A stretch of 32,000 bases of DNA from Longivirga aurantiaca (GCF_042660085.1 NZ_JBHSTI010000008.1:2205604-2237603), one strand, 5' to 3'; shown: positions 1-32,000, numbered from the stretch's first letter. Program-made: numbers and translations. The notes: generated from the letters alone by a model not told the origin.

Positions 1-142
1 GCACCTCGGCGCGGTCGGCGCCGTACCGGCCCGAGAGCAGGAACGGATGGTCGTGGCTGAGGTGCTCCAGCGCGACGCGGATCTCGGGCTCGGCGACGGG
101 GTCGCCGGCGACGGTGAGCGTGACGTGCCAGAACGGGAACAC
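1..142 (-). CDS. hypothetical protein, N-terminal part only (continues past window start)
   Basis: GTG at 142 follows a GAGGAGG...AGGAG purine tract, 28 nt after the proB stop. The reading VFPFWHVTLTVAGDPVAEPEIRVALEHLSHDHPFLLSGRYGADRAEV stays open to the window edge with nearly every third position G/C. No family recognised. Confidence 0.4.
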   Translation of the reverse strand, partial: MFPFWHVTLTVAGDPVAEPEIRVALEHLSHDHPFLLSGRYGADRAEV

Positions 143-170
143 GGCTCCTGGCACCTCCTCGCGACCGCGC

Positions 171-1289
171 CTACGGGCGTAGGACGACCAGGTCGTCGCG
201 GTGGACGACCTCCCGCTCGTACGCCGGCCCCAGCTCCCGGGCCAGGTCGCGGGTGGAACGCCCGAGCAGGCCTGGAAGCTCTGTCGAGTCAAAGTTGACC
301 AGCCCGCGGGCCACGGTGTTGCCGTTTTCGTCGAGCAGGTCCACCGGATCACCCGCGACGAACACGCCGGTGACCGACGTGATGCCGGCAGGCAGCAGCG
401 AGAGCCGCCGGCGTACGACGGCGTCGACGGCCCCGGGGTCGAGCGTGAGCCCGCCGCGTCCCGCCGTTGCGTGGCGCAGCCAGAGCAGCCGGGTGCCGCT
501 GCGCTCCCCGGTCGCGTGGAAGAGCGTGCCGACCGCGGCGCCCGAGAGCGCGGACGCCGCATTGTCCGCGCTCGTCAGCACCACCGGGATCCCGGCGGAG
601 GTCGCGATGCGCGCGGCCTCGACCTTGGTGACCATGCCGCCGAGGCCCACTCCTGATCCGGTGCCGCCGACCTCGACCCCGGCGAGGTCGGACTCCCCGC
701 GCACGTCGGTGATGAGCGAGGACCCGTCGCGGCTCGGCGGGCCGTCGTACAGCCCGTCGACGTCCGACAGCAGCACGAGGAGGTCGGCCTGCACGAGGTG
801 GGCGACGAGGGCCGCGAGCCTGTCGTTGTCGCCGAAGCGGATCTCGTCCGTTGCGACGGTGTCGTTCTCGTTGACGATCGGGACGACGCCGAGCTCAAGC
901 AGCCGGTAGAGGGTGCGCTGCGCGTTGCGGTAGTGGCTGCGGCGGATCACGTCCTCGGCGGTGAGCAGCACCTGGCCGACCGTGCGGCCGTGGCGGGCGA
1001 ACGCGCCGGTGTAGTGGGCGAGCAGGATCCCCTGACCCACGCTCGCTGCCGCCTGCTGGGTGGCGAGGTCGCGCGGACGGCGGCTGATCTTCAGCGTAGG
1101 AAGGCCGGTCGCGATCGCGCCGGAGCTGACCAGCACCAGCTCGACGCCGGCGCCGAGCCGGTCGCCGAGAGCGTCGACCAATGCGTCCACGCGCACGGCG
1201 TCGAGCCCGCCGCCGCGGTTGGTCAGGGACGACGACCCGACCTTCACCACGACGCGCGAGGCCCTGGTGACGACCTGCCGCTTGCCCAC
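171..1289 (-). CDS. proB: glutamate 5-kinase (amino-acid kinase domain plus C-terminal PUA domain)
   Basis: 372-aa ORF. N-terminal VVKVGSSSLT kinase motif, VSSGAIA, NENDTV, and a C-terminal PUA-like region (LPAGITSVTGVFVAGDPVDL...ARGLVNF). GTG start at 1289. Confidence 0.95.
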   Translation of the reverse strand: MGKRQVVTRASRVVVKVGSSSLTNRGGGLDAVRVDALVDALGDRLGAGVELVLVSSGAIATGLPTLKISRRPRDLATQQAAASVGQGILLAHYTGAFARHGRTVGQVLLTAEDVIRRSHYRNAQRTLYRLLELGVVPIVNENDTVATDEIRFGDNDRLAALVAHLVQADLLVLLSDVDGLYDGPPSRDGSSLITDVRGESDLAGVEVGGTGSGVGLGGMVTKVEAARIATSAGIPVVLTSADNAASALSGAAVGTLFHATGERSGTRLLWLRHATAGRGGLTLDPGAVDAVVRRRLSLLPAGITSVTGVFVAGDPVDLLDENGNTVARGLVNFDSTELPGLLGRSTRDLARELGPAYEREVVHRDDLVVLRP

Positions 1290-1344
1290 GAGCGCACATC
1301 CTGCCAGGGCGGTCGACGTCGGCCCCGGGTGGTATCAACGGCGC

Positions 1345-1641
1345 ATGAGCATCGAGGCGGCCTTCGCCGCGCCGCTGTGGCGCTGGAGCGGCGAGAGCGC
1401 GTGGCACTTCCTCACCGTGCCCGAGGCCGTGAGCGACGACATCCGCTCGTGCGTCGAGCCCGGCCCCGGCTTCGGCTCGGTGCGCGTGACTGTCACCGTC
1501 GGCGCGAGCACCTGGGAGACCTCGGTGTTCCCGGACGCGAAGTCGGGCCGCTACCTGCTGCCCGTGAAGGCCGGCGTACGCCGGAAGGAGCGGATCGAGG
1601 ACGGCGACGAGGTCGACGTGCACCTCGTGGTGCACGTCTGA
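1345..1641 (+). CDS. DUF1905 domain-containing small protein
   Basis: Internal ATG at 1345 of track ORF 1060..1641. MSIEAAFAAPLWRWSGESAWHFLTVPEAVSDDI...YLLPVKAGVRRKERIEDGDEVDVHL matches my recollection of the DUF1905 family. The upstream part of the track ORF overlaps proB antisense. Confidence 0.75.
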   Translation: MSIEAAFAAPLWRWSGESAWHFLTVPEAVSDDIRSCVEPGPGFGSVRVTVTVGASTWETSVFPDAKSGRYLLPVKAGVRRKERIEDGDEVDVHLVVHV

Positions 1642-1667
1642 CCCCGCTCGGCGCGTGAATCTGCCCC

Positions 1668-1697
1668 CGGTTTGGTCGTGACTTCACGACCAAACCG
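1668..1697. terminator. bidirectional stem-loop between convergent DUF1905 gene and obg
   Basis: Perfect inverted repeat CGGTTTGGTCGTG-ACTT-CACGACCAAACCG (13-bp stem, 4-nt loop), 27 nt after the DUF1905 stop and 58 nt after the obg stop. No U-tract. Confidence 0.55.
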
Positions 1698-1754
1698 CTG
1701 CAGAAGCAGCCAATCCGGGGGCAAATCGCCGTGACTGCGCGGGAGGGTGCAGGG

Positions 1755-3131
1755 TCAGTGGCCGAGCAGGCGGTCGTCGCTGCCGCGGGGGCCGCCGAGC
1801 GGCGTGCCGGCGGCGATGGTCGGCTCGAAGTCGAAGACCACGGCGTTGTCCTCCGGGCCGATGACGACCGTGGCACCGGGAACCGCGCCGAGCTCGAGGA
1901 GCTTGTCCTCGACGCCGAGGCGCGCGAGGCGGTCGGCGAGATAGCCCACGGCCTCGTCGTTGGAGAAGTCCGTCTGGCGCACCCATCGCTGCGGGCGCTC
2001 GCCGCGCACGAGGTAGCGGACGCCCTCGGCGTCCTCCTCGCGCGTGACGGTGAAGCCGGTGTCGTCGACGGCCTTCGGCGTGAGCACGACGCGGGGCGCC
2101 ACCTCGACGATCACGCTATCGCGGCGCTCCTTCACGAGCTTCGCCATGGCGAAGCCGAGCTCGCGCAGGCCATCGTGAGCGACGGCGCTGACCTCGACCA
2201 CGGTGAGGCCGCGCGCCTCCAGCTCGGGCTTCACGAGGTCGGCGAGCTCGCGCGCCTCGGGCACGTCCACCTTGTTGAGGACGACGAGGCGCGGCCGGTC
2301 GGCGAGGTCGCCCTCGGTGCCGCCGTACGCCGCGAGCTCGGCCTCGATCACGTCGAGGTCGGTCAGCGGGTCACGGCCCGGGTCGAGCGTCGCGCAGTCG
2401 AGCACGTGCACGAGCACGTGGCAGCGCTCGACGTGGCGCAGGAACTCCAGGCCGAGGCCCTTGCCCTCGCTCGCGCCCGGGATGAGGCCGGGGACGTCGG
2501 CGACGGTGAAGACGGTGTCGCCCGCGGTGACGACGCCGAGGTTGGGCACCAGCGTCGTGAACGGGTAGTCGGCGATCTTCGGACGGGCCGCGGACATCGC
2601 GGCGATGAGCGAGGACTTGCCGGCGCTCGGGAAGCCGACGAGCGCGACGTCGGCGACGGACTTCAGCTCGAACACGACGTCGAGCGCCTCGCCCGGCTCA
2701 CCGAGCAGCGCGAAGCCCGGGGCCTTGCGGCGCGTGCTCGCGAGCGCCGCGTTGCCGAGGCCGCCGTGGCCGCCCCGGGCGATCACGGCCTCCATGCCGC
2801 CGGCCACGAGGTCGGCCAGGACGTTGCCGCGGTTGTCGAGCACGACCGTGCCCGGCGGGACGCGCAGGACGATGTCGGCACCCTGGCCGCCGTTGCGGTG
2901 GCCGCCCTCGCCCGGGCGGCCGTTGCCGGCGCGGCGGTGCGGGCCGTGGTGGAACTCAAGCAGCGAGGTGACGTTGGGGTCGACCACCAGGCGCACGTCG
3001 CCGCCGTGGCCGCCGTTGCCGCCGTCCGGGCCGCCGAGGGGCTTGAACTTCTCGCGGTAGACCGAGGCGCAGCCGTGGCCGCCGTCCCCGCCCGCGACGT
3101 GCAGGACGACGCGGTCGACGAAGGTGGTCAT
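1755..3131 (-). CDS. obg: GTPase Obg/CgtA
   Basis: 458 aa. Glycine-rich Obg fold ([33 protein letters not shown]), G1 [10 protein letters not shown]3 [10 protein letters not shown]4 NKVD, and a C-terminal OCT-type domain. Confidence 0.97.
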
Positions 3132-3208
3132 GTGTCTGCTCTCGGTTCTGCTGCGGTGCGGCGATCGGTGCGGGTGGCTCAGGGGGTGGTGCGCAGGGCG
3201 GGCATGCG

Positions 3209-3240
3209 TGAGGGGGCGAGCCGAACGGCTCGCCCCCTCA
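3209..3240 (-). terminator. stem-loop downstream of rpmA, upstream of obg
   Basis: TGAGGGGGCGAGCC-GAAC-GGCTCGCCCCCTCA, a 14-bp GC-rich stem, 28 nt after the rpmA stop on the minus strand. Confidence 0.6.
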
Positions 3241-3267
3241 CGACAGGGTCATGCGTGGGTCGTGCGG

Positions 3268-3519
3268 TCACTCACCGACGACGTTGACGACGCGGCGACC
3301 GCGACGGGTGCCGAACTCGACCGCGCCGGCGGCGAGGGCGAACAGCGTGTCGTCCTTGCCGCGGCCGACGTTCTCACCCGGGTGGAAGTGGGTGCCGCGC
3401 TGGCGGACGATGATCTCGCCGGCGTTGACCTGCTGACCACCGAAGCGCTTCACGCCGAGGCGCTGGGCGTTGGAGTCGCGGCCGTTCCTGGTGCTGGAAG
3501 CACCCTTCTTGTGAGCCAT
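3268..3519 (-). CDS. rpmA: 50S ribosomal protein L27
   Basis: 83 aa; [29 protein letters not shown] is the canonical L27 N-terminus. Confidence 0.98.
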
Positions 3520-3549
3520 GTGTCGTCAGTCCTCGGTCGTCTCAGGCGC

Positions 3550-3861
3550 TCAGGAGGTCTCGATGCCGGTCACGCGCACCTTGGTGAGCTTCGCGCGGAA
3601 GCCCTGGCGGCGCTTGTAGCCGGTCTTGTTCTTGTACTTCTGGATACGGATCTTCGGGCCCTTGGTGTGCTCGACGACCTCGGCGGTGACGGTGACGCCT
3701 GCGAGCGCCTTCGCGTCGCTGGTGACGGTCTCACCGTCCACGAGAAGCAGCGCGGGCAGGGTCATGGTCGACCCGGCGTCGTTGCCCTGACGGTCCAGCT
3801 CGATGACGTCGCCGACAGCGACCTTCTCCTGCCGGCCGCCGGCCTTGACGATGGCGTACAC
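3550..3861 (-). CDS. rplU: 50S ribosomal protein L21
   Basis: 103 aa; [18 protein letters not shown]... GTG start at 3861 with TGGAGA 6 nt upstream. Confidence 0.97.
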
Positions 3862-3999
3862 CGCGGATCTCCATTCACAAACGTTCTCGGGACGACGCCC
3901 ACGGCAGCGACCTCGGAAGGAGGTTGAACCGAATCCAGAGGCCTGGAGGCGTCACGGGTGCCTGGGCACCGAGGGTCAAGGGTACGAACCGGGCCGTGT

Positions 4000-4030
4000 G
4001 CGGGTCAAACCGGCCCCCCGGCCGACCCGC
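4000..4030 (-). terminator. candidate stem-loop after rne
   Basis: GCGGGTC...CCGG-CCCC-CCGG...GACCCGC, a nested inverted repeat 27 nt after the rne stop. Imperfect, no U-tract. Confidence 0.35.
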
Positions 4031-4056
4031 CCACGGCTCGCTCCGCGTGAGCAGGC

Positions 4057-6765
4057 TCACCCGGCCGAGGCCGGGCCTGCCTTGCGGGTGGCCTTGCGCG
4101 GACCCCGCTTGCGCGGGGCGGGCTTGCTCTCCGGCGCCTCGGAGGCCGCGGGGGCCTCCTGGGACGCACGGGGGGTCTCCGGGGCCGTGGCGGTGCCCTC
4201 ACGGGGCTCCTCGGGCTGCTCGGCGTGGTGGGCCTGGTCCTCGGCGACCGCGGCGGAGGCCTCGGCAGCCGCGGCGGCGGCGGCGTCGGCGGCCCGCTTG
4301 GCGGCCGCGGCGTGGACCTTCTCCATCGCCTCGGTCACCTTCGGGTCGATCGCGCGCGGCTCGACCTCGGGAGCGGCTGCGGCGGACTTGCGGCCCTTGC
4401 GGCCGCCGCCCTCGGGCTCCGCGCCCTTGCGCTTGCGGCTGCGGCCGCCCGCGCCGCCGGCGTCGGGCTCGCCCTCACCGGCGGTCGCCTTGGCGGCGAC
4501 CGGCTCGCTGTGGACGTGGTAGCCGCGTCCCTGGCAGGCCTCGCAGGTCTCGCTGAAGACCTCGAGCAGGCCCTGGCCGATGCGCTTGCGCGTCATCTGC
4601 ACGAGCCCGAGCGAGGTGACCTCGGCGACCTGGTGCTTGGTGCGGTCGCGGCCGAGGCACTCGACCAGGCGGCGCAGGACGAGGTCGCGGTTGCTCTCGA
4701 GCACCATGTCGATGAAGTCGACGACGATGATGCCGCCGATGTCGCGCAGCCGGAGCTGGCGGACGATCTCCTCCGCGGCCTCGAGGTTGTTGCGGGTGAC
4801 CGTCTCCTCGAGGTTGCCGCCCTGACCGGTGAACTTGCCGGTGTTGACGTCGACGACGGTCATCGCCTCGGTGCGATCGATCACGAGCGAGCCGCCCGAG
4901 GGCAGCCACACCTTGCGGTCGAGCGCCTTGGCGAGCTGCTCGTCGATGCGCATCTCGCGGAACAGGTCGCCGGGGCCGACCCACGGCCGGACGCGCTCGG
5001 CGAGGTCGGGTGCCACGCCGGCGACGTACTCCGTCAGCGTCTCGGCGATCTCCGAGCCCTCGACGAGGAGCTGGGTGAAGTCCTCGTTGAAGATGTCGCG
5101 GACGACCTTGATCGCGAGGTCGGGCTCGCCGTGCAGGAGCGCGGGGCCGCCGTTGGCGGCCGAGATCTTCTCCTGGATCTGGGTCCACTGGTCGGCGAGG
5201 CGCTCGACGTCGCGACGCAGCTCCTCCTCCGCAGCGCCCTCGGCCGCCGTGCGCACGATGACGCCGGCGTCCTCGGGCACGACCTGGCGCAGGATCGCCT
5301 TGAGGCGGGAGCGCTCGGCGTCCGGCAGCTTGCGGCTGATGCCCGTCATCTGGCCCTCGGGCACGTAGACGACGAAGCGGCCGGGCAGCGAGATCTGCGC
5401 CGTGAGGCGCGCGCCCTTGTGGCCGAGCGGGTCCTTGCTGACCTGCACGAGCACGGGGTCACCGGGCTTGAGCGCGGCCTCGATGCGCTTGGGCTGGCCC
5501 TCGAGGCCGGCGGCGTCCCAGTTGACCTCGCCGGCGTAGAGGACGGCGTTGCGGCCGCGACCGATGTCGACGAATGCGGCCTCCATGCTCGGCAGCACGT
5601 TCTGGACCTTGCCCAGGTAGACGTTGCCGATCATCGAGGCGCCGTTGTTGCGGTTGACGTAGTGCTCGACGAGCACGCCGTCCTCGAGCACGGCGATCTG
5701 GGTGCGGTCGTCGCGCTGGCGCACGACCATCACGCGCTCGACGGCCTCGCGGCGGGCGAGGAACTCGGCCTCGGTGAGGATCGACGGACGGCGACGTCCG
5801 GCCTCGCGGCCCTCGCGACGGCGCTGCTTCTTGGCCTCGAGGCGGGTCGAGCCCTTGACGGAGGTGACCTCGGACGACGCGGAGCGCTGACGCGGCTCAC
5901 GCACGCGCACTACGGTGTTCGGCGGGTCGTCCTGATCGGCACCGTCGCCCGAGGCGCCCCGGCGACGACGGCGGCGACGACGGCTGCTGCCCTCGGAACG
6001 GTCGCCGTCCTCGGAGTCGTCGGACTCCTCGGCGGTCTCTGCGGCCTCGGTCGGCTCGACGTCGTCGTTGTCGGACTCGTCCGAGCCGTCGGCGTCCTCG
6101 CCGGTCCGGCGACGACGGCCGCGGCCGCCCCGACGGCGACGGCGACGGGCGGCGGTGCTGCCGCCCTCGTCCTCCGCGTCGATGGCCTCGGCGTCGACCT
6201 CGACCTCGGTCTCGGCGTCCGCGTCGGCCTCGAGCTCCTCGTCCTCGACGACGGGCTCCTCCACCACGGGGGCGGCGGCCTTCTTGGCGGGGCGCTTGCG
6301 GGCGGGCGGGGCGTCGGCGCTCGGCGCCTGGAACATGAGCATGCCTGCGGCCGGAGCGGCGGACGGCTCGGGGGCGACGGTGCCGTCGACGACGGCGGAG
6401 AACGCCGGCACCTCGATGGCCTTGCGGCTACGGGTGCGCTTGGCGGGCTTGTCGGTGGGTGCAGCGTCCGTGGGCGCAGCGTCGGCCGGGGCCTCGGCGG
6501 GCTCGGGCTCGGCGCTCGGCGCGGACTTCTTGGCCGCGGTCTTCTTGGCCGCCGGCTTCTTGGCAGGCGCCTTCTTGGCGGCCGACTTCTTGGCGGGTGC
6601 CGCGGCGGCGGGCGCCTCGTCCGCGGCGGGTGCCTCGGGCGTGCTCTCGCCCGCAGGGGCGACGACGGGCGGGCCGGCCGGTCGCCCGGCCGCGCGGCGG
6701 CGGGGGCGGCGTGCGGCGGGGCCGTCGGTCGCGTCGGTGGTGGTGGTGGGGGTCTCGTCGCTCAC
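4057..6765 (-). CDS. rne: ribonuclease E/G family endoribonuclease with long disordered N- and C-terminal extensions (actinobacterial RNase E)
   Basis: 902 aa. S1 domain (IGNVYLGKVQNVLPSMEAAFVDIG), catalytic core (GGIIVVDFIDM), Zn-link CEACQGRG, and flanking Ala/Pro/Lys/Arg/Glu-rich low-complexity arms. GTG start at 6765 with AGGAG 8 nt upstream. Confidence 0.95.
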   Translation of the reverse strand: MSDETPTTTTDATDGPAARRPRRRAAGRPAGPPVVAPAGESTPEAPAADEAPAAAAPAKKSAAKKAPAKKPAAKKTAAKKSAPSAEPEPAEAPADAAPTDAAPTDKPAKRTRSRKAIEVPAFSAVVDGTVAPEPSAAPAAGMLMFQAPSADAPPARKRPAKKAAAPVVEEPVVEDEELEADADAETEVEVDAEAIDAEDEGGSTAARRRRRRGGRGRRRRTGEDADGSDESDNDDVEPTEAAETAEESDDSEDGDRSEGSSRRRRRRRRGASGDGADQDDPPNTVVRVREPRQRSASSEVTSVKGSTRLEAKKQRRREGREAGRRRPSILTEAEFLARREAVERVMVVRQRDDRTQIAVLEDGVLVEHYVNRNNGASMIGNVYLGKVQNVLPSMEAAFVDIGRGRNAVLYAGEVNWDAAGLEGQPKRIEAALKPGDPVLVQVSKDPLGHKGARLTAQISLPGRFVVYVPEGQMTGISRKLPDAERSRLKAILRQVVPEDAGVIVRTAAEGAAEEELRRDVERLADQWTQIQEKISAANGGPALLHGEPDLAIKVVRDIFNEDFTQLLVEGSEIAETLTEYVAGVAPDLAERVRPWVGPGDLFREMRIDEQLAKALDRKVWLPSGGSLVIDRTEAMTVVDVNTGKFTGQGGNLEETVTRNNLEAAEEIVRQLRLRDIGGIIVVDFIDMVLESNRDLVLRRLVECLGRDRTKHQVAEVTSLGLVQMTRKRIGQGLLEVFSETCEACQGRGYHVHSEPVAAKATAGEGEPDAGGAGGRSRKRKGAEPEGGGRKGRKSAAAAPEVEPRAIDPKVTEAMEKVHAAAAKRAADAAAAAAAEASAAVAEDQAHHAEQPEEPREGTATAPETPRASQEAPAASEAPESKPAPRKRGPRKATRKAGPASAG
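6526..6594 (-). repeat. 15-bp tandem repeat x5 inside rne encoding AKKxA pentapeptides
   Basis: CTTCTTGGC recurs at 6526, 6541, 6556, 6571 and 6586 (exact 15-bp period). It translates on the minus strand to AKKSAAKKAPAKKPAAKKTAAKKSA. Confidence 0.9.
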
Positions 6766-6782
6766 GCGAACTACTCCTGTCC

Positions 6783-6815
6783 GACCTCCGGGTTCCGGGG
6801 AACCGCGCGGAGGTC
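6783..6815 (-). promoter_or_regulatory. stable stem-loop in rne 5' leader, just upstream of the SD
   Basis: GACCTCCG-GGTTC-CGGG-GAACC-GCG-CGGAGGTC (8+5 bp, one 3-nt bulge), lying 18-50 nt upstream of the rne GTG. Confidence 0.4.
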
Positions 6816-6904
6816 ACGTCGCCCGGCACCGAGGCACCGGACGAAAGCCAGTGGGATGCATCGGTACGCGCCCGGAGAGGCGTGGACCGGTGCCGACGCC
6901 GGCC

Positions 6905-7681
6905 TCAGGCGCGGTCAGCCGCGAGCGGATCGGACACCGTGAGGATCACGGGTCCGGTGCTCGCGTCCGCAGCGAGCGGCCCCTGCGCCAGCCGGGTCAC
7001 CCGAGGGGGGACCGGCGGCACCAGGTCGGCCACAAGCCGCAGAGCGGCGAGGACGTCGTCGGGTCGCACGGACGGGGTTACGTGCCTTACGACCAGGGCG
7101 AGTATCGCACAGGGCTCGCCCGAGTCTCCCCCGGCAGCCTCCGGCTGCGCGTGGCGCGCCTCGAGCCGGACCACCGGGCCGCGCGCGTCGAACGTCCGCA
7201 TGCCGGACTTCGTGAGGCGCTGGACCTCGACCACGTCCGCCGCGAGGAACGCCGCGGCGGCTGCCTCGACCTGCTCGATCGGCAGGCCGGGGAGCTCGAG
7301 GGTCCACACGCTCGCCTGGAGGCGGTCGGCCAGGTCGGGCGTGCGCACCTGCACCACCTCGAGCACGTCGATGCCCGGCGGCAGGGCCTCGTCGAGCGCC
7401 TCGCGCACCTTGTCGGGGTCGAGCACGGCGGTCACCGCGATCTCGACGTACTCGGCCTCGCTGGCCGTGCCCGTGGGCGCGGCGTTCGCGTAGGAGATGC
7501 GCGGGTGCGGGTTGAAGCCCTGGCTGTAGGCCATGGGGACGCCCGTGCGGCGCAGCGCGCGCTCGAAGGCGCGCTGGAAGTCGCGGGTGCTCGTGAACCG
7601 GAGCCGGCCGCGCTTGGCGTAGCGCAGCCGCAGCCGCTGGACGGTCGGCGCGACGTCGCGGACCGGTGCCTGGCGTGCCAT
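6905..7681 (-). CDS. TIGR03936-type radical-SAM-associated protein (DUF2344)
   Basis: 258 aa. RLRLRYAKRGRLRFTSTRDFQRAFERALRRTGVPMAYSQGFNPHPRISY is typical of this family as I recall it. ATG at 7681 directly abuts the upstream gene's TAG (7682-7684). Confidence 0.85.
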   Translation of the reverse strand: MARQAPVRDVAPTVQRLRLRYAKRGRLRFTSTRDFQRAFERALRRTGVPMAYSQGFNPHPRISYANAAPTGTASEAEYVEIAVTAVLDPDKVREALDEALPPGIDVLEVVQVRTPDLADRLQASVWTLELPGLPIEQVEAAAAAFLAADVVEVQRLTKSGMRTFDARGPVVRLEARHAQPEAAGGDSGEPCAILALVVRHVTPSVRPDDVLAALRLVADLVPPVPPRVTRLAQGPLAADASTGPVILTVSDPLAADRA

Positions 7682-9643
7682 CTAGACCGCCGGCTCGGGC
7701 GTGAGGCCCTCGCCGCGCACGGGAAGCGCCGGCATGCCGAGGAGGGTGACCCCGGTGGGGCCGACCTGGATCTCGGTGCCCATCTGGTCGCAGACGCCGC
7801 AGTCGAAGCACGGGGTCCAGCGGCAGTCCTCGACCGGAACCTCGGACAGCGCGTCCTGCCAGTCCTCCCAGAGCCAGTCCTTGTCGAGGCCGCTGTCGAG
7901 GTGGTCCCAGGGGAGCACCTCGGTGTACTCGCGCTCACGGGTGGTGTACCAGGCGACGTCGACGGGCAGGTCGGCCAGGGCGACGTCGGCCGCACCCATC
8001 CAGCGGTCGAACGAGAAGTGCTCGCTCCAGCCGTCGAAGCGGGCGCCGTCGCGCCAGGCCTGCTCGATGACGGCGCCGATGCGGCGGTCTCCACGGCTGA
8101 GCAGTCCTTCGACGATGCCGGGCCGGCCGTCGTGATAGCGGTAGCCGATCGCCTTGCCGTACTGACGGTCGGCGCGGATCGCGTCGCGCAGCTTGTGCAG
8201 GCGGGCGTCGGTGGTCTCGTGGTCGAGCTGCGCGGCCCACTGGAACGGCGTGTGCGGCTTGGGGACGAAGCCCCCGATGCTGACGGTGCAGCGGATGTCG
8301 CGGGTGCCGCTGGCCTTGCGGCCCGCCTCGATCACGCGGCGCGCGACCTCGGCGATCTGCAGCACGTCCTCGTCGGTCTCGGTGGGGAGGCCGCACATGA
8401 AGTAGAGCTTGACGTTGCGCCAGCCGTTGCCGTACGCCGTGGTGACGGTGCGGATGAGGTCTTCCTCGGTCACCATCTTGTTGATCACGCGGCGCATGCG
8501 CTCGCTGCCGCCCTCGGGCGCGAAGGTGAGCCCGCTGCGGCGGCCGTTGCGGGTGAGCTCGTTGGCGAGGTCGATGTTGAACGCGTCGACGCGCGTGCTC
8601 GGCAGGCTGAGGCCGGTCTCGGTGCCCTCGTACCGGTCTGCCAGGCCCTTGGCGAGCGCGGCGATCTCGCTGTGGTCGGCGCTCGAGAGGCTGAGCAGGC
8701 CGACCTCCTCGTAGCCGGTCTTCTCGAGGCCGTTGTCGACCATCTCGGCGATGCTGCGCGCGCTGCGCTCGCGGACCGGGCGCGTGATCATGCCTGCCTG
8801 GCAGAAGCGGCACCCGCGGGTGCAGCCGCGGAAGATCTCGACGCTCATGCGCTCGTGCACGCTCTCGGCGAGCGGCACGAGCGGAGCCTTCGGGTAGGGC
8901 CACTCGTCGAGGTCCATCACCGTGTGCTTGCTGACGCGCCACGGCACGCCGGGGCGGTTGGGCGCCACGCGCTGGATACGGCCGTCGGGGAGGTAGTCGA
9001 CGTCGTAGAAGGCCGGCACGTAGACGTTGCCGGTGCGCGCGAGGCGGAGCAGCAGCTCCTCGCGGCCGCCGGGGCGGCCCTCGGCCTTCCAGTCGCGCAC
9101 GATGTCGGTGATCGCGAGCACCGCCTGCTCGCCGTCGCCGAGCACGGCGGCGTCGACGAAGTCGGCGATGGTCTCGGGGTTGAAGGCCGCGTGGCCGCCG
9201 GCGATGACGACCGGGTGCGTCTCGTCGCGGTCGCGCGCGTGCAGCGGGATGCCCGCGAGGTCAATCGCGGTGAGCATGTTGGTGTAGCCGAGCTCGGTGG
9301 AGAAGCTGAGGCCGAACAGGTCGAACGCGCCGACCGGGCGGTGCTGGTCGACGGTGAACTGCGGGACGGCGTTCTCCCGCATCAGCTTCTCGAGGTCGGG
9401 CCAGACGGCGTACGTGCGCTCGGCGAGGGCGTCGGGGCGCTCGTTGATGACCTCGTACAGGATCTGCACGCCCTGGTTGGGCACGCCGACCTCGTACGCG
9501 TCCGGGTACATGAGCACCCAGCGGACGGCGACGGAGTCCCACTCCTTGGTGACGGCGTTGAGCTCGCCGCCGACGTACTGGACCGGCTTGGACACCAGCG
9601 GCAGGAGCGCCTCGAGCTGGGGGAACACAGACTCGACGGGCAC
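7682..9643 (-). CDS. TIGR03960-type B12-binding-domain radical SAM protein (function unknown)
   Basis: CX3CX2C cluster motif FRGCTRGCRFCQAG. The family-typical N-terminus FPQLEALLPLVSKPVQYVGGELN begins just after the GTG at 9643, which has GGAAAGG 7 nt upstream. The track start at 9790 (TTG) is probably too long. Start uncertain: 9643 versus 9709. Confidence 0.85.
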   Translation of the reverse strand: MPVESVFPQLEALLPLVSKPVQYVGGELNAVTKEWDSVAVRWVLMYPDAYEVGVPNQGVQILYEVINERPDALAERTYAVWPDLEKLMRENAVPQFTVDQHRPVGAFDLFGLSFSTELGYTNMLTAIDLAGIPLHARDRDETHPVVIAGGHAAFNPETIADFVDAAVLGDGEQAVLAITDIVRDWKAEGRPGGREELLLRLARTGNVYVPAFYDVDYLPDGRIQRVAPNRPGVPWRVSKHTVMDLDEWPYPKAPLVPLAESVHERMSVEIFRGCTRGCRFCQAGMITRPVRERSARSIAEMVDNGLEKTGYEEVGLLSLSSADHSEIAALAKGLADRYEGTETGLSLPSTRVDAFNIDLANELTRNGRRSGLTFAPEGGSERMRRVINKMVTEEDLIRTVTTAYGNGWRNVKLYFMCGLPTETDEDVLQIAEVARRVIEAGRKASGTRDIRCTVSIGGFVPKPHTPFQWAAQLDHETTDARLHKLRDAIRADRQYGKAIGYRYHDGRPGIVEGLLSRGDRRIGAVIEQAWRDGARFDGWSEHFSFDRWMGAADVALADLPVDVAWYTTREREYTEVLPWDHLDSGLDKDWLWEDWQDALSEVPVEDCRWTPCFDCGVCDQMGTEIQVGPTGVTLLGMPALPVRGEGLTPEPAV

Positions 9644-9829
9644 GGGGCGGCCTTTCCAGGAGGAGCAGGGGAACGAAGGCGATCCTAACGAACCCCGCGG
9701 CCCCAGCATCCCGGCTCGTTCCGTATGAAGGCTGGGCACCCGCTGGGCGACGATGGCCGACGGCCTCGCCGAGCAGGGGACACCATCCAAAGACCCGGCG
9801 ATGATGGCCGGAATTGTTCGGCTCTATTG

Positions 9830-9848
9830 GATGAAGGTCGCCTTCATC
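9830..9848 (-). terminator. stem-loop after rodA (end of mre-pbp2-rodA operon)
   Basis: GATGAAGG-TCG-CCTTCATC, 12 nt after the rodA TAG, within a locally AT-richer stretch. Confidence 0.5.
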
Positions 9849-9859
9849 GCAAACGGGCT

Positions 9860-11020
9860 CTACTTCTCCTTGGTCTTCATGTGGACGTTGAGGAGGAGGC
9901 CGATGGCGATCCAGTTGGCGAACATGCTGGTGCCGCCGTAGGAGACGAACGGGAGCGGTACGCCGGTGACGGGCATGATGCCGAGGTTCATGCCGATGTT
10001 CTCGAAGGCCTGGAAGCCGATCCAGACCGCGATGCCCGACGCGACGAGGCGGCCGAAGAGGTCCGAGGCGCGGATCGCGATGCGCACCGCGCGCCAGAGC
10101 AGGACGCCGAGCAGCACGATGATGGCCGCGGCGCCGGCGAAGCCGAGCTCCTCCCCCGCCACCGAGTAGACGAAGTCGGTCTGGTTGTAGGGCACGAACC
10201 GGCCCTGCGTCTGCGGGCCCTCGAACAGCCCCTGGCCGAACCAGCCGCCGGAGCCGATCGCGATACGCGCCTGCTGGGTGTTGTAGCCGATGCCGCGCGG
10301 GTCGTTGGCCGGGTCGGCGAATGCCGTCAGGCGGTCGACCTGGTACTGCTTCAGGATCCCCACCTGCAGCGCCACGAACGACCCGATCGCGGCGGTGGCG
10401 AGGATCCCGACGAGCCAGCGCGTCTTGGCCCCGGACACCGCGATGATCCCGAACACCGCGCACGCCGTGACCATGACCGTGCCGAGGTCGGGCTGCAGCA
10501 TCACGAGGCCGATGGGCACCGCGGCCACGAGCAGTGCGTAGAAGACGTCGATGTCGCGCGGCTCGTCCTCGGCGTCGCGCTTCTCCGAGAGCAGCATCGA
10601 CATCCCGAGGATGATCGCGATCTTCGCGAACTCCGACGGCTGGATCGTGAAGCCCGCAGGCAGGGAGATCCACGCCTGCGCGCCGTTGATCTCCGTGCCG
10701 ATCGGCGAGAGCACCACGACGAGGCCGATGACCGAGACCACCCACAGGATCGGGGTGTACGCGCGCAGCAGCCGGTAGTCGAACCGCGACACCAGCACCG
10801 CGAGGGCCACGCCGATGACGAGGTTGATCAGGTGCTTCTTGAGGTACGCCTGCGGGTCGTTGTCGTACGTCGACAGCTTCCCCGATGTCGCCGACCACAC
10901 GAGCAGCGCACCGAGCACCGAGAGCGCGAGCGCGACCAGGACGAGGGTCCAGTCGACGCGGCGCAGGGCCGACTCGCGCTTGCGCGGCGGCGCCGTCGGG
11001 CTCTTGTACGCCAGCGTCAT
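9860..11020 (-). CDS. rodA: SEDS-family peptidoglycan glycosyltransferase RodA
   Basis: The internal ATG at 11020 gives MTLAYKSPTAPPRKRESALRRVDWTLVLVALALSVLG..., a multi-TM protein with PSEFAKIAIILG and GVPLPFVSYGGTSM. The ATG overlaps the pbp2 stop (ATGA). Confidence 0.93.
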   Translation of the reverse strand: MTLAYKSPTAPPRKRESALRRVDWTLVLVALALSVLGALLVWSATSGKLSTYDNDPQAYLKKHLINLVIGVALAVLVSRFDYRLLRAYTPILWVVSVIGLVVVLSPIGTEINGAQAWISLPAGFTIQPSEFAKIAIILGMSMLLSEKRDAEDEPRDIDVFYALLVAAVPIGLVMLQPDLGTVMVTACAVFGIIAVSGAKTRWLVGILATAAIGSFVALQVGILKQYQVDRLTAFADPANDPRGIGYNTQQARIAIGSGGWFGQGLFEGPQTQGRFVPYNQTDFVYSVAGEELGFAGAAAIIVLLGVLLWRAVRIAIRASDLFGRLVASGIAVWIGFQAFENIGMNLGIMPVTGVPLPFVSYGGTSMFANWIAIGLLLNVHMKTKEK

Positions 11021-13422
11021 GACGCCCACCTCGATCCGAGGGCCTGCGCCGTGACGGTCGAGCCGTGCCGTCGTCGCCGGGCGCGGTTCAGCAGCCCCGC
11101 GACCACGAGCGGCGGCATCGCCACGAGCCCGGCCGCCGTGCCGCCGGAGTCCGGGACCGCGCCGTCGTCGACCGACGAGGTCGCCGAGGGGGTGGCGCTG
11201 GCCCCGGGGGTCGTCGAGGCGGCCGGCGCGGGGCCCGACGACTTCACCGTCTTCGGCATGCCCGGGTAGACAGGGGTGCCGTCGGACTTCACCTTGGGCA
11301 GCTTGGTCGAGGGCTTCGACCCGACCAGCACCGACTTCGACGGGTCGACCGTGCTGCCCGTGATGCCGTAGATGGCCTCGTAGATGCGGCGCACGCTCGG
11401 GGCGCTGGTGCTGGCACCGGTGCCACCCTGCGACACCATCATCACGACGGCGTACTTCGGGGCGTTGGACGGCGCGAAGGTCGCGAACCACGAGGTCGAC
11501 TGGTCGCCGGCGGTCGCAGCCTGGCCGGTACCGGTCTTGGCCGCCACGGGGATCCGGTCGAGCGGGAAGCCGCGGAACGGGTTGTAGCCGGTGCCGTACG
11601 GCTCGGTGGTCACCTCGGTGAAGGCGCGGCGCAGGAACGCAAGATCGCTCTGGGAGACCGGGAGCGTGCCCATCTTCTTGGGCTCGACCTTGTCCACGAC
11701 CTTGCCGCTCGAGGAGATGAAGCCCTTGGCGATCTGCGGCTGCCAGATCGTGCCGCCGTTGGCGAGCGCGGCGTACGCCTGCGCGATCTGCAGCGGCGTC
11801 ACGACCATGTCGCCCTGGCCGATCGAGAGGTTGACGGCGTCACCGGCGCGGAACTTGTCGCCGTCGGCGCAGTTCTCCTTGGCCAGGGCCTTGAGGAAGA
11901 TCGCCCGGTTGGGGTCGGTCTTGGCCACCTCGGGGTAGCCGTCGACGGCGCGCTTGCACCAGGCGTCCGAGAGCTGGTCGTACAGCAGCTTGCGGAACTC
12001 GCGGCCACCGACGCGGCCGCGCGACTCGCTCGGGAGGTCGATGCCCGTGCGCTTGCCGAAGCCGTAGGCCTTGGCCATCGTCTCGATCGGGTCCTTGGGG
12101 TTCGTCTTCGGCGTGAGGCCGCCGTCCTGCAGCCACCAGCGGTAGGAGACCTCGTACCACATGGTGTCGCAGGAGACCGCGAGGCCGCGGGACAGCGAGA
12201 GGCGGCCGAACTGCTCGCCCTCGAAGTTGCGGAAGATCTGGGTGCCGACCTCGTACTGCGACGGGCAGTCGAAGATCGAGCTCTGTCCGTAGCCGTTCGC
12301 GAGGGCCGCCGACGCCGACACGATCTTGAACGTCGACGCCGGGACGAACTGGCCCTGGATGGCGCGCGAGATCAGCGGGTAGTTCGACGACTTCGCCGTG
12401 AGCGCCTTGTACTCCTTGGACGAGATGCCGCCGACCCACACGGTGGGGTCGTACGTCGGATAGCTCGCCATCGCGAGCACGTGGCCGTTCGTCACGTCCA
12501 TGACGACGGCAGCGCCCGAGTCGGCCTTGTAGTTGCGCGACTTGTCGGTGCGGTCAGGGGTGTTGCGCGCCTTGGTGATGGCGGCGAGCAGCTCCTTCTC
12601 GACCACGGCCTGGAGCTTGGAGTCGATGTTCGTCACCAGGTAGTTGCCCGGCACCGAGTCGGTCTCGCTCACGGTGCCGACGACGTTCGCGGCCTGGTCG
12701 ACGGCGAGCTTCTTGATGCCCGGCTCGCCGCGCAGCTGGGCGTCGTACTCCGCCTCGAGGCCCGATCGGCCGACGAGGTCGGTGCGGCGCAGCAGCGACT
12801 CGTCCGCGGGGATCGTGCCGGCGTCGCGCGCGGCCTTCTGCGCCGCGAGCTCGGTGTCGCTCACCGGGCCGAGGTAGCCGAGGATGTGCGCCGCGTTGGC
12901 CTTGTCGGGCGTGGGGTACTCGCGCACCGCCTCGAGGCCCGCGGTGACACCCGGGTAGTCGGAGCGCTTCTCCATGATCGTGAGCGCGAGGTCCTGGGTG
13001 ATGTCCTTCGCCACGGGGATCGGCTGGAAGGGCGAGCCGTTCCAACAGATGGGCGGCTTCTCGTGGGCCTCGGGGCCGCAGAGCTCGAGCTTGTACGACA
13101 GCGCGGTGTAGGTGGTGTCGAGCGCCTTGGCGAGGCGCGTGAGCACGGCCTTGCCGTCGTCCTTCTGCTTGGCGAGCTCGGTGCGGTCGACGCTGACGAC
13201 CAGGGACGTGCGGTTGGAGACGAGAGGACGGCCGAGCTGGTCGAGGATCAGGCCGCGGGTGGCCGGCGTGACGACCTCGCGGGTGCCGTTGGCGTCGGCC
13301 TTCGCGGTGTAGACGTCGGCGGAGACGACCTGCAGGAAGAACAGCCGGCTCACGAGGGTGATGAGGAGCGAGAACAGCAGCACACCGAGCACCGCGAGGC
13401 GCAACGACGACCGGTCGCTCAC
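11017..13422 (-). CDS. mrdA: penicillin-binding protein 2 (elongation-specific transpeptidase) with long C-terminal extension
   Basis: 801 aa. N-terminal TM anchor, SxxK (STFK) and KTG (AAKTGTG) motifs. Located between mreD and rodA. GTG start at 13422. Confidence 0.93.
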   Translation of the reverse strand: MSDRSSLRLAVLGVLLFSLLITLVSRLFFLQVVSADVYTAKADANGTREVVTPATRGLILDQLGRPLVSNRTSLVVSVDRTELAKQKDDGKAVLTRLAKALDTTYTALSYKLELCGPEAHEKPPICWNGSPFQPIPVAKDITQDLALTIMEKRSDYPGVTAGLEAVREYPTPDKANAAHILGYLGPVSDTELAAQKAARDAGTIPADESLLRRTDLVGRSGLEAEYDAQLRGEPGIKKLAVDQAANVVGTVSETDSVPGNYLVTNIDSKLQAVVEKELLAAITKARNTPDRTDKSRNYKADSGAAVVMDVTNGHVLAMASYPTYDPTVWVGGISSKEYKALTAKSSNYPLISRAIQGQFVPASTFKIVSASAALANGYGQSSIFDCPSQYEVGTQIFRNFEGEQFGRLSLSRGLAVSCDTMWYEVSYRWWLQDGGLTPKTNPKDPIETMAKAYGFGKRTGIDLPSESRGRVGGREFRKLLYDQLSDAWCKRAVDGYPEVAKTDPNRAIFLKALAKENCADGDKFRAGDAVNLSIGQGDMVVTPLQIAQAYAALANGGTIWQPQIAKGFISSSGKVVDKVEPKKMGTLPVSQSDLAFLRRAFTEVTTEPYGTGYNPFRGFPLDRIPVAAKTGTGQAATAGDQSTSWFATFAPSNAPKYAVVMMVSQGGTGASTSAPSVRRIYEAIYGITGSTVDPSKSVLVGSKPSTKLPKVKSDGTPVYPGMPKTVKSSGPAPAASTTPGASATPSATSSVDDGAVPDSGGTAAGLVAMPPLVVAGLLNRARRRRHGSTVTAQALGSRWAS

Positions 13423-13594
13423 GAGTCAGGGCTCCAGGGGTGGGTGCGGGCGGGTCCAGGCGGGCGCGATCGGTCCGAAGGTTCCGACGACGGCGGCGGA
13501 TCGGGGGTTCCCCGGGGTGACGCAGGACTCAGACCGACAAGGACAAGGGTAAGCCCGCCGGGAAGGGGCTCGTGCCCGTCCGTACAGCGCGCTC

Positions 13595-14119
13595 TCAGGC
13601 CCGGCCGACGTCGTACCGGGGCGGGGGCGGGTCGACCTTGCGCCAGAGCCAGGTGACGAGGGCGAGCACGAAGGGTGCGAGCACGACGGCGTACGCCACC
13701 TGCGTGAGCAGCAGCCCCGGCACCCGCTCCCACGACACGCGGGGGTCGGCGACGACTCCGCCGACCAGCGCGAAGCCGAGCACGATGCCGCCCGTGAGCA
13801 AGCCCGTGAGGCCCACGGCGGCCAGCGGGGAGCGCTCGGTCTGGCCGAGCAGCCCGGCGAGGTAGCCCACGACGACGAGCACGACGGCCGAGAGGCCGAG
13901 CAGGCCGTCCGCCGGAGGCAGCAGGTCGAGCAGGAGCCCTGCCGAGAAGCCGGCGACGGTGCCCCGCACCGGCCCGCCCACGAACCCGAGGCCGATGACC
14001 GTCACGGCCACGATGTCCGGGGTCGCCCCTGGGAGCCCGAACAGCGGCAGCACGGTGAGCTGCAGGAGGACGGCGGTGAGCAGCAGGACGGCCATGAGGC
14101 CCGCACGCAACCAGGACAT
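13595..14119 (-). CDS. mreD: rod shape-determining protein MreD
   Basis: 174-aa polytopic membrane protein immediately after mreC (12-nt gap). The call rests on position and hydrophobic profile. Confidence 0.85.
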   Translation of the reverse strand: MSWLRAGLMAVLLLTAVLLQLTVLPLFGLPGATPDIVAVTVIGLGFVGGPVRGTVAGFSAGLLLDLLPPADGLLGLSAVVLVVVGYLAGLLGQTERSPLAAVGLTGLLTGGIVLGFALVGGVVADPRVSWERVPGLLLTQVAYAVVLAPFVLALVTWLWRKVDPPPPRYDVGRA

Positions 14120-14131
14120 GTCGGCGCCGCC

Positions 14132-15064
14132 TCAGGAGGCCGACGGCGAGGCGCCCGGCGACGCGGTCGACGAGCCGCTCGGGGTCGCGGACGGCGTGGC
14201 GCTCGGGGAGGCCGTGGGCTTCGGCGGCAGCACGGAGTCGCGGGGGTCGGTGCGCGGCGGCTGGACGATGACGCCCACGAGGTCGAGCCTCGTGACGTCG
14301 ACGAACGGCACGACGGTCGCGATGCGGGTGAGCTGACCCGGCGTGCCCCGGACCTCGGTGATCGTGCCCAGGGGGATGCCGGCGACGTACACGCCGCCCT
14401 CGAAGCCGAACGACACGAGGCGGTCGCCCTTCTGCACGGGGGCGAACGGGTCGAGCAGCTGCAGCTCGAGCGAGCGGGGGTCGCCCGTGCCGTTGAGGAA
14501 GCCCTTCTCGAGCGAGGCCTCGACCCGGGCGCCGACGGTGGAGGTGGCGTCGACGAGCAGCGCCACGACCGACGTCGTCTCGTTGACGCGGATGACGCGC
14601 CCGACGAGGCCCTGGCCGTTCACGACGTTCTGGTCGATCGTGACGCCGTCCCTGCGACCCGCGTCGATCGTGACGGTCCAGCCGAATCCCTGGGCCGGGC
14701 CGCTCGCCACGACCTGGGCCGGCACCGTCTCGTACTGGCCGCGGCCGGCGAGGCCGAGGAGCTCGTCGAGCTCGCGCGCGCGGTTGCGGTCGAACTCGGT
14801 GGTGTTGACCTGCTGCTCGAGCTCGTCGATGCGTGCCTGCAGGTCGGCGATCTGCTGGTCCTTGGAGCCGAGGCTGCCGACCGAGCCGAAGAAGTCGGTC
14901 ACCGGCCGGACGACCGCGCTCACTGCCGACTGGACGGGGCCGAAGAAGCCGCCTGCGCTGTCGCGGGCGCCGTCACCGCTGCCGCGAAGGTTGAGGATGA
15001 CGAGGGTCAGCGACGTCAGCAGGAGCAGACCGAGGATGGTCCGCGTCCTTCTGTTGTCCCGCAT
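14132..15064 (-). CDS. mreC: rod shape-determining protein MreC
   Basis: 310 aa. N-terminal TM, a coiled-coil segment (QQIADLQARIDELEQQ), a beta-rich core, and a Ser/Pro/Thr/Ala tail. Located between mreB and mreD. Confidence 0.9.
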   Translation of the reverse strand: MRDNRRTRTILGLLLLTSLTLVILNLRGSGDGARDSAGGFFGPVQSAVSAVVRPVTDFFGSVGSLGSKDQQIADLQARIDELEQQVNTTEFDRNRARELDELLGLAGRGQYETVPAQVVASGPAQGFGWTVTIDAGRRDGVTIDQNVVNGQGLVGRVIRVNETTSVVALLVDATSTVGARVEASLEKGFLNGTGDPRSLELQLLDPFAPVQKGDRLVSFGFEGGVYVAGIPLGTITEVRGTPGQLTRIATVVPFVDVTRLDLVGVIVQPPRTDPRDSVLPPKPTASPSATPSATPSGSSTASPGASPSAS

Positions 15065-15094
15065 GGACTAGCCGCTCCTGTCGCCTGTCACGCA

Positions 15095-15128
15095 TTGCGC
15101 CCGCGACGATTCGACGTCGCGGGCGCAA
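15095..15128 (-). promoter_or_regulatory. intercistronic stem-loop 2 (mreB-mreC spacer)
   Basis: TTGCGCCCGCGACG-ATTCGA-CGTCGCGGGCGCAA, a perfect 14-bp stem, 31 nt upstream of the mreC ATG. Confidence 0.55.
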
Positions 15129-15145
15129 GCCTAGGTTCCTGCCAG

Positions 15146-15169
15146 GCGCTGCGACGCAGGTCGCAGCGC
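15146..15169 (-). terminator. intercistronic stem-loop 1 / attenuator right after mreB
   Basis: GCGCTGCGAC-GCAG-GTCGCAGCGC, a perfect 10-bp stem, 9 nt after the mreB stop. Confidence 0.5.
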
Positions 15170-15177
15170 TCGGCGCG

Positions 15178-16209
15178 TCAGTTCCGGGGCTCGGAGATGA
15201 GCACCTGCTGAAGCGCCTCGAACTCCTCGACGCACTTGCCCGACCCGAGGGCCACGCAGTCGAGCGGGTCCTCGGCGATCACGATCGGCATGCCGGTCTC
15301 GTGACGGAGGCGCTCGTCGAGGCCCGCGAGGAGCGCGCCGCCGCCGGTGAGGACGATGCCGCGGTCCATGATGTCGCCGGAGAGCTCCGGCGGCGTGCGG
15401 TCGAGCGTGGTCTTGACGGCGTCGACGATCGCGTTGACGGGCTCGTCGATGGCGCGGCGGATCTCCTCCGCCGTGACGACGACCGTGCGCGGGAGACCGG
15501 TGACGAGGTCGCGGCCGCGGATCTCCGCGTGCGGCTCGTCCGGGCTCGGGAACGCCGAGCCGATCGCCATCTTGATCTCCTCGGCGGTGCGCTCGCCGAG
15601 CATGAGGGAGTACTCCTTCTTCACGTAGTTGATGATCGAGCTGTCCAGCTCGTCACCGCCCACGCGGATGGAGAGGCTGGTCACGATGCCGCCGAGGGAG
15701 ATGACCGCGACCTCGGTGGTGCCACCGCCGATGTCGACGACCATGTTGCCGGTCGGCTCGTGCACGGGGAGCCCGGCGCCGATGGCGGCGGCCATGGGCT
15801 CCTCGATGATGTAGACCTTGCGGGCGCCCGCGGCGTACCCGGCGTCCTTCACCGCACGCTGCTCGACGCCGGTGATGCCCGAGGGCACGCAGACGACGAG
15901 GCGCGGCTTGGCCAGGTGGCGCCGCTTGTGCACCTTCTGGATGAAGTAGCGGAGCATGCGCTCGGTGGTGTCGAAGTCGGCGATGACGCCGTCCTTCAGC
16001 GGGCGGATGGCGACGATGTTGCCCGGCGTGCGGCCGATCATCTTCTTCGCCTCGGCGCCCACGGCGAGGATGCCGCCGGTGTTGTTGTTGATCGCGACGA
16101 CGCTGGGCTCGTTGAGCACGATGCCGCGACCACGCACGTAGACGAGCGTGTTCGCCGTACCCAGGTCGACGGCCATGTCACGGCCGATGAACGACAGGTT
16201 GTTGGCCAT
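15178..16209 (-). CDS. mreB: actin-like rod shape-determining protein MreB
   Basis: 343 aa; [42 protein letters not shown]. Confidence 0.97.
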
Positions 16210-16389
16210 AGGGCGGGGAAGCCTTCCGGGTGGTTCTGGGCGTGCCGAGCGTCAGTGCGCAGCGCGATCGAGACCTCAGGGTAACGGCCAGACGGCGTCC
16301 CCCGGAAATGTCGGTCGGACGGCCCCGGGCCTGTTCGTGCGGGATCCGGTCACCGCGCGTGACCGACGCCACGCCGTTCCCCCGCGGCT

Positions 16390-16454
16390 CGGTTCTCCCA
16401 TCACGGGCAGAAACGGCCCTTCGCGGGCGGATTCCGTCCTTATCGGGAGAACCG
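16390..16454 (-). terminator. candidate long imperfect hairpin after ndk
   Basis: CGGTTCTCCC (16390-16399) pairs perfectly with GGGAGAACCG (16445-16454), enclosing nested ACGG/CCGT and GCCC/GGGC stems. It starts 8 nt after the ndk stop. Confidence 0.4.
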
Positions 16455-16461
16455 GACCGGG

Positions 16462-16869
16462 TCAGAGGTGGGGGAAGAAGAGGGCGATCTCGCGGGCGGC
16501 GGACTCGGGCGAGTCCGAGCCGTGCGAGACGTTCTCGCTCATCACGGTGGCGAGGTCGCCGCGGATGGTGCCCGGGGCGGCCTTGGCCGGGTCGGTGGCG
16601 CCCATCATCGTGCGCCACGAGGAGATGGCCTCGCGGCCCTCGATCACGGCGGCGAGCAGCGGGCCGGAGGTGATGAAGTCGACGAGCTCGCCGAAGAACG
16701 GCTTCTCGGCGTGCTCGCCGTAGTGCGACTCGGCGGTGGCGCGGTCGAGGGTGCGGAGCTCGAGGGCGACCAGGGTGAAGCCCTTGCGCTCGATCCGCGA
16801 GAGCACCTCTCCGACCAGGCCGCGGGCGACGCCGTCGGGCTTGACGAGGACGAGGGTGCGCTCGGACAC
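16462..16869 (-). CDS. ndk: nucleoside-diphosphate kinase
   Basis: 135 aa. [12 protein letters not shown], active-site His in [11 protein letters not shown] start at 16869 with GGAG 7 nt upstream. Confidence 0.97.
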
Positions 16870-16923
16870 GGGGAGCTCCAGATCACGAAGGGGTGCCGGC
16901 TCGGTGCGAGCGGCCCACGGATC

Positions 16924-17355
16924 CTAACCGGCGGAGCCGGGCGCCCGATCCTCGGCCGAGCCCGGCTCGACGACGTCGGACGCCGCGGCCTCGGCTGCCT
17001 TGGCCGCCTGCTCGGCCTGCCAGGCGGCCTCGGCAGCCCGGTTCTGGGCCGCGAGCACGTCGCCCTTGGCCCCGTAGATCACGCCGAGCACCCAGACGCC
17101 GAGGAAGAGGAGGCCGAGCACCGCGAGGGCGGGAACCAGCAGCCCGGAGAGCACGACGAGGGCCTGGAGCACCCAGCCCACCGCCACGCCCCGGGGGCGG
17201 CGTACCGCGCCCGAGCCGAGCGCGAGCAGGATCGCCAGCACGCCCAGCACGATGGCCGAGGTGGGCCCGCGGTCGTCGACGGCGAGCGCCACGGGGATGG
17301 CGAGGGCGACGACGATCGCCTCGAGCAGCAGGATCGCGGGCAGCACGACCTTCAT
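16924..17355 (-). CDS. DUF4233 family membrane protein
   Basis: The internal ATG at 17355 gives MKVVLPAILLLEAIVVALAIPVALAV... with about four hydrophobic segments. It occupies the conserved slot between folC and ndk, as I recall for Mycobacterium Rv2446c. Confidence 0.75.
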   Translation of the reverse strand: MKVVLPAILLLEAIVVALAIPVALAVDDRGPTSAIVLGVLAILLALGSGAVRRPRGVAVGWVLQALVVLSGLLVPALAVLGLLFLGVWVLGVIYGAKGDVLAAQNRAAEAAWQAEQAAKAAEAAASDVVEPGSAEDRAPGSAG

Positions 17356-17365
17356 CGCGACCGCC

Positions 17366-18982
17366 TCACGCCTCGACCCGGCCGAGCAGCGCGCGCGCCT
17401 CGGCAGCCGTGACGACGGACCCGGTGACGAGCACGCCCGCTCCCCCGCCGAGCTCGGCCGCTGCCTCGTCGGCCAGCTCGACGGCGACGTCGATCGCCTC
17501 CGACAGCCGGGCCGCCACGTGCACCCGCTCCTGCCCGAACACCTCGACCGCCAGGGCCGCGAGCTCGTCGGGGTCGACCGCACGGGGCGACGTCGACCGC
17601 GTGACGACCACCTCGGCGAGGATCGGCTCGAGCGCGATCAGCAGCCCGCGCGCGTCCTTGTCGGTGAGCACCGCCACGACGCCGATCAGGCGCGTGAACT
17701 CGAAGCCGTCGGCGATCGCGGAGGCGAGAGCCCGTGCGCCGTGCGGGTTGTGGGCCGCATCGACGACGACGGTCGGCCCGCGCCGCACCACCTCGAGCCG
17801 GCCGGGCGAGCTCACCGAGGCGAAGCCTGCGCGCACGAGCTCGGGGTCGAGGCTCTGCGCACCACCGCCGAGGAACGCCTCGACCGCGGCCAGCGCCACG
17901 GCGGCGTTCGACGCCTGGTGCTCGCCGAACAGCGGAAGGAAGATGTCGTCGTACAGCGCGCCCGGGCCCTGCAGCGCGAGCACCTGGCCGCCCACCGCCG
18001 GTGCACGGCTCACGACGCCGAACTCCACTCCCTCGCGCGCGACGGTGGCCCCGGCCTCGACGGTGCGGCGCAGCAGCACCTCCGCGGCCTCGAGGCCCTG
18101 GCGAGCGAGCACCACGGCCGCCTGGTCCTTGATGATCCCGGCCTTCTCGCCCGCGATCGTGGCGATGTCGGGGCCCAGGTACTCCTGGTGGTCGAGATCG
18201 ATCGGCGTGATCACGGCGACCGAGCCGTCGGCCACGTTGGTGGCGTCCCAGGTGCCGCCCATGCCGGTCTCGATCACGGCGACGTCGACGGGCGCGTCGG
18301 CGAAGGTCGCGAACGCCATCACCGTGAGCATCTCGAAGTACGACAGGCGCGGGCCGCCCAGCTCGACCGTGCGACGGTCGACGGCGTCGACGTACGGCGC
18401 GATGTCGTCGTGCACGGCCACGAAGCGCTCGAGGTCGACCGCCTCGCCGTCGAGCCGGATCCGCTCGCGGACCGAGTGCAGGTGCGGGCTCGTGGTGAGG
18501 CCGGTGCGCAGGCCGAAGGACCGCAGCAGCGACTCGATCATCCGCGCCGTCGACGTCTTGCCGTTGGTACCGGCCACGTGGATGACGGGATAGGCCTTCT
18601 GCGGGTCGCCGAGGATGTCGACGACGGCGCGCACCCGGTCGAGGCTCGGCTCGAGCTTCGACTCCGGCCAGCGGGTGGCGAGCTCTCGCTCGACCTCGAC
18701 GTACCGGGCGAGCAGCCCCGCGTGCGCGTCGTCGCCGAGCGGGGCGGCCGGGGCGTGCTCGTCGACCTCGCGCGCACCCCAGAGGTCGAGCTCGTCCTCG
18801 TCGATCGCGGCACCGAGGCCGGAGTCGTCCTCGTCGTCGACCACGATCGGGCCGCGCAGCTCGTCGCGCAGGCGCACCAGCTCGCGGTCGACGTCCTCCT
18901 CGGTCTCCTCGGGGAGGTCGTCGTCCTGGTCCGCGGCGTCGGCGAAGTACGGGTCGTCGTCGTTCTCGTCACGGGGTGCCAC
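17366..18982 (-). CDS. folC: bifunctional folylpolyglutamate synthase / dihydrofolate synthase with acidic N-terminal extension
   Basis: Mur-ligase P-loop HVAGTNGKTSTARM, preceded by EVERELATRWPESKLEPSLDRV. The start is uncertain: GTG at 18982 is chosen because the longer options (19075, 19168) overlap the valS start, and a TAGGCT -10 box sits 8 nt upstream. Confidence 0.85.
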   Translation of the reverse strand: MAPRDENDDDPYFADAADQDDDLPEETEEDVDRELVRLRDELRGPIVVDDEDDSGLGAAIDEDELDLWGAREVDEHAPAAPLGDDAHAGLLARYVEVERELATRWPESKLEPSLDRVRAVVDILGDPQKAYPVIHVAGTNGKTSTARMIESLLRSFGLRTGLTTSPHLHSVRERIRLDGEAVDLERFVAVHDDIAPYVDAVDRRTVELGGPRLSYFEMLTVMAFATFADAPVDVAVIETGMGGTWDATNVADGSVAVITPIDLDHQEYLGPDIATIAGEKAGIIKDQAAVVLARQGLEAAEVLLRRTVEAGATVAREGVEFGVVSRAPAVGGQVLALQGPGALYDDIFLPLFGEHQASNAAVALAAVEAFLGGGAQSLDPELVRAGFASVSSPGRLEVVRRGPTVVVDAAHNPHGARALASAIADGFEFTRLIGVVAVLTDKDARGLLIALEPILAEVVVTRSTSPRAVDPDELAALAVEVFGQERVHVAARLSEAIDVAVELADEAAAELGGGAGVLVTGSVVTAAEARALLGRVEA

Positions 18983-18990
18983 GAGCCGAG

Positions 18991-18996
18991 AGCCTA
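18991..18996 (-). promoter_or_regulatory. candidate -10 box (TAGGCT) for leaderless folC
   Basis: TANNNT hexamer 8 nt upstream of the GTG at 18982; no SD in between. Confidence 0.3.
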
Positions 18997-19059
18997 CGGC
19001 CCGCCGGACCCCTCGGCCGCCGGGCGGGAACGCGGTCGGAGACACCCCCGGACGTTCCC

Positions 19060-19065
19060 TAGGAT
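19060..19065 (+). promoter_or_regulatory. candidate -10 box (TAGGAT) for leaderless or near-leaderless valS
   Basis: TANNNT hexamer 8 nt upstream of the valS ATG (19074). The intervening TACCGGCC has no SD. Confidence 0.35.
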
Positions 19066-19073
19066 TACCGGCC

Positions 19074-21641
19074 ATGAGCACCCCTGCGCACGACACGCGC
19101 GTCCCGGAGAAGCCGACCGTTGACGGCCTCGAGGACCGCTGGGCGGGCGTATGGGACGAGCGGGGCACCTACCGCTTCGACCGCAGCAAGGTCCGCGAGC
19201 AGATCTACTCGATCGACACCCCGCCGCCCACGGTCAGCGGGTCGCTGCATGTCGGTCACGTGTTCTCGTACACGCACACCGACTGCATCGCGCGCTACCA
19301 GCGCATGCGGGGCCTCGAGGTCTTCTACCCGATGGGCTGGGACGACAACGGCCTCCCGACCGAGCGCCGGGTGCAGAACTACTTCGGCGTGCGCTGCGAC
19401 CCGTCGCTCCCGTACGTCGACGGCTACGAGCCGCCGGAGAAGCCCGGCAAGGACCAGGTGCCGATCTCGCGCCGCAACTTCGTCGAGCTGTGCGAGCGCC
19501 TGACGATCGAGGACGAGAAGGTGTTCGAGGAGCTCTGGCGCCGGCTCGGCCTGTCGGTCGACTGGGACCAGAAGTACCAGACCATCGACCGCAACGCGCA
19601 GAGCACGAGCCAGCGCGCCTTCCTGCGCAACCTCGCCCGCGGCGAGGCCTACCAGGCCGAGGCACCGACGCTCTGGGACGTCACCTTCCGCACCGCGGTG
19701 GCCCAGGCCGAGCTCGAGGACCGCGAGCGCGAGGGCAAGTACTACCGCGTGGGCTTCCCCGCGGCCGGCGGCAGCCGCGTGTTCATCGAGACGACGCGGC
19801 CCGAGCTCCTCGCCGCATGCGTGGCGCTCGTGGCGCACCCGGACGACGAGCGCTACCAGCCGCTGTTCGGCAGCTCGGTCACGACGCCGATCTTCGGCGT
19901 CGAGGTGCCGGTGCTGGCGCACCACCTGGCCGACCCCGAGAAGGGGTCCGGCATCGCGATGATCTGCACCTTCGGCGACACCACCGACGTCACGTGGTGG
20001 CGCGAGCTGCAGCTGTCGACCCGCCCGATCATCGGCTGGGACGGCCGGATCCTGCCCGAGACGCCGGAGTGGATCACGACCGACGCCGGCCGCGAGCTGT
20101 ACGCCGCCATCGCCGGCGCCACGTCGTTCACGGCGAAGGAGCGGATGGTCGAGGCGCTCGACGCCGCCGGCTTCACCGAGGGCGAGCCGCGCCCGACGGT
20201 GCAGCAGGTGAAGTTCTTCGAGAAGGGCGACAAGCCGCTCGAGATCGTCACCACGCGCCAGTGGTACATCCGCAACGGCGGCCGCGAGGCCGACCTGCGC
20301 CAGCGCCTCGTCGAGCGCGGCTCCGAGCTGCAGTGGCACCCGCCGTACATGCAGGCCCGCTACACCTCGTGGGTCGAGGGCCTCAACGGCGACTGGCTCA
20401 TCTCGCGCCAGCGCTTCTTCGGCGTGCCCGTGCCCGTCTGGTACCGCCTCGACGAGCACGGCCTGCCGGACTACGGCCAGCTGCTGCTGCCGCGCGAGGA
20501 CCAGCTGCCGGTCGACCCGTCGTCGCAGGCCCCCGACGGCTTCGACGAGGGCCAGCGCGGCGAGCCGGGCGGCTTCATGGGCGACCCCGACATCATGGAC
20601 ACCTGGGCCACCTCGTCCCTCTCGCCGCAGATCGCCGGCGGCTGGGCCTACGACGAGGACCTCTGGCCGCGCCTCTGGCCGTTCGACCTCCGCCCGCAGG
20701 CGCACGAGATCATCCGCACCTGGCTGTTCTCCTCGGTCGTGCGCGCCCACCTCGAGGACGACGTGCTCCCCTGGAAGCACGCGGCGATCAGCGGCTGGAT
20801 CCTCGACCCCGACCGCAAGAAGATGGCGAAGTCCAAGGGCAACGTCGTGACCCCGGGGCACCTCCTCGACCAGCACGGCGCGGACGCAGTGCGCTACTGG
20901 GCGGCCTCGGGCCGGCCCGGCACCGACACCGCGTTCGACGAGGGCCAGATGAAGATCGGCCGCCGTCTCGCCATCAAGATCCTCAACGTCTCCAAGTTCG
21001 TGCTCGGGCTCGGCGCCGCGCTCCCGACCGAGGCGTCGGTGATCACCGACCCGCTCGACCGCGCGATGCTCGCCCAGCTGGCGGACGTCGTCCGCGATGC
21101 GACGGCGGCGTACGACGACTACAACTACGCGCGCGCCCTCGAGCTCGCCGAGCAGTTCTTCTGGTCGTTCTGCGACGACCACGTCGAGCTCGTGAAGGAC
21201 CGTGCGTACGGCGGCCGCGGCCACGAGGGTGCCGCGTCGGCGAAGGCCGCGCTCGCCCTCGCGCTGTCGGTGCAGCTGCGCCTGTTCGCGCCCGTGCTGC
21301 CGTTCGTGACCGAGGAGGTGTGGTCGTGGTGGCTGGACGGCAGCGTCCACCGCGCCGCCTGGCCCACCCTCGACGAGCTCGCGGGCACCACCGGCGACTC
21401 CGCGATGGTGGCCGACGTCGCCCAGGCCCTCTCGGGAATCCGCAAGGCCAAGAGCGAGGCGAAGGCGTCGATGCGCGCCGACGTCGAGCGCGCGACCGTG
21501 TCCGCGCCGGCGGGTGCCGCCGACAGGCTCCGGCTCGCGGCGGGAGACCTCGCGGCGGCCGGCCGGGTCGCGGCGTTCGACGTGGTGGAGGCCGACGGAC
21601 CGATCGGCGTCGAGGTCGTCCTCGCCCCGGTGGCGGAGTAG
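19074..21641 (+). CDS. valS: valine--tRNA ligase
   Basis: The internal ATG at 19074 of track ORF 18615..21641 gives MSTPAHDTRVPEKPTVDGLEDRWAGVWDERGTYRF. HIGH motif as SLHVGHVFSY, KMSKS motif as KKMAKSKGN. 855 aa. Confidence 0.96.
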   Translation: MSTPAHDTRVPEKPTVDGLEDRWAGVWDERGTYRFDRSKVREQIYSIDTPPPTVSGSLHVGHVFSYTHTDCIARYQRMRGLEVFYPMGWDDNGLPTERRVQNYFGVRCDPSLPYVDGYEPPEKPGKDQVPISRRNFVELCERLTIEDEKVFEELWRRLGLSVDWDQKYQTIDRNAQSTSQRAFLRNLARGEAYQAEAPTLWDVTFRTAVAQAELEDREREGKYYRVGFPAAGGSRVFIETTRPELLAACVALVAHPDDERYQPLFGSSVTTPIFGVEVPVLAHHLADPEKGSGIAMICTFGDTTDVTWWRELQLSTRPIIGWDGRILPETPEWITTDAGRELYAAIAGATSFTAKERMVEALDAAGFTEGEPRPTVQQVKFFEKGDKPLEIVTTRQWYIRNGGREADLRQRLVERGSELQWHPPYMQARYTSWVEGLNGDWLISRQRFFGVPVPVWYRLDEHGLPDYGQLLLPREDQLPVDPSSQAPDGFDEGQRGEPGGFMGDPDIMDTWATSSLSPQIAGGWAYDEDLWPRLWPFDLRPQAHEIIRTWLFSSVVRAHLEDDVLPWKHAAISGWILDPDRKKMAKSKGNVVTPGHLLDQHGADAVRYWAASGRPGTDTAFDEGQMKIGRRLAIKILNVSKFVLGLGAALPTEASVITDPLDRAMLAQLADVVRDATAAYDDYNYARALELAEQFFWSFCDDHVELVKDRAYGGRGHEGAASAKAALALALSVQLRLFAPVLPFVTEEVWSWWLDGSVHRAAWPTLDELAGTTGDSAMVADVAQALSGIRKAKSEAKASMRADVERATVSAPAGAADRLRLAAGDLAAAGRVAAFDVVEADGPIGVEVVLAPVAE

Positions 21642-21677
21642 GGGCGGCACGCCGGCCCGCCGCGAGCGCCCCGGCGC

Positions 21678-21683
21678 TACCGT
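21678..21683 (+). promoter_or_regulatory. candidate -10 box (TACCGT) for leaderless orphan gene
   Basis: TANNNT hexamer 6 nt upstream of the GTG at 21690; no SD. Confidence 0.3.
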
Positions 21684-21689
21684 GACGGC

Positions 21690-22604
21690 GTGACGTTCCC
21701 CGAGCAGGACGAGCCGTTTCAGCACGGATCCACGGTGCTGCCCGGTGTCCCGCTGCCCGCGAGCGCGCACCCGCACGCTCCGGTCGCGCCTCCCCCGCCG
21801 TCGTCCGCGCCCCGCGTCGACCTCGCTCCGCCCGTGGACGAGCCCCGCGTCGACCTGCCTTCGCCCGTGGCCGAGCCCCCGACGCCGACGACCGACCCCG
21901 CTCCCCCGTCCGCCGGTCCCGCCGCGGGAGACATCGAGCCCGCTGCCCTGCCGCCTCGCGGCCGGCACGCGGCACCGGCGCCGCCCGCCACGCCCGCTCG
22001 CGGCGGTTCGCGCCTGCTGGTGCTCGCCGTGATCGGGCTCCTCGTGGTGCTCGTGGCGGTCGCTGCGTTCGTGTGGCCCGGGTTCCTGACCGCTTCCGAC
22101 GACGGCGAGGCCGCCGGCTCCCCCACGGCGTCACCGTCCGTCAGCGCCCTGGCGGTGTCGCTCTCCACACCCGACCGGATCGACGGGATGCGCCGGTTCG
22201 CCGGTGCCGCCGACAAGGCGCTCGACGCCTCGGTGGCGAAGGCCTCGGTCGCAGGCCTCACCGACCCGGTCAGCGCCGTCTACGGCAGGGGGACGGCGCC
22301 GCTCGTGCAGGTGATCGCGTGGAAGGCCGTCTCGCCGCCGGCCGAGGACACCGTGACCGCTGCCTTCACCGGCTTCGAGGGATCGACCGGCGCCAAGGTC
22401 ACAGCCGTGCGCGAGGTCGCGGTGCCGGACCGGGGTGGGCACATGGAGTGCGGGCTCGCGACGGTCGAGAAGGCAAGGACGCTGCAGTGCTTCTGGGCCG
22501 ACGACGCGTCGTTCGGCGCGGTCACGGTGCTGTCGGCGTCGGACCGTCAGAAGGCGACGTCGACGGCGGTCGCCGTACGGACCGCGGTGGAGCAGACCGG
22601 CTAG
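21690..22604 (+). CDS. hypothetical single-pass membrane protein (Pro-rich cytoplasmic N-terminus, TM, extracytoplasmic domain with two Cys)
   Basis: 304 aa with consistent G/C third positions. Pro-rich N-terminal region, TM segment LLVLAVIGLLVVLVAVAAFVWPGF, and a C-terminal ~170-aa domain containing ECGLATVEKARTLQCFWADD. No family recognised. Confidence 0.7.
   Translation: MTFPEQDEPFQHGSTVLPGVPLPASAHPHAPVAPPPPSSAPRVDLAPPVDEPRVDLPSPVAEPPTPTTDPAPPSAGPAAGDIEPAALPPRGRHAAPAPPATPARGGSRLLVLAVIGLLVVLVAVAAFVWPGFLTASDDGEAAGSPTASPSVSALAVSLSTPDRIDGMRRFAGAADKALDASVAKASVAGLTDPVSAVYGRGTAPLVQVIAWKAVSPPAEDTVTAAFTGFEGSTGAKVTAVREVAVPDRGGHMECGLATVEKARTLQCFWADDASFGAVTVLSASDRQKATSTAVAVRTAVEQTG
21810..21875 (+). 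repeat. 33-bp tandem repeat x2 inside the orphan gene (11-aa PRVDLxxPVxE units)
   Basis: CCCCGCGTCGACCTCGCTCCGCCCGTGGACGAG / CCCCGCGTCGACCTGCCTTCGCCCGTGGCCGAG, encoding PRVDLAPPVDE and PRVDLPSPVAE. Confidence 0.9.
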
Positions 22605-22609
22605 GTCGG

Positions 22610-23896
<1,287 letters not shown>

Positions 23897-24027
23897 GTGT
23901 CCTCCTCGGGTTCGTGCGGGAAGAGCGGGTGCGCACCTCGCGCCCCTTCGGTGCCGACGGTACCCCGTCGCGTCCCCCGACACGTGCCCGGAGACACGCG
24001 CGGCGGACCCTTTATGCCGACAGCGCA

Positions 24028-24058
24028 ACGCCCGCCCGACGGGGGGTCGGGCGGGCGT
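24028..24058 (-). terminator. stem-loop between clpP2 and clpX
   Basis: ACGCCCGCCCGAC-GGGGG-GTCGGGCGGGCGT, a perfect 13-bp stem, 48 nt after the clpP2 stop. Confidence 0.55.
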
Positions 24059-24105
24059 CGTCGCTGGTCAGGGCCCTGCAGGACCTGGTGGAGCGGGTCG
24101 ACGGG

Positions 24106-24753
24106 TCAGACGACAGCGGCCTTGCGGCTCGGGATCACCGAGTCGACGATGCCGTACTCCACGGCCTCGTCGGCCGTGAGGATCTTGTCGCGCTCGATGT
24201 CCTTCTTGACCTGCTCCGGGTCGCGCCCGGTGTGCTTGGCGAGGATCGCCTCCATCGCCGTACGCATGCGCAGGAGCTCGTTGGCCTGGATCTCGATGTC
24301 CGTGCCCTGCCCGCCGCCCTCGGTGTAGGGCTGGTGGATGAGGACGCGGGAGTTCGGCAGTGCGTAGCGCTTGCCCGGGGTGCCGGCGCCGAGCAGCACG
24401 GCCGCGGCCGAGGCGGCCTGGCCGAGGCACACGGTGGTGATCTGCGGCTTGACGAACTGCATCGTGTCGTAGATCGCCGTCATGGCGGTGTACGAGCCGC
24501 CGGGCGAGTTGATGTAGATGCTGATGTCGCGGTCGGGGTCCATCGACTCGAGGCACAGCAGCTGCGCCATGACGTCGTCGGCGCTCGCGTCGTCGATCTG
24601 CACGCCGAGGAAGACGATCCGCTCCTCGAAGAGCTTGGAGTACGGGTCGTAGCGCTTGTAGCCCTGGGGCGAGCGCTCCTCGAACTGCGGCAGGACGTAG
24701 CGCGCCTGCGGGCCGGGGGCCGTGATGCCCGACGGGGTGAACAACTGGCTCAT
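24106..24753 (-). CDS. clpP2: ATP-dependent Clp protease proteolytic subunit ClpP2
   Basis: 215 aa. [50 protein letters not shown] resembles mycobacterial ClpP2. Catalytic-Ser context INSPGGS. Confidence 0.95.
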
Positions 24754-24784
24754 GTCGTAAGTCTCCGTATCCGTCGGTCGCTGA

Positions 24785-25399
24785 TCAGGCCGTGCCGCCG
24801 CCGCCGGAGACGTCCTGTGCGGACGTCACGACGTGGTCGACGATGCCGTAGTCCTTGGCCTCGTCCGCGGAGAACCACTTCTCCCACTCGGAGTCCTCGA
24901 TGATGCGGTCGACGGGCTGTCCGGAGTGGTGCGCGATGAGCTCGGCCATCTGGCGCTTGATGAGCAGCATCTGCTCGGCCTGCTTCTGCACGAGGCTCTG
25001 GACGCCGCCGAGGCCGCCGAGCGGCTGGTGCATCATCACGCGGGCGTGCTTGAGGGCGTAGCGCTTGCCGGGGGCGCCGGCGGTGAGCAGGAACTGCCCC
25101 ATCGACGCGCACATGCCGAGGCCCACGGTGGCGACGTCGTTCTGGACGAACTGCATCGTGTCGTAGATCGCCATGCCCGCCGAGACGCTGCCGCCGGGCG
25201 AGTTCACGTAGAGGTAGATGTCCTTCTCCGGGTCCTCGGCGGACAGGAGCAGGAGCTGGCGGACGATGTCGTTGGCCATCTCGTCGCGGACCTCGCCCTC
25301 GAGGAAGAGGATCCGCTCACGGAGCAGGCGCTCCTTGATCGAGTCGCCGTAGCCGGTCACGCCAGCGCCAGGGCCTCGATCGGTCCAGGTACCGCTCAC
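24785..25399 (-). CDS. clpP1: ATP-dependent Clp protease proteolytic subunit ClpP1
   Basis: GTG at 25399 with GGGAGG 6 nt upstream. [60 protein letters not shown] resembles mycobacterial ClpP1. 204 aa. Confidence 0.93.
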
Positions 25400-25458
25400 G
25401 GTGGTCCTCCCAGGTAAGTCCGCGTCGTACGTCGTCGCGTGCTCGACCCTAACGACGA

Positions 25459-25492
25459 AACACCCCCGTGCCATCCCAGGCACGGGGGTGTT
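25459..25492 (-). terminator. intrinsic terminator of tig
   Basis: AACACCCCCGTGCC-(6-nt loop)-GGCACGGGGGTGTT, a perfect 14-bp stem 44 nt after the tig stop. On the minus strand it is followed by TCGTCGTT. Confidence 0.65.
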
Positions 25493-25535
25493 CGCCGTAG
25501 GCGTGACGCGGGCCGCTCAGGGTGACCCGGGCGGG

Positions 25536-26855
25536 TCAGTGGTGGTGACCCTCGTGGTCGTCGTGGTCGTGGATCTCGGGGACGCCGGCCGTGCCGAGGT
25601 CGTTGAGGGCCGAGAGGTCGATGACCGTTCCCTCGGTGTCGACGATGCGCGCGTGCTCGAGCACGTGGGCGAGCGCCTTGCTGCGGCGCACCTCGGCCAC
25701 GGCCGCGGGCACCTGGCCGGCGTTGACGAGCTCCTGGGCGAACTGGTCGGGAGTCATGCCGTAGCGGGGCGCCTGCTGCACGAGCCAGGACGAGAGCTCG
25801 GCCTCGGAGACCGCGAGCTCCTCCTGCTCGGCGATCTTGTCCAGGATGAGCTGGCTCTTGAGGCCGTCGCGGGTCTGGGTCTCGACCTCGGTGCGGTGGT
25901 CGTCGTCGCCGTGCCCGTCGACGAAGTGCTCCGCGACCTGCTGCGTGACGGCGCCCTCGGGCACCGGCACCTCGGTCGCGGCCAGGAGGGCTGCGGCGAC
26001 CTTCTCGCGGGCGGCGTAGCCCTGCTCGAGGAGCTTGACGCGGCCGAGGCGCTCGCGGAGGTCGTCCTTGAGCTCGTCGATGGTGTCGAACTCCGACGCG
26101 AGCTGGGCGAAGTCGTCGTCCGCCGCCGGGAGCTCGCGCTCGCGGACGGTCGTGATCGTGACGGTGACGCTGATGTCCTTGCCCTCGAACTCGCCGCCCT
26201 CGGGGGTGAACGAGAACGTGCGCTCGTCGCCGGCGCTCGCGCCCTCGACGGCCTCGTCGAAGCCGGGGAGCATCCCGCCGGTGCCGACCTCGTACGACAT
26301 GGCGCTCGCGTCGAGGTCCTCGACCGACTCGCCGTCGAGCTGGCCGGCGAGGTCGAACAGGATCACGTCGCCGGTCGTCGCGGCGCGCTCGACGGTCTTG
26401 AGCGAGCCGAAGCGGCTGCGCAGGCCCGTGAGCTGGGAGTCGATGTCCTCCTCGGAGACGACGGCCGGGTCGACGACGACCTCGATGCTGTCGTACGCCG
26501 GCAGGTCGAACTCCGGGACGACGTCCATCTCGGCCGTGTACGAGAGCGGGGCGGCGTCCTCGAACGTCTGGACGTCGACCTCGGGGCGACCGAGCAGCTT
26601 GATGTCGTTCTCGCGGAGCGCGGCGTCGAGGCTCTCGTTGATCGCGTCGTTGACCGCCTCGTCGAGGACGGCGGCACGGCCGACGCGCTGGTCGATGACG
26701 CGGTTCGGGACCTTGCCCTTGCGGAACCCTGGCACCGAGATCTGCGCGGCGATGCGCTTGTACGCGGCGTCGAGCGAGGGCTTGAGCTCCTCGAACGGCA
26801 CCTCGACGGTGAGCTTCACCCGGGTGGGCGACAGGGTCTCGACGGCGCTCTTCAC
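25536..26855 (-). CDS. tig: trigger factor
   Basis: 439 aa. MKSAVETLSPTRVKLTVEVPFEELKP, ribosome-binding signature GFRKGKVP, and an acidic/His C-terminal tail. GTG start at 26855. Confidence 0.96.
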   Translation of the reverse strand: MKSAVETLSPTRVKLTVEVPFEELKPSLDAAYKRIAAQISVPGFRKGKVPNRVIDQRVGRAAVLDEAVNDAINESLDAALRENDIKLLGRPEVDVQTFEDAAPLSYTAEMDVVPEFDLPAYDSIEVVVDPAVVSEEDIDSQLTGLRSRFGSLKTVERAATTGDVILFDLAGQLDGESVEDLDASAMSYEVGTGGMLPGFDEAVEGASAGDERTFSFTPEGGEFEGKDISVTVTITTVRERELPAADDDFAQLASEFDTIDELKDDLRERLGRVKLLEQGYAAREKVAAALLAATEVPVPEGAVTQQVAEHFVDGHGDDDHRTEVETQTRDGLKSQLILDKIAEQEELAVSEAELSSWLVQQAPRYGMTPDQFAQELVNAGQVPAAVAEVRRSKALAHVLEHARIVDTEGTVIDLSALNDLGTAGVPEIHDHDDHEGHHH

Positions 26856-26927
26856 GTGGATCGGTGCTCCTGGGTCGGTACGTGCCGGACCGCGTCGTGC
26901 GGCCCGCCGGGGATCGTGCGGGAGGGT

Positions 26928-26960
26928 GGTGCGGGGCTGGTGCGGGGCTGGTGCGGGTCT
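26928..26960. repeat. 11-bp tandem repeat x3 (GGTGCGGGGCT) upstream of tig
   Basis: GGTGCGGGGCT GGTGCGGGGCT GGTGCGGGTCT. This forms part of six GTGCGG copies between 26897 and 26974. Confidence 0.9.
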
Positions 26961-26988
26961 GTCTCAGCGTGCGGGCCGGGGCCCTGGC

Positions 26989-27064
26989 TGGTCGGGGCGG
27001 GGAGACTCGAACTCCCGATCTCCTGCCCCCAAAGCAGGCGCGCTAGCCACTACGCTACGCCCCG
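26989..27064 (-). tRNA. tRNA-Pro (anticodon TGG), CCA encoded
   Basis: Hand-folded cloverleaf: CGGGGCG-TA-GCGT-AGTGGCTA-GCGC-G-CCTGC-TTTGGGG-GCAGG-AGATC-GGGAG-TTCGAGT-CTCCC-CGCCCCG-A-CCA. Confidence 0.93.
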
Positions 27065-27198
27065 CGTGGCGGCCTCGATCCTACGGGACGGCGAGGCACG
27101 GTCCGACCGCCCCGCCCGCGGCTCGGGCAAGGCGCGCGGCGCGCACGGATCGGGCCGGTCCGCTCCTGTGGAATCATGGTCACCGCGGTCCGCCGCAC

Positions 27199-27269
27199 GC
27201 GGGTGTAGCTCAATGGCAGAGCCCCAGCCTTCCAAGCTGGCCATGCCGGTTCGATCCCGGTCACCCGCT
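27199..27269 (+). tRNA. tRNA-Gly (anticodon TCC), CCA not encoded
   Basis: Hand-folded cloverleaf: GCGGGTG-TA-GCTC-AATGGCA-GAGC-C-CCAGC-CTTCCAA-GCTGG-CCAT-GCCGG-TTCGATC-CCGGT-CACCCGC-T. Confidence 0.93.
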
Positions 27270-27275
27270 CCGCTC

Positions 27276-27320
27276 GATGGCCCTGTCCCCGCCGGCGAAG
27301 CCGGCCAGGACGGGGCCATC
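27276..27320 (+). terminator. compound stem-loop 7 nt after tRNA-Gly
   Basis: GATGGCCCTGTCC pairs with GGACGGGGCCATC (13 bp, one G-U), enclosing GCCGGC-GAA-GCCGGC. Confidence 0.55.
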
Positions 27321-27424
27321 GTCGCTCCGCGGGTGGACGGGATCGGGAGGAACCCGACGCACCACCCACGACCCACCGCGCCGAAGGCGCCCCCTGGTCG
27401 TCCCCTGTGCCCCACCGAGACGGA

Positions 27425-27437
27425 CCCGGTCACCCGC
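27425..27437 (+). repeat. 13-bp exact duplicate of the tRNA-Gly 3' end (att-like)
   Basis: CCCGGTCACCCGC occurs at 27256-27268 (T-arm/acceptor 3' strand of tRNA-Gly) and again at 27425-27437. The match is 15 of 16 if extended by 3 nt. Confidence 0.8.
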
Positions 27438-27442
27438 CCCAG

Positions 27443-27523
27443 GAACCACGTGCGACCGTTCCCGGCACCGCGAGCGCGCCCACCCACCGCGACCCAGAAC
27501 CGCGTGCCACCGTTCCCGGCACC
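27443..27523 (+). repeat. two 27-bp direct repeats (54-bp period), each containing GAAC-N11-GTTC
   Basis: GAACCACGTGCGACCGTTCCCGGCACC (27443-27469) versus GAACCGCGTGCCACCGTTCCCGGCACC (27497-27523), 25 of 27 identical. Confidence 0.85.
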
Positions 27524-27593
27524 CGTGAAGGGTGGAGAAGTCCACCAAGTAGCAGCGAAGGCCCCCTCCATCGCGATCCAGCAGACTGGGCGG

Positions 27594-28202
27594 GTGCCGG
27601 ACCAGACGCCTCGAGCTCGCGCTCGGCTCGTGGTGGCGTACGGCGTGCGGCCGGCGCACGAGCTGCTGCGCGAGGCGGCCGGGCGGTTCCACGGGGTCCC
27701 GCCGACCACGATCGTGCTCGGCCACGAGTGCCCGCGGTGCGGCAGCGACGAGCACGGCCGCCCGCTCCTGCTGCCCACGGCCGCCGTCCGCGCTCCGGCG
27801 CACGTGAGCCTCGCCCGCGCCGGCGACCTGTCGGTCGTCGCCCTCACCGATGTCGGCCCCGTCGGCGTCGACATCGAGGCCGTGGGCGCCGCCGCCTTCC
27901 CGGGCTTCGACGACGTCGCCCGCCACCCCGACGAGCGCGGCACGGACGCGACGGCCTCCTGGGTGCGCACGGAGGCCCTGCTCAAGGCGCACGGCTTCGG
28001 GCTCGCCGTCGACCCGCGAGACATCTCCATCGACGCAGACGGTTCGGTCACGTGGGACTCGCCGCACGAGGCGCCCGGGCCGGCGTGGCTGCGCGACCTC
28101 GAGGTGCCAGGCCACGTGGTCGCCGTCGTCGCACTCCCGGAGCAGGACGTCACGGGGATGTCCGTCGTCGTGGAGCCGGCGTCGGACAGCCCGTCGGCCT
28201 GA
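27594..28202 (+). CDS. 4'-phosphopantetheinyl transferase, Sfp-type
   Basis: C-terminal ~200 codons of track ORF 25401..28202. PPTase motifs GPVGVDIE and WVRTEALLKAHGFG (W/F-x-x-K-E-A-x-x-K type), plus CPRCGSDEHGRPLL. Start uncertain (GTG at 27594 chosen; 27525 and 27630 also possible). Confidence 0.8.
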   Translation: MPDQTPRARARLVVAYGVRPAHELLREAAGRFHGVPPTTIVLGHECPRCGSDEHGRPLLLPTAAVRAPAHVSLARAGDLSVVALTDVGPVGVDIEAVGAAAFPGFDDVARHPDERGTDATASWVRTEALLKAHGFGLAVDPRDISIDADGSVTWDSPHEAPGPAWLRDLEVPGHVVAVVALPEQDVTGMSVVVEPASDSPSA

Positions 28203-28204
28203 GA

Positions 28205-29506
28205 TCAGCCGGAAGCCGGTGGGAGCGCCGGCAGGGCGCGCTGGCGGAGCCAGCCGTCGAACAGGTCGGAGAGCGGAACGCCCGCCACCCGCACCGCGAG
28301 CGACTCGAACATCTCGCTGCTGACCGAGCCGTAGCGGTGCCGCTCGACCCACGTGCGCAGGAGCGTGAAGAACGTGTCGTCGCCGATCGTCAGCCGCAGC
28401 GAGTGCAGCAGGAGGGCACCTCGCTTGTAGACGCGGTCGTCGAACATGAGGTCGGGCCCCGGGTCGCCGAGCAGGAGGTCCTGCGGCTTCGCAGCCAGCC
28501 TGGCCCAGTGGTCGCGGGCTCGCCCATCGGCGGAGCGACCTCCCGACTCCTCGGACCACAGCCACTCGCAGTAGCAGGCGAATCCCTCGTGCAGCCAGAT
28601 GTCGCGCCAGGACGACGCGGTGACGGCGTTGCCGAACCACTGGTGCGACAGCTCGTGCGCCACGAGGCGGACGTTGTCCCAGTCGTCGGTCAGGAAGTTC
28701 GACCCGAAGGTCGACATCCCTTGCGCCTCCAGCGGTATGTCCAGCTCGTCCTCGGTGATCACCACGGTGTAGCCGGCGAACGGGTACGGGCCGAACGTGC
28801 GGGCGTAGAAGTCGAGCATGGCCGGCTGGTCGCCGAAGGCGGAGTCGTACTGGCGCAGGAGCCGCTGCGGGAGCACGGCCGTCATCGGGACGGACGAGCC
28901 CTCCACCCGGTGGGCCACGTAGCGGCCGATCTGCACCGTCGCGAGGTACGTCGCCATCGGCTCGTGCTGCTCGTAGACCCACCTGGTCGTGCTGGCCGAG
29001 CGCCACCGGCTGGTGCACATTCCGTTGGCGACCACGTGGTATGCGTTGGGCGCCGTCAGCTCGATGCGGTAGGTCGCCTTGTCGTCCGGGCGGTCGTTGC
29101 ACGGGAACCACGAGGGCGCGCCGTTGGTCTGGCCCGCGACGAGGACTCCGTCGGCGAGCTCCTCCCAGCCGCACTCGTCGTCGCCGTCGGGCACGGGCTT
29201 CGGCTGTCCGCCGTAGCTCACGACGACGCGGAACCCCTCCGCCGCCTTGATCGGGCGCCGCGGCACCACGACCAGGTGGTCGGCGCGGGCGGTGTACCGG
29301 GCAGCGCCGCCGTCGACCGTCACCTTCGTGACGCGGAGCCCGGAGAGGTCGAGCCGCAGCTGACGCAGGTCCACGACCGCCTCGGCCGTCAGCGCCGCCT
29401 TGCCGCGGAGGTGGTTGGTGTCGACGTCGTACGACAGCGTGAGGTCGTAGTGCGACACCGCGTACGAACGGTCCCCACGATGCGGGAAGTACTCCGGCGC
29501 CTTCAC
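28205..29506 (-). CDS. M1-family zinc metallopeptidase (aminopeptidase N-like, ~433 aa, no signal peptide seen)
   Basis: HEXXH-X18-E zinc site HELSHQWFGNAVTASSWRDIWLHEGFA (HELSH at 28657-28643), with a GAMEN-position variant DIPLEAQ upstream. GTG at 29506 is preceded by GAGGAG and overlaps the stop of the NRPS gene (GTGA). Confidence 0.88.
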   Translation of the reverse strand: MKAPEYFPHRGDRSYAVSHYDLTLSYDVDTNHLRGKAALTAEAVVDLRQLRLDLSGLRVTKVTVDGGAARYTARADHLVVVPRRPIKAAEGFRVVVSYGGQPKPVPDGDDECGWEELADGVLVAGQTNGAPSWFPCNDRPDDKATYRIELTAPNAYHVVANGMCTSRWRSASTTRWVYEQHEPMATYLATVQIGRYVAHRVEGSSVPMTAVLPQRLLRQYDSAFGDQPAMLDFYARTFGPYPFAGYTVVITEDELDIPLEAQGMSTFGSNFLTDDWDNVRLVAHELSHQWFGNAVTASSWRDIWLHEGFACYCEWLWSEESGGRSADGRARDHWARLAAKPQDLLLGDPGPDLMFDDRVYKRGALLLHSLRLTIGDDTFFTLLRTWVERHRYGSVSSEMFESLAVRVAGVPLSDLFDGWLRQRALPALPPASG

Positions 29507-32000
29507 TCGTCTCCTCGGACGTCGACCTGCTGCCACGGACCGATCGGGTTGCCGATCCACCGCGTCTTGTCGGGCACGAACTCCCCGCGCATCACCAGCG
29601 ACACCGGCCCGACCGTGGCATGCCGCCCGAGCGTGGCCGCGGGAAGGATGACGCTGTTGGGGCCGAGGGTCGAGCCGGTCCGCAGCGTGACCGTGTCCAT
29701 GCTGAGCACGCGGTCGTGGAACAGGTGCGTCTGCACCACGCAGCCCTGGTTGACGGTGGCTCCTGCCTGGAGGTTGATGAGGTCTGCCTCGGGGAGCCAA
29801 TAGGTCTCGCACCACACCCCTCGTCCGATCCTCGCACCCAGCGAGCGCAGCCAGAGGTTGAGGACCGGCGTACCCGTCGCGGGCCGGGCGAACCACGGTG
29901 CAGCCACGGCCTCGACGAAGGTGTCCGCCAGCTCGTTGCGCCACACGAACGAGCTCCAGAGAGGGTGGTCGCCGACACGGAGCCGACCGACGAGGACCCA
30001 CTTGGCCAGCGTCGTCACCGAGGCAGCAGCCGTCGCGGCCGCGATGACGACGAGCCCGCTCAGCAGCGCCGCCGTCCACCAGCCGTACGCCGAGGCGAGC
30101 GCGATCTGGGCGACCACGACGCCGAGCCCGACCGCGACTCCGACCATCACGGGGACGAGCCGGCACAGCTCGACCAGGACGCGCGCGACCTTCAGGCGCG
30201 ACGGCGGGTCGTAGGTGCGGCTCCGGTCGGCCTTCTGCTCGACCCTGCGCAGCTTGGTCGGGGGGCTGCCGAGCCACGAGGTGCCGCTCTTGGCCTTCGT
30301 CCGGCGTGGCGCCGCGGACAGCACGGCGACGAGCCCGCGCTTGGGCACCTTGCGGCCGGGGGCTGCCATCCCGGAGTTGCCCACGAACGCGTGCTTCCCG
30401 ATCTCGACGTGCTCCACCCGCAGCCAGCCGCCGCCGAGCTCGTACCCGCCGAGGAGCGTGTCGTCGGCGAGGAAGGCCCCCTCGCGCACCGCGGTCAGCT
30501 TGGGGATGAGAAGGACGGTCGAAGCCTCGACGCCCGGCCCGACGCTCGCACCCAACGAGCGCAGCCAGGCCGGCGTGAGCGAGCTCGAGTAGAGCGGGAA
30601 CAGCCACGTCCGCGCCTCGTCGAGCGCACGCAGGGTCGCCCACGCCTGCCAGGCCCTCAGCCCGTGCACCGGATGCGCCCCCGGCACGAGCCCGACCCCG
30701 AGCAGCCGCACGACGAGCCAGATGAGCAGGGCCAGGACCAGGAGGGCGACGACCGTCGCGACCGGCAGCCAGAGCATCGCGCGCAGCGCGGCCGCCCCCA
30801 CCGATCCGGCACCGGTCAGCTGCGGTGCGACGACGGCGAGGGCAGCGACGGTGGCGACGCCGGGGAGCGCAGCGATGACGACCGCGATCCCGGTGTAGGC
30901 GACCACCCACACCGGGCGGTTGCGCGGGCGCTCGTCCCACGGGCCGCGTGCCGCCTTGCGCAGCCGCGCAGGCGCGCCGGCCCACATCTCCCCCGCCGGC
31001 ACGACGTCGAAGACCGCCGACCCCGGCGCGATCTCCGCGCCGGCGCCGATGACCGCACCGGGAGCGAGCGTGCTGCGCATGCCGATCCGCGCGTCGGGCC
31101 CGATCTCGATGGCGCCGACACGCAGCAGGTCGCCGTCGAGCCAGTGGCCCGAGAGGTCGACCTCGGGCTCGACCGAGCACCCGTCGCCGAGCACGAGGTG
31201 GCCGGTGACGGGCGGGATCGAGTGGAGGTCGACGTGCCGACCGACGCGCACCCCGAGCAGCCGCGCGTAGAGCCGCATGAGCGTTGCTCCGGCGAGGTTC
31301 GCTGCACCGAGCTCCTCCGCCAGCCGCTCGGCGAACCACACCCGCAGGTGCACGGGACCACCGCGCGGATAGGTGCCCGGGCCGATGCCTGCGAGCACCA
31401 GCCGCGCACCGGCAGCGGTCAGCAGCATGCGGCCGGGAGCCGACACCAGCAGGAGCCAGGCGACGACGATGACGGGCCACGGCGCCGTGGGCAGCCAGCC
31501 GACGCCGAGCCACTGCGACGCAGCCGTGGTGCCGAACGCGACCCACGTGAGCCAGCGCAGACCGGTGATCGCGCGGAGCGGAAGGGTGAGCAGGACCTGC
31601 ACGATCTGCGATCCACGGGACACCGGGTGCACCGTGCGGTCGACGTACGCCGCCGGGGTGGCCAGCTCGTCGAGCGCCAGGGCGAGGTCGCCGATCCGAG
31701 GGTGGTCGTAGACCTCGGCGACCGTGACCTCGGGGTACGTCGCGCGCAGCCGCGAGACGAGCTGCGCGGCCGCGAGGCTGCCGCCCCCGAGGTCGAAGAA
31801 GTCGTCCTCGGTGCTGGTCACCGTCGCCCCGAGGATGTCGGCCCAGATGTCCTGCAGCTGCCCGGCGGTGCCCTCGAGGCGCGTCGTCTCGGTCGTGTCG
31901 ACGCTCGCGAGCGGCCACGGAAGCGCGTCGCGGTCGATCTTGCCGGAGGTGCGCGTCGGCAGCGTCTCGACCTGCGCGAGCCGAGGGACGAGCGCTGCCG
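29503..32000 (-). CDS. Pls/PosA-type single-module NRPS, 3' portion (end of A domain, PCP, three TM-flanked acyltransferase-like domains); 5' end outside window
   Basis: The frame is open from 31998 to the TGA at 29503. It contains the A10 motif LPTRTSGKIDRDAL (31962-31921) and the PCP motif LQDIWADILG...DDFFDLGGGSL (Ser codon 31779-31777). About 700 aa follow, with six hydrophobic helices in pairs alternating with three related soluble domains. The track ORF start at 31821 is an internal Val. Confidence 0.88.
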   Translation of the reverse strand, partial: AALVPRLAQVETLPTRTSGKIDRDALPWPLASVDTTETTRLEGTAGQLQDIWADILGATVTSTEDDFFDLGGGSLAAAQLVSRLRATYPEVTVAEVYDHPRIGDLALALDELATPAAYVDRTVHPVSRGSQIVQVLLTLPLRAITGLRWLTWVAFGTTAASQWLGVGWLPTAPWPVIVVAWLLLVSAPGRMLLTAAGARLVLAGIGPGTYPRGGPVHLRVWFAERLAEELGAANLAGATLMRLYARLLGVRVGRHVDLHSIPPVTGHLVLGDGCSVEPEVDLSGHWLDGDLLRVGAIEIGPDARIGMRSTLAPGAVIGAGAEIAPGSAVFDVVPAGEMWAGAPARLRKAARGPWDERPRNRPVWVVAYTGIAVVIAALPGVATVAALAVVAPQLTGAGSVGAAALRAMLWLPVATVVALLVLALLIWLVVRLLGVGLVPGAHPVHGLRAWQAWATLRALDEARTWLFPLYSSSLTPAWLRSLGASVGPGVEASTVLLIPKLTAVREGAFLADDTLLGGYELGGGWLRVEHVEIGKHAFVGNSGMAAPGRKVPKRGLVAVLSAAPRRTKAKSGTSWLGSPPTKLRRVEQKADRSRTYDPPSRLKVARVLVELCRLVPVMVGVAVGLGVVVAQIALASAYGWWTAALLSGLVVIAAATAAASVTTLAKWVLVGRLRVGDHPLWSSFVWRNELADTFVEAVAAPWFARPATGTPVLNLWLRSLGARIGRGVWCETYWLPEADLINLQAGATVNQGCVVQTHLFHDRVLSMDTVTLRTGSTLGPNSVILPAATLGRHATVGPVSLVMRGEFVPDKTRWIGNPIGPWQQVDVRGDE

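What the first reader, a model, noticed from the sequence alone, without database searches (positions are those of the whole stretch)
29503..32000. Pls/PosA-type membrane NRPS: candidate homopoly(amino acid) synthetase with unknown monomer
Read directly from the minus strand: the end of an adenylation domain (A10 LPTRTSGKIDRDAL) is followed by a carrier domain (DDFFDLGGGSL). No condensation or thioesterase domain follows. Instead there are about 700 aa built as [2 TM helices + soluble domain] x3. The three soluble domains are visibly paralogous: LYARLLGVRVGRHV, AWLRSLGASVGPGV, LWLRSLGARIGRGV, each followed by hexapeptide-like G/V/I-rich turns. This A-T-(TM2-C)x3 layout is the hallmark described for epsilon-poly-L-lysine synthetase Pls of Streptomyces albulus. 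The same layout is reported for relatives making poly-diaminopropionate, poly-diaminobutyrate or delta-poly-ornithine (PosA). Here the gene sits right after a highly conserved core block (tig, tRNA-Pro, tRNA-Gly) and forms a compact cassette with its own PPTase and a coupled peptidase. The specificity-conferring A-domain residues lie beyond position 32000, so the polymer made, if any, is open. It could be a new cationic homopolymer.
Basis: partly seen in the sequence, partly recalled or inferred. Interest (0 to 1): 0.75.

Follow-up and report, generated by a model that had tools for sequence, protein, structure and literature searches.

The report
Ordinary epsilon-poly-lysine synthetase gene cassette
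This is the tail end of a membrane enzyme that almost certainly strings lysine into the known antimicrobial polymer epsilon-poly-L-lysine, with its usual partner peptidase and an activating enzyme next to it, so it is a new example of a well-known system and not a new polymer.

Summary
The minus-strand ORF 29503-31998 encodes the last 831 aa of a 1284-aa protein. These cover the A10 motif, a carrier domain, and three repeats of [two TM helices + hexapeptide-repeat domain], with no C or TE domain. It scores 681.8 bits on TIGR02353 (cut-off 423.1) and is 100% identical to RefSeq's "Pls/PosA family NRPS" of Longivirga aurantiaca.

The "unknown monomer" reading does not hold. The full protein has an intact A domain, 64.6% identical to the solved S. 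albulus Pls A domain (7WEW). Its 10-residue specificity code is DAESIGTVVK, identical to the published Pls (lysine) code.

The downstream M1 peptidase starts with a GTG that overlaps the synthetase's TGA (GTGA). This 4-nt coupling is the one published for pls-pldII in S. albulus, and a homologous peptidase follows pls in at least 62 of 80 actinobacterial loci. A convergent Sfp-type PPTase completes a three-gene module. The module is kept in three relatives whose flanking genes all differ.

The gene is under purifying selection (dN/dS 0.10).

Verdict: a new, uncharacterised member of the known pls/pldII kind, with epsilon-poly-L-lysine as the predicted product. Interest is low. The only mildly unusual points are the attached PPTase and a peptidase with no export signal.

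The parts
29503..31998 (-). 3' two-thirds of the pls-like gene (last 831 of 1284 codons plus the TGA stop); the 5' 453 codons lie beyond the window
   Evidence: GC by codon position 0.74/0.54/0.93; dN/dS 0.10 against the 92% orthologue
31921..31962 (-). A10 motif LPTRTSGKIDRDAL; Lys20 (TSGK) is the tenth residue of the specificity code (K517 equivalent)
31678..31860 (-). Carrier (T/PCP) domain, aa 47-107; the phosphopantetheine-attachment Ser74 in GGGSL is encoded at 31777-31779
   Evidence: Pfam PF00550, E 5e-13; Ser74 is invariant in 40 homologues
31396..31617 (-). TM helix pair 1 (aa 128-201)
   Evidence: AF2 helices 128-163 and 174-201, pLDDT >90; hydropathy flags aa 166-196 only
30916..31395 (-). 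C1: helical sub-domain plus left-handed beta-helix (aa 202-361)
   Evidence: Hexapep hit at aa 298-329; paralogy test; AF2 and Foldseek hits to LbH acetyltransferases
30697..30912 (-). TM helix pair 2 (aa 363-434)
30202..30696 (-). C2 domain (aa 435-599)
29992..30201 (-). TM helix pair 3 (aa 600-669)
29506..29991 (-). C3 domain (aa 670-831)
28205..29506 (-). PldII-like M1 zinc peptidase, 433 aa. Its GTG start (29504-29506) overlaps the pls TGA (GTGA). HELSH-X18-E is intact, GxMEN is replaced by AQGMS, and there is no signal peptide
   Evidence: Pfam PF01433 and PF17900; coordinates; motifs; 40% identical to the gene after pls in Streptomyces locus L001
27525..28202 (+). Sfp-type 4'-phosphopantetheinyl transferase, convergent with the peptidase (stop codons 2 nt apart); the start is GTG 27525 or GTG 27594
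   Evidence: PF01648 at 23.3 bits, just under the cut-off of 25; GPVGVDIE and WVRTEALLKA motifs; 75% and 43% identical to the genes in the same position in L081 and L082, the latter carrying PF01648 on record
27199..27271 (+). tRNA-Gly(UCC), which borders the module
26989..27064 (-). tRNA-Pro(UGG)

Best explanation
The region is the pls/pldII system of an actinomycete (Longivirga aurantiaca, Sporichthyales), with a dedicated PPTase attached.

Proposed mechanism:
1. The PPTase converts the carrier-domain Ser (GGGS) into its phosphopantetheine form.
2. The single A domain, whose first 453 aa lie outside the window, adenylates L-lysine and loads it as a thioester on the T domain.
3. The C-terminal ~700 aa act as the polymerase. 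Six TM helices anchor three paralogous left-handed beta-helix (acetyltransferase-like) domains, which pack as a pseudo-trimer on the cytoplasmic face.
4. The epsilon-amino group of a free lysine or of the growing free chain attacks the Lys-S-T thioester, so the chain grows by iteration without a template. The product, epsilon-poly-L-lysine, is released to the outside.
5. The translationally coupled M1 metallopeptidase hydrolyses the polymer, for self-protection or chain trimming. Here it has no export signal, so it probably acts inside the cell.

Shown here: family membership, domain order, an intact gene under purifying selection, specificity code identical to Pls, the coupled peptidase, and the conserved three-gene module.
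Inferred: lysine as substrate, epsilon linkage, polymer length, direction of export, and the role and location of the peptidase.
For: Family and architecture:
- TIGR02353 at 681.8 bits against a cut-off of 423.1, covering the full model.
- The complete protein P0001 has AMP-binding, PP-binding and Hexapep domains and nothing else.
- The AF2 model (pTM 0.75) shows three TM-pair plus beta-helix repeats. Its Foldseek hits are LbH acetyltransferases, matching the pseudo-threefold model described for PosA.

Lysine specificity:
- The A domain matches PDB 7WEW (epsilon-PL synthase) at E 4e-186 and 64.6% identity.
- The code DAESIGTVVK, read with a residue mapping that reproduces the published Pls code on the 7WEW sequence, is identical to Pls (Lys). 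It differs from PosA (DMEHNGTVSK, Orn), the Dab, D-Dab and Dap enzymes (DFE...) and the beta-Lys enzyme (DGESVSVVNK).
- 78 of 81 Pls-like sequences share the code.
- Overall identity to a Streptomyces Pls orthologue (L001, whose A domain is 93% identical to S. albulus Pls) is 55% over 1287 aa. This exceeds the 51% of the C. variabile enzyme, which was shown to make 26-35-mer epsilon-PL.

Peptidase and module:
- pldII is published as adjacent to pls with a 4-nt overlap. The same GTGA overlap is present here.
- A homologous peptidase follows pls in at least 62 of the 80 loci, and 47 of 62 have a start candidate that overlaps the pls stop.
- The pls, peptidase and convergent PPTase module is kept in L081, L083 and L082.

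Selection: dN/dS is 0.10.
Against: - No biochemistry: substrate, linkage and chain length are predictions.
- The specificity code was read from the database protein P0001, not from the window, which holds only the tenth residue.
- S. albulus Pls itself was not retrieved at full length. The C-terminal comparison (50% identity) uses a proxy, L001.
- The peptidase is only 40% identical to the Streptomyces PldII-type gene and lacks the Tat-like signal seen in the S. albulus-like loci. Its role may therefore differ from that of the published extracytoplasmic PldII.
- The PPTase Pfam score is just below the gathering threshold.
- C. variabile did not make epsilon-PL natively, so expression cannot be assumed.
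Confidence: 0.8

Rival explanations
1. One reading: a Pls/PosA-type synthetase that polymerises a different monomer (Orn, Dab, Dap, beta-Lys, Arg or something new) into a new cationic homopolymer.
For: The family is known to contain enzymes for at least six polymers, plus members whose codes are uncharacterised. Specificity codes are predictive, not decisive.
Against: - The code is identical at all 10 positions to the lysine enzyme, including Ala at position 2, which PMC10522769 identifies as the chain-length determinant (Phe for Dap/Dab, Met for Orn, Ala for Lys, Gly for beta-Lys).
- The A domain is 64.6% identical to S. albulus Pls. In Jiang et al., the Dap and Dab synthetases were only 31-33% identical to the Pls-type enzyme of C. 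variabile, which was 51% identical to Pls.
- The coupled peptidase context is reported as specific to pls and not to the other synthetases.
- No aminomutase, racemase or Dab/Dap-supply gene lies in the module, nor upstream in the 92% relative L081.
Confidence: 0.06
2. The enzyme activates lysine, but the system does not work as an antibiotic factory. With a cytoplasmic peptidase and its own PPTase in a small genome, it makes short or cell-associated lysine oligomers with a physiological role such as envelope charge, nitrogen or lysine storage, or stress response.
For: - The peptidase has no signal peptide here or in 59 of 62 loci, unlike the three S. albulus-like loci.
- The module sits among housekeeping genes.
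- The biological significance of these polymers is described as unclear in the literature (abstract of PMC9606270).
Against: There is no direct evidence for it. The C. variabile enzyme made ordinary 26-35-mers when expressed. Lack of a signal peptide is a negative, sequence-only inference.
Confidence: 0.1
3. The gene is a silent or decaying relic that makes nothing.
For: C. variabile Pls protein was undetectable in the native host. No expression data exist for this organism.
Against: The 1284-codon ORF is uninterrupted. dN/dS is 0.10 against the 92% orthologue. All catalytic motifs, the carrier Ser and about 200 invariant C-terminal columns are kept. The overlap with the peptidase is retained.
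Confidence: 0.03

Closest known systems
Epsilon-poly-L-lysine synthetase Pls of Streptomyces albulus (BAG68864; A-domain structure PDB 7WEW), together with its coupled degrading enzyme PldII
   Same: - Same A-T-(TM pair + acetyltransferase-like domain)x3 order.
- Identical specificity code, DAESIGTVVK.
- A domain 64.6% identical.
- An M1 peptidase directly downstream whose start codon overlaps the synthetase stop codon by 4 nt.
   Different: - About 55% overall identity, measured against a close proxy.
- The peptidase is 40% identical and lacks the Tat-like signal of the S. albulus-type loci.
- A dedicated PPTase is attached.
- The host is a Sporichthyales bacterium, and the module lies between housekeeping genes next to tRNA-Gly, not in a Streptomyces secondary-metabolite cluster region.
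Pls of Corynebacterium variabile and other coryneform Actinobacteria (Jiang et al. 2021, PMC8117764)
   Same: A non-Streptomyces Pls orthologue with the same or nearly the same pocket, in an operon with a peptidase. It was shown to make 26-35-mer epsilon-PL on heterologous expression.
   Different: Different lineage. That paper reports no adjacent PPTase. The Longivirga enzyme is untested.
PosA, the delta-poly-L-ornithine synthetase of Acinetobacter baumannii (PDB 8G95-8G98)
   Same: Same family (TIGR02353) and the same predicted pseudo-threefold polymerase domain.
   Different: Its code is DMEHNGTVSK (Met at position 2). It is a single-gene operon without a peptidase. The PDB match to the PosA A domain is far weaker (192.9 bits against 624.3 for Pls).
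Poly-Dap, poly-L/D-Dab and poly-beta-lysine synthetases (S. albulus PD-1, S. celluloflavus, Streptoalloteichus hindustanus)
   Same: Same overall architecture.
   Different: Their codes are DFE... or DGESVSVVNK. Their gene contexts differ (monomer-supply genes, no pldII-type peptidase).

Membership tests
Pls/PosA family NRPS (TIGR02353; cationic homopoly-amino-acid synthetases) | C-terminal ~700-aa domain scoring above the curated TIGR02353 cut-off | tested here: met
   681.8 bits against 423.1, model positions 2-695/695, E 1e-204
Pls/PosA family NRPS (TIGR02353; cationic homopoly-amino-acid synthetases) | A single N-terminal adenylation domain followed by one carrier domain | tested here: met
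   The window holds A10 and PP-binding. The 100%-identical full protein P0001 has AMP-binding at aa 19-344 and PP-binding at aa 500-560.
Pls/PosA family NRPS (TIGR02353; cationic homopoly-amino-acid synthetases) | No conventional condensation or thioesterase domain | tested here: met
   A Pfam scan of the whole protein gives only three families.
Pls/PosA family NRPS (TIGR02353; cationic homopoly-amino-acid synthetases) | Six TM helices in three pairs, separating three paralogous acetyltransferase-like (LbH) domains | tested here: met
   Hydropathy, AF2 helices and strands, paralogy at 38-47 bits against shuffles of at most 30 bits, LbH hits
Epsilon-poly-L-lysine synthetase (Pls) subgroup | A-domain specificity code of the lysine enzymes (DAESIGTVVK, Ala at position 2, Glu at position 3) | tested here: met
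   Identical at 10/10 positions. The mapping was validated on the 7WEW sequence against the published code.
Epsilon-poly-L-lysine synthetase (Pls) subgroup | At least 40% identity over at least 80% coverage to a confirmed Pls (criterion of Jiang et al.) | tested here: met
   64.6% to the S. albulus A domain. 55% over 1287 aa to L001, a proxy whose A domain is 93% identical to S. albulus Pls. Full-length S. albulus Pls itself was not retrieved.
Epsilon-poly-L-lysine synthetase (Pls) subgroup | Operon with a pldII-type peptidase, translationally coupled | tested here: met
   GTGA overlap at 29503-29506; published for S. albulus and Corynebacterium; a homologous peptidase follows pls in at least 62 of 80 loci
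Epsilon-poly-L-lysine synthetase (Pls) subgroup | Makes epsilon-linked poly-L-lysine | not testable with these tools
   Needs expression and mass spectrometry or chemical labelling.
PldII-type epsilon-PL-degrading M1 peptidase | M1 fold with the HExxH-X18-E zinc site | tested here: met
   PF01433 at 103 bits and PF17900 at 55 bits; HELSHQWFGN...WLHEGFACY is conserved across the aligned orthologues.
PldII-type epsilon-PL-degrading M1 peptidase | Located outside the membrane (as reported for S. albulus PldII) | tested here: not met
   No signal peptide or hydrophobic N-terminus. The Tat-like RRALLRGAAL motif occurs only in L001, L002 and L004. This is sequence inference only.
Sfp-type 4'-phosphopantetheinyl transferase (PF01648) | Pfam ACPS domain with the GxD-x-E and WxxKEAxxK motifs | tested here: inconclusive
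   23.3 bits against a cut-off of 25. Both motifs are present, and the positional orthologues in L082 and L083 carry PF01648 on record.

The most novel reading that the evidence does not exclude
The pls, signal-less M1 peptidase and PPTase trio is a self-sufficient, movable three-gene module. It has landed at different housekeeping sites in Sporichthyales and Nanopelagicales-type actinobacteria: next to tRNA-Gly/tig here, between a class II aminoacyl-tRNA synthetase gene (likely lysS) and lsr2 in a 72% relative, and elsewhere in an 86% relative. In these hosts the lysine polymer would be processed inside the cell and would serve a physiological role instead of acting as a secreted antibiotic.
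Probability: 0.1. Interest if true: 0.45.

Novelty: new member of a known kind. Interest (0 to 1): 0.15.

Why it matters
It matters little for discovery. The predicted product, epsilon-poly-L-lysine, is a known and commercially used polymer. The gene is already labelled Pls/PosA family in RefSeq, and Pls orthologues with this pocket are very common in Actinomycetota.

Three points are modestly useful:
- It documents a compact module with its own PPTase, which could be a convenient minimal cassette for heterologous epsilon-PL production.
- It notes that most PldII-like peptidases outside the S. albulus group lack an export signal, which bears on how self-protection or chain trimming works.

Tried and rejected
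- Exact look-up of P0001 in the contig collection, to extend the window upstream, found nothing. The upstream context was taken from the 92% relative L081 instead.
- A second protein search with the 7WEW A-domain sequence, meant to retrieve full-length S. albulus Pls, returned mainly partial proteins and not Pls itself. The genome scan also lacked S. albulus, so its closest locus L001 (93%) was used as a proxy.
- My first recollection of where the GrsA specificity residues sit was wrong. I re-derived the positions and accepted the mapping only after it reproduced the published Pls code on the 7WEW sequence.
- A PDB sequence search with the C-terminal 709 aa found no solved polymerase domain, only weak LbH and gamma-carbonic-anhydrase matches to each repeat. 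Foldseek likewise found no whole-architecture match.
- A literature search for a cryo-EM structure of Pls found none. A search for a reported pls-PPTase linkage found none.
- I considered that the module integrated at tRNA-Gly. Only 16-17-nt partial copies of the tRNA 3' end lie nearby, and a 22-nt probe with 3 mismatches hits only the tRNA itself. The idea remains unproven.
- Adjacency to tig as a conserved feature is rejected. tig is not within 10 kb of pls in any of the 80 loci, and two of the three close relatives have other flanks.


Full report
**What is in the sequence.** The window has about 72% G+C. Translating the minus strand from base 31998 gives an open frame of 831 codons, which ends at a TGA at 29503-29505 and runs off the window edge. 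G+C by codon position is 0.74/0.54/0.93, the pattern of a real gene in a high-GC genome.

Pfam finds a carrier domain (aa 47-107, E 5e-13) and hexapeptide repeats. NCBIfam TIGR02353, "Pls/PosA family non-ribosomal peptide synthetase", matches aa 133-819 across its whole length (positions 2-695 of 695), with E 1e-204 and 681.8 bits against a curated cut-off of 423.1.

The AlphaFold2 model of the 831 aa (pTM 0.75, mean pLDDT 74) places three pairs of long helices at aa 128-201, 363-434 and 600-669. Each pair is followed by a helical segment and a beta-helix. A hydropathy scan flags the second helix of pair 1 and both helices of pairs 2 and 3. The three soluble segments are paralogous: pairwise BLASTP gives 38-47 bits, while 100 shuffles each give a mean of 15 and a maximum of 23-30 bits.

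The closest solved folds are left-handed beta-helix acyltransferases, namely serine and galactoside acetyltransferases. No solved structure matches the whole architecture. This agrees with the pseudo-threefold model described for PosA.

**The missing N-terminus.** The 831 aa are 100% identical to the C-terminal part of a 1284-aa RefSeq protein, which RefSeq names [quoted passage not shown] (P0001). The organism belongs to the Sporichthyaceae. The full protein has AMP-binding (aa 19-344), PP-binding and Hexapep domains, and no condensation or thioesterase domain. Against the 92%-identical orthologue (L081), dN/dS over the 831 codons is 0.10, so the gene is under purifying selection.

**Which monomer.** The A domain's best solved relative is the epsilon-poly-L-lysine synthase A domain of S. 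albulus (7WEW): E 4e-186, 624 bits, 64.6% identity. The PosA A domain scores only 193 bits.

I located the ten specificity positions and checked the mapping on the 7WEW sequence. It returns DAESIGTVVK, exactly the code printed for S. albulus Pls in Supplementary Table 2 of Patel and Gulick (PMC10522769). Applied to P0001, the same positions (197, 198, 201, 240, 261, 263, 285, 293, 294, 473) also read DAESIGTVVK.

The other characterised enzymes differ: PosA is DMEHNGTVSK, poly-Dab DFECLSAVTK, poly-Dap DFEYVGTVTK, poly-beta-Lys DGESVSVVNK and poly-D-Dab DFECLSCVSK. The same paper argues that position 2 sets substrate length (Phe for Dap/Dab, Met for Orn, Ala for Lys).

Among Pls-like genes from 80 actinobacterial genomes plus P0001, 78 of 81 have this code and the other three have DAESIGTVIK. 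Overall identity to the Streptomyces orthologue L001, whose A domain is 93% identical to S. albulus Pls, is 55% over 1287 aa, and 50% in the polymerase part. The C. variabile enzyme, at 51% identity to Pls, was shown to make 26-35-mer epsilon-PL. In the same comparison, the Dap and Dab synthetases were only 31-33% identical to it. Lysine is therefore the strongly favoured substrate. The "unknown monomer" premise only reflected where the window ends.

**The neighbours.**
- *Peptidase.* A 433-aa M1 zinc peptidase lies directly downstream at 28205-29506 (PF01433 103 bits, PF17900 55 bits). Its GTG start overlaps the synthetase TGA as GTGA. This is the published arrangement of pls and pldII in S. 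albulus: "4-bp overlap, single operon" and "translationally coupled". Jiang et al. report that the peptidase operon distinguishes pls from the other three synthetases.
- *How common the pairing is.* In my survey a homologous peptidase follows pls in at least 62 of 80 loci. In 47 of 62, a start codon overlaps the pls stop by 4 or 1 nt.
- *Peptidase motifs.* The window's peptidase is 40% identical to that of L001. The HExxH-X18-E site is conserved. The GxMEN exopeptidase motif is replaced by AQG[MIL]S[ITV]FG in nearly all orthologues aligned. That fits an enzyme that does not grip a normal alpha-amino terminus, but this is inference.
- *Peptidase location.* Only the three S. albulus-like loci have a Tat-like N-terminus. 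The window's protein and 59 others have none. The extracytoplasmic location reported for S. albulus PldII therefore probably does not apply here.
- *PPTase.* On the + strand, convergent and ending 2 nt from the peptidase stop, lies a ~200-225-aa Sfp-type PPTase at 27525/27594-28202. It has GPVGVDIE and WVRTEALLKA motifs and scores 23.3 bits on PF01648, just under the cut-off of 25. Its positional orthologues are 75% (L081) and 43% (L082) identical, and those of L082 and L083 have PF01648 on record.
- *The module as a unit.* The trio of pls, peptidase and convergent PPTase is conserved in three relatives (92%, 86% and 72% Pls identity) whose flanking genes all differ: Fic/DUF4262/tig in one, DMFA2_C/GMC oxidoreductase in another, and a class II aminoacyl-tRNA synthetase (likely lysS)/lsr2-clpC in the third. 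A PPTase also sits there in a few Micrococcales loci.
- *tig.* Adjacency to tig is not a general feature: none of the 80 loci has tig within 10 kb of pls.

**Mechanism (best explanation, confidence about 0.8).** The PPTase primes Ser74 of the carrier domain. The A domain activates L-lysine and loads it. The membrane-anchored pseudo-trimer of beta-helix domains then catalyses repeated attack of an epsilon-amino group on the lysyl thioester, giving epsilon-poly-L-lysine. The coupled peptidase hydrolyses the polymer, for self-protection or trimming.

What is shown here is the architecture, family membership, gene integrity, the specificity code and the conserved gene context. Substrate, linkage, chain length, export and the peptidase's role are inferred from the characterised S. 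albulus and C. variabile systems.

**Rivals.**
- A different monomer, about 0.06. The identical code and the pls-specific gene context argue against it.
- A lysine polymer with a non-antibiotic, cell-internal role, about 0.1. The signal-less peptidase and the housekeeping location suggest it, but nothing tests it.
- A silent relic, about 0.03. The dN/dS value and the intact motifs argue against it.

**Novelty.** This is a new, uncharacterised member of a known kind. The gene already carries the correct family name in RefSeq. Their distribution outside Streptomyces is published. Interest is low (0.15).

**Rest of the window.** It is a housekeeping block: proB, obg, rpmA, rplU, RNase E/G, DUF2344, a radical-SAM gene, rodA, PBP2, mreC, mreB, ndk, DUF4233, folC, valS, clpX, two clpP genes and tig.

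Noticed in passing
window 27272-27524: The 250-bp spacer between tRNA-Gly and the PPTase holds three features: a 22-nt hairpin right after the tRNA (27275-27321); two partial copies of the tRNA-Gly 3' end, one inverted (27329-27345) and one direct (27425-27440, 15/16); and a 27-nt direct repeat (27443-27469 / 27497-27523, 93%). These could be scars of integration at the tRNA gene, but a 22-nt probe with 3 mismatches finds only the tRNA itself.
   Followed up: partly
window 28205-29506 (-); loci L001-L080: The PldII-like peptidase has no signal peptide. Among 62 loci, only the three S. albulus-like Streptomyces loci (L001, L002, L004) carry a Tat-like RRALLRGAAL N-terminus. The extracytoplasmic location reported for S. 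albulus PldII may therefore be the exception.
   Followed up: partly
window ~28715-28741 (-), peptidase aa 260-268: The M1 exopeptidase motif GxMEN is replaced by AQG[MIL]S[ITV]FG in nearly all PldII-like orthologues aligned, while HExxH-X18-E is kept. This may relate to action on epsilon-linked chains.
   Followed up: partly
L081 10001-15773; L083 3731-9456; L082 10001-16007: The three-gene module (pls, M1 peptidase with a 4-nt overlap, convergent PPTase) is conserved in relatives with 92%, 86% and 72% Pls identity, and the flanking genes differ completely in each. In L082 it sits between a class II aminoacyl-tRNA synthetase gene (likely lysS) and lsr2/clpC.
   Followed up: partly
L081 15818-18334: In the 92% relative, a Fic-domain gene and a DUF4262 gene lie between the PPTase and tig, where Longivirga has only the tRNA genes. 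This junction varies between close relatives.
   Followed up: no
window 26924-26961: Three overlapping copies of a 16-nt unit at 11-nt spacing (GGCTGGTGCGGGGCTG), between the tig start and tRNA-Pro.
   Followed up: no
window 21642-22604 (+): A 320-codon ORF with gene-like codon composition (GC3 0.91), directly after valS, has no Pfam match.
   Followed up: no
window 25536-25570 (-): Trigger factor ends in a His-rich tail (HDHDDHEGHHH).
   Followed up: no
window 1-26963: The rest of the window is a conserved housekeeping block: proB, obg, rpmA, rplU, RNase E/G, DUF2344, radical SAM, rodA, PBP2, mreC, mreB, ndk, DUF4233, folC, valS (+ strand), clpX, two clpP genes and tig.
   Followed up: yes
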